From assembly GCA_030390025.1 (NCBI GenBank), contig CM059431.1:128962001-129026000 (forward strand): a stretch of DNA of 64,000 nt, written 5' to 3'. Shown here piece after piece: positions 1-64,000 of this stretch. The DNA is from Squalus acanthias. Lineage: Eukaryota. Every line of letters starts with the position of its first letter. Within the stretch, counting starts at the first letter, position 1. The notes beneath the pieces were generated by a model. That model made no database searches and was not told where the DNA came from. It worked only from the letters and a program-made list of their open reading frames with translations. A program made the position numbers and the translations under genes.

Positions 1-1637
1 TACACTCCTTCCTCCAGTGACCATCCTTCCCACACCCATAACAGTTAAGCTTTGTGCTGGAAGGGTTATTCCCCTCCTGATGCCACTCCTTCCTACTCTG
101 GCCGGGTTTTATCTCATGTACTTTCCCTTTTTGTGGGGGCTCTTCCGCCCCTCTCCCGTTCCGGTAGGCCAGGTTCAGCTGTCTGACCACTGCCTCTTCG
201 GTGCCCCGGGGGTCTTTCGGGTCAAACCAAAGCTCAGCCTGGGTTTTGATCCAAGGCAAGCTGTTTGCCACTAGGCTACGGAGCCAGTGGGCCAGCTCGT
301 CCCGGTTTATGTGAGCCCTATTAAGATCCCCACCACAAGCACCCCTGTACACGGGCCACAGCCTGTCTGCAAAAGCCTGTGGGGTCTCTCCTGCGAGCTG
401 CACTGTTTTCTCCACCCGGGAGAAAGGACTTTCCTCATTCATCCCCATTGCCTCTAAAACTTCCTCAGTGTTGGCCGCATACCCATTCTGTCCTCTCTTG
501 CTCTCAGCAGAGAGAGACTGATATAACCGGCTGTCCAGTGAGAACAGGAGCATTTTTGCCATCTCGGCATCGTCACAGCCGTTAATGCTTGCTGCCTGTT
601 CTATCTCTATGAAGTGAACTGAGGGGTCCCCTTGTTGGGTGAGTTTACTCAGGTGGCTTACCATAACCCTAAGCTGTTGTGTACCGTGGGGAGCCACGAA
701 CTGGCTTTGGAGGGGTCCCGCCTCCCCGTTATCAGCGGGTGGGCCAAATCTGTCCTGCCGGGCCGGGCACATCGGCCCCGGTCCCAGCCTCTCTTGCGGG
801 GTTTTTTTCCACCTCAGCTTCTGCCCCTAACTCCACCCCTTCTTCTTGCCAGACTGCGCTAAAGCTTGGCGCTATGGGTGGTGGTTGTGGGCCCTCCCGC
901 TCCTCAACCGGGTCGTCCCTTGGCGCTATCTTTGGTGTCTGAACCGTTCTCCCCAGGTTCCCTGTAAAGTCGACCTGGGCTGCACTTGGGCTTATGAGGC
1001 ACACCACGCCTCTTGCCTTCCTTAGAGCAAGGCTGAGACTCTCTATCTGCTTCTGGCAGGGGCCGTGGTCCGCACCCTCAAACCCCTGTGCGCTCATTAC
1101 CTTATAGGCTGCCTGTAAGCCTTTTACTGTCTCCTCCTGCTCTCTTACTTGTTTTGCCAGGCGGGCATTCTTTTCCCGCAACCTCAGCTCATTGTTCTTG
1201 GCCTCAGTGACCTGGCACTGTAAGTAATCCTGTCGGGTCTTGTGTTCCCCCACTAACTGCACCCTTTCCTGGTTTAGTGCCTGCAATGCTAACAGTAACT
1301 TCTCCCCTGCTAGGGCCTTCGTTTGGACTTCCAGGGCCGACTCCCGAATCTCGGCTGCCTGTGCTTCAACGAGTCTGTCCAAAAGTTGAATCTGTTTCTT
1401 GAAGCACATCAGCCAGACTGCCTTTTCTAAGGATTTTTTATGATCCTTCCCTTCTGTCCATTTAGCTGCTGCATCTACCGGGCGCCCAGTTTTTAATAGA
1501 TTAGTGACCCACTTCTTTTCCATATTCACTTTGCTGAATACATAATCTGAAATCCTCTCTTCCATTACAGTTCTCTCTTCTGAATCAGTGTCTACTGCTT
1601 CACAACCCTTTTGCCAAGTCTTTGCCACGGTCGCCAT
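1..1637 (-). CDS. gag: Gag polyprotein (coiled-coil N-terminus, capsid MHR, CCHC zinc knuckle) with one frameshift near 800
   Basis: ORF 1637-732, then a second frame read by hand from ~800 containing VQLAGETPQAFADRL (MHR-like). The knuckle CYGCGKDGHWRKEC (CX2CX4HX4C) at ~43-2 is in that same frame. Confidence 0.85.
1621..1636 (-). promoter_or_regulatory. Primer-binding site overlapping the gag start codon
   Basis: TGGCGACCGTGGCAAA lies 3 nt after the LTR-terminal CA. TGG is complementary to tRNA CCA, and the ATG is at 1637-1635. Confidence 0.7.
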
Positions 1638-1843
1638 TTTGTAAGGGTGTGGGTTGTGATAAGAGTCAGCCTTTCCCCTGACTCAGTGAGCGGTTCGAAT
1701 CGCTCCCACGCCCCAGGTTCAAAACTTGGACTTATTTAGGGGTTGTGAATAAAGATGCAGTAGACAACAGGTTCCGATTAAAGAATTATAACTTTTATTA
1801 AAGTTAAAAGGTAACAAACTTAAACACACTTCACACTTAAACA

Positions 1844-2352
1844 GGTTGGTTCTCTCACCACCTGCTGCAGGCCCAGACTGGCAGCTATGTCCTTCAGGAC
1901 TCGGCCAGGTCGGTCAGTAGTGTTGCTACCGAGCCAACCTTGGTGATGGACATTGAAGCTCTCCACCCAGAGTAAATTCTGTGCCCTTGCTACCCTCAGT
2001 GCTTCTTCCAAGTGGTGTTCAACATGGAGGAGAACTGATTCATCAGCTGAAGGAGGGCGGTAGGTGGTAATCAGCAGGAGGGTCCTTGCCCATGCTTGAC
2101 CTGAAGCCATGAGACTTCATGGGGTCCGGAGTCAATGTTGAGGACTCCCGGGGCCACTCCCTCCCTACTGTATACCACTGTGCCGCCCCCCCTGGTGGGT
2201 CTGTCCTGCCGGTTGGACAGGACATACCCAGGGATGGTGATGGAGGAATCTGGGACATTGGCTGAAAGGTATGATTCTGTGAGTATGACTATGTCAGACT
2301 GTTGCTTGACTAGTCTGTGCGACAGCTCTCCCATTTTTGACACAAGTCCCCA
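1844..2352 (-). mobile_element. LINE fragment, AP endonuclease region (same family as 31085-33960)
   Basis: DIVILTESYL...PGYVLSNRQDRPTRGGGTVVY and TTYRPPS motifs; clearly similar to 33390-33890. Confidence 0.85.
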
Positions 2353-2829
2353 CAAGTCTTCCTTAAAGGACTGGAGGAAGCATTCCTGATCCTCCTGGCC
2401 CACAAGGAGCACTGGAAAAGCCACTTACCCTGTGGACTGCCGGGTTTCCTGACCGCTGGGAAACCTGCGCAATAGCCGTGAATTTTAAATTGGGCTCCCA
2501 ATTGGTCTGTGGGAGCCCGATTTGAATATGTTAATGAAGTTTCCTGCCTCTACATGGCAGCACATTTGGATGCCATGATATCTACCGCCGTAGAATAGGG
2601 GGTGGACGTGTGTGCGGCGTGTTGGCGACGCATTCCGCATATATACATCTTTAACCAACCCCCCTCCCCGACCCTCTCCCGCCTGTCATGGGCGGGGGAG
2701 GGGGTTACTATTGAGGCCGTTAACGTTAAGGCAATCATTCTTTGAGCCAGAAAGTTAAGACCCTGGATGGCTCCTGGGAGATCAGAGCTGTCATTTACAG
2801 CCATGGCTCGAGATATATGTGCGGTTTTC

Positions 2830-3060
2830 AAGGCACAAACTGAGCATCAGCACAATCAGATCCATTCATGCAACCGAGTAAGAATTAAGTACATCACTGA
2901 CATGTTGAAGACACACTTCTGGTCCTGCATCAATCTGGAGCCATCCTGCTATTTATTCTGGCAAGCCCATGGATTGTGGCTGTGTGCTGCATGCTGCACA
3001 CCTTTGCTGTTCAGGGAGGACCTGAAAGAGGAGAATCTCCAATGGACAGCACGGTGTTCA
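2830..3060 (+). pseudogene. Harbinger (HARBI1-like) transposase C-terminal remnant
   Basis: RVRIKYITDMLKTHF and VAVCCMLHTFAVQ resemble the TRxxIExxxGxLKxRF and VCCxLHN motifs. Confidence 0.6.
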
Positions 3061-4155
3061 GCAAGAGGAGCAGCACCAGCCTGAAGAGGATGCAGAGCTC
3101 AAGCTGTTGTCAGCTGCAACAAACATTTGTGCCACTTACAGGCCAAATCTTGACTTTCACATCTGACCACTGCATTAACAGGACGATATACAGCTTCTCC
3201 CTTAACTTCACAAAGATGCCATTATTTGCAGACCCTTCTTTGTGCACAACAACTCACCACGCTGCCATTCGTGCAACTTGATTGAGGGCAGTGGTGACCT
3301 TCACTGCTACTGGCCTTCCATGCCTGCAGGAAAACATGGATGGTGTTGCGTATGGAGCATGCAATTCAGCTTTGTTACAACCTCTTGACTGAAGCATCAA
3401 TGCGCATCAGAATATTAAAATCAGTATCTCAACAAGCTTTTGGCAAGACTGTTGAGCAATAACCTCACACTCAACCAGAAGTGATTGGCAGCATGAAATG
3501 GGCAGAGAATCGGCATTGGAATGCCTGCCGAGACCCCAACACTGACTTTTAGACATTACTGTTGGTAGAAAGCAATGGAAGATTTCCCCTATTATGTCTG
3601 AACAATTCTTTTACGCCTGTAGCTGGACGATTTGGTGGAAAAATGGCAGAGAATTTTTTTTTCTAAAAGCATTTTGAGTGATTTGATTGGCTGCGCTGAT
3701 GCTCTTTTATTGGTAGACTTTGCAGGTTAGCGATTATTGTTTTCTTCTTATAGAAAATGCTGAGTATTTCCAAGCTGGTTTTTTTAATTCAAATTTTTAT
3801 TGGTAAGTTGCAAATCTCTTGAATTGTGATTTATTAATGTTTTATGAATACAAAATTTGATTGAATAAAATGTACTTGTAATACAGCAGGTAATTAAGAA
3901 AGTTCTGTGAAATCCTTATTTTACAACTGTTTTGCTTTTATTTTTGTCCCTTCGCCCACTCTACAGAGACCACTAATGAATTTTATTTGGGGATATCCTT
4001 TTATCTGTGTTTCTTGGCTAAGAACAGGAGAAAGTCAAGCTGGTCAGTTATGACAGGAGGTGTAAGGCACCCATCCTGGTAGCTCCACTCCAAAGTATAC
4101 AGACTAAGAAACTCCTATTTTCACATGTCCTAGGAGAAGTGCTTGAAAAGATGAT

Positions 4156-4917
4156 GGCCCAAAAATTCGGCTGAATACGGGAGAGTACGAACTGTGCACT
4201 CTTGCGTATTTAGTCCCGAAGTGCCGGTTTTCTGCATGCACTGCGCATGCGCGGGAAACCGGCACTTCCGGTATTGTGAAGGGGGCGGTTCCTAGGTGAA
4301 CCGCGTGCGCACTACAGGCTGTGCGCACGCAGCACACTTAGGTTTTTTTTCAGGTTAGAACGCGAAGGTAAGTGTTGAAGATTTTACACACGAAGAAAGG
4401 AGGCGTAAGACCCCCTTTTAACAAAGTAAGTAGTTAATTAAGTATTATTTTAATTTTTTTTCAACAGGTTTATCTTTTTTAGAGACTTTAAAGAAAGGTA
4501 AGTTTATTTTTATAACTTTTAAAAAGAATTTACATTTTTTCAAAAATTTAAATTTTTGTTTAAAGTGGTTAATTTATTTAACTATAGTTATTTTATTAAT
4601 GTGATGGTTTTTAAAAATTTATTTGAGGTTTAGCTGTTCTTTTGGGGGCAATTTGTATTCATAGTTTTGACAGTTCTCCTGTCAAAGCTATGAATGAAAG
4701 ATGGTGTGCTGCCATTGGCTCTCCATGTCCCACGTGATCCCAGAGGTCGCATCGAACTAACTGCGCCTCTGGGACACGCACACACTGCGCGCCGGCACCA
4801 GGGAGAGGCCCAGGAGCTGAAGTTCGTGTGGGCCCGAAACACAACGGCCGGCGCGGAGTGTGATATCGCGGGGGATCCTTACCCCCGCGGCAAGACTCCG
4901 AGTCAAATTTCTGGGCC
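4156..4917. mobile_element. Non-autonomous Harbinger-type MITE, family A
   Basis: TIRs GGCCCAAAAATT...AATTTCTGGGCC with 3-bp TSD GAT. GC-rich arms flank an AT-rich core. Related to 15229-15998 and 37080-38740. Confidence 0.75.
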
Positions 4918-6899
4918 GATATTTCACAAGGCAAGCCCTCAATGAGAGGTAACTTGTGCTGCAGCCCACCTCCACAGTAGGCACTGCACTGCCAGGGACT
5001 GAAAGTTACCACCATCCTCAATTTTTATTCATCTAGGCTTATTCCAGTCTTTTTCAGGTCACCATTACAAGTTTTGGGTCTGCCTTAGATACAACAGTGC
5101 TGGTAACTCCTGTAAGTAGTTTGAGCATCTTACATTCAAGAGTGTACCCCTACTGCTCAATTCCTAATGATATAATTGCACAACCGAGAAATGCAACTAT
5201 TAGACCCATTAGCAATTTGTCATCATTCTTTAATATTCACATATATTCACACTCATTGTGATGAGGATGATTCTATTAATGTGGGCGCAGCCTAAGGGAG
5301 GGGATAGTCTGTTTGGTTGATAGGCCTGCTGGCAAATCCATGCACAGACACAATCCCTCTACTTGTGATTTAAACTGGATCTAGTGGTGGGAATTTTAAT
5401 TCCTGGGTGGGAAGGTGGCCTAGTGAGAGGCTGACACATCTGGGAGCAGTAGCGGGAGGCCCAGACAATTTTAATGGCATGGCCTCATTAACATGCGGCT
5501 GGCCGACTTCCTGACCTAAATGATCGGGGAGTCGGCGGGAAGTGGCGGAAAGTCGGGTGGCACAGAGGCCGCTTGCTGCGCCCAAGTTAAGTGCGAGTAT
5601 GGGAGTGGATTGGGGTTCCAAGGTAGTCAGCAATTTGGGACGGGGGCGCAGGAGGGGAGGCCTAAACTTCACATAGTGCTCACAGGAGCCAAGTCTCCAG
5701 GATGGTGGTGGTGTACTGCATGGTGGATGAATGGTCTGAATCAAATTGCTGAAGCCCGAAGAGATACTTTTCTCTACCCCCAGTCTGGAAGAGATAGCCC
5801 TCTTCAATCTGGCACCCTAGACTTCTATGGTAGTAGTCTGAGCATCCATTGATCAAGCACAGACTGCTCTATGTTCTAGGGTATCGCTAGGAGGTGCCAT
5901 CTGTAGATCTGCCTGGATCCTCTACGTGCTTCAGAGTGGCCTGCAGTGCTGGGAAGCCATCAGTCATAGTGTACACTCCACCTGATTTACACTGTCATGG
6001 CACCTTACTTACTCAAGTAGCAGCCTGGGTACATCCACTCAGGACAAGGACATTATTGAGACAGAAGGGAAATCACTGGGAGAATCACAGAGCAGTTCAA
6101 GGATATGGCTCACCCGCACCTTCACAGGGTAACTAGGGATGGCCATTAAAAGTGCGCTTGCCTGTGTCACCCACACCACAAGAATACTTAGAAAGCACAG
6201 TGATCAGGAGGAGCTGGAAGGGAATGATATGGAAACAGCCATCTCTCCTTGGAGGGGGCAGAAACAGGTGACCTTGGCTGAGGAACCCAAGGACCAAGAT
6301 CTTAGGGGCCCAGTCTGTAAAAGGTCTTTGATTCAGAAGCATAGATCTTATGTCCAGGGAATAGAGACAGTCTCCTCTCATATGGTGCAGATGGTGGAAA
6401 ATTTGGAGGAGTCAACAACTTGCATCTGTAATGCAATGCAATAGTATGGCATGACGTGAACATCATGGTGACTGTAGCAGTTGAGATCAATGCAGCCTCA
6501 AGATGTCAGAAAGAGGTATCTTAATTCTGCCCTTAATTGCAACTATTTGTCTTGCTCTCACACAGACCATTAGCTTAAGTGAGCCCATTCCTAGCACCAG
6601 TGGGCTGCAAAGAGTGAGTACAGTTGTTGCTTATTCTCATGGCAATGATAGTGCACTTGCATCAATGCAGCTCATGCCAAAGGCAGAAAAAGGGAGAGCT
6701 TCTGGCCTATATCTGGTAGGCATTGGACACGCAAGTGATATAAAACAGAAAGCAGGTCTTTCAAGGACATTGGCTTCACTGAGATGAGTGCTACCTCAAT
6801 TCTCAAGGGCTCCATTGGTACAATTCCCCCACAAATCTCTCCTGATATTGAGGTAGTACCATGTAGGAATAAGAAGTTAGGATCATATGTAAAAATATT

Positions 6900-7660
6900 T
6901 TTAGGCACAAGGGGTAGTCACAGTGATTTGTAGGGCACAAGATATAAAGATAATTAAGATAGAAAAGGGGGAGATGATTGATAAACTAATCAAACATAGA
7001 GAGGATAAAAGCCCTGGTCCAGATGGATTGTATCTGCACATTTTCAAAGAAGTTAAGGAAGAGATAGCAGAAGCACTATTACATATAATACATATATATT
7101 CTTTAGAAAAGAGAATTGTGCCAGAGGACTGACAGACAGCAAATGTAATTCCTATATTTAAAAAGGGAGACAGAAGGAACTATAGAGCAGTGAGCTTAAC
7201 ATCAGTGGTAGGAAAGACAAGGGAATCCTTACTCAAAGATGTAATAGAAAAACATCTAGAAATCAAAAATATAATAAAGAATAGTCAGCACAGATTTCAA
7301 AATAGAAGGTCATGCTTTACCAACATTATTGAATTCTTTGAAGAAGTAACAGAAACTGTACACAAGGCTAATGCATTAGATGTAATATACTTGTATTTTC
7401 AAAAGGCTTCGATAAGGTACTGCATAGTGGAGTCATGACTAAGGTCAGAGCATGTAGAGTCAGGGAACAAGGAACAGAATAGATAGCAAGCTAGCTACAA
7501 AACAGAGAGTACGGGTTAAGCATAGTTACTCAAACTGGCAAAAGGTAGGAAGTGGTGTTCCACAAGGATCGGTGCTGGGACCAATGGTTGTTTACCATTT
7601 ACATAAAAGATTTAGACTCGGGAATATAAGTACAATTTCAAAATTTGCAAACGACACTTA
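6900..7660 (+). mobile_element. Degenerate CR1 LINE RT fragment
   Basis: DKSPGPDG, SLTSVVGK, SQHRF..RSCFTNIIEFFEEVT, GVPQGSVLGP and ISKFAND motifs, with frameshifts. Confidence 0.9.
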
Positions 7661-8249
7661 ATAACAACACAATGAGCTAGTGAAATCATGCCAAGCAGTA
7701 GAGGCATCTACCTGAAGTTCTCAGCTTTGGGGCTGAATTTTATTCCACCTACTATTCAATACTCTCAAAAATATAACATTTTACAGATGAAAAAATACCA
7801 ACTGCTAAAAATCAATGACTGTACAAACAATCTCCAGGAAAATTCTCAGGCAGCTCATCAAATGTTGACTCAGAATCACACAGCCCACTGAAATCTGCCG
7901 CCTCGTCTCCTTCTGTAGCTGTCATCCTTCTGGCCTTTGAAGTGCCTCCAGTAAATATAATGAAATCCTTGGTGGGTTTTCTGTCTTTTTAGCCAAAATG
8001 TTCTCTTACGGAACGAAGGTTAATCATACCATAACTGAATTGAAGACAGACATGACTAATTTACAAATCTAGATGGAAAAAAAGGAGTTTTGCAATGAAA
8101 TGACTGAAGGCTTCATCTGTGAGTACGAGGCCCTATCTCTATGGAGGAGGTAAATTAGAATAGTTCCTGTGCAAATGAATTCTGACTGAGCAAACCATTG
8201 AGCTAAGTCATCAACTGTTTTGCAGCAGTGCCCTGGATCTTAAAAAATC

Positions 8250-10090
8250 CACCTGTTTTTGGGTGGTTCAGAGGCTTCAATGACACCTCCCTGGATATAT
8301 TGCTGGGGGCTATAAGGGGATACTCTTCCCTACTGACAGGAGGAAGAAGTCTGCAGGTGACACAAAGAAGGCATGGTTGGAGGTTGCCAAGGAGGTCAGC
8401 AGCAGGAGCATGGTGCCACACGCCTGGTTTCAATGCAGAAAGTGGTTTAATAACCTAAGCAGGGCAGGAAAGGGGAACATAAGTGTCACATTCACCTACA
8501 TCCTGATGTGCATATCACCCTAACCCCCTCACTCTGCCTTCTCAAGCCTACTCCAGCACATCACTCCTCACACCAACTTACCTTGCAGGTGCATCCATCC
8601 CTCTCTGTCTATGCACTTACTCACATCCTCATCTATCCATCCACCACTGACACTCGCACTCATACTTATTCAATGTCCCTCATAGTCAGCCTCAACAAAT
8701 GCTCTCCATCCATCGAGTGAACACATGCCATTATTTTCACTCAAAGGTATTTTCTTTCCCTCCTTGCAGGAGAAGAGAGCTGAGAACACCAGGGAGAGGC
8801 AGAGAACCGGCGGTGGGCCCTCTAGCCATCTCTCAATTGACATCTGCAAAGGAAGAGGCGCTGGAGATCAGCAGAGTCTGGGCGTGCCTGGCCATCAGAG
8901 ATGGGGAGATGGGGTCCTGCCAGCTACCTGGTGACAAAATTAAATATCAGCCAGCTACATGGCATACAACACTCAGTCACGTTGACTTGATGTCAACAGA
9001 CACTGACATATAATCATGTACATAATGATAACTTCAAGCATTCTTATCTTGACAGTACTCATTCATGTCTTTTATCTCCCACAGAGCCTTCACATGTCCA
9101 GCAGGAGATGGTCCGGGTCGTCCATGACAATGACAACTCCTTAGAGGAGCACACTCCCTCTGAGGGTGCAGCATCACAGGATTCATGCAGAGCGTGCTCC
9201 AGTGCAGATACTCGCACTTCGGTGGGAGAACCCAGAGAGATGGTTGCATTTTCACATGGTAACTCGCACCTCACAAATGAGCAAGAGCAAATGGTAGAGT
9301 CAGGGACATCAGTGGAGAGTCCACATTGGAGGGCTCTACTCAGCTGGATGCAGAGGCTGTACCTCATCAAAGAACGGGATACTTCTTGAGCAGCAGCAGA
9401 GAATGTGCGATGTACTGGCAGGCAGTCCAGCCGCACTGTGCATAATTGCAGGAGATTGGAGGAGTTTGTCTCAAGCATGAGTGGCATAATGTTGCAGGCC
9501 TTTGCAATGATGTCTTCGTCCATGAAAAGTGTGGCCAACTGCATGGAGTATCAAAAGTGGCAATCACACGAGTGCATGCAGACTTTTAACAATGGCTTTC
9601 ACACTATGAATTCCACCTTAACAGGATGACTGATACCCTAGCCTTGGCCTTTCATCGCCTCACTGATCTGCAGCCAAGTGTTCTCCAGCACATTGCTAGC
9701 AGGTTACTGCAGCTGGACCATGAGAGAGATGATGGTGAAAGGGGACATAGAAGTGGGGACTTGGCTCAAAACGCTTCCACTTCTCACCCATTGCACTCCA
9801 CCCCTCAGTCAGTACCCCACATGCTGCCTTATACCCCGATGACAGAGTCTGCCACTGCACAGCTCCATGTGGAACCGTCTTTGGTGGGATCCTCATGGGC
9901 TCCAAAACCCAGAGGACATCGACCAAGAGCATCTCAGCAGTCAGAGCAGGAATCTGAGCAGCCTCTACCTCTGCTGAAGTCACAAGGGTTGCACCACATA
10001 GAAGTGCTAGGAAAAGGAAGAGTAAAGATTTGTAGTTGCACGAGGGTATGCACATGGGAGTGCTATACACAGTTAGAATGTTAGGTTTCT
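8250..10090 (+). pseudogene. Intron-containing Myb/SANT-like gene of a Harbinger transposon (3 exons, degenerate)
   Basis: Exon 1 AWLEVAKEVSSRS..WFQCRKWFNNL. Acceptor ccttgcag precedes EKRAENTRERQRTGGG (8771-8930), then a GT..AG intron to ~9084 and a long low-complexity exon 3. Confidence 0.7.
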
Positions 10091-11072
10091 GTTTTATATT
10101 TGACCCAGGAATTGCAGAGCTTCCGCCTCATGCCTCCTAAGCTGCTTTATGCTGACCATTCCTCCACCCATGGTACTCCTTTGCCTCTGGCTGTGAGCAT
10201 GGTTCTCCTTTGCAAAAAAAGCAGAGATTTAAACATAGATCCAATTAATTCCTAATGGGGTTAAATTTCCACAAGGGCTCTCCGTACCTTTGGCGGAAGA
10301 GCAGTGGAAACGCTGGAAAAATGGCTCTGGGTGCCAAAGAGGCTTTGTCTTGTGGCCCTTATCTCTGCCAGGGTTAACGCAACGATCATCTCAGATTCTT
10401 GGGTAGTTGGTCATTGTAGACACAATCTCCCCAGATGGCGTTTCTCCTTCTGCCATCACATTTCACTATTCAAATGCAGTTCCAGCTCTCTCTGTCTCTC
10501 TCCTCTCCGTCTGAGTGACCTGCTGGTGTTTGTGGCCATTTCAAGTGCAGCAGCAGCAGCAGCAGCCTTTAACTGCTCTCCGATTTCTCTCCCTCCCAGG
10601 GTTGGAGCAAGATTCTCACTGAATCCTGCATGTTAAATGAGGTCCCCCAAGGGAAATTACATGAGGTTAAAGTCCTGCCCCACCTGCCATTTTAATGATG
10701 ATGTTAAGAAACTCCAGGCCTTATAACTTATGGCCTGGAAATTCTAGCATAAGTATGGTGGAGCAGAACTCTTGCCTTGTCCAAGGCCAAGACACCACCC
10801 CAAATTCTGGAAATATGTCAATTTTCATAACCAGAGCCGGTGCTGGTGCATGCAAGGGTGCCTCAGAAGTGGCCTAAGCCAATCACTAATTGCAGCGAAT
10901 CCTCCCGAGGTTCAAATGGGCCAAAGAAATGGTTTATTTTTCAGATCCCACAGAAGCCACTCCAACAACAGAAGGTAATCAATCTCCTCCGGGATCAAGT
11001 ACCTTACTGTATTGACAGTTTGGGGCCCTTAGAAAGCCACAAAGTAACTCACCCCAGGTCTCAATTAGTGTG

Positions 11073-11430
11073 CATGATGTGGAGATGCCGGCGTTGGACT
11101 GGGGTGGACAAAAATGAGAAGTCGCACAACACCAGGTTATAGTCCAACAGATTTATTTAATTTTACAAGCTTTCGGAGCTGTTCGCTCCTTCCTCAGGTA
11201 GGTTGGCAGTGAGAGAATCTCCCAGAATTCACAATTTAAACATCTTGGCTGTGCTCTTAGTGTGTCTTTGATGTCGGGAAAGATTTGAATAGATTTTGTC
11301 TGTGTTTAAATTGTGAATTCTGGGAGATTCTCTCACTGCTAACCTACCTGAGGAAGGAGCGAACAGCTCCGAAAGCTTGTAAAATTAAATAAATCTGTTG
11401 GACTATAACCTGGTGTTGTGCGACTTCTCA
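11073..11430. mobile_element. Penelope-like fold-back insertion (inverted pseudo-LTRs) with hammerhead motifs
   Basis: 128-bp inverted arms 11115-11242 and 11303-11430. TSD TCTCAATTAGTGTG at 11059-11072 and 11426-11439. Same termini as 26274-27190. Confidence 0.85.
11345..11382 (+). ncRNA. Minimal type I hammerhead ribozyme (mirror copy on the minus strand at ~11165-11201)
   Basis: tac-CTGAGGA-a-ggagc..gctcc-GAAA-gctt-gta: catalytic core, stem II and palindromic AAGCTT stem III. Confidence 0.75.
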
Positions 11431-12354
11431 ATTAGTGTGGTTTCCACTGAGGTCTTTCAAGGACATAATTGAAACAATTTTCAGAGAAAACACAGGCGCT
11501 CCCCTTATACGCCATCTTAATGTTGGGGGTGGGGGGGGGCGCGCGGAGTTGGGCAAGGATTGACCCATGTTTCCCTGACAGGAGTGTAAAAATCCAGTGC
11601 TAATCGGGCCAAATCCCAGCATGGCTGGTTTCTGATCCATACTTTGGGCCTCCTAACTGGGCATAAATGTGACTTAGGCCCTCTCCAGTCCCAGGAATTT
11701 TGGGGTATATGTCTCTCAATCAAACTCTTCTACCTGCTCCCTGCCTTTCCCTCAGATCACTACTGGTACAACTTTTTCCCCACTTCGCACTCATGCTTTT
11801 TCGGTGAAAGAAGCAAATGGAGGAAAATATAATCCATGGGAAAATATTGGCCTAGAAATTAGTCCACACAGCGCCCATTTTGCGGCCACTACCCGGAGTA
11901 CTAAGGCCCCAATATGGCGGGCAGGAAGCGTGCACACATTTCTGGCCTGCATTGCAGCACATGCCATATTGGGTAACGATAAAAAATATGCACCCTGTAC
12001 CCACGCCTGAAACAGGCATTAGGACCTTTGCATATGCACATAAGGGTCAACGCTTGTTTGAGGCCACATCTCCAAGATTGGTTTGTCCTGAGGATAAGAC
12101 TGGTTTGTCCTGCACTCAAGGAAACCAGGCCCAATCAAGAAGGTAAGTAACTTCCCTAAATATGGAGGCAGGAGGAGCAGGAATCCCCCTCCCAATCCCA
12201 CATTAAAGGAACCGTTGCTCCCGGCTCCGACCTCCAATTACCCCCACTTCCGGCCCCGACCCCCAATCTCATGGCCTGACCCCCGGTCTCCCCTGCTCGG
12301 TGTTTGTGAGTGACAAGAAGAAATTGTGCCTTTGAAGAACTGAAAAGTAAAACA

Positions 12355-12690
12355 TTTTAATAATTCGATTGAAGGACTTGACAGAGATTAATACGCAGTG
12401 ATTCAGGCATTACAGTGCAAAAGGACTGGAGGTGACATGCACTCAGATCATGCAGTCTGAAGGAAGTCAATGAACGGAGAGTAGAATCATCAGCAAAAGA
12501 ATGGAGATCATAATTGATGTGAATAAAGAACAGGGTAAGAGAGGACAGAATCTTAATTAACCTCTGAGTTAATGGAAAAAGAGTCAGAGGATGAGTCATT
12601 AACTGCTATACAGATAGAAGAATGTGGTAGAATACCTTAGCAAGCTTATCATCAACATTATTGCTCATCCTCAACCTAATTATTGTCTGT
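12355..12690 (-). mobile_element. Old LINE RT fragment
   Basis: LFFIHINYDLHSFADDSTL (FADD catalytic motif). Confidence 0.65.
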
Positions 12691-13469
12691 TTTACTCAGT
12701 GCAAAGCAGCTCTGACTGCAAAGCAAACTCCTTGAAGGTTCATTTTCACTTTTGACACGGGTGGAAAACTGGCGGTTGCAGATCAGCTGACCGTTAGGCA
12801 CCCCGCCTGATTTTTCCTTTCCATTAATGTCTGTATCAGCTGATACTGGTGATAGATACAGCTCTGTTACCCTTGTTGCAATGGGAGAGCAAGTCATGGG
12901 ATTTGGGGGCTCCAACGCGATGGCTTCTTGTCTTAATATATGCTAATGAGCTCCCAGCAGCATCACCGAGCACACTTTTGAAAGGCCTCAGTCCATCGGG
13001 AATCAGTGCAGCCATTATGGGGTTGAAACTGAGCAGAGATGGGTCCCACCCAAGCATCCACCTACAAACTTGCTGGCACGCTGATTTTATGACAGAAACT
13101 CATCAAAAACGTTGATTAAATTCAGGCCCTATGAATTTCTGTACCAATTAATTCTTAATTGAATCCCAATATAGGTAGAAAGTTTATGCAAGTAGGTTGA
13201 TGAATCAATGGCTGCTAGGAGTTTTCGGAGATATTTTGCCACTGGAGGTGGATAAGGGTGGGAATTCCACCCATTCCCAAATCCTGCCACGACCCTGATC
13301 AAATTCCTGAGTCAGGGTTCATTACTCATGTAGGGCAGGCTCAAAGCACTGACTCTGCTCTAGTGAGAAAGCCTGCCATTGCTAACCAGGGTTATGTAGC
13401 TAGTGCTATAGCTACTGTAACACCAGAAGGGAGAATGGTGTTACATTCTACTCTTTTTTATTTAATATT

Positions 13470-15058
13470 TAAAGAAACAATCCAAAATTCTCAATGAATA
13501 TACATTCCATTGAGAAATAAAAACTCCATGGGAAAAGTGATCCATCTGTGGCTAACTAAAGAAGTTAAGGGTAATATTAGATTAAAAGAAGAGGTTTATA
13601 ATGTTGCAAAGAATAATAGTAAGCCTGAGGATTGGGAGAGCTTTAGAAAACAGCAAAGGATAACCAAAAAATTGATTAAAAGGGAAAAAATAGAACAAGA
13701 GTAAACTAGCAAGAAATATAAAAAATAGATTGTAAGAGTTTCTACAAGTATGTAAAAAGAAAGAGAGTAGCAAAAGTAAATGTTGGTCCCTTAGAGGCTG
13801 AGACAGGAGAATTATCATGGGGAATAAGGAAATGGCAGAGACTTTAAACAAATATTTTGTATCTGTCTTCACAGTAGAAGACGCAAAAAGTGTACCAAAA
13901 ATAGTAGGGAACCAAGGGATAGTAATAGTGTGAAGGGCAGAGAGGGGGAAGAATTTCTGAAGTGTGTTTAGGAGAACTTTCTTGATCAGTACGTTTCCAG
14001 CCGAACAACGAAGGAGGCATTGCTGGATCTGGTTCTGGGAAATGAGGTGGGTCAGGTGGATCAAGTTTCAGTAGAGGAATATTTAGGGAAGAGTGATCAT
14101 AGTATCATAAGGTTTAAGTTAGCTATGGAAAAGGACAAAGAGCAATCTAGAGTCAAAATACTTAACTGGAGGAGGGCCAATTTCAGTGGGTCGAGAACGG
14201 AGCTGGCCCAGGTAAATTGGAATCAAAGATTATTAGGCAAAACTGTAATCGAACAATGAGCTGCCTTAAAAGAGGAGATGGTTTGGGTACGGTCAAGGTA
14301 CATTCCCATGAGAGGGAAAGGTAGGGCAACCAAAGCCAGAGCTCCCTGGATGACAAAAAAGATAGAGAGTAAGATAAAGCAGAAAAAAGGGGTGTATGAC
14401 AGATATCAGGTTGAGAATACAAGTGAGAACCAGGCTCAATACAGAAGGCGCAGAGGGGAAGTGAAAAAGGAAATAAGAGGGGCAAAGAGGGAATATGAGA
14501 ATAGACTGGCAGCTAACATAAAAGGGAATTCAAAAGTCTTCTATAGGCATATAAATAGTAAACAGGTAGAAGAGGAGGGGTGGGGCTGATTAGGGACCAA
14601 AAAGGAGACCTACGCATGGAGGCAGAGGGCATGGCTGAGGTACTGAATGAATACTTCGCATCTGTCTTTACAAAGAAGAAGATTCTGAGGGGAATTGACA
14701 GGGTAGATGCTGAGAGGTTGTTTCCCCTGGCTGGAGAGTCTAGAACTAGGGATCATAGTCTCACGATAAGGGGTCTGCCATTTAAGACTGAGATGCGGAG
14801 GAATTTCTTCACTCAGAGGGTTGTGAATCTTTGGAATTCTCTACCCCAAAAGGCTATGGATGCTGAGTCGTTGAGTATATTCAAGGCTGAGATAGATAGA
14901 TTTATGGACTCTAGGGGAATCAAGGGATATGGAAATCAGGCGGGAAAGTAGAGTTGAGGTCGAAGATTAGCCATGATCTTATTGAATGGCAGAGCAGACT
15001 CGAGGATCCGTATGGCCTACTCCTGCTACTAATTCTTCTGTTCTTCTGTTCTTATGTT
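13470..15058 (+). mobile_element. Composite of CR1 LINE fragments ending in a CR1 3' tail
   Basis: 13470-13935 ORF2 linker; 13935-14672 a different subfamily (LDLVLGNE..SDH); ~14677-15058 C-terminus and 3' UTR with a TTCTTCTG/TTCTTATG repeat tail. Confidence 0.85.
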
Positions 15059-15228
15059 TCAGTTTTAAGCTTTGTTCAATTGTATTAAGTTTTGTTTGTG
15101 TATAATTTTGTTTCACTCTTTAGAATGTATGAAAAGATTATGTTGAAATGAAAGTTTCTTATAGTTAGTGCTGTTGTTATCTTCAAGGCCCGTACAGTGA
15201 GTCATCTTCTGCATGAACAGAAAAACAT

Positions 15229-15998
15229 GGCCCATATTTTCCGACTCCCACGGGTGTGTATGAGGTGTGTACGCACCCGTAGGGGCCTTGCAAGTGCCAG
15301 TTTCAGGCATGTGAAGTGCATGCGCTGAAAACCGGTACTTCCAATCTGTCAAGAATCCTCTTGACAGATCCTCCACCTGCCCAGGAGAAGGGCCTCTGCG
15401 GGTGGAGAGTTCCACTTTCTGCAGAACCTCTGCCCGCTGACAACCTTTAAAAATCTTACGCCTGGTAAAAGTAGGCTTAAGGCCTGCTTCTACCAGCATA
15501 AGAGTTTAAAAAAAGTTTTAAAATATTTTTTTTCACTCATTTATAATTTAAAAATACTTTTAAGAAAGGTAAGTTTATTTTTAGCCCTGTAAAAAACTTT
15601 AATTATTTTTTTCAAAAAATTAAATTTTTGTTTAAAATATTTAATTTAATGTAATTTTAACTAATTTTAAATACTTGATTTTTTAAAAATGTATTCAATG
15701 TTTTAGTGTGTTGTTTGAGTGATCCCCATTCATACTTTTGACAGGTCTAAGCGGAGAGACCTGTCAAAAGTTTGAAGGGGGATTCCCTTCTTTGATTGGT
15801 TCCCCATGGCCCGCATGATCCCAGGGATGCTTGTGAACTGTCTGCACCCCTGAGATACCTGGGCCTCTGCGCGCGTGCACCAGGAGAGCCCCAGGATCGG
15901 AAGTGTTGGGACCTACGGAGCCAGCAGGCAAGTTCGTAGATTTTTTCCAGATCAGAGGCATCCGCACGCAGGAAGCCTCCGATCGGAAAATCCGGGAT
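15229..15998. mobile_element. Harbinger-type MITE, family A
   Basis: Starts GGCCCATATTTTCCGA and ends TCGGAAAATCCGGG. Collinear with 37080-38740. Confidence 0.75.
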
Positions 15999-16750
15999 AT
16001 TGTGTTGAGTCTAAAAAAGAGACGGGGGGCCATGAGGCATTGTCTGCATAAGGGGAGTACGGGGGAAATACCTGATTGGATGTATTTTGCCGCAGTTCCG
16101 TTTTTAGGGTATAATATAGGGCTTTTGTTAGTATAGAGGCATTCAGCAGGCAAAGAAGACAGTCGTGGACAGGAAGAAGCAAAAGGCATCCATAGTTATG
16201 GGCCCTACTTAAATCAGACCGGGTAATATCATTTCTTGCTCCTTTTTGTTAAATATTGCTTTGTTTTACTTCTCAAAATAAACTATTAATGTAACCCAAT
16301 GGTGTCAGCTCTAACCTATTGGACTAAAACAAAGGCCTAAAAGTAAGGTTTCTTACAAAATTGCTGAGCCAGCCAGGAGAGATGAAAGCAGAAAATAGAT
16401 TTTGCATGATAAGCCTGTGATAGAAAGGGATAATCGCCTAGCAGTAATCTAGTAACTATTGCTGTTAAAACAGAGGACGAAACGGCCTTAGAGAAGTTAG
16501 AGAAACTTTGCATTACAGAGCTAGTGTGCGTTTTGGCCACTGGTGTTTAAATCAACAGTACAATGGATCCAGGGTTAGATAGATGACACGAAGTTTAAAT
16601 TAAAGAAAGGGTGGAAATTGCTAATGTACACAGTTTAGATTAGCGCTCAGAAATACGAGGACAAGTTGAAACAAGTAACAAAGGAGAGTCAGAAGGAAAG
16701 GGAAAAAGGTACAAGGAAGTGTGAGAAATTGGAGACTAGAAACCAAGACT

Positions 16751-17298
16751 GTATTCGCTGCTCACGATGTGGTCTCTCCACATTGGGGAGACCAAACACA
16801 GATTGAGCGACCGCTTTGCGGAGCACTTCCGTTCAGTCCATAAGGGTGACCCTGAGCTTCCGGTCGCCTGTCACTTTAATTCTCCGCTTCACTCCCACTC
16901 TGAACTCTCTGTCCTCGGCCTCTTACATTGTTCCAATGAAGCTCAATGTAAGCTCGAGGAACAGCACCTCATCTTTTGATTAGGCACTTTACAGCCTTCT
17001 GGACTCAGCATTGAGTTCAACAATATCAGACTATAACCCCTGCCCCCATTTTTCATACTGTATGATTTTGCCATCCCCATTTGCAACAATTTATCTTTCC
17101 TGCCTCTTACCTTAGCACAGAATATTCCTTCAATTCCTTCCTCCTCTCCCTGTCTCTGCACATGCTTAAAATCTGTTACATCTCCAGCTTTTTCCAGTTC
17201 TGATGAAGGGTCCCAGACCTGAAACGTTAACTCTGTTTCTCTCTCCATGGATGCTGCCTGGCCTGCTGAGTGTTTCCAGCATTTTCTGTTCTTATTTC
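16751..17298 (+). mobile_element. Penelope-like element 3' fragment (GIY-YIG endonuclease end plus pLTR)
   Basis: IRCSRC..HIGETKHRLSDRFAEH..PVACHFN..KLEEQHLIF. TSD AGAAACCAAGACT at 16738-16750 and 17299-17311. Confidence 0.9.
17196..17232 (+). ncRNA. Minimal hammerhead ribozyme
   Basis: agtt-CTGATGA-agggtc..gacct-GAAAC-GTT-aact. Confidence 0.75.
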
Positions 17299-17311
17299 AG
17301 AAACCAAGACT

Positions 17312-17640
17312 TGCCTTGTATGATGACTCAGCTACAGGTGGGAATTGTGACTGCAGCCATGAAGGGACTGGGAACACAGCAGATGAGAAGCCACATTGAG
17401 CAGTTAATGAGAGAGAATGAGGTGCTCCACCAACACTTAGCAGATGCACGCGCAGCACTGAGGGAGATGGTGAATAGGTCCACTAGAGAAGCGGACCATA
17501 CACAATGTGAATTGAAAATTTATGAATTGCAGGGCAAATTGAGAATGAGGGATGTGGTGTTGGCAATTAGTTACGGAAATGGGGATGACATTGATTGGGA
17601 TTCTTTGGGAAGGGATCCTGCTTGTTATCACAACCCCTTA
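17312..17640 (+). pseudogene. Gag remnant related to the element at 1-1637, probably extending left of the Penelope insert
   Basis: ADHTQCELKIYELQGKLRMRDVV aligns by eye with ADHGPCQKQIESLSLALRKARGVV, each after a coiled-coil segment. Confidence 0.55.
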
Positions 17641-17799
17641 TAGTGGCATGATAAGCAAAGGGTGGCTTCATGAAGAGAACAACAGTCTTGGTGAAGGGAG
17701 TAAGAAGTCTCGAGGTAAGCGCACGTGGGATCACGTGGGCCAGGCCAACCAATTAGAAAGGGGGATCCCATTATTCTTATGGGGATTCCATTTACGTAC

Positions 17800-20716
17800 G
17801 GAGGAATTCCTGGAGTGTATATGGGATGGTTTCCTGGACCAATATGTCGAGGCCATCTTAGACTGGGTATTATGTAACGAGAAAGGATTAATTAGCAATC
17901 TTGTTGTGCGGGGCCCCTTGGGGCGAAGCGATCATAATATGATCGAATTCTTCATTAAGATAGAGAATGAAATAGTTGACTCAGAGACTAGGGTCCTGAA
18001 TTTAAATAAAGGAAACTACGATGGTATGAGGCGCGAGTTGGGTAGGATAGATTGGGGAATGTTACTCAAAGGGTTGACGGTGGATAGGCAATGGCAAACA
18101 TTCAAAGATTGCATGGATGAACTATAGAATTTGTTCATCCCTGTCTGGCATGTTGGTGAAAAATTAATTCACTCGAGTCTGTCGTAAAGCAAAAGATCAC
18201 AGTTTATTATTCAGAGCGCTCCGGGAGAATTCAGAGCGCTCTGGGAGAAGCGTCACAGCCTGCGGTCTCATGACCCGCTTCTCAATCTAACAATGGCAGC
18301 CACGCTTCTTTATACACTTCCAAAAGCCATAAAATACAAACATCAGCACAGTTAGGGTTAGGGTTACATCATAAGCGACTCTTAGGTTGTCTAAAAACAA
18401 CTCGATCAGAATTTACACTGTTAGCGAAACTTATTCTTTTACTTCTGCTTTTATCAACCATCTGTGCTGCATTGGTTTCAATCTTACACCTATCTATACT
18501 GCAGCCTAAGCAAGTTGGTCTTTATCTAATTATACCCCTGTCTCCATGCCTTTGGGAGATACTTTGACCTTTACTATAGTCCTTTAAGCAGTTCAACTAA
18601 TCTTAAACATTACAACTGATTTGCCCTTACATTATTACAATTACATTTTTTAACTCTGACAGGCATAAAAATAAAACAAAAAAGGTGACAAGGGAAATCA
18701 GGGATAGCATAAGATCCAAGGAGAGGTCATATAAATTGGCCAGAAAAAGAAGTAAACCTGAGGATTGGGAGCAGTTTAGGATTCAGCAAAGGAGGACAAA
18801 GGGATTAATTAAGAGGGGGAAATAGAGTACGAGCGAAAGCTTGCAGGGAACATAAAAACTGACTGTAAAAGCTTTTATAAATATGTGGAGAGAAAAAGAT
18901 TGGTGAAGTCAAGCGTAGATCCCTTGCAGTCAGAATCAAGGGAATTTATAATGGGGAACAAAGAAATGGCTGACCAATTAAATACATACTTTGGCTCTGT
19001 CTTCACAAAGGAGAACACAAATAACCTCCCAGAGATGTCGGGGAACATAGGGTCTAATGAGAGGGAGGAACTGAATGAAATCAGTATTTGTAGGGAAATG
19101 GTGTTAGGGAAATTGACGGCATTAAAGGCCGATAAATTCCCAGGGCCTGATAATCTACATCCTAGGGTACTTAAGGAAGTGGCCCTAGAAATAGTAGATG
19201 CATTGCTGGTCATCTTCCAAAATTCTATAGAATCTGGAACAGTTCGCATGGATTGGAGGGTAGCTAATGTTACCCCACTGTTCAAAAAAGGTGGTAAAGA
19301 AAAAACGGGGAATTATAGACCGGTAAGCCTGACATCAGTTGTGGGGAAAATGCTAGAGTACATTATAAAAGATGTAATTGCAGAGCACTTGGAAAGCAGT
19401 GACAGGATTGGACAAAGTCAACATGGATTTACAAAAGGTAAATCGTGCTTGACTAATCTACTGGAATTTTTTGAGGATGTAACTGATAGAATAGATAAGG
19501 GAGAACCAGTGGATGTGGTGTATTTGGACTTTCAGAAGACTTTCGATAAGGTCCCGCATAAGAGATTAGCATGTAAAGTTAAGGCACATGGGATTGGGGG
19601 CAAGGTACTGACTTGGATAGAGAACTGGTTGGCAGACAGGAAGCAAAGAGTTGGAATAAACGGGTCTTTTTCCGAGTGGCAGGCAGTGACTAGTGGGGTT
19701 CCGCAGGGATCGGTCCTAGGACCCCAGCTATTCACTATATATATTAATGATCTAGACGAGGGAATTAGATGTAATATCTCCAAGTTTGCAGACGACACAA
19801 AGCTGAGTGGGCGCGTGTGCTGTGAGGAGGATGCCGAGAAACTCCAGTATGATTTGGACAGGTTGGGTGATTGGGCAGAAGCATGGCAGATGCAGTATAA
19901 TGAGGATAAATGCGAGGTTATCCACTTTGGTGGCAAAAACAGAAAGGCAGATTATTATCTGAACGGCAATAGATTAGGAGAAGGGGAAGTGCAATGAGAC
20001 CTGGGTGTCCTTGTGCACCAGTTGCTGAAGGTAAGCATGCAGGTACAGCAGGTGGTTAAGAAGGCAAATGGTATGTTGACCTTCGTAGCGAGAGGGTTTG
20101 AGTACAGGAACAAGGATGTCTTGCTGCAGCTGTACAGGGCCTTGGTGAGACCACACCTTGAGTATTGTGTGCAGTTTTTGTCGCCTTATCTGAGGGAGGA
20201 TGTTCTTGCCATGCAGGGTGTGCAGCGAAGATTCACCAGACTGATACCTGGGATGGCAGGAATGACGTACGAGGAGAGATTGGGTCGATTGGGCTTATAC
20301 TCGCTGGAGTTTAGAAGAATAAGAGGAGATCTCATTGAAACTTATAAAATTCTAACAGGGCTAGACAGACTGGATGCAGGAAGGATGTTCCTGATGGCGG
20401 GTGAGTCCAGAACCAGGGGTCACAGTCTAAGGATAAGGGGTAAGCCATTTAGGACAGAGATGAGGAGGAATTTCTTCACCCAGAGAGTGGTGAACCTGTG
20501 GAATTCTCTACCACAGAAGGCAGTAGAGGCCAAGGCAGTAAATATATTCAAGAAGGAGTTAGATATATTTCTTAAGGCTAAAGGTATCAAGGGATATGGG
20601 GAGAAGGCAGGTACAGGGTACGGAGTTTGGATGATCAGCCATGATCTCATCGAATGGCGGAGCAGGCTCGAGGGGCCGAATGGCCTACTCCTGCTCCTAT
20701 CTTCTATGTTTCTATA
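17800..20716 (+). mobile_element. 5'-truncated CR1 LINE interrupted by a solo LTR
   Basis: End of the endonuclease (GRSDHN), the full RT, 3' UTR and a CTATGTTT-type tail. Confidence 0.95.
18151..18661 (-). mobile_element. Solo LTR (511 bp)
   Basis: TG...CA ends with TSD GGCA (18147-50 and 18662-65); the CR1 sequence resumes after it. TATAAA (~18310) and AATAAA (~18206) on the minus strand. Confidence 0.85.
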
Positions 20717-20717
20717 A
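18885..20717 (+). pseudogene. CR1 ORF2 reverse transcriptase with one in-frame TGA at 19995-19997
   Basis: ORFs 18885-19997 and 20013-20717 share a frame. Motifs NYRPVSLTS, YLDFQK, GVPQGSVLGP and KFADDTK. Confidence 0.92.
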
Positions 20718-21657
20718 GCTTAATAGGAATCACCTAAAAAACACCATAAGCAAAACAAAACAAAATAGACATTATTGAATGGTGTTGCGGTTCTTAAGAA
20801 AATGACAACAGATAACTTAAAAGGTTGCGTTAAGAATAAAATAATGCACTGCTCTGTCACATTCTTCCCCAAACATAAGGATCCGAATGAAGCAAATATA
20901 ACAAAGTCATGAAGAGTAAGATTGTTACTCAGTTATCCGACCATCTCGCTGCATTGTGTTTTTTATACTATATATCGGGAAAAAACTTGTCAAGAATAAT
21001 TAAGGACTAAGTAAAGGCTTATTCTGAGAAACACATGTAGAATTGCAAATGAAGCAATACACGTCAAGAATAAGTCCTGAGCTCACATTTGAACTGGCAA
21101 AATTGTTCTCCACAGAGACTGGGCAACATTTTGAAGTATCCCCACATCTAGTAATTGGTAACTCTAAAATAATCAAAATATTGCATTGTCCAATGCTCCA
21201 GAAAACTCAGATGTGTTTTTAAACATGTCATAATATAACCAAACTAACTTAATGACAGTAATGACAATATTAAAAATGCAATGAATTTCTTACATGCTTG
21301 ATGCACTGTAATGCTCAACGATAACATGCTTGATGGAAATGCAAAATTAAACAAATTTACCAATTTATCACACTGATGATAGAATGCAACAATAGGATTT
21401 CATAAAATGTGACTGAATTCCTAAATATTTTAAAAGTATTATTGTTTATGCAATGTAACTTTAAGGAATCTGATTTGTTCCTATCTATTTTTAAGCTTAG
21501 AAAGGATAATACAATAATGATGTTACAGTTTCCACAAAAATAGACATTTTGGCAGGCTGATGATATTAAAAATAGTGTATTATATAGATTATCCAATATA
21601 AATCGGTTAAGAGTGATTGGTGTTCTAATTGACTTTCCTCTAAATAAACAAGCTCTT

Positions 21658-22374
21658 GGCCAAGATTTTCCACTTTGGGCGCAATTGGAAAAACAAGTGC
21701 AAATTGCGCTAGTTTTCAGCATTTAATTTTTTGCGCAAGTTTCCGGTCAAACTCATTTGCATATCAACGAACATAAAATCTTCCAGGAATCAGCGCAATC
21801 AGGCAGCGTTTTAGAATATAATTGTTTTAATTGTTTTTTTTGCATTAAAAAATAATTCTTGATATATTTAAGAGTGGTAACCTGGTGCCGTTTTATTAAT
21901 ACAGCTGAAAGTGGTTTTATCATTAAAAATAAGCATTTTTATTCAGAGTGTTTAGTCTACCACCTGTGAGTAATCCAATTTTAAATAAGCAAAAATGACT
22001 TTTAAAAACTAAACAAAACCATTTACTAGTTTCATTGGTGTACTGTAGTCAGTTTTTGAGTAAATTAAGGTGCCTATTCGTGCCCTCGCACCTAAAAAAA
22101 AGCTTAATTTTAAAGCCTCCTCGAAGGCCCGCAAATGGGCGCAATTAGCGGAAACTCGCTATGGTGATTAATTCGATCTGGGGGCATGGATAGTTCTGTA
22201 GGCGGGGCCGGCTTCCAGCAAGATGTTTTTTAAACTAACCCAAAATATCCTGAAAACTCAATTTGCACTGGACGCAATTTGTGCTCGAAATTCCTCGATC
22301 TATTGCACTGGTTTGGCCGATTTAGGGTGAATTGCGCTGATAAAAACAGCGCAACCTAGCGGAAATTCCAAGCC
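21658..22374. mobile_element. Harbinger-type MITE
   Basis: Imperfect TIRs GGCCAAGATTTTCC...GGAAATTCCAAGCC, repeated GCGCAA(TT) subterminal motifs and an AT-rich core. Confidence 0.6.
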
Positions 22375-23215
22375 AATGTAAGGCAAGTTCAATACAGTAT
22401 GTGATTTATCCATATCTTTCACTGTAAGTTTAGGAACATCTCAGCTTTTATTGTCTGTTCTTCCCTCATACCTTTGTCAATAATAGTCTCTCAAACTTAT
22501 ACTTAGTGGGAAAATTAGCCATATACTCTAACATGGGGGCCTGTATCACAAATGTTACCATTACACTCATCCATTCAAGGCCAAATGTACATCACAAGCA
22601 GATGATTCAGCAATAATTCACACTAAAGATACAATACCCAGAGATTCAGCCCGTAGGTGACAGCGGAAACTCCAGGCCCTTGTTTTTTGCAATAAAATGA
22701 TCTGTGAAGTTTAATCCTTTCTGTTGATACCTATATCTCATGTTTATTTAGGTCTTGTTTCGGACGTATCTTACGTTCATTGATTGCTGTTTGCTTATTA
22801 GTTTCTTGCAATTTTGGGCAGTAAGTTAAATATCAGTATATATGCATACATTTTATAGATCTTGCTGCTACAAATGTAATAAAATCTACAATTTAAAAAA
22901 TTTGGTAATCTCCCATATTATATAAATTTATCAGCCTAGAGCAGATCTAACTACAAATTCACACATTTGGTTCCATGACAACTGTCTCTTAATGTCACAC
23001 CTGTAACCATGGCATCAGGTACTACCTTTGGAATTCCAGGATATTTACCCAGCATTGATATCTGTCCAAGCCAGGACAGATATCACTGGCTTGGAGGGGA
23101 ACCTGGAGATGATGTTGTTCCCACAAAATTTCTGTTTTTGTCCTTCTTGGTGGCAGAGGTCATAGCGGAGTGAGGTGCTGTCAAAGTAACCTCGAAAAGT
23201 TGCTGCAGTGTATCC

Positions 23216-24520
23216 TCAAGGGCTCCAAAACCTAGCGGGCATAGGCCAAAAGTATCTCAGCAGTCAAGCCAGGGATCTCAGCAGCCTGCCTCTATGTCTG
23301 CTGAAGCCACACAGGATGCACCATGTAGAAACGGTAGGAAGCATAAGTTGAAGAAACTATAATTCACCAAGGATATGCACATAGGTATTCGACAAAATGT
23401 TGTTAAGTTTACTTATAATGCCACATAAAATTTATTGATTATCACCACTTCACATCTTGCCCATTATTGTGCCCCGAGTGCCATCTCGCTCTTTCACTTG
23501 TTTCATGAAGAATGTCAGTACATGCTGGACCCACTAATTCTGGCTATTGTCATCACAAATTTACATAATTGTCGGCCCTGGCAAACCAGCCATTAGTGAC
23601 CTGTCTTATGCATTTAAGTGCAGTTGACTGGATATGTCGCCGGTAGCTCCTTGGAAGGATCCAGAAGTGAAAAAGTTGAGGGCCGTGGTCACTTTCACAG
23701 CCACTGGTAATGCTGTGCCCACCAGATCCAGCAGACAGCAGGTCTTCCTCTAGGAGGCTGCAGCTGTCTGCCACCATCTGACGTGACAACCTCAACCTGC
23801 AGAAGCACAGCTCTTCCGAGAGGTTAAGGAAGCTGAGCCTCTATCTTAAACCCTATGACGTGGGTAGAGCTTCCTGCGACCTCGGCCCCTCACCTGAGCA
23901 TCACTTTCCTGTGCACCTCCCTCCTGTGCACCTCCCTCCTGTGTAGCTCCCGCCTTTGCAACTCCCCCTGTTGTCGCTGTCGTGGATGGTGATGGTCTTC
24001 CTCTTCTGATGTGCTGTCAAACACATCTAACACGCCTCACATCCTGATCTTGTCAATTTGAAATCCTCAAAGGTTGAAAAAAAAAACACAAGCACTCTCT
24101 GCCAAACATTTGCCAGAGGGAAGTTAGACACCAGCTGCAATAGTGAGCTTTTATTCAGATGGGACAATGACAAGTTTAAATTACCCACCTGAACTGTTGC
24201 TCAATCTCACCTCCGTTTCCCTGGTCAGTTTCCCGAGCCCTGGGAAACCTGTGCTGCTCAAGTTAAATTTGGAGCCAAGTTAAAAACAATTTAAAAATGC
24301 CTCATTAACATCTCCTAAGGATATTAATTGAGCCAATAAATACCCGCCCACATCCAATGATCAAATTCCTGACTTTGGCGTGTAGGTTACTCGTTGGCAC
24401 TATTGTTAAACCCAGGAGTGGGCGAGTTGGAGCTGGGTTCACTCCCGCTTTAAAAATCATAACTTTTCACCAGCCACCTACTCCCAACCCACCCGTTCTT
24501 GGGGGTTACAATTCCCCCAC
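23216..24520 (-). mobile_element. Harbinger remnant: transposase N-terminal half (minus) converging on a Myb gene 3' end (plus)
   Basis: LRLSRQMVADSCSLLEEDL..PVAVKVTTALNFFTSGSFQ..KCIRQVT at 23550-23830. 23216-23400 resembles 9897-10030. TIR-like end near 24520. Confidence 0.75.
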
Positions 24521-24553
24521 CCCCTACCCTGTATTTCTGGAGCAATTGGCACG

Positions 24554-24790
24554 ATGCCAACGGCCGTGACACACCGATTTTTAGATACTATTGTGGAGGT
24601 GCTTATTGAGCAAGTCAAGGCCAGGAAGGGGTCCGGTTTACTTCAGATGGCAGATGGATGCCATGCCAAAAAGGTCAGCACACATGAAGAGAGGTGGCTG
24701 AGCAGGTTACTACCAGCAGCATCAGTCCCAGGACCTGGCTGCAGTGCTACAAAAAACTTAATTACTTTACCAGAACTGTCAAGGTATGAA
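24554..24790 (+). pseudogene. Degenerate Myb/SANT exon 1 (Harbinger-derived)
   Basis: HRFLDTIVEVLIEQVKAR..QCYKKLNYFTRTVK followed by a GT donor. Confidence 0.5.
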
Positions 24791-26273
24791 TTCTATTTTC
24801 ACATCTCTCTTACTCTGAATATAGTTTTTCAACACCACATTTCCCCCCACCATTAGTAATCCTCCCTCCCCCACTATACGACTCTCTCCTCCAATCACAA
24901 GAGTAGGAAGAGGAAGCAGAGTAGGAGGAATGGGAAGGGAAGAGGCAACCTAGAAAGCCCCTTTCTGGCCAGGCTTTCTGTGAACAACTCATCTGACTGT
25001 GATACCAGTAAACGCAATGCCAATTCCACATTCATCAACAGTCCCACAGCTTACCTATCATCTGTTACTGATGATTACAGCGTCCGCTTGGCCACAATGT
25101 TAAAATAAAAGCCAACACAAAATCAACATTCCAAAACAAATTTATAAGTCAAACCATGTCATATTGCATACAAATGTCAACTAATCACCCCTGTGCATTC
25201 CCTTAGTGACTGCCTTCCTTGTGCCTTTGCCTGTCCTAGTGCTCCTAAGCAGTGCTAGCCGAGTGGCTGCAGCATGGCTGGTGGAAGGCTGCTGACTTTC
25301 TGTGGGGGATACTGCAGATGGCCTTGGAGGACGACCTCGAGGAGTGCTCGGCCTAGAAGGCCCGGCTTCGGACTGCACAATCTCGGCATGGGCGGCAACA
25401 GTCTGGGCTGCCTGGCTGATAGGCAACAGCAAGGGCACTGGTGGAGTGTCAGAGGTGAGAGGACCAATATTGTCATTCTGAGAGAGGATAGCCACTCCCC
25501 TGAGGCAGCGCCTCAGCAATCCTAGTAATCTGTTGGAGCACAGATTGCTGAACTGCTGTGACACCCTGCAAGTCCCTTTGAACACTGGTATCTGCAACCA
25601 TGATGGCAGCAGCCTGAGCTTGGGTGGCAACAACTGAACTTGCATAAGAGCAGTCTGAGTTTGCATGGCAGCAAGCTGACATCGGCTATCATAAGAACAT
25701 AAGAAATAGGAGCAGGAGTAGGCCATTTGGCCCCTCGAGCCTGTTCCGCCATTCAATATGATCATGGCTGATCTTCTACCTCAACTCCATTTTCCTGCAC
25801 TATCCCCATATCCCTTGATTCCCTTAATATCCAAAAATCTATTGATCTCTGTCTTGAATATACTCAACGACTGAGCCTCCACAGCCCTCTGGGGTAGAAA
25901 ATTCCAAAGAGTCACCACCCTCTGAGTGAAGAAATTTCTCCTTATCTCAGTCCTAAATGGCCAACCCCTTATTCTGAGACTGTGACCCATGGTTCTAGAA
26001 ACCCCAGCCAGGGGAATCATCCTCCCTGCATCTACCCTGTCAAGCCCTGTAAGAATTTTGTATGTTTCAATGAGATCACCTCTCATTCTTCTAAACTCTA
26101 GAGAATATAAGCCTAGTCTACTCAATCTCCCCTCATTGGACAATCCCCCCATCCCAGGAATCAGTCTGGTGAACCTTCGTTGCACTCCCTCTATGGCAAG
26201 TATATCCTTCCTTAGGTAAGGAGACCAAAACTGCACACAATACTCCAGGTGTGGTCTCACTATATAATTGCAG

Positions 26274-27190
26274 AGATGCCGGCGTTGGACTGGGGTGGAC
26301 AAAAATGAGAAGTCGCACAACACCAGGTTATAGTCCAACAGATTTATTTAAAATTACAAGCTTTCGGAGCTATCGCCCCTTTTTCAGGTAAAGTTACAAT
26401 GAGTGAATCTACAAAAGTTCACAGAATATAAACACAGAAAATGCAGAGATACAATCTTTCCTTACATCAAAGACACACCAAGAGCACAGCCAAGACAATG
26501 AGATGTGTCCCAGGGGGTCCAACGTGTCAAATCCTGCTGTCTGCAGCAGATCTCTCTCCATATCCCTTCCTCTCTCTCCGTCCTTTTTGTGTTTGTTTTT
26601 TGTGTTTGTTTTTTTGTGTTTGTTTTTTAAAAACTGGAAAGACAGACAACGATGTCAAGTCACGTTCTGTAGCGTGACATGAACCCGATATCCCGATATC
26701 GGATCTGCGGGTTAGCGTTCTCCAAGGCGGCCTTCGAGACACACGACAACGCAAAATCATCGAGCAGAAACTGATAGCCAAGTTCCGCACTCATGAGGAC
26801 GGCCTCAATAGGGATATCGGGTTCATGTCACGCTACAGAACGTGACTTGACATCGTTGTCTGTCTTTCCAGTTTTTAAGAAACAAACACAAAAAACAAAC
26901 CCAAAAAGGACGGAGAGAGAGGAAGGGATATGGAGAGAGATCTGCTGCAGACAGCAGGATTTGACACGTTGGACCCCCTGGGACACATCTCATTGTCTTG
27001 GCTGTGCTCTTGGTGTGTCTTTGATGTAAGGAAAGATTGTATCTCTGCATTTTTTGTGTTTATATTCTGTGAACTTTTGTAGATTCACTCATTGTAACTT
27101 TACCTGAAGAAGGGGCGATAGCTCCGAAAGCTTGTAATTTTAAATAAATCTGTTGGACTATAACCTGGTGTTGTGCGACTTCTCATTTTT
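26274..27190. mobile_element. Penelope-like insertion with ~390-bp inverted repeats
   Basis: Arms 26301-26694 and 26811-27190. The spacer encodes a GIY-YIG C-terminus (DLRVSVLQGGLRDTRQRKIIEQKLIAKFRTHEDGLNRD). TSD TATATAATTGCAG. Hammerhead core CTGAAGA..GAAA at ~27103-27130. Confidence 0.9.
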
Positions 27191-28160
27191 ATATAATTGC
27201 AGTAAGATGTCTTTACTCTTATACTAAAATCCTCTTGTAATAAAGGCCAACATACCATTTGATTTCCTAATAGCTTGCTGTACCTGCATGTTAACATTCA
27301 GTGATTCGTGTACAATGACAAACATGTCCCTCTGAACACCAACATTTCCCAATCTCTCACCATTGAAAAAATACTTTGCTTTTCTATTTTTCCTACCAAA
27401 GTGGATAACTTCACATTTCTCCACATTATATTCCATTTGCCATGTTCTTGCCCACTCACTTAGCTTAGCTTATCTATATCCCCTTGAAGCCTCTTTGCAA
27501 CCTCCTCACAACTTACATTCCCACCCAGCTTTGTATCATCTGCAAACTTGGATATATTATATTTGGTCCCCTCATCCAAATCATTGATATAGATTGTGAA
27601 TAGCTGAGGCCCAATCACTGATCCTTACGGTACCCCACTAGTTACAGCCTGCCAACCCAAAAATGACTCGTTTATTCCTACTCTCTGTTTTCTATCTGTT
27701 AACCAATCCTCAATCCATGCTAGTATATTACCCCCAATCCCATGAGCCCTAATTTTGTTTAATAACCTCTTGTGTGACACCTTATCGAATGCCTTCTGAA
27801 AATCCAAATACACCACATCCACTGGTTCCCCCTTATCTATTCTGCTAGTTACAACCTCAAAAAACTCTAACAGATACATCAAACATGATTTCCCTTTCAT
27901 AAATCCGTGTTGACTCTGCCCAATCCTATTATTATTTTCTAAGTGCCCTGTTACCACATCCTTAATTATAAATTCTAGCATTTTCCCGACTACTGATGTC
28001 AGGCTAACTGGTCTGTAGTTCCCCATTTTCTTTCTCCCTCCTTTCTTAAATAGTGGGGTTACATTTGCTGCCTTCCAATCTGCGGGAACCATTCTAGAAT
28101 CTATGGAATTTTGGAAAATGACAACCAATGCATCCACTATCTCTATAGCCAACTCTTTCA

Positions 28161-28630
28161 GCTGTCAGCTGTGGCTCAGTGGGTAGCACACTCGCCTCTG
28201 AGTCAGAAGGTTGTGGGTTCATAGTCCCACTCCAGGGACTTGAGCACATAAAGCTAGGCTGACACTCCAGTGCAGTGCTGAGGGAGTGCTGCACTGTTGG
28301 AGGTGCCATCCTTCAGATCAGATGCTAAACTGAGACCCCATCTGCTCTCTCAGGTGGACGTAAAAGATCTTATGGCACTATTTCGAAGACGAGCAGGGGA
28401 GTTGTCCCTGGTGTCCGGGCCAATATTTATCCCTCAATCAACATAACAAAAACAGATTATCTGGTCATTAACATATTGCTGTTTGTGGGAGCTTGCTGTG
28501 CACAAATTGGCTGCCGCATATCCCACATTACAACAGTAACTACACTCAAAAGTACTTAATTGGCTGTAAAGTGCTTTGAGATGTCCAGTGATCGTGAAAG
28601 GCGCTATATAAATGCAAGTATTTTTTTTTC
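28161..28630 (+). mobile_element. tRNA-derived SINE (SacSINE1/DeuSINE-like)
   Basis: A box TGGCTCAGTGG, a B-box-like GGTTCA, Deu-like core CAGGTGGACGTAAAAGATC and tail GAAAGGCGCTATATAAATGCAAGT. Second copy at 44413. Confidence 0.85.
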
Positions 28631-31084
28631 ATAACCCTAGGATGTAGGCCATCAGGTCCAGGGGATTTATCAGCTTTCAGTCCCATTAATTTCTCCAGTA
28701 CTACATTTTTACTAATACTAATTTCTTTCAGTTCCTCATTCACACTAGACCCTTGGTTCTCCACTATTTCCTGGAAGTTTTTTGCGTCTTCTTCTAAGAA
28801 GACAGACACAAAGTATTTGTTTAATTTCTCTGCCATTTCCTTATTCCCCATTATAATTTCTCCTGTCTCAGCCTGTAAGGGACCCACACTTATTTTCGCT
28901 AATCTTTTACAGTCTGTTTTTATGTCTCTCGCTAGTTTACTCTTATATTCTATTTTCCCTTTCTTTATCAATTTCTTGATCCTTCTTTGCTGAATTCTAA
29001 AATCCTCCCAATCCTCAGGCTTACTATTCTTTTTGGCAGCATTATAAGCCTCTTCCTTTGATGTAATACTATCTTTAACTTCTCTTGTTAGCCACGGTTG
29101 TACCACTTTTCCTGTGGGGTTTTTGTGCCTTAAAGAAATGTATATTTGTTGTAAATTATGTATTGATTCTTTAAATGCTAGCCATTGCTTGTCCACTGTT
29201 ATATCTTTTAATGTAGTTTTCCAATCTACCTTAGCCAAGTCGCCCCTCATACCTACGTAGTTTGCTTTGTTTAGATTTAAGACCCTAGTTTCAGATTGAA
29301 CTAAATCACTTTCAAACTCAATTTAAAATTCTGTCATATTATGGTCACTCTTCCCTAAAGGCCCCTTTATGACAAGGTTATTAATTAACCCTTTCTCATT
29401 GCACAATAGATGCTGCATCATGGTTGGGTCCGCAAGTGCACTAATGGAGTTGGCTACCAGTTCCATGCTGTAATGGATGGGCTCCAAGTTCTGTGCAAAG
29501 CCCTCTGCCAAGTTGGGGCTGGACTCCTCTATGCTCATTGACATTGCCTGCAGGCTTTCTGGCAGGCCTGCCAGTGCACCAAGCACTTCATTGTGCATAC
29601 CCATCAGCCTTCTTCTGTTGTCCACCCCATCGAAGTGCTCATCTGAGTCCTCTGCAGCTGAACCTGTGTGTGACCTCACCCTCCAGCGAGCTAACACCTG
29701 CGCTACCCTTGTCCCCTGCCCTGGTTGTAGGCCACTCATGCCGGTGTCTCTCCATGTGTAGTTTCCGCCTCTAAGCTATCCTCTAAATTATGCACAGTGT
29801 CAGTATCTGAGCTGTTGGCTGCAAGTGTGAAATCAAGTGATAGTGATTTTACTTCATCACTGTCTTCCTGCTCTTCCACCTCTTGGTCTTCCACCACTGC
29901 CTAGCCAGGTTGCAGTTCTGGGTATCTGAAAGGAGAAAGACACAAGGGTAGGGTTGTGTTGAGGGGAGGGGGGAAAGCAAGAGGTGCATGCTTATACCAT
30001 CTGCAGCTTGTAAATCAGAAGAGATTGTGGGAGGAGGGGGAAGTGGGATGTGAGAAGAAGGATTAGGTATGAGAATATTGTCAACTTCAATGGTGTCAGC
30101 CCCACCACTGGCCACGGCCTCAGCGATGACCGCTCGAATGATGGAGATTACCGTCTCCTCCATCGGAGTAAGGACATGCAGCCGTGCCTGTCCCCCACTG
30201 GGTAGGTCCTGCTGCCTCCAGTTATGTGCCAACTTGTCCTACAAGAGAAAGGGAAGTATGTCAGTGAGTGTTATGCAATGTGTTTGGGTGATGTGCCTGT
30301 CATGGTTGAATAGCTGGCAGTGTGGGCAAGCTGTGAGATGTGGGTGTGAGGCTTGCAGCAGCGCTAAGTGTGTGAGGGTGAAGTAAAGCTATGAATGTGA
30401 TGTAGGAGTCGTGATTGATAGAGATTGTTGGTAGGTGAGTGATGGGGGTGTGTTGTATTGAGCAGTGTGTGAGGTTAGTGGTGCAGTTGTTGGCATATGA
30501 CATTTGAAGATGAATTCACTGACCTTGACCACTGGTGAGAGGTCATTGAACTTCTTGCGGCACTGCATCCAGGTCCTCGGGGCTGGACTCCAGGCATTGA
30601 CCGGCATGGCTATCTGCTCCCACTGCCTTCACAGAGTTTGTCTGGAGGGCCCTCCTGGCCCCCTGTGGATAGAAGTCTTCTCTAATCCTCGCCACCTCCT
30701 CCACCAAGGCCTCCAGTGCAGCATCAGAGAACCTTGACGCACGCTGTCTCGCCTGTTGTGGCATAAATCACTCTTCTTCCTTCGCAGATTCTCTTCCACA
30801 AACAGTTCCATCACTTGCTCCAGCCAGAATGCACCTCCCCTTTAAGTAGTGCAGACTAGCTTTAAGTGGTGCTGCCGTCACACAAACTTGGGCCCCCTGC
30901 TGAAGCGTGCAGTCTCTCAACCGCGCGTTTAGTGCAGGCTGCATGCAGTAATCATGCAAATTAGCAGGCAGCATATCGCGATCCCCACACCTGTTTTCGG
31001 GGGCTATCGAATTTTGCCCCCATAATCTTTTATCCATCGGCTTTCCCCTCTTTCACACAGTTGATACTTTCTACTCTCAGCATT

Positions 31085-33960
31085 TAAAAAATGTTTTTTT
31101 TATTAATTCTCGGGATGTGGGCGCCGCTAGAAAAGCCAACATTTATTGCCCATCCCTAGTTGCCCTTGAGAAGCTAGTACTAAGCCTTCTTCTTGAGCTG
31201 CTGAAGTCCATGTGGTGAAGATACTCCCACTGTGCTGTTAGGTAGGGAGTTCCAGGACTTTGATCCAGCGACGATGAAGGAATGGCGATTTCTGTCCAAT
31301 TTGGACTAGTGTGTGACTTGGAGAAAGAACTGGAGGTGATGTGCTTGCTGCCCTTGTCCTTCTCGCTGTTAGAGGTCACGGGTTTGTGAGGTGCTGACGA
31401 AGAAGACTTGGCGAATTCCTGCTGTGCATCCTATAAGTTGGACATGTTGCAGCCATGGTGTGTCGGTGATGGAGGGAGTGAATGTTTGAGGTGGTGGTTG
31501 AGCTGCTAATCAAGCAGGGCTCTTTGTCCTTGATGATGGTGAGCTTCTTGAATGTTTTTGCAGCTACACCCATCCAGCCAAGTGGGGAGTATTCCATCAC
31601 ACTCCTAACTTATGCCTTGTAGGTGATGGAGAGTCAGGAGGTGAGTCACTCACCCCAGAATACCCAGCCTCTGACCTGCTCTAGTAGCCACAGCAGTGTT
31701 GTGGCTGGTCCATTTGAGGTTCTGGTCAATGGCACCACCAGGATGTTGATGGTGGAGGATTCGGCAGTGGTGATGCCATTGGATGTCAATGAGAGGTGGC
31801 TGGATTTTCTCTTGTTGGAGATAGTCATTGCCTGGCACTTGTGTTTCGCAAATGTAACTTGCCACTGATCAACACAAGCTTGGATGTTGTCCAGGTTTTG
31901 CTGCATGCTTCATTGTCTGAGGAATTGTGAATAGAGCTGATCAGTGCGCAATTATCAGTGAACATTCCCACTTCTGACCTTATGATGGAAGGAAGGTCAT
32001 TGATAAAGCAGCTGACAATCTTTGGCCTAGGATGCAGCCCTGAGGAACTCCTGCAGCAATGACCTGTTGCTGAGATGATTGACCTCCAACAACCACAACT
32101 ATCTTCCTTTGTGCTAGGAATTATTCCAGCCAGAGGAGAGTTTTCTCCCAATCCCCATTGACTTCAATTTTACTCGGGCTCCTTGGTGCCACACTCAGTC
32201 AAATGCTGCCTTGATGTCAAGGGTGGTCACTCTCACCTCACCTTTGTTTCAGTTCTTTTGTTCATGTTTGAACCAAGGCTGTAATGAGATTTGGAGCTCT
32301 GTGGTCCTGGTGGAACCCAAACTGAGCATCGGTGAGCAGGTTATTCATGAGTAAGTGCAGCTTGATAGCACTGTCGATGACAACTTCCATCTGCTGATGA
32401 TTGAGAGTATGTAGATAAGATGGTAACTGGCTGGGTTGGATTCATCTGTTTTTTATGGATAGGATATACCTGGGCAATTTTCCACATTGTCGGGTAGATG
32501 CCAGTGTTGTAGCTGTACTGGAACAGTTTAGCTAGTGGCATGGCTAGTTCTGGAGCACAGGTCTTCAGCACTACAGCTGGAATGTTGTCAGGACCCGTAG
32601 CCTTTGCTGTGTCCAGTGGACTCAGCCGTTTCTTAATATCATGTGGAGTAAATCTAATTGACTGGAGACTGGCATCTGTGATGGTGGGAACCTCAGGAGG
32701 AGGCAGAGAAGGATCATCCACTCGGCACTTCTGGCTGAAGATGGTTGCAAACACTTCAGCCTTGTCTTTTCCATTCACACACCAGGCTCCACCATCCTTG
32801 AGGATGGGGATGTTCATGGAACTTCCTCCTCCCGACAGTTGTTTAATTATCCACCACCATTCACGACTGGATGTGGCAGGATTGCAGAGCTTTGACCTGA
32901 TCCATTGATTGTGGGATCACTTAGCTCTGTCTATAGCACGCTGTTTCTGCTGTTGAGCATGCATGTAGTCCTGTGTTGCAGCTTCACCAGGTTAGCACCT
33001 CATTTTCAGGTACGCTTGGTGCTACTCCTGGCATGCTCTTCTACACTCCTCACTGAATCAGGGTTGGTCATCTGGCTTGATGGTAATGGTAGAGTGAGGG
33101 AAATGCCGGACCATGAGGTTACAGATTGCGGTGGAATTCATGATTGCTGCGGCTGATGCCACAAAGTGCCTCATGGATGCCCAGTTTTGAGCGGCTAGAT
33201 CTATTCTTAATCTATCCCATTTAGCACGATGGTAGTGCCACGTCACATGACACAATGGAGGATATTCTCAGTGTGAAGGTGGGACTTGGTCTCCACAAGG
33301 ACTGTGCAGTGGTCACCCCTATCAATAATGTCATGGACAATTGCATCTGCGACAGGTAGATTGGTGAGGATGATGTCAAGTATGTTATTTCCTGTGTTGG
33401 TTCTCTCACCACCTACCGCAAGCCCAGTCTGGATCTATATCCTCCAGGACTCAGCCAAGCTCGTTCAGCGGTGGTGCTACGGAGCCACTCTTGGTGAAGG
33501 ACATTGAAGAACCCCACCCAGAGTATATTCTGTGCCCTTACTACCCTCAGTGCTTCCTCCAACTGGTGTTCAACATGAAGGATTACTAATTCATCAGCTG
33601 AGGGAGGGTGGTAGGTGGCAATCAGCAGGTGGTTTCCTTGCCCATGTTTGACCTGAAGCCATGAGACTTCATGAGGTCTGAAGTCAATGTTGAGGACTCC
33701 CAGGGCCACTCCCAACTGATTGTATATCACTATGCCGCCACCTCTGGTGAGTCTGTCCTGACGGTGGGACAGGACATACCCAGGGATGGTGATGGAGGAG
33801 TCTTGGACGTTGGCTGGTAAGTATGATTCTGTGGGTATGACTATGTCAGGCTGATGCTTGACTGGTCTGTGGGACCGCCCTCCCAACCAGTCCCCAGATG
33901 TTGGTGAGGAGGATTTTTCAGGGTTGACTGGGCTGGGTGTGCCTTTGTTATTGGATTTAT
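31085..33960 (-). mobile_element. Degenerate near-full ORF2 LINE (APE plus RT, A-rich tail), distinct from the CR1 family in this window
   Basis: PDIVIPTESYL, KATGPDNIPAVVLKTCAPELA..MWKIAQVYPIHKK, GVPQG and GMFTDNC motifs. A-rich 3' end at ~31095-31105. Confidence 0.88.
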
Positions 33961-35060
33961 AGCATTCATACTATGCGAAGCTGCCTCACTCACCTTCACC
34001 ACCCTTTCACAGGCCACCCTCTAATCCACTGATCCACAGCAGAAAGGAGACTGCAAGAACTGGGTGAGGTGCAGCCGCATTGCAAACTCTCAGCCCAGTG
34101 CAGGACGATGCCAGTGGAGGACATCATTGGCAGAGGGAAGACATACAACTTTGGAGATGGAGTGAGCTACCACCACATGTCAGAGGTAGTGGAGGGGTCC
34201 AGTTCCAACTTGTGCAGGTTGTAAAGTATGGCATCAACACTCTACAGTCTACCATGGAGCATGTGGTCTCCTCAAAGTACACTGAAGCTAGGCCTTCCTT
34301 ACAGACACTATGGCACCAGTAGTAGTATCTTTTATTGATGCTCATAAAGGCACCATGCAGGCTCTGGACCTCATCATCTCCTCTGCCTTGAACGGGCTAG
34401 GAGGTCAAATGGATAGGGGCCGCAGTCACTGAGTACTGGGAGAGATGTTGGACATGTTAAGTGGGGTGGGGGGAGGGGTGGGGGGTTTGGGGATTTCAGC
34501 TGAATTGCTGTTCAATGACCCACTGCCAAAGAGCTCTGTCTGCAGGCTGGTATTGGTGCCCTGCCACTTATTTGCTATCCTCAAAGTCACCTATGTTATC
34601 TTCATCAACTGGTGAAGGTCCTGTGTCTCTGTTGCTGCATGCTTTGGCAAACATGGCATCAGTCACCTGCATGATTGACTGATGTTCTTGATATCCTCTG
34701 TTGCAGCCTGGAAAGAATTAGAGGTAAAGAAATTGAAGACCGTGGTCACCTTGACTTCAACTGGCACTGGAGTGCCAGGTGTGGTAGTAGGTTGCGAGCA
34801 GCAACATAGGTCTGTGACAGCTTCCCTGGAGAATCACAGCGTCCTTGTCCACTGCTTTTCTGAGAAGTGCAGGTTTGTAACTCTGGTCCTATATACCCAG
34901 TTGGGAAGGTAGGGATTTCTGCAAACTCTCCTTCTCCTCTGCGATCTACTTGTAGCTGCAGTTCTGTTTGCCCTTTCCACCTGTTGCTGCTGCTCATCCT
35001 CCCCCTCCTCCTCCTTTAGCCAGAATCGAATAGCCAAAAGGATTCCAATTTTCAGAAAGG
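33960..35060 (-). pseudogene. Degenerate Harbinger (HARBI1-like) transposase
   Basis: PYLPNWVYRTRVTNLHFSEKQWTRTL, then FSREAVTDLC..LPVEVKVTTVFNF, with a decayed C-terminus. Confidence 0.7.
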
Positions 35061-35734
35061 CAGCATTCCCAATACCGCCTTAAGCTATCTAAAGGTTGTC
35101 CAGCCACGATGAGCAAAAAAACAGTGATTCTGTGCCCAAAATTGCAGACAAATACAAGCAAGATGTTTCCCAAACAGTCTTATGGAACAGGTGAGTGCCT
35201 CTTCAAATACCGTTGAAACTGGTTGTTTCCTAGCCTGTACCACCCATGATTTGCTGGAGACAATGGGAAGCAGTGATGGCAACGCTGACTATAATGCATC
35301 TGGGTCCTAATTACATCATAGGACCCTCATTTAAATATATTTATTAGGCTCCTGCCTGTTTCCAGTAGAGGTACTGGCCACTTATGTCAAGACCTGCTTG
35401 AACATCACAACAGGCAGACCACCAGTGGTAACCCGACGATTTTTTTTCCCCCAATTTTTGTCCCATTACTCCTCCGTTCAAAAAAACAGGGTGGAAGGGA
35501 GACAAAAATAGGCTACATAGTTTTTTGAACTTTATCATTGGTGGTTTTTATCCCTTCTTTCTCCTTGCTGACTGGTACATTCCCTACCAATTAGTTTATC
35601 ACTTCCTGCTGTTTCAGGAAGATGAAATTTGAGGCAATCATGTGCAAGTATGTTTCAAAGGTTTGCCTGTATAGAGGTATGTGATGCTGAATTGTGACTA
35701 TTGAGGTATAATGAATGCTGATCTATGAGAACAT

Positions 35735-36727
35735 GGGGGTGATTTTGCCAATGGGGGCACGTTGGAGGCGGGACTGCTGCTTGTCTAGTAAAGGCATCAA
35801 GGGATATGACGATAGGGCCGGTGAATGGAGTTGAGGCAGAAGATCAGCCATGATCTCATTGAATGGAGGAGCAGGCTCGAAGGGCCGAATGGCCTACTCC
35901 TGCTCCTATTTCTTATGTTCTTATGTTCTTTGTCGGGTTTTGTCCTGCCTCCATCGACTTGTGGCCAGCTCACGCTATTTTCCCTTGATTGACCTTGTTA
36001 AGCCCGCCCAGCGGGCTTAGCAGGCAATTAAGGGGAAGCCGGTTACAGAGAACGTCAGCGTATGATGTTTCATCTGTCAAAAATTTTTGACAGATGAATT
36101 GTCATCGTTTGACAGCTCTGTGAAGCTGTCAAACACTGACATTCTCTGTTGTTTGATGAGTCCTTGTATTCAAGACTCATCAAACCTCTTTTGTGAGCAG
36201 AAATCAGATGGCTGTTGCATGGGAGAATGCAGCAGCCATTCTGTCATCTCTGCCGGTGAGATGCGGGAGCCTTCGGTTCCCCAACTGTTGAAGCCTGCAG
36301 GAAGAAACAAAGGTAAGTAAACATTTTCTATCACTTTTCACTCACCTCACATACTTACCTCGCCACACTTACACCCATCACTTACCTTCATAGTGCACTT
36401 TTGCACCCCGCAGACCCCCGCAGACCCACTGCTCGCCTCGGTGTCCCTGGCGGGGTTTCCTGATGTCGGGAAGCCCGCGCCTCTGCTGGAAAAATGGGGA
36501 TAATCCTCTTAACTGCCTGTTAACTACCTGTTAACAGGCAGTTAAGTGGCTGTAATCCCCTTCCTGCCTCCAGGAGACAGGACCCGGCGCGGGTCGGCTA
36601 CCCGCCTCCTGGGAAGATGGCACGAAGGTGGGTTGGGGGCGGGATGGGTACCCGCCCCCAGATTCTGCCATTTTCCTGACAGTCCCACCTACAAACCCGC
36701 CTCCCCAGGGTTTGCAAAATCGCCCCC
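35735..36727. mobile_element. Harbinger-type MITE containing a CR1 3' tail (~35785-35930)
   Basis: TIRs GGGGTGATTTTGC...GCAAAATCGCCCC with a 3-bp TSD readable as CAT or ATG. Confidence 0.7.
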
Positions 36728-37079
36728 ATGATTTTATAAACTATTGGATAGCCCGTGGAGTTGCTCATGGTAAGTCAGAAACTGCACTGTTTTTTAACGA
36801 CAAATGTGTTATACTATGAAATATTAGTTCTAATTGTCAGTATGTTTTAAAGTGCCAGTGTTTGCCTCTCTCAATCTTCATAATAGTGAAGGACATTTTC
36901 AGCTGATTAATGTAACAGCTGCTCACACAGTCGGTATGTACTCCACTTACCAGCAATTTAATCAAAACTCTGATTTTAAACAGTGCCACTGTGCTGGACA
37001 CTTGCCAACTGTATGGTCAGCTGTTATAATTACAGCTGAAAACCTTCTTCGGTGATAGATGGCCATTTTAAAGTATATT

Positions 37080-38740
37080 GGCCCAGATATTCCGATCCCT
37101 ACGGGTGGGTACGCGCTGTGTACCCACCTGTAGGGACATCGGAAATGCCGGTTTCAGGCATGCACAGCGCATGCGCTGGAAACCAGCATTTCCGATCTAT
37201 CTTTAATGGTCTTGACAGATCCTCCCGCTGCCCTGGAGAAGGGCCTCTGGGGGCGGATAGTTCCGTTTTTTGGAGACCCTCCGCCTGCAGAAAACCCTTA
37301 CAATTCTTACGCCTGGTAAAAGCAGGCGTAAGGCCTGCTTTTACCAGGATAAGAGATGAAAAAAAGTTTTTAAAAAATTTTCACTGATTTATCATTTAAA
37401 AATACTTTAAAAAAGGTAAGTTCATTTTTAGCCCCGTAAAAAAATATAATTATTTTTTTCAAAAAATTAAATTTTTGTTTAAAATAGTTAGGGGGAAAAT
37501 TCCGTTGGTTTGCGCCTCCCGTTAGCACCTTAAGAGGGCGTTAATGGGGCGCAAAGCAACTAGCGCCCGGGCGCGGCGATATCTGCGCCTCTCGTGAAAT
37601 TGACCAGACATTTTGCGGCGGCGCTAAACACTACCGCCACGATCTCCTGCGCCGGCAGATCGTGACGTCAGTCGAGTGCGCAACATCCCGGTAGCACCCC
37701 AGAGCGGATATTGAGTGGCGCCCCCTGCCTTACTGCCTGCCGTTAGCAACGACAGGTTGAGGGGAACGTTTTGCAGTTGGGAAGGGACTGGGGGAGCGCT
37801 ATTTAAAGGCGAACGCTTCCTGCCTTTTTTTGTTGGTCACATTTTTGCACCACGCATTGAGAGAGAGAGAGAGAGAGAGAGAGGGAGACCTCTGGAGAGA
37901 TTCAATGCTGTGTGAAGAAGTTTTGGGTACTGAGCAGCATTTTGCAGGTTCATTTTGATTTGCCCTTCCTTGCATCTATTTAGAAGAGACTGTGGGGGCT
38001 GCACTCTGAGCTCTTTCCCTGGTTCTCTCCATTGTTCTTTCCAGCAGATTTGATGTACAGGACTCTCCAGGCCGAGATTCAAGGCTGCAATGAGCAGGAT
38101 GTGGATGGAGAGCAAGATCAACCCTTCCCTTTAAGAACTGGCTGGCGCCATTGTGTCTGTGTTCCATTGCTGACTGACATCACATGAGCTTCGCCAGCGC
38201 TCTGAGGTAGCACCTCGCTCCTCAGCCTTTGCGCCTTAAGACAGGTGTGTAGCGCCTGATTTAGCGCTCCAATCACCTCCAGGGGCGATGAAAGCCAAGT
38301 TTGCAGTCGGAGGCGATAATTAGCGCCAGGCGCTAAACATTGCGCACAGCCGATAATTGCGCCCCAAACGGGGCGATACTGAATTTTTCCCCCTTAATTT
38401 ATTGTAATTTCAAGTCATTTTAAAAATGTGATTTTTTTTAAAATTTATTTAAAGTTTCACTATTTTTTTTCATTGATCTCCATTCATATATTTGACAGGT
38501 CTTCCTGTCAAATGTATGAAGGGAGATTCCCTTCTGTGATTGGCTCCCCATGGCCCACGTGATCCCAGGGACGCTGCGAACTACATGCGCCCCTGGGATA
38601 CGTGGGCCCTGCACACTTCAAGTTTGGAGAGGTCCAGGAGCGGAAGCGTGTGTCTCCCAGGAGCCCTCAGGTAAGGGCGCAGATTTTTCCAGATCGCAGG
38701 CCTCTGCCCGCGGGAGGCCTGCGATCAGAAAATACGGGCC
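37080..38740. mobile_element. Harbinger-type MITE, family A, interrupted by a family B MITE
   Basis: Ends GGCCCAGATATTCCGATC...GATCAGAAAATACGGGCC. Collinear with 15229-15998 once 37491-38393 is removed. Confidence 0.8.
37491..38393. mobile_element. Harbinger MITE, family B
   Basis: TIRs GGGGGAAAATT...AATTTTTCCCCC with TSD TTA. Close copy at 50036-50885. Confidence 0.88.
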
Positions 38741-39183
38741 GATGTGTAATAAAATTGCTTTTTTTCGGTGGCTCGTTCTCTTTTCCTTTGTTTAAGATTC
38801 CAACTCTTTGCTTTGATATGTTTTTCACAGCTTCATTGCTCACCCAGCATGTATATATATCCTTCCCTCTTTCTTTCATTATACCTGGCACCCTATCCCA
38901 TTTCCTTCTCGCATTTTCTTTGTCATCCTCTTTCCACAGATACACTCTCTCACATACACACTAGCCCTCACACACAGGCTTTTTTCCTTCTTTTTCTCCT
39001 CTCTCTCCCTTATACACATATCCCAAACACATTGATGTACATGGAGCCTCTCTTTCTCACAAACATACACTGGGAAGAATTTTAACCCTACCCACCTGGC
39101 TGAAAGTGGGCAGGTGGACAGTTAAAATGCAGTCAGGTGACTTACCCGTCAATATTCCGTCTGCTTCCTGCCGATCTTTATCT

Positions 39184-39910
39184 TAGAATCACAGAATCAT
39201 AGAATGGTTACAACACAGAAGGAGGCCGTTCAGCCATTCAAGCCCATGCCAGCTCTCTGCAAGAGCACTTCAGCTATTCCCAATCCCCCACCCTTTCCCC
39301 CGTAGCCCTGCAATTTTTTTTCCTTTGGGTACTTATCCAATTCCCTTTTGAAAGCCATGATTGAATCTGCCTCCACCACCCTTTCAGGCAGTGCATTCCA
39401 GATCCTAACCACTCGCTGCACCTTTGATTCTTTTGCCAATCACCGTGTATCTGTGTCCTCTGGTTCTCGACCCTTCCACCAATGGGAACAGTTTCTCTAT
39501 CTAGACCCCTCGTGATTTTGAACACCTCTATCAAATCTCCTCTCAACCTTAAATAACAACAGAAAATACTGGAAACACTCAGCAGGTCAGGCAGCATCGT
39601 GGAGAGAGAAACAGAGTTAACGTTTCAGGTCGATGACCCTTCGTCAGAACTCCTCTCAACCTTCTCTGCTCTAAGGAGAACAACCCCAGCTTCTCTAGTC
39701 TATCCACGTAACTGAAGTCCCTCATTTGTGGAATCATTCTTGTAAATCTTTTTTGCACCCTCTCTAAGGCCTTCACATCCTTCCTAAAGTGCAGTGCCCA
39801 GAATTGGACACAATACTCCATTTGAGGTCGAACCAGTGTTTTATAAAGGTTCATTATAACTTCCTTGCTTTTGTACTCCATGCCTCTATTTATGAAGCCC
39901 AGGATCCTGA
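39184..39910 (-). mobile_element. CR1 3' fragment
   Basis: LYKTLVRPQMEYCVQFW motif and an ATTCTATG-type tail at ~39185-39205. Confidence 0.9.
39551..39650 (-). mobile_element. 100-bp Penelope pLTR piece consisting mainly of a hammerhead ribozyme
   Basis: gtt-CTGACGA-agggtc..gacct-GAAACGTT-aac. TSD CTCCTCTCAACCTT. Matches 17197-17297. Confidence 0.85.
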
Positions 39911-40019
39911 TTTTAACCTGCTCATCTGAGCAAGTGGCAAATGCACCTGCCGGAAGCCAGCGGGGTCCTTCTTTCAATATGCAGATTGGGAACTGATGAC
40001 ATAATCCAGGCAGGCTGTC

Positions 40020-41220
40020 ACAGACCTCTGCATGGTGGTAGTGTGCTGCATCTTGCACAACTTCACAATTCAAAGAGGATTGCACTTGGAGGAGGCAAAG
40101 CAAGATGAATCCTCATTATCTGATGAGAAAGCATTGGGTGAAGGCACGGAAAGAACACAAGAGGAAAGGCCACTGTAAGATCTGGCAGCCAGAGATACTA
40201 GGGATGAATTAATTGCACAGTGCTTTGTTTGACCTACTCAGCCCTCTGAAAAATTATGCAATCCATCTCTGCATTAACAGTCCTTCTTACCTTCTTCACC
40301 ACTTCCTTAACCCATTGAAAATTGAAACCATTCAACCAATCATCATATGTATGATATACTGATAATGCAGACTCATAGGCTGCTATGAAAATCCACTGAA
40401 GATAGATAAAAGTTCCCAATGTGAATCGGTTAATCCTTTAAAGGCAAACACAATAATTGCCTTGGATTCATTTCTCATCCAAGTCTCAAGCATAGAGCCT
40501 ATTTCAAATGATGATTTGCTAACTCTACTAATCCTACGAGGTGCTCCCCAGTGGCTTCAGGATAGCTGGTGGAAGGCTGACGTTGCTCATGTTGAGACCC
40601 TTGAGATCCTCGTGGCCAGCACCCTCAGGAAGCTTGAACCTGAGAAGGTCCGACTTCAGACTGTGGCACTTTGGCTACTGCCAGGCAGTCTCCTTTCTGG
40701 CACCATGATGGGAATTAGTTGAGGGGGTGGCGAAGAAGCAGATGTGCCGACATCCTGAGAGGGCAACATGTGCTGTTCCCATTGCCCCACTGTCATTCCC
40801 CTGGGGTTGGGGCTCATCACTCCCACTGATCTGCACAAGAGCAGACTGCAGAATATGAGTGATCCCTTGAAAGCCCCGATCCATATGGTCCACCAATCCC
40901 TCCAGGGTGGAACATACAGTACATTGGAGCCCAGAATCTGGGTGGCAGCCGCTTGAACTTCCATCAAAGCTGCAAAAGCTGGTGACACAAATTCTTGGTG
41001 TGAGTGCCCAGTTACAGCATCCATGCAGGTTGTCATATGCCCCATGGTAGACCGCAGAGTGCTAATGCCCTGCAACAGGAGGCCACACAAGCTGGATGCA
41101 TACTCCTCCAAATGGCATGTCCTTGGCAGTCTTTCCAATACATTATGTGTGCCAAAAGGATTTTTCTTTTGAAGACTAGGCCCCTGAAGTCTAAATCTCC
41201 ATCCTGTTCAAGGGCTGTGT
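40020..41220. mobile_element. Harbinger remnant: transposase C-terminus (plus) converging on the last Myb exon (minus)
   Basis: MVVVCCILHNFTIQRG plus an acidic tail at 40030-40230. 40450-41200 resembles the Myb last exon at 25200-25690 and 29410-29700. Confidence 0.6.
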
Positions 41221-44200
41221 AAATTTTTCATTTAAATTAAAGGTTGTTCATTTCTGGTAGAGGAGGTAACTGTTTGCAGCTGAGATGAGCACATTTCAGA
41301 AAGACTAAACCTTGTGGATGAATTGGGATTTCCTCAATGTTAGTGGAGTCATTTGCATAAATGTTGTAGGTAATTGGCAATTTAACTGCTTGAGAAGTAT
41401 GAAAGGAGTATTTTTATGTTTTTCAATCATTGGCAGTAAAGAATTTGTATGTGACGATATCACCTACAGGAAAATTGAACTCAGCCACCATTAGATTGGC
41501 AGATATTAAAATCTAAAAAAGGGGTTTAACCTGACCTATGTAATTTTAAAATGTGCTACACATTTAGTGTTAATGTTATCAGTTACTTGTAATTTTATGT
41601 CTGTGAAAGTAAAGTAAGCAATGTATTCTGACAATATAAGTGCAATTTGTGGCAACTCATTGCATGCTCCTCTGTGATTTATTCCAATTATCATTGCTTC
41701 CCAGATCTATATTAAGCTAAAAGTTTTCAGGATTTGTTGTATATTTGGTATTTTATAATTATGTATAAAGGTTCAAGCTTCCATCTGGTATGATTCAGTA
41801 AGGTGCATTTCATGCTAAGTTTCATGATCATGCAAATTAGTAGCAAATTAATTGACTTCTTCTTTAGACTACTCCATTCTCAGATAGAATTTGGCATTAA
41901 TATTATTTTAATACCATGTTTTGGTTGCTGCAGCCTTCCATATGGCTGTCGCTTTTAAGAATATAATCAATGTTATTTCTTTAAAAATAATTTACATTTA
42001 AATCTGTTTTTTTAAATGTGTTGCTGCTAGCATTGGCAGATGCCAGTCACGAACTTTACTGATTTAGCTAACTGTATGCTGTAAATAAATAATAAAGCAC
42101 GGTCTTTCAAACAGAGGAACAACAACTCCACCTACAGGCACTACTTCTGTTACTGTCTGTTTATTTGTGGTATTATTTTTCCTATATAATCTAACACTGT
42201 CACATCCCAGTACAGTATAATTCCAGTACAGTGCTGGCCTACTTTAGAAGTAGAAGATAGTCATTAATAGTACAGTTTAAAGAACCATAAATTTGTGATA
42301 GACCAAAACCTATATGCAAAAATAATTATTGCAATCAAGATGAGGAGTGACAGCAGAACACTTATTTCTAGTTTGCAGCCAGTAGCAACACCAATCATTT
42401 CTAGGTCAGGTATGGCCTTGCCTGGTGCAGTGCAGAAATCCTCCTTACACTACCCTGATTCACAATTGTTAATTATAGAAAATATTCTGCAGGCAATCTG
42501 TTAATGGAATGGGCACAATATAGTCATCATCACATCATCTAAGAAAAACTTGATGCAATTGGCTAACTTGCTAGCAATTGGGATAGACAATAAACCAACA
42601 GCAAAAGCAACTTGCCTTGAGCTATTTTTCTTTTAGGCGTAACCACCAGGTTTTAGTCTCGTTCTGACCATATTGTTTAAATGGGTCTTCCTCTTTAAAA
42701 TAAATGGTGCACACACCCATAAAAGCCTTAGAGTACACCATGAGTGAGGACTGGTGGGTAGCCTGGATTCAAACCCATGTCCTCAAGGTGAAAAGACAAT
42801 ATTCTAGTGCAATATTTCACCCATTCGTCTTGACCACTGTATTCCTTTTATACATTGGGTGTATTCATAATTAGAAAGTCATAGCTACTGCAGCTGCCTT
42901 TGTTCCAGTCTGTCACTATGATTGCATTAAGTGGTTCTGGTTTGCAGCAACACAAATGAGCTTAGATTAGGTAGGTTTTCTTGAATTTCAACAACATCAG
43001 TCACAAACTGGAACAAACAGCTTATGATGATCCTTCTTTAGTCTGCTTTTTGAAGCTTACAGATGTTATATGAATTTTGTGGCACAGCCAGCCTACAGTT
43101 TCTCTATAAGCTTTGGTAAAATGTACAACCATTTTGAAAATATATTTTGCCAGATTGATCGGATAAAGCAGACATGTGGCTGCATTGAGTGAGCATCAGT
43201 TGGTCTTGAATTGTTTTCTCAATAATTAGAACAGTTAAGATTCACAATTACAGAGAAATATTTTTAAGCCTCCAAAAGCTTGCCTTATCTCTAATGCGTG
43301 AGAAACTAAATATATTTACAGATTGTGGAACTAGAGTGACTCCTAATGGTACAGTTTGCAACCACAGCTCTGAGTTCTTACTGAACATACCCTTGAATTA
43401 TACCTTCAAAAATTGATCTTGTAGCCTAAATATTGATGTACATCGCAAGTGTGTGCCCAAATTGTTCTACATGACTTAAGTAATTAACTTGATATTCTGG
43501 CCTTGAATTTCCTCCATATTTGTGCCTATAGACACGTGCAACTAAAAGATCGTGGAAATTTAAGATGTAAGTGAGCTACGTGCGAAAATAACGGCCAAAT
43601 CTCCTCAATCTTTCACAGCCATCTATCGAACACTTTGCCCGAACGCATCTCCGCCCATAAAACTGGCCATGCTCCCAAGTTACAGTGCCTCATATGCGAG
43701 ATTCCTGCAATTGCACTTGTTCAGAGGCTCTCTTCAAATTACGACCAGATTTTCAGGTACATCAGGAAACATAGATATTTTACTGGTGTTTTATTGCCAT
43801 TTTTTCAGTGTTTTAAAAAAATATATTCTCACTGAGACCCGAACAATATCTTCTGTTCCTTTTAATGCATTTTTATGACATCAGTATAAGTCACATTAAA
43901 AAAGCTTCCCAATTGCAGGTTCTTAAACATGCTGTGCCTAATGTACATGAATGATGGTTGAATGAGTTGAAACTTTTATTTTTATACTAATGAAAAAGAT
44001 ATATGGTGTGAGATTGGCGCTTTCCTTGAGTTCCGATTGATTATGCTGATTTACGGCCATTTATGCCATTTTATGTTAGGGCATTAAAAAGATTGTAGCT
44101 GATTCTCCTCCACCTTGCTTCCCAACAGTGCCTGAAAAATGTTTGTAAATCAGAGGAAAAATGGGTGCTAATCTTTTCTTCCCATTCTGATCCTGAATAA

Positions 44201-44412
44201 CACAACACCCCCCCAACTCCCTCTGTGGTTTTTCTGGTGTCTGCTCCTGACTGCGCTTGAAGAAGGTGCAGCAATGCAAATGTCATGCAAAGGAACATCA
44301 GAGAACTTTGCACACAAAATTCCTCTAATGGAACTGAGTCCAGTTTAGGGAAAAACATCCCCCTATAAAAACTTGGCACTACTGCTTCCTGAACTGCTGT
44401 TTCGGCCATATC

Positions 44413-44862
44413 TGTCAGGTGCCAGCCATGGCTCGATGGTAGCATGGTCACCTCTGAATCAGAAGGTCCTCAACCACTCCAGAGACTTGAGCACACAATC
44501 TAGGCTGAAACCACAGTGCAGTAGGGGGTGAGTTCTGCACTGTCGGAGGTGCCATCTTTCAGAAGAGATGTTAAACAGCCCTCTCAGGTGGACGTAAAAG
44601 ATCCCATTGCACTATATCAAAGAACAGCAGAAGAGATCTCCCCGGTGTCTTGGCCAATATTTATCCCTAAACCAACATTCATAAAAAACAGATTATCTGG
44701 TCATGCTCTCATTGCTTTTTGTGCGACCTTGCTGTGCCCAACTTTGCTGCCACATTTCCTACATTACAACAGTGACTACACTTCAAAAGTATTTCATTGG
44801 CTGTAAAGCGCTTTAGGACGTCCTGAGGTCGTGAAAGGCGCTATATAAATGCAAGTCTTTCT
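44413..44862 (+). mobile_element. tRNA-derived SINE (SacSINE1/DeuSINE-like), more diverged copy
   Basis: Collinear with 28161-28630. Confidence 0.85.
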
Positions 44863-45542
44863 TAAGGACAGACTGGTATTGTCACAAAAGGTCTTTATTC
44901 TAGACCAGTGTTTCCCAACCTGTGGTCCGCGGACCACCAGTGGTCCGCGAGGGTACTGCAGGTGGTCCGTGAAAAAATGGTCCAAATCCCTAAAATAAAC
45001 GTGTCTGTTGTCTCCACAGATGTTGAATGACCCGCCGTGTGGTTCCAGTGTTTTTATTGCTGTTTAAAGCTGGATTTTGGGGATGAGCTGATGGAAGTGA
45101 AAACCTGCTGTGGATGGAGGGCGGGTTGGTTTTCTGGAAGGAGCAAATCAACTGGGCCGAAAAATCAGCTCCAGACAAATTCACCAAAATATTCCCCACC
45201 TCACTACCGCACAACGGCAAGTACTGCTCCACTCTACCGTATAAACCCAACCAGTGCCCCCTCAATTCAGCAATCTTCACCAGTGTCCCCACTATTATAC
45301 AACCTCAGATGTGCATGTACGGAGTGTGTGTCTTTGACAGTGGGCTTTATACAACCGCAGCCACCAGTACTCCTGAGTCACACTAAGTAAATCTAGATGT
45401 CATAAATATAAGATCCTCAATAATAAATGCAGGAGGGAATTCAGGAAAAACTTGTTTATGCAAAGAGTGGTTGGAATGTGGAACGCGATACCACAGGTAC
45501 CAGATATCAGTGAGGGGAGCAACGAAGTTTCAGCCGTGAGTT

Positions 45543-45617
45543 GGCTCCGTGGCTTAGTTGGTCAAAGCGCCTGTCTAGTATACTAGGAGAGCCTGGGTTC
45601 GATTCGTAGCGGGGCAT
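45543..45617 (+). tRNA. tRNA-Thr(AGT), probable pseudogene
   Basis: GGCTCCGTGGCTTAGTTGGTCAAAGCGCCTGTCTAGT..GGGTTCGATT..GCGGGGC followed by a T-run. One insertion in the anticodon stem and T-stem mismatches. Confidence 0.85.
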
Positions 45618-45854
45618 TTTTTAAAGAACAAAATATTCTCTTATGATCCCACAGAGGGATCAGGCCGCGAGATAAACTTTTATCAGCAAACCGAAGAAAG
45701 ACAAATTAACAGAAAGATGTGTTGCTTCGCCCAGTGCAAAGGTGAAATGGATGTTATTGAAAATAATTTCCCCCTGACAGTTTGTGTAGATTTTTTGTAA
45801 TGTCTGGATTTTCAATGTCAGGAGAAACTGAAAAAGTAAGAAATAAACTGCTGA

Positions 45855-45928
45855 TGACCCATACAGGGATTAAACCCGTGCCCTTAGCGATATTAGCACC
45901 ACGCTCTAAACAACTGTGATAACAGCTG
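45855..45928 (-). tRNA. tRNA-Ile(AAT) pseudogene
   Basis: CAGTTGTTTAGAGCGTGGTGCTAATATCGCTAAGG..GGGTTTAATCCCTGTATGGGTCA aligns with vertebrate tRNA-Ile(AAT). Acceptor stem and B box are damaged. Confidence 0.78.
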
Positions 45929-48843
45929 TCCGGATTATTCGAGCCCCACGCTGTTTTACTTCTCACACTGGGTCACTGAGTTACTGTACAGATAATGAAC
46001 ACACCACATTCCTTAAACATGATTCCGATATAAAATAATCACTGTTCGATAAAAACCGAGTATGTAAATCGAAAGTAACAGAAAAAGAGAACTTAATTGT
46101 GAAAAGAATGATTGCACCAACATTGAAGAGGAATCTGCCGGCCTCCGCCACACTAATCCTGTGACTGTGGGAGTTTGGTTCGGGCAGAGCTTTGCCTGTG
46201 ACGACACGAACACCCCCCCGCACCCGCCCCCCCCTCCATCCATGTTAAATCTGAAAAGTGTCTGGCAAAAATTCGGAACAGGCGGGGAGGAAGTAACCCT
46301 TCGGAGAGGTTTGTGTTTTTAATTTCAAAACATGTTTTACACACCCTTCCAGGGATTGTCCTGGAGTCCCCTATACTGTTTCAATTGTAGCACTTTCTGA
46401 AATACTACCTGTGTCATGTGTTAGTCAAGAGAGACAGAGGGGAATTAGGCAGCCCAAGCGTCACTGAGCCTTTGCTGTAGTGAAACAGGGGTTCGTTTCA
46501 TGAAACAGTGCTACAGCTTTCGGAAGAGAGAGAGCTTATAGAGACCTGATGGGTTCCACCGAAACAAAACGGCTTGAGGTGTTGGCAGGCAGGACAGATA
46601 GAATGTGGTGAGTGTTTAAACTAGATGTGGAGGTTGTTGCTGTAGTTATTCTATGGAGTTCCTTCAAGGAGGTGAATCTGAATGCAATGGATCAACATGT
46701 ACCCATGCAAAGCAAAGGTACTGAGCGTCATTACAGTCCAGCCTGGTTCAAAGGAACTAACAAACAATTAATCCAGAAGAGAAAAAGGGATTTAAGGCCA
46801 TGACGGTAAATGGCACAGACTTCAGGCGGCTTCAAAACCAGAAGGCAAGACAAGAGTGTAAAAACTGCAACAGAATGGCGAAGAACAACTTCACATTGAA
46901 CATGGCAAGTGAAGAGAAGGGTAATAATAGTGCCAGAGGTAAGTTGTGATATTATTCACAAAATGTTTTAAACGGCTTGCTTACGTTGTGGTCCGCAAAA
47001 GCTTTTGATGACGATGTAGTGGTCCGCATAAGGGACTTTTTGAATAAAATATGGTTTTGCTGCTTCAGGTCATGTTACCGAGTGTTGTTAATCTTTTACA
47101 CTTAGTGATGGAGGTCAAGTTCAATACTGTGCCAGCCCCACCCGCTTTTGCGATATGCCTTATTTGGAGGCAGGTATGGGCCTCCCAAGGGATGGGGAAA
47201 TAACCACAAGTCCCCTTGACACCTGTTGAAGGAATTCAACTGGCGTTCTCCTGAGCCACAAAAACCAGGCTTCCTAACACAGAGCAAGAATCCCTCCTCC
47301 TCTCACTATATAACTGCTCCATCCTGCTTTGAATAAAAAGGGAAGCCTCAGAGTCAAACCAACATCCTCCTTGTATTTCTGCCACATAATTCTTTATACC
47401 CATGCACGTTCTCCCTCTTTGTCCACCAACAGCTTGATACCACGATGTCACCCTCTTACCAGCCCCCTCCAAGGGACACTACGGTTGCTCAGACTGCTGC
47501 TTGGAGTGCTGCTGTCACCTCCTATGGCACAAACACCATCACAGGGAATGGCATCTTTAAATAAAGATGAAGACCACCAACAGGCAATTTACAGCTTTTA
47601 GCAAGTAAAAAATCCCGCTCCCATAAACCATCACTTTTCTCTTGGGACTTCCAATGTCCCTGCCCCTTTAAGGTTGCTGCTGCCTTTAAGGCCCAGACCG
47701 CTCCCAGTGTGCACCTGTTTTATTACAATGAGCCCCAGCAGGAAGATTGGATGCTGACGAGGTTGGTATAGTGTAACGTACTGCTCTACGTTAGTTGCTC
47801 CTGGATAGCGCCAAGAGAAGATCGGCCTTATAATGTTCAAAACAAAAGCGCTCTTGACACCAGAAGGCACAAGCTGTTATTTCAAAAGGTTTGTCCTATA
47901 AACTTTAATTTAGAATTCTGAAAAGTCTGCTGATTATTTCTGTGTGATGTCAAAAATAATTATTAAAATTACCAAAACAAAATTAATACTTAATATTCTA
48001 TATGCTCAGAAATGCTATTTTACTTACTATCATTATTCTGAGCCAAGTAAGCTTGAAATGTTTGGCCACTGGGGGACTGATGTTCAAAATTTTACCTGGG
48101 GAATGGAATCGGTGGAGGGAGGTGGTGTTGGCCAAAGCAGGTGACTGTTAATCCGGCCCCCCTTACCGTGAGGCCCGAGCAATTTTAATTGCTTCCTCAC
48201 TGTCTGAAATCAGATAATGTAGGTGAGTCAAAGACAGTAGGACCTCAGCGGGAAATCACGCTATTGCAGCCCGCCATTGGGGACCCACAGAAATGGCTCT
48301 CGGTACGGTAAGTCAGGAAAGAGAAAGGTCCGGGCCGATCGTGGTTGGAGGAGGGGAAACGTAAAGCCCAGGGCAGAGGACACCCAACGTTTCATCACTG
48401 GGTTGGGAGGATCACTCTTCCTAGCCCACAACGAACATTAAGAAAACTAAATACTATAAAATCTAAACAATGAATAATTACCTGGGCCTCTTTTGGCCAC
48501 ATGATGCTTGTTGCCAGCTTTTGCAGGCAGCTCAGAGACTGCAAGAATCATGTTTTTTCAGAGTTAATATTACATCGGGGTCCACCTTATGTCATCGAAC
48601 CCCGGTATTTTAGCATTTATGAGACCCCGCCCACTGCAGGCTACCGAAACCAAGGAGTTAAAATCCTGAGCTGCGGGAATGCAGCGGGTTTTGCCCGACT
48701 GCCATTTTAACCTCTATCCCACACTGCTACTGCCGTGCGTGCAGGGTTAAAATCAGGGCTTGAAAATGAAGATCAGAGTTCAAGATGCCAGACACGTTGG
48801 GCTAGGGACAGTACTTTGCTTTCAGGTAATATTTCTGTTCAAA

Positions 48844-49541
48844 GGACGTGAAATTCGGTTACGCCCCATTTGGGGGCGGTAACTGAGTCAAGGCCGGACA
48901 TTTAACGCCCGGCGCGGAAGTACTGCCCCGGCCGCTAAATTCGGCTTACTGCCCCGCACAGGAAGTGGAGCGCAATCTCAGGCGCTCCACTTCCTGGTGG
49001 GGTGGTAACCGAGGGGCTGTTGGGGCGCGGTCGGCAGCGCTTGGCGGAGGCTGCCATGTTTCAACGTCCCTCCCCCTCAGTTAAAGCGGAGGGTCGCTGC
49101 GCACTCTGCAGTGCCTCCGATGGCCCACACTAGAGCACCAGGGCGGCGTGGTGTCGTGGCTGCAGCCCGGGACCGAGACGTGGTGCTGGGCTGTGCGATG
49201 GTGGCTAGGACCACACCGCGGCTCACCATGAAGGGTCGACCTGGAGGTCAGCCAAAAAAAGAAAATGGCAGCGCAGGTCGCGGCCTCACATCCCCTTTAA
49301 ATACCGCCCCGCGAGCGTGGGGCAGTAAGGGGCGCTAAGGGGTCGCGGCGCACGGTGATGACGTCATTGCGTGGGGCGCAGTGCTATTGGGTAGCGCCTC
49401 AGCAAAGTCCTGCCATATTTCTCGAGAGACGCTTTTTTAGCACCCCCCCCCCCGCCCCAACCAGGCGATAAGCCCTTTGCGCCCCGTTAGCACCCCCTGG
49501 AGGCGCTAATGGCAGGCGCAAAGGAGCCAAATTTCTAGCCC
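48844..49541. mobile_element. CpG-rich Harbinger-type MITE (related to family B)
   Basis: Ends GAAATTCGGTTACGCCCC and GGCGCAAAGGAGCCAAATTTCTAGCCC, with GCGCC repeats and TGACGTCA. Confidence 0.7.
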
Positions 49542-50035
49542 TTTAAAATGTCTATACTTGAGCAGCAGTTCTGTAACATAGAGCCAGTGGAACAAGAGAT
49601 AACTAACAAACATTAATAACTATCATATGTTGTATCTGTTTATAACGTATAGGAACTAGTGATGATTCTGATCAAATAAACTTCCCTTACAGCAAAATTT
49701 AAAATATGCTCCAAATATTTGAGAGATAGCAACTGAGGACCACTAGTTGCAAAAATAACGGCATTACACAGTTAACAAAGAATAGTTTGCTGCCTTAAAT
49801 TTAGTCACAAAGGGTTTCATTTACTGCATGGAATATTTTATGGAATTCTTTGATAATTAGCATAAAAATATTAGTCCATTATTAAAAGGTATGGTTTCAT
49901 CTGTTAATTATTTTCGACATTTAGATGACACTGTAGATATGTAGATATTGTGCTTTTTTGTGAACATTTCTGTAATACCACCACCAATTCAGTGAACAAA
50001 ATTATTAACTTCACCTCATGACAAACTTTAATATT

Positions 50036-50885
50036 CTTAGAGGGCGCTAATGGGGTGCAAAGCAACTAGCGCCCAGACGCGGCATTGTTTGAGCCGTTCG
50101 CGAAATTGACTAGACATTTTGCAGCGGCGCTAAACACGACCACCACGATCTCCTGCGCCCGCAGATCGTGACGTCAGTCGAGTGTGCAACACCCCGGTAG
50201 CGCCCCGGACCGGATATTGAGTGGCGCCCCCTGCCTTACCACCTGCCACTAGCAACGATAGGTTGACGGGAGCGTTTTGCAGTTGGGAAGGGACTTGGGG
50301 AGCGCTGTTTAAAGGCGACCGCTTCCTGCCTTTTTTTGTTGGCGACATTTTTCCACCACACATTCTGAGAGAGAGAGAGACTCCTGGAGAGATTCAAAGC
50401 TGTGTGAAGCAGTTTTGGGTACTGAGCAGCACTTTGCAGGTTCATTTTGATTTGACTTTCCTTGCATCGATTTAGAAGAGACTGTGGGGGCTGCACTCTG
50501 AGCTCTTTCCCTGGTACTCTCCATTGTTCTTTCCAGCAGATTTGATGTACAGGTCTCTCCAGGCCGAGATTCAAGGCTGCAATGAGCAGGGTGTGGATGG
50601 AGAGCAAGATCACCCCTCCCCTTTAAGAACTGGCCGGCTCCAGTGTGTCTGTGTTCCATTGCTGACTGACATCACATGAGCTTCGCCAGCACTCTGAGGT
50701 AGCGCCTCGCTCCTCGGCGTTAGCGCCTTAAGACAGGTGTGTAGTGCCTGATTTAGCGCTCCAATCCCCTCCAGGGGCGATAAAAGCCAAGTTTGCAGTC
50801 GGAGATGATAATTAGCGCCAGGCGCTAAACTTTGCGCCCGGTCGATAATTGTGCCCCAAACGGGGCGATACCGAATTTCTTCTTC
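50036..50885. mobile_element. Harbinger MITE, family B (left end truncated)
   Basis: Closely matches 37528-38390. Confidence 0.88.
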
Positions 50886-51729
50886 TTAATCTGTCTAAAC
50901 CGATTCCTGGATGAAAGAACTAAGGGGGTAATTTTAAATGTTATTGTCAGGTGAAAAACAGGCAATAGCGAATCGGGTATCTGTTTAACACCCGCCCGAT
51001 TGTCTTTTCCATTGACTTCTCTATGCATTTCTATGTGTGCACTCAAAATCCCATTGGTAACAGTCATGAAATTCTGATAAAGGGTTCCAGCCAAAACAAC
51101 AACATAAGCAGTTTATACTCTTTCAGATGCAGACTGACCTACAATTTATTTCCAGCATTTTCAAATACCACAAATACACAAAGACATTAGAACACAAGGT
51201 ATGGAAGAAAAAGATGCAATAAAAGGTACTGAACAAAGGCAGATAAATAAATGACTATAATTCTCTTTGTAATTTGATGAAATCAGAACAAATTGTCCCT
51301 AAAGCCACATGAGAAATATTTTGGTCAACTAGTTCAGCTCCATTGGTCCCATTCTATCCAGCAACATTACGAAGTAAATAATTACATTTATCTCCTCTTA
51401 TTAACTTCAGGAGTATCCTCTGTCTCAGGCAGTGGGCTAATATTGTATCCATCAAAGTTCATAAGAGATAAGAAATGACATCCAGTGCAAGACCCCTAAG
51501 CATATTTATGTCATTATTTGAGGAGGGAAGAAAAATCTCTGTGCCATAGGAAAAAATGTCTCAGTCACTTTGCCGTGGGAAGGAACTAATGAGAAAACGA
51601 CATTTTATTATATAAAGACAGCAGGCATAAAATTCACCAACAATTTCAGCAGCAAAAGTTTCAAACTAAATACTTCAAAGCTGGGTAAAACTGACATTAG
51701 ATACAGAATTTTTAAATGCTTATAGTGTG

Positions 51730-54590
51730 TCATAAAGCCCCTGGTCTGGATGGATTGCATCCATACATATTAAAAGAAGTTAGGGAAGAGATAGCAGTGG
51801 CATTATTACATATATATATATATATATATATAAATTCATTAGAAAAGGGAATAGTGCCAGAAAACTGGTGGACAGCTACTGCGATTCCAATATTTTAAAA
51901 TGGAGATAGAACAAATCCAAGGAACAATAGACCAGTTAGCTTAATGTCAGTGGTAGGAAAGATAAGGAAATCCTTACCCAAAGATGTAATAGAAAAATAT
52001 CAGAAACTGAAAATATAATAAAGAGTAGTCAGCACGGATTTCAAAAAGGTCATGATTGACCAACCTGATTGAATGCTTTGATGAAGTAACAGAAAGGGTA
52101 GACGGGGTGTAAAGTTTTGCAATTATCGCGATTCAAAATAACGAAAGAGAAGCAGATTCGTTTGATCAGTTTTATTAAACGAAATGCTGTCATGATTAAA
52201 AAGGACACAGAAGCATGTAAAATGGCCGCCGTGCATCGTGGCAGAAGCTTCCAGAATTACAGTGGGCAGACAAGATGGCGTTCGAATATATATTTCAATA
52301 TAAGACGGGATCATACTCGATAAACACTGATAAAGACAGGATGCAACCTGTTTGCATTTGAAACAATAGCAAAGATATAAGTGCTGGAATCGTTTTCTAT
52401 GCACAAGTAAGGACCATTGTACGGGCAATCGAAGGCCCATCCAGACACATCAATACACAAATACCCCCCCGGCTCTACAATGAGAGAGACATTGACGGGT
52501 GATTAAGCAAGCATTCGGGGGCCCCCAAAACCCAGCCAGGGAGGCTCCTAGCCAGTTCAACAATGGGGAAAACATTAACGAGTAGTTGGCCAGTTTCAGG
52601 TGCTACCGAAACCCGTTAAGGAAAGAATCGCCCCATGCTGGGAGTTTTGAGCGCCAATATTACACAAAGGACAAACATTAAGATTTGGGCGGGAGATAAG
52701 GGAACACAGCACTATAACTATAGTGAACAAATGTCCATCGGTCTCTTGTTTCGACTCGTATTCTCCCGGCTGGTCTATTATTCGCTCGAATCGTCTCTTA
52801 TTCTCTTATCTCGCTGCTCACTGCTGTACTTTTGATTCGACTTCGAATGTTGGGTGGAGCTCACTCGGAACGAGCCGCCTCGACAAGGGCAAGTGACCGG
52901 GTGCACCATCCCGAGAGTCGGTAAACGGTGTCTGGACCCGAAGGCCCAAAAAGACAAGACGAAATGACAAGAAAAGAAGAAGAATCCACGTGCCACCACG
53001 GTCAGTAAACCCCGACCGCGCCCGAAAATATAGAACTCATTTCTTGAATTCTACGGGTTATTGCATGAACCGGTTTGGGTCCATCGACTCTTCATTGAAT
53101 TCTACCGACAACTGGTGTCGGTACAGGAAGACTCTTCTTTGAGTTCTACAACCGGGCCCGAGTTCTGTCAAGTTCTTCATGACAACGGGGAGTCTGGCCT
53201 GCTTGTCGCAGCAGCGAAGATAAACAAGCGGGGTGCAGAACCCCTCCAAACACGTGACAGTCAGGCGCTGCAGTGAAACGAGCCGAGCGCCTCACTTTAA
53301 AATTCTCCGAAGTATCACGAGTGGTGAGCATGTTTCACGATCCTACAAATCTAGACGTAGTGTAGGTATTGATAAGGGAGGGTGGTTTTATTAAGGATAA
53401 AGTATAATGTGTTCCCCTTTTTACGATGTGCCGTGCGTTCTTCATTACCGTAGACCAAGCTTTATGAATGTATGTATACTTGTACTCTCGTTAATTTGCA
53501 CCTATGACATGTACTTCATGATTTTGGATGCTATGCAATAAAGATTTCCATTTCGTACTATTCAACCGGGTCTATTTGAGTTTTTCTCTGCATTACTGCT
53601 CTCGCACCTAAGACCAGTGTTAGAACCGTAAGGGCGAGTGGGTCGAACCACTCACAGGTGCTTATTGCAACAAGGCTGGCCGGAGACCAGAGCAAGCAAT
53701 AGTATTAGGCAACGAAGGCCTAACCTCGCACCAGCACCGTCTGTGATACAAGCACGACAAAAAAACCCTTACAGGGGTAATGTAGTAGAGGTAATATATT
53801 TTGGATTTTCAAAAGGCCTTCGATAAAGTACCGCACAGTAGACTCATGACTAAGGTCAGAGCATGTGGAGTTAGGGGACAAGTAACAGAATGGTTACCAA
53901 GCTGGCTACAAAACAGAAAACAGAGAGCTGGGGATAATGATAGTTACTCAGACTGGCAAAAGTTGGGAAGTGGTGTTCACAAGGATGAGTTTTGGGACCA
54001 CTGTTGTTCACCATTAACATAAACAATTTGGACTCAGGAATCGGAAGTACAATTTCAAAATTTGTGGGCGACACCAAATTAGGGGTTGTAGTTAACACTG
54101 AGGAGGACTGTGACAAAATACAGGAAGACATTAATAAACTTGCAGAATGGCTGTGTAATTGACAAATAAACTTCAATATAGATAAGTGTGAGGTGGTACA
54201 TTTTGTTAGGAAGAATAAGGAGGCTACATACTCCTTGGAAAATAAGTGTCTAAATGGGGTAGAGGAGCAGAGGGTGCAAAAAAGATCTACTAGAATGATT
54301 TCAGAACTGAGAGGTTATACCTATCAGGAAAGATTGAACAGGCTGGGGCTCTTTTCTCTAGAAAAGAAAAGGCTGAAGGGAGACTTTATAGAGATCTTTA
54401 AGATTATGAAAGGGTTTGATAGGGTAGTCATAGAGAAGACGTTTCCACTTGCGGGGGAGACCAGAACTGGGGCCATAAATATAAGATAGTCACGAATAAA
54501 TCGAATAGGGAATTCAAGAGAAACTTCTTTATACAGAGAGTGGTTAGAATGTGGAACTCGCTACCACATGGTGTAGTTGAGGTGAATAGG
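51730..54590 (+). mobile_element. Degenerate CR1 LINE interrupted by a solo LTR
   Basis: KAPGLDGLHP, DFQKAFDKVPH and the C-terminal motifs. Same subfamily as 6900-7660. Confidence 0.9.
52108..53773 (+). mobile_element. Long solo LTR (1666 bp)
   Basis: TGTAA...TTACA ends with TSD GGGG; the CR1 resumes after it. AATAAA at ~53537. Ends CCCTTACA, like the LTR at 1640. Confidence 0.88.
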
Positions 54591-54624
54591 TGTATTTATG
54601 TAAAGCAAGTTTCAGTACACATTC

Positions 54625-55349
54625 AGGATAATTTAGCTACTTTTAGCGCCCCGGAAAAATTGGCGTCCCCACGACGGAAATTGAGTGGTAGCTCCCCTAG
54701 CGGGAAGCGGGGCACTACCGGAAGGGCCTTGCCTCCCTCTTGGGGCGCTGCGAGGGAATATCGCGGTGTTACGTGCTGCAGTGCCACGCGCTGTGGCATG
54801 TCGCGCCGCGGTATTGCAGGCCTTCCTCCCCTTCTTAAAGGGGTGGGGCCTTGTGCAGTGTGACCCGGGGCCCAGCTGGGCCCCCGGGGATCGGGAGTAC
54901 CGGCAAAAGAGCCCGGCACTCAAGAGAAGTGCCGGGTTCATGGAGGGCAGCCGGCGCTCCACGGGGGGCGGCGGGTGAGGAGGCCGGGAATGGGAGCGGA
55001 GGCAGGAGCTGGCAGGCAGCCAGCAACAAAAATGGCCGCCCCGCACCTCCCCTTTAAATTGCGCCTCCCCGGCCGCAGGTAGGCCCCCCTGACCCCGTCG
55101 GACATAGCGTCTGGCAGTAAGTCAGGCGGCACTCCCGAAAATCGCGGCCGGGGCGCAAGCAGGGCGCTGCGCATGGCGATGACGTCATCGCCGGCGGCGC
55201 AGCACTGCAGGGCGCTACCAGTTACCACCGCCGCTAACCTCCCGCTGAATTTCGCAGGAGGCGTTGGCGGCGGCGCTCCGGGGCGCTAGTTGCTTTGCGC
55301 CCTCTTAGGGCACTAATAGGAGGCGCAAAGCAACCAAATTTTTCCCCCC
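54625..55349. mobile_element. CpG-rich Harbinger-type MITE (related to family B, reverse orientation)
   Basis: Right end GGCGCAAAGCAACCAAATTTTTCCCCC resembles the reverse complement of the 37491 left end. Confidence 0.75.
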
Positions 55350-58300
55350 TACTGTCTTCCCATAGGTTTGGACCTTAACCTGCTCTTCTGAGCAGTAGAG
55401 AGGGACACCGGCCAAAGCTGGTGAGTTGCTCTTTAGATATGCAAATCGGGTTCCGATTATGTCTAAACCTACAGGGAAGAGGAGCCAGGCACGAAAAGGT
55501 AAGTGTTTTTCCGGGCCCCACAAAGAAAGTTTAGACCTCCCCTGTCCCAGGTTTCTACACTGTTCCCCAACAGCGAGGAGCTTCAGAGCACCCCCCCCAC
55601 CCCCCCAACCACTTACCTGAGTGCCGAGGAAGATTACTTTCATCCTCAGTGGCAGCCTCCTGCTGACTGACATTCCTGTCTCGCCCACTGGCCAGTTTCT
55701 GCTGCCCGCCAGTTTTGGGCTCCTGAGCCTCATGCTGCTGAGGTCAGGACGGACTGCTGCCCACCTCAACCCCTGCCTGCATGACTCTCGCTCCCAGTTA
55801 AAATCGGGGCTATTGCTTCCATCCAATTTCATGTTACAAATTAAGCTTGGGGAAGAAAAAGATTTTTTGCGTAGCTTCTTTTAAAAATCTCTAACCAAAC
55901 ATACAGCATCTTGGGGGAAAATAATGCATTTTGGGGTGTTTATAGTTAATATATATGTTGTTTTCAGTAGCCAACTGATTTGATTTCAATTTAACTTATC
56001 ATATCCTTTTTGTTTACCTCATCCCCGATCATTCAAGCCTTGTAATGAAACAAATATTTATTTATGTACAACAGCAAGGCTATATTTGTTTTATTTTACT
56101 TGTTTTGTTAAGCCCTTGTAGATAAGAAATTCTGCCGAGGATGTACAGACATTGTAATACATTTCCTTCCTGTAGGTTTCTGTTTCTTGCATATTCTCGT
56201 TAATCATTGCCTGCTCACGGACTGGTTACTTCAACTGAACCATAAATGCTAAAATGTCTGCCCTGACAAAATTCAGTAATAAAGCATTGTAATGTTAGAA
56301 TAGTTAATTACAAAGGTTTATAAACTCATATTCTTGAGGTAACATAACATGCAGAATGTAAAGAAAGGCATAGATTAGCAAATGCACTGAAATCAGGAAA
56401 GCTAATGTTAGGAACTGTACGTCAAATAGGTCCAGTGACTGATAATTAGGGTATGACTTGATAATACGAACTGAACATCATCTCACAAAGACGAATGCAC
56501 ATATAATGATTTATACCTTTGCAGGTAATTTAAAATACGTATTCCATCCTACTTCCACTGAAATACATGTGTTTTTAATGTTTGCCATGCTCTATCAATT
56601 CCTGTGAATAAAGATTTGCTAAAATAGTAATGAAAAAAGACCTATTTTTTTTCTGCTTACATTGTTGTGGTGGAGGTGGAGGCCCAAGCCCCAAAGGAGG
56701 CTGTTGGGAGGGGCGGGTTTCCTGAGGCTGGAGGCCCAAAAGGGAGGGAGAAGGAACCAGGTGGAGAGTGAGTGGCCTAAGCCCGAAACCCAAAATGGCC
56801 ACAGGGTGGGCGATGCAAGAATGGACAGGTAAACAGGAATGGGGTGGTGGCGGGGGGAGGTGGGGGGCTGCAGGTAGCAGAAATAACAGAAATAGTGTGA
56901 CAGAATGAAGTGTTATGAAATATAAAACTTACTTAACAACTGTTGTATAATAATAGGGATGTTATGAACTATAATGTTCAATGGATTATCAGGCCATTGA
57001 TTTATGATGGTTGTATAAGATAGGTTTACTTCTCATTGTCGTTGGGAATCAACATTCCCCAGGCACAGTCAAGAGGTAAAAGGAGTGAGGACCACTTCCG
57101 TCAGGTTTCGGCCCTCAATGCTCTGCCAGTGGGATTTCCTGGGGCTTTTCCATTTGATCTAATTGGGCTTGCACCTGAAGTAAGCCCAACATTAGCAGCA
57201 ACAAGATGCAGAAGGGGGAGCTCCTGGCCTCCCACCTAATCTTGCTCCCTTCAGGAAAATCAGCCCTAGTAACTCAAACTTTATTTTTATTAAATGTGCC
57301 CTGAATTTCCTCAGACTTTCTACCACTGCGCCACGTAACTTCATCAGGTTTCCACTACACTTTCGGCAAAGTACCACTGGCGAAGAAGAAGCAGCTCCGA
57401 GGAATTACTCGGCCTATGATTCTTCGTTTTTCTTCGAATCAGTGGCTTTGATAATTCTTATATTCATAAATGAATAGCCTTTTTTAATATATGTATTCCT
57501 TTACCTGGTATGTTTTTAATTTTTATTCTTTATCTGCTGATTCCACAGACATTTTTGTGGGACTCCCACCCACTGTTTGGGAAGCTGGTGACCCGGTCCC
57601 AAATCCCAGGCATTGGACCATTTAAATATTTGGGGCAGGTGCCCCACACTTGTAACAGCACAACAGAGGCACCTTATCAGCCCAAATATTATAGGTTATT
57701 AAAAAAGCACTTAATTCCCTGCAAGAAATGGATGGGATGCATTATCTGTGAGTTCTTCACTGCTGATACAATCAGGGGACCCAGGACAGAACTCACGCCT
57801 GCTATCAAGCCAACCAGAATATCAAGCCTCTGGCATTTGATTATACTGAGGTGGGCCAAGGGGCCTAGTGGCAGGGGAGGGGGGTGGTCTTGGACTTTGG
57901 TAACATTGCAGGGATCATCATGAGATTAGAGGATTAGGGGTCTGCGAGTTTGGCAGAAATGTGGTAGAGATGCGAGGGTTTGTGGTAGAACTTGGGAGTG
58001 GTATGTGGTCTGAGGTCATGAAGCTTCTTTGGGCACTGGAGTCAGGTGGTGGGCGCGACACTGCTGGCAGTGACGGTGGATGGAGGGGTATTTTAACATG
58101 GGGGAGCGGGTGGGATTGGGTGCGAGTGGGGGGTTAAATGGGCAAAATATGGAAGCGTGTCGGGAAGCCGGTTCCAACCCACCGACTTCCGGGTTTTACA
58201 CAGATGGGACAAGGGGCGGGCAGCCAACCCGCTCCAGGAGGCGAGCTGGCATTTTAAATATGTTAATGAGGCTGGAAGCCTCGAATTTAACCTGCTTTCA

Positions 58301-59298
58301 GGCTCAACTGTGGCGGCCGGATTTCCTGGCAGCAGCAGCGAGGTGAGGACAGCCTCGGGGAGCACTGCTTATGAGCCAGGAGGAGCACGAGTGCTTCCTC
58401 CTGGGCCCCCAAGCTCCACCGCCATCAGACTATTGCCCCCCCCATATACCAACGCACCGGCCCCCCGGATTGAGGATCGGACCCCCCCGCCCCGGGATCG
58501 GACCTCGCCCAGGATCAGACCCCCCTTGAGTCAGGGATTGGACCCCCCCTGGGATCAGATCCCCCACTCCCCTGGGGTTGTGGATCGGAGCTACCTGGTC
58601 CTGCATAGGAGGATAATTTCTTTATAATAAGTGCAATGCCGACTTAACGTCACCACGGCGAACTTGGACATTTGCGCTGAGCTCAGCGCTGGGTCCTAAG
58701 CACACCAGGTAAACCCAGCGTGCAAGCAGACTCAGAGACGCTGTCAGCACCTCTTAAAGGGACACACACATCTTTCAGGTAACTTTGCATTTAAGCTTTT
58801 GGACTGTTTTTTTAAATTTTATTGAAATAGTGGCTTGCTGCAATAGATGTTAAAAGTTTTTTAACCTAGGATAGGGTCATTTCCATAGACAGGGCAAGCC
58901 ACTGTCTCCTGCAAGGATGCACCAGTGGATTATGCCACAACATCCCCATAAAATTGGAGTGATGTCATGCTGCTTAGAGGGTGGAAGAGGAGGCCTGGGA
59001 AGTGCCAATGACCAGGTGAATTGTCGTGATCTTCCACTCCCAATGGACTCAGTAAAGTATTTTTCAAAGGTAATCAATCCCTTCTGGTATCAACTACCTT
59101 TGGCTAGTGAGGCTTTGGGGCCTTTCAAAAGACCTCAATGGTACTCATACAATTCTCAGCTGGCAAGAGTTTCACTGAGGCCTTATAAAGATAGAATGGG
59201 TTAAATTCCCAGGATAGCCTAGGAACTATTCCAGACATTTCAATGGAAATGAAAATCAAGTGGGTTCTAAAATGGGCATGTTGCCTGCTCTGCCAGTT

Positions 59299-60514
59299 TG
59301 TGAAGGAATAAGCCATATAACCTATTCAGAAAAATATACCATTCTATGAAAGAATTCTAGCCTTATTAAAACATGACAAACTGGGTTTGGAAATCTAAAA
59401 ACCTAACAATGGAGAAGTTGTATTGTTAACAGCATACAGACTATTGAGATAAGATAGTTGTTGACACTGAATCAATAACCTTATTGAAGCGGAAGGTTGG
59501 AGGCTCCTGACGGTCTGAATCTTTGGGAGCAGACAATGGTGTATCCTGGTTAAGGTGTTCTAAGTTACATTTCATAAACAGGCACATAAAATTAAGAAAC
59601 ATATGCCTTTGTAAAAATGACATCAAGTAAAAGAAACACCTGCCGTCACACCGTTTTTGTGTTAAGCTTAAGACACCTACACAGGAGACATAATTCTGTA
59701 TTGCAACCAGCTGAGGTGACTAACAATTGCATAGATCACCCTAGTTAAGGTGTTCTAATTGCAAGAGCACCAACAGAAGGACTTAGTAAAAATGACATCA
59801 AATAGAAACACCTGCTGTTACACTGTTTTTATGGTAAGCTTTGGACACCTAGGGTAGAGACACGATTCTTAATGCTACCAGCTGATCTGACTGTAAGAAT
59901 TGCAGAAGTCAGCAGAAAAATGACTAGAGATAATTAGCTTACATCAGCAGAAAACCTTAAAGAAAAAACCACTGGAAAAGGGTATAAATATTGAACTCTC
60001 AAATAGGATACTAGATTCGCTGTAAAGGGGCAAAAGCGATTCTCAGGCTTCAGAGGTGGCTCGAGGATCAAAAAAGTACTGAATTTGATTTTGGTGGATA
60101 TCCTGTAGAAAACTAAGAACTGTAAAACTGTAGCAAAGTTAAGATTTGAGAGTAAGTTCTCTGATGATAGAATTGTAAGCTTTCTGTTTTTGGAACTGTT
60201 AATGTTGCGATTGAATCACCAACTGTAAATTACATGTCGGTTCTTTAATAAATCTGTATATTTTTAGAATTGTCTCACATAGTACTTCTGTATCAAACTC
60301 GCAAACTCAATCTCTGTACACTCTTTGGTGAGGAGTTGCAGAATTCTGGGGAGTTCTCCGGACCCTCATTATATCCGGAAGGTTACAGTCTGGTTAAACT
60401 TATTAAAAGTGCTATCTGGAGGACGGTAACATCTTCAGGTTGTTCCTTTCCTTTAGGGAGAGATGGTCCAGACCTTTAGACCCAGTTAAGCATCTTTAGG
60501 ATTTGGCTACTTCA
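59299..60514 (+). mobile_element. Probable solo LTR (boundaries uncertain)
   Basis: Tandem U3-like duplication (~59549-59722 and ~59745-59893), TATAAATA at 59983, AATAAA at ~60247 and TGAAG...CTTCA ends. No clean TSD. Confidence 0.55.
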
Positions 60515-60539
60515 AACTTTAGTTGAAAGTGAACGTCTG

Positions 60540-61390
60540 GGGAATATGTCTGATCTGGAGTAGCCCTAAAGGGGCTAGGACTAGTAATAATCCCTTCAAG
60601 TTTACCACCCAAGCGATGAAGGTGAGAATTACCCCCACTGAGTGCAACCTGGAAATATGGCAGTGACTTGCATGATGCAGTGCATAATGGTCACACACAA
60701 GCTGCATATTGATGGAGTAGAAGCTGTTATGGTTCATGTAGGGGCACTGCTTTCCAGCGGCGTGTGAAGGGCAATATGCAAGCATTCTATTGCCTCTTGA
60801 TTTTGAGCATTGCTGATATTTGCAAGAGCCCGAGGCCTCAGGCCTGCTGTTCCCTGGTGTTTATGGGAACCTAATGTAATTGTTGGCTCTTCATTATAAG
60901 ATGTTGGTCATATGTTTACTGCCACAATGGACTGCAAACTAACAGATATGACTGACTACCCTAGTAGCCCGCTGGAAAGATTGTGAAGCTAAAAAAATTC
61001 AGGTGGTGGTGGCTTTGACTGGCACTGGCAGCTCTGAGTCTACTCTGGGGTGTGTCAGTAGGTTCCCCAGCAGCAGGTTAGAGAGCACTCACATTACCAC
61101 CCTGGGAACTAAAGTCCTGCAAAAATAATGTTCCCCTGCAAGCACCAGGAATGTGCTGTGGGGCTAATAGATTCATCTCAGAGGGTAATGGCAAGTCTGT
61201 GCTCTCCTGCTGTAATGACACCTCACCTCTTTGCCATCTAAAAGTGAATTGCACTTGTCCTCCTCTTCCTCCAAATAAAGTAGGTATCAATGGAATCTGG
61301 CAAAAGCTCCACTTTTTTCTGAGGGAGGTAGTTAACTCTAAGTAGTCCCCAGCCTCCCTCAAAACTGTGCAACACAATGGACCCACTCCT
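60540..61390 (-). pseudogene. Degenerate Harbinger transposase (DDE region)
   Basis: AIECLHIAL..YMNHNSFYSINMQLVCDH..IFPG resembles GAIDCTH..NRKGFHSINVQLVCD..PGS. Confidence 0.7.
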
Positions 61391-62029
61391 TCACCAATTT
61401 AGAAACAGTAATGACCCCAAAATTGCACAAATCATCGTTTCTACCTATACCTTTAAATTGGGGTGCCAGTGAGAAGGAGGATTCAAACCCTCAGCATCCA
61501 CTGTATAGTGGGACAGCCTGCACTTGATCTGTGACCAGCGGAAGTAAAGAATAGCAGGCAGGAGTTACATGACACAACCCCAATTTACATGCAATTTGCA
61601 TACTAATGCATGTATCAGGTGCAACTATTCTTATTCTAATTGGAAGTGTAGCTGAAATCAGTGTGCAACAGAGGCAGGGCGCAGACCTCAACGTAAAATC
61701 ACCTCGGCAAAACAGAGCACTATCCAGCACATCTGGGCGCATTTTGCCGATTGCACCCCTAGCGGAAACCCCATGCCCTCATTTTTGCAGGCACTGCCTG
61801 TCTACAAACTTTTATTTCTTGTTGTTACTACCATGGACCGCTCAATGCCGAACAACCTATAAACCTAATGTTTCAGATTCCTTAATTTGTCAGATGTCAT
61901 ACATTTAAAATTTGACTTCAATGTACTTTGTCTGAAGTAAACGTTTAAAAGGACCTCACACCTTCAACCTTGTGTTGTTAAATATGTTTAACTTTGCAAA
62001 CTTGATCAAGCACAAATATGAAACCTAAT

Positions 62030-63835
62030 GATTAAAAAGATTATATTCTCATGCAACAGTAGTGGAAATCTGGAACTATCTCCCCCATTAAGCTGTTGAG
62101 GCCAGGTCAAATGAAAATGTCAAAACTGAGATTGATATATTTGTTAGGTAAGGGTAATAAGGGGTATGGAAGCAAGGTGGGTAAATAGAGTTAAGATACA
62201 GATCAGCCATGATCTAATTGAATGGCAGAACAGGTTCGAGGGGCTGAATGGCCTACTCCTGTTCCTATATTCCTATTTTCCTAATTTACCTTCTTGACTG
62301 CAGAATCCACCATCCAAATCCTCATCACTTCAACACTTATTTTTCTGGATTCCCAGCTCTCTGCAATCACTAACTCATCCAGAACCCTGTATCCTATCCT
62401 ACACAAAGCCGCACATATCCATCATTCCTTTCCTTGTTCAAGGAAGAAGAGAAAGATAAACCAGGTAACTTTAAACCAATTAGTCTAACACCAGTTATGT
62501 GCAAACTCTTAGAATCCATAATTTTAGATCAAATTAGTGAGCATTTAATGATGCATAGGATGCATAGCTTAATCAAGGACAGCCAGAATGGATTTGTTAA
62601 AGGGATCGGGGGAGAAATTGGGTACCTTTGCACATCCTGTCATCGCCTCGGGGGAGGGGGTGGTGGTGATAACGGGGCGCGAACCACTTACCGCCCGGGC
62701 ATGGGGAGAATATTGCCTCCCGCTAAATTCAGCAGGAGGTTTGCGGCGGCAGTATGGCATTGCGCCCTGATCTCCTTCGCCTGGAGATCGTGACGTCATC
62801 GCCGTGCGCACCGCCCTGGTTGTGCCCCGGACCCGAACTTTGGTTTTGCCCCCTGCAGCATCACCAGGCAACAACACCGGCAGCTGCAGGAGGTGTTCAT
62901 TGGGATGCCGGGCGCTTCGGGGGTGATACTTAAAGGTGAGGTGGCTGAGGTAGGGAAAAAATAATCAGATGCTTGTTTTCTGTTTTTTTCCTTCTTTCCC
63001 CAATGCTCGATCAGGCCAGAACACTGCTGCAGTGCATCGGGCTGATCGGGGACCAGGTAAGTTGCTTTCCCTTGCAGAGCCTGCAGCGATGGCCCTTCCC
63101 TTTAAGGGAGGGAAGGAGCCTTCCAACGCGGCAGTGCTGCTTGACCCATTGTGCAGCGCTGCTCACCTACCACCCCGCCTGCTGCCTGTTGCATTCCAGG
63201 AAGGAAGTGGAGCGCTTGGTTTAGCGCTCCACTTCCTTCCTGAATCGCAAAACCGAATTTTTTAAAAGTTGAGAAATATTAGCGCCTGGCACTAATTTTT
63301 TCAATTTTTAAAAGTTAGCACCCCAAACGGCGCTATAATGAATTTCTCCCCATCATGTTTGACAAATTTAAGAGAGTTATTTTTAAGAAGTTATTGATTG
63401 TGTAGATAAACTGAATACAGTAGATGTAGTATGTGAGGAGATGTGTCACAAGAGGCTTCAGACATATGATATAAAAGAAATTGTAACAGCATGGATAGAA
63501 AGTTGGTTGATGGACAGGAAACAAGGGGTTAGGGTTAATAGGTCTTGTTTGGGTCTGAGAAGGGTTAGAAATGGCATATGCCAAGAGTCAGTACTGGGTC
63601 TACTTTTATCCTAGATTTGGACTTGTGCATACGGAGTACGGTACTGAAATTTGCTGATGACACAAAGTAGGAGTTTGGCAAACATAAAAGAGGACACTAT
63701 AGAAGACTTGAGAAAGACATAGATAGGTTAATAGAATGGGTAAACAGCGGCATATCCAACTTTAATGCAGCAAAATGTGAAATAATGCATTTTCAGATAT
63801 ACAAATATAAGGAATGGGAATATAAGCACAATGAA
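62030..63835 (+). mobile_element. CR1 fragments: a 3' tail at 62030-62283 and an RT piece at 62430-63835 split by a MITE
   Basis: DKPGNFKPISLT, SQNGFVKG and KFADDTK motifs, plus a CR1 3' UTR. Confidence 0.8.
62608..63351. mobile_element. Harbinger-type MITE
   Basis: TIRs GGGGAGAAATT...AATTTCTCCCC with TSD ATC, inserted inside a CR1 RT. Confidence 0.82.
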
Positions 63836-64000
63836 AAAACACTGGCTGGGAATTTTCTTGGAGTTGATCCCGCTCCACCACCTAACTTTGCCAGAAGTGC
63901 GGTAGAAACACTATTTAAGCGCATAAATTAGGTTTTCACCACACTTTCAACACATTTTTGGCAGTGGACCAGGAGGAGCTCCAACAAAATTCACCCCTAC

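What the first reader, a model, noticed from the sequence alone, without database searches (positions are those of the whole stretch)
1640..1735. tRNA-like T-loop fold at the U5 end of an LTR, next to the PBS
Seen: on the plus strand (antisense to the element, i.e. the minus strong-stop strand) GGGTGTGG (1645-52) pairs with CCACGCCC (1706-13). This stem encloses a hairpin GAGTCAG/CTGACTC and a hairpin GAGCGG-TTCGAA-TCGCTC that directly abuts it. It is followed by CA and a second hairpin CCAGG-TTCAAAA-CTTGG. This resembles an acceptor stem stacked on a T arm, and its G-T pairs work only on this strand. Inference: a conserved cis-element. Options are a tRNA mimic, a TFIIIC B-box or Pol III unit, or a sense-strand TCGAACC/TTGAACC primer-activation signal pairing with the primer tRNA T arm, analogous to the HIV-1 PAS and the RSV U5-tRNA contact.
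Basis: partly seen in the sequence, partly recalled or inferred. Interest (0 to 1): 0.72.

Follow-up and report, generated by a model that had tools for sequence, protein, structure and literature searches.

The report
Retroviral primer-docking RNA fold in LTR
The tRNA-like shape is real, but it is most likely the mirror image of a fold in an endogenous retrovirus's own RNA that holds its arginine-tRNA primer in place, a known retroviral device seen here with unusually clear natural base-pair swaps and one extra, unexplained hairpin.

Summary
The stems are at the stated places, at the 3' end of the 5' LTR of an endogenous retrovirus primed by tRNA-Arg(TCG). The motif recurs 17,363 times against 57 for the control. 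The antisense tRNA-mimic reading fails: canonical T-arm register gives 2 of 5 pairs in 41 of 42 copies, CCA is subfamily-specific, and an A-box is seen in 2 of 57. U5 (1721-1729) pairs with the PBS end and leader (1614-1620) and swaps bases across subfamilies: 62 sense G.U cells against 5 A.C in 568. This matches the retroviral PBS segment, with GAACC (1716-1720) at the primer-activation position; a relative primed by tRNA-Arg(ACG) keeps a similar site there. The apical UCGAACC loop is unresolved: second tRNA contact, dimer palindrome or B-box. The tRNA contacts are inferred, not shown. The scan reported this motif before, in a solo LTR of this genome (e1-7805577), with the same reading.

The parts
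1640..1847 (-). 3' remnant (208 nt) of the 5' LTR, ending in CA at 1640; full LTRs of the family are about 930 nt
   Evidence: 6 mismatches in 208 nt to the same element's 3' LTR
1618..1636 (-). Primer-binding site for tRNA-Arg(TCG): 14 nt pair (one U.G), then one extra base and one mismatch in this copy
   Evidence: host tRNA gene; comparison; exact complements in sister subfamilies
1614..1620 (-). 3' arm of the U5-leader helix (last 3 nt of the PBS plus leader)
1721..1729 (-). 5' (U5) arm of the U5-leader helix
   Evidence: covariation across subfamilies
1714..1723 (-). Site 1: complement of primer tRNA nt 50-59 (core GAACC 1720-1716), at the PAS-like position directly 3' of the U5-leader arm
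   Evidence: duplex -13.2 kcal/mol with tRNA 47-58; GAACC in 68 of 71 junctions
1706..1714 (-).
1645..1652 (-). P1 3' arm, ending 4 nt before the LTR end
1688..1705 (-). P2 hairpin; site 2 loop UCGAACC (1698-1692) complements tRNA nt 52-58, holds the palindrome TTCGAA, and reads as a B-box on the + strand
   Evidence: GAGCG/CGCTC in family A, GAGTG/CACTC in family B; duplex energies; no substitution shown for 1675-1714 in contigs of 4 runs
1663..1684 (-). P3 hairpin, variable: replaced by a longer multi-hairpin insert in family B, largely deleted in one contig type
1768..1774 (-). Site 3: a further GAACCTG complementary to the tRNA T arm
1794..1799 (-). AATAAA, probable polyadenylation signal (basis for calling the region U5; inferred)
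   Evidence: sequence
732..1637 (-). First gag frame; its first ATG (1637-1635) overlaps the start of the PBS; the Cys-His box lies in a second frame (2-826)

Best explanation
The region is the PBS segment of the genomic RNA of an endogenous retrovirus lineage primed by tRNA-Arg(TCG), and the tRNA-like fold on the + strand is its mirror image. Shown by sequence comparison: a U5-leader helix closes a loop holding site 1 (GAACC), the long U5 stem P1 with hairpins P2 and P3, and the PBS. Inferred: when the tRNA anneals over nt 59-76 it opens the top of the U5-leader helix and frees its own T arm (nt 50-58). That arm pairs with site 1, making a three-way junction next to the primer, as proposed for HIV-1 PAS/anti-PAS and the avian U5-T-psi-C contact. 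Inferred with less support: the P2 loop, complementary to tRNA nt 52-58, is a second or earlier docking site for the T loop.
For: PBS matches a host tRNA-Arg(TCG) gene. U5-leader arms change together: CCAAAGTC/GACTTTGG 15, CCAAGGTC/GACCTTGG 12, CCAGTGTC/GACACTGG 5, CCAAGTTT/GACTTGG 20 of 71 junctions; mean duplex -9.87 against -7.0 for shuffled partners, 0 of 2000 shuffles reach it. Sense-strand cells: 490 Watson-Crick, 62 G.U, 5 A.C, 11 other of 568; among 24 distinct arm pairs 22 G.U against 4 A.C. One arm lies outside the LTR, so the helix cannot form in minus strong-stop DNA or in a solo LTR (inference). P1 arms pair better within a family (-12.7, -11.6) than swapped (-8.7, -8.3). The three best complements of tRNA 47-58 in the 932 nt before the PBS all lie within 140 nt of it, in 2 of 2 copies scanned (noticed after the fact). 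Family C, primed by tRNA-Arg(ACG), has its own U5-leader helix (MFE in 2 of 4 copies) followed by TCGATCCTG in 4 of 5 copies (by eye). Family D has the helix in 2 of 2. Precedent: PMC3185550, PMC11181671 (passages and section 7), PMC5066621 and PMC8191761 (abstracts).
Against: No experiment: the tRNA contacts rest on complementarity to a sequence that nearly all tRNAs share. Outside this subfamily site 1 keeps only 5 nt (GAACC); the three bases after it vary. Family C has a U.U mismatch and family D (Lys-type PBS, recalled) has no clear site. None of 53 cluster representatives of unrelated Arg(TCG)-PBS loci has TCGAACC in 130 nt upstream, and GAACC appears in 5, about chance, so the motif is lineage-specific. 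Copies are related and include duplicates, so the shuffle count is not a probability. For 40 of the 71 junctions the outer three pairs were fixed by the search pattern. PMC3185550 reports that the HIV PAS conclusions were disputed. P1 alone is slightly more stable as the mirror image in family A (-14.1 against -12.7).
Confidence: 0.7

Rival explanations
1. The P2 loop is a dimer-initiation (kissing) palindrome of the genomic RNA, and its likeness to a T loop is incidental. This is compatible with the PBS-segment reading for the rest.
For: The loop holds TTCGAA (family A and part of B) or TCGA (rest of B); self-duplex -5.1 and -3.7 kcal/mol. The gag frame can start at the PBS, leaving little leader for such a signal (inference). 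Kissing palindromes in retroviral hairpin loops are recalled knowledge.
Against: The bases after the palindrome (AC, then C) are kept in both families and complete the tRNA 52-58 complement. In the GG-type B loops only 4 bp would form.
Confidence: 0.2
2. Site 2 works in double-stranded DNA as a TFIIIC B-box (insulator, chromatin or targeting role) carried by thousands of LTRs.
For: It fits GTTCRANNC (consensus recalled) in 42 of 42 copies, partly by construction of the search, and the two positions that vary between families are the two free positions of that consensus.
Against: The same two positions face tRNA nt 59-60, which the PBS already takes, so the primer model predicts them too. A DNA site does not need the compensated stem around it. 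The loop CpG decays like its neighbours: 202 variants against 193 and 259 for the stem CpGs, with 3,368 unchanged. Site 1 fits the B-box in only 20 of 42.
Confidence: 0.08
3. An antisense RNA or the minus strong-stop DNA folds into a tRNA top-half mimic (acceptor plus T arm) that RNase P/Z or another T-loop reader recognises, or it is a Pol III unit.
For: The fold is 2-3 kcal/mol more stable on the + strand on average. G.U or G-C closes the UUCGA loop in both families, and P2 abuts P1 in family A. This subfamily has CCA and a second canonical T-arm-like hairpin. P3 is dispensable, which would leave a minihelix.
Against: Canonical T-arm register fails in 42 of 42 (2 or 3 of 5 pairs). CCA is absent from 13 of 34 A and 8 of 8 B copies, and 1715 A>T is the majority letter by depth in 4 of 4 runs. 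Stacked stem length differs by family. A-box in 2 of 57; the first T4 lies 57 nt or more away and is absent within 300 nt in 7 of 8 B copies. ARAGORN and Rfam find nothing here. One-sided stem variants show no clear strand preference (193 against 259). The second hairpin's bases are used by the covarying sense helix.
Confidence: 0.05
4. The stems are functional but the loop sequence is only inherited and has no partner.
For: Only two main LTR families carry site 2, and they share other U5 words as well. Families C and D lack the hairpin.
Against: The loop stays fixed while the stem pair, P1 and the whole insert beside it have changed, and it is the least variable stretch in contigs of two organisms.
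Confidence: 0.1

Closest known systems
[quoted passage not shown]
   Same: A helix between U5 and sequence 3' of the PBS closes a junction that holds a U5 hairpin domain and the PBS; a U5 sequence is complementary to the T-psi-C arm of the primer.
   Different: Primer is tRNA-Arg(TCG). Here site 1 lies just 3' of the helix arm, not inside it. There are three complementary sites, one in a hairpin loop. HIV's tRNA-like element mimics the anticodon arm on the sense strand, whereas the T-loop likeness here is on the opposite strand.
Avian sarcoma/leukosis virus U5 to T-psi-C loop contact with tRNA-Trp (as cited in PMC3185550 and PMC3592414 passages; the names U5-leader stem and U5-IR stem and their layout are recalled, the primary papers were not held)
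   Same: Order of parts: U5-leader helix, T-loop-complementary site, U5 stem, PBS.
   Different: The U5 stem here branches into P2 and a variable insert; gag may start at the PBS.
Ty1 extended PBS boxes with tRNA-iMet (PMC3592414 passages)
   Same: Extra complementarity to the primer outside the PBS; PBS region overlapping the gag frame.
   Different: Ty1 has a 10-nt PBS and no env; the contacts here lie upstream, in U5.
Shark endogenous retroviruses, snakehead-like and epsilon-like lineages (PMC4422223, part 1 of 2 read); lokiretroviruses (PMC7947760, section 5, passages, supplement searched)
   Same: LTR-gag-(pol)-extra coiled-coil ORF-env layout; tether plus RNase H in a pol-bearing sister copy; nearest RT relatives are named from Heptranchias and Latimeria.
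   Different: No PF00523 fusion-protein hit for env. The best solved-structure RT matches are murine-leukaemia-type (identity partly recalled from entry names). Genus not settled: no tree with reference viruses could be built.

Membership tests
Retroviral PBS segment with PAS-type contact | PBS complementary to the 3' 18 nt of a host tRNA directly after the LTR end | tested here: met
Retroviral PBS segment with PAS-type contact | Helix between U5 and sequence 3' of the PBS on the genomic strand | tested here: met
   covariation and G.U bias
Retroviral PBS segment with PAS-type contact | U5 sequence complementary to the primer T-psi-C arm | tested here: met
   10 nt in this subfamily, 5-nt core in 68 of 71 junctions
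Retroviral PBS segment with PAS-type contact | The site changes with the primer tRNA | tested here: inconclusive
   Arg(ACG) family keeps 8 of 9 pairs, but both tRNAs share that stretch; the Lys-type family shows no clear site
Retroviral PBS segment with PAS-type contact | The contact forms and promotes initiation of reverse transcription | not testable with these tools
   needs probing and primer extension
tRNA mimic / tRNA-like structure | T arm of 5 bp closing a 7-nt loop | tested here: not met
   2 of 5 pairs in 41 of 42 copies
tRNA mimic / tRNA-like structure | Constant acceptor-plus-T length with a conserved 3' CCA or discriminator | tested here: not met
   CCA in 21 of 42 copies; stem lengths differ
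tRNA mimic / tRNA-like structure | Detected by tRNA models | tested here: not met
Type 2 Pol III unit | B-box consensus | tested here: met
   42 of 42, partly by construction
Type 2 Pol III unit | A-box upstream and T4 terminator close downstream | tested here: not met
   A-box 2 of 57; T4 at 57 nt or more, or absent
Isolated TFIIIC site | TFIIIC occupancy | not testable with these tools
   only indirect: CpG not spared
Retroviridae (ERV) | LTRs, gag with Cys-His box, pol with RT-tether-RNase H-integrase, env-like ORF with basic cleavage site | tested here: met
   pol seen only in a sister copy, not in the window's element
Lokiretrovirus | Env with detectable similarity to PF00523 | tested here: not met
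   no hit at E<=0.1; no solved-structure match
Lokiretrovirus | RT sister to all retroviruses in a tree | not tested
   no reference set held
Foamy viruses | Gag without Cys-His box (PMC5210030 passage) | tested here: not met
   zf-CCHC match, weak but with a full motif

The most novel reading that the evidence does not exclude
The P2 hairpin is dual-use. Besides the sense-strand role, its opposite strand is read as a real T loop or B-box: either a non-canonical acceptor-T minihelix on the nascent minus strand or an antisense RNA, or a TFIIIC site spread by some 17,000 LTR copies. That would be a retrovirus using a host tRNA-recognition signal at its LTR end.
Probability: 0.1. Interest if true: 0.7.

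Novelty: new variant of a known kind. Interest (0 to 1): 0.36.

Why it matters
PAS-type contacts are argued from a few lab viruses and have been disputed. Here thousands of natural copies in several subfamilies show the closing helix by compensatory change, in a deep-branching fish retrovirus lineage, which suggests the layout is old. The apical loop that complements the primer T loop has no counterpart in the papers seen, and its role can be tested on a short synthetic RNA. The finding does not establish a new tRNA mimic.

Tried and rejected
ARAGORN and Rfam: nothing at the site. Lokiretrovirus lead: the paper's main text has no 'primer' or 'tRNA'; TCGAACC places 1-32 of 35 in its supplement (file cut when stored) looked like coding sequence by eye, so no support for the motif there. 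Gag homolog search: none at E<=1e-5. Viral contigs: nothing by RT or PBS pattern. Of 12 stretches upstream of more distant RT matches, 7 gave usable LTR-PBS junctions (families C and D); 5 gave none. One-sided CpG variants as a strand test: no clear bias. Complementarity of P3 to the primer anticodon arm, seen by eye in some A subfamilies, is absent from family B and P3 can be lost: rejected as general. Expression: no RNA holder listed; the contigs laid cannot show strand or ends. Earlier-findings search by sequence: nothing. Literature searches for a B-box or tRNA-like element in such LTRs returned nothing relevant; subscription papers are not covered, and three primary PAS/avian papers were not held. 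No R-scape-type statistic was available; pair counts were made in scripts.

Full report
Setting. The window lies in a 3.7-Gb genome. The nearest named relatives of the element's reverse transcriptase are from Heptranchias and Latimeria, which points to a cartilaginous fish (inference). The finding sits on an LTR element that reads on the minus strand. Its 5' LTR survives as 208 nt (1847 to 1640), cut off by a LINE fragment that begins at 1845. Sister copies have LTRs of about 930 nt from TG to CA. The window's copy has a 3' LTR that differs at 6 of the 208 shared bases. Inside are gag with a Cys-His box, a coiled-coil ORF and an env-like ORF with a basic cleavage site; no pol motif was found in this copy, while one of four sister stretches carries RT, a tether RNase H, RNase H and integrase. 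It is an endogenous retrovirus of unsettled genus: env has no PF00523 match, unlike lokiretroviruses (PMC7947760 section 5), and gag has the Cys-His box that foamy viruses lack (PMC5210030, passage).

Primer. The 19 nt after the LTR end and three A's (1636-1618) complement the 3' end of a host tRNA-Arg(TCG) gene (426 pattern matches; ARAGORN). This subfamily has one U.G pair and one extra base in 17 of 17 anchored copies out of 20 examined; other subfamilies match the tRNA exactly.

The observation. The motif pair GAACC ... TCGAACC recurs 17,363 times in the genome against 57 for the reversed control, in at least two LTR families. Family A is the window's; family B has a different long stem (GTAAGGG/CCCTTAC), the hairpin GAGTG/CACTC in place of GAGCG/CGCTC, and a longer insert in place of P3. 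P1 arms pair better within a family than swapped. In contigs of four runs from two organisms no substitution is shown between 1675 and 1714 (40 rows shown, 6 not shown), while the flanks vary and one contig type lacks most of P3. So a conserved single-strand structure is real.

The antisense mimic fails. Both strands fold the same mirror-image junction: z -1.93 and -2.15. Among 37 distinct U5 ends the antisense z is the better one in 14 of 29 A-type and 0 of 8 B-type (three ends were mis-trimmed). The T hairpin is 6 bp with a 6-nt loop; in tRNA register it keeps 2 of 5 pairs in 41 of 42 copies. CCA follows the stem in 21 of 34 A and 0 of 8 B copies. An A-box was found in 2 of 57 instances, and no T4 lies closer than 57 nt. 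The second hairpin is complete in 24 of 92 copies, nearly all of this subfamily. One-sided stem variants number 193 (tolerated on the sense strand) and 259 (tolerated on the antisense strand) against 3,368 unchanged, which looks like plain CpG decay and favours neither strand clearly. In favour of the mimic: the + strand fold is 2-3 kcal/mol more stable on average, and the pair that closes the loop is G-C or G.U on that strand in both families.

What fixes the strand. Sense 1729-1721 pairs with 1620-1614, the end of the PBS plus the first leader bases. In 71 LTR-PBS junctions the arms change together: CCAAGTTT/GACTTGG 20, CCAAAGTC/GACTTTGG 15, CCAAGGTC/GACCTTGG 12, CCAGTGTC/GACACTGG 5, and 15 rarer types. 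The mean duplex is -9.87 kcal/mol against -7.0 (sd 0.26) for shuffled partners, reached by 0 of 2000 shuffles. Of 568 cells, 490 are Watson-Crick, 62 G.U, 5 A.C and 11 other on the sense strand; among 24 distinct arm pairs, 22 G.U against 4 A.C. The helix is in the MFE of 8 of 8 junctions folded. Caveats: the copies are related and some are duplicates. Forty junctions were picked by hand from the first 100 of 155 matches to a pattern that fixed the outer three pairs. Nine B junctions were picked from the first 100 of 2,561 matches to a pattern that fixed neither arm. Since one arm lies beyond the LTR, the helix can form in genomic RNA but not in minus strong-stop DNA or solo LTRs.

Mechanism. 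Shown: the helix, P1, P2 and the PBS. Inferred: tRNA annealing over nt 59-76 takes the top three pairs of the helix and frees tRNA nt 50-58. Site 1, directly 3' of the U5 arm, pairs with them (-13.2 kcal/mol; GAACC in 68 of 71), giving a three-way junction. [quoted passage not shown] The three best complements of tRNA 47-58 in 932 nt all fall within 140 nt of the PBS in both copies scanned. Relatives with other primers keep the layout. Family C, whose PBS matches tRNA-Arg(ACG), has its own helix (MFE in 2 of 4) followed by TCGATCCTG in 4 of 5 copies. Family D, with a Lys-type PBS (recalled), has the helix in 2 of 2 but no clear site.

The open point is site 2, the P2 loop (intact in 56 of 71 junctions). 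Its fixed part complements exactly the tRNA bases left free by the PBS (52-58), and the two bases that vary face 59-60. But a B-box predicts the same pattern, and the loop also holds a palindrome (self-duplex -5.1 or -3.7). The loop CpG is not spared from decay (202 variants), which argues mildly against host occupancy. Of the three, I rank a tRNA contact first, a dimer signal second and a B-box third.

Prior art. Searches for a B-box or tRNA-like element in such LTRs gave nothing relevant; a study of LTR structure has no 'B box' or 'polymerase III' in its main text (PMC3601003, passages). Three primary papers were not held, so the avian layout is partly recalled. The only supplement searched was that of PMC7947760 (cut when stored).

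Verdict: real and conserved, a variant of the known retroviral PBS segment; the antisense tRNA mimic is unlikely. Interest 0.36.

Noticed in passing
window 1637-1618 (minus strand): The first ATG of the gag frame overlaps the start of the PBS, so the PBS could code the first Gag residues and the element would have no leader; a second ATG lies 24 codons further on. The same overlap is seen in the other A and B subfamilies.
   Followed up: partly
window 1618-1636 and L002-L024: This subfamily's PBS differs from the tRNA in the same way (one U.G, one extra base) in 17 of 17 anchored copies, while a few copies with the same U5 match the tRNA length (L224-L228, L231). This bears on whether the PBS is recopied from the primer.
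   Followed up: partly
L041 and L042-L044: The window's element and three sister stretches show gag, a second coiled-coil ORF resembling the gag N-terminal part (by eye) and env, but no pol motif: an apparently non-autonomous form.
   Followed up: partly
L045:7916-9808: Env-like ORF with weak Ig-domain hits (E 0.01-0.036, below the Pfam cut-off) and no solved-structure match.
   Followed up: partly
L005 about 1000-1370: A family B LTR is inserted inside a family A LTR.
   Followed up: no
L143, L145, L156, L199: Unrelated LTR-like metagenome loci carry a second, partial copy of their PBS inside U5, 40-70 nt upstream of the real one.
   Followed up: no
L118 and L167 clusters (27 loci): Two related metagenome LTR families keep GAACCAGAA about 30 nt before an Arg(TCG) PBS, possibly an independent PAS-like site.
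   Followed up: no
L032-L040 (G000 C26): Large tandem arrays (1,623-nt period) of intron-bearing tRNA-Arg(TCG) genes with tRNA-Ser(GCT) genes; only 2 exact matches for tRNA-Arg(ACG) by the pattern used.
   Followed up: no
window 45543-45617: A tRNA-Thr(AGT) gene or tRNA-derived repeat head.
   Followed up: no
window 26301-27190 and 11112-11433: Long, nearly perfect inverted repeats (314 nt at 99%, 131 nt at 98%) built from one repeat family.
   Followed up: no
window 1845-2424: LINE endonuclease fragment (type recalled as CR1/L2-like) abutting the truncated LTR; a second copy lies at 33458-33885.
   Followed up: partly
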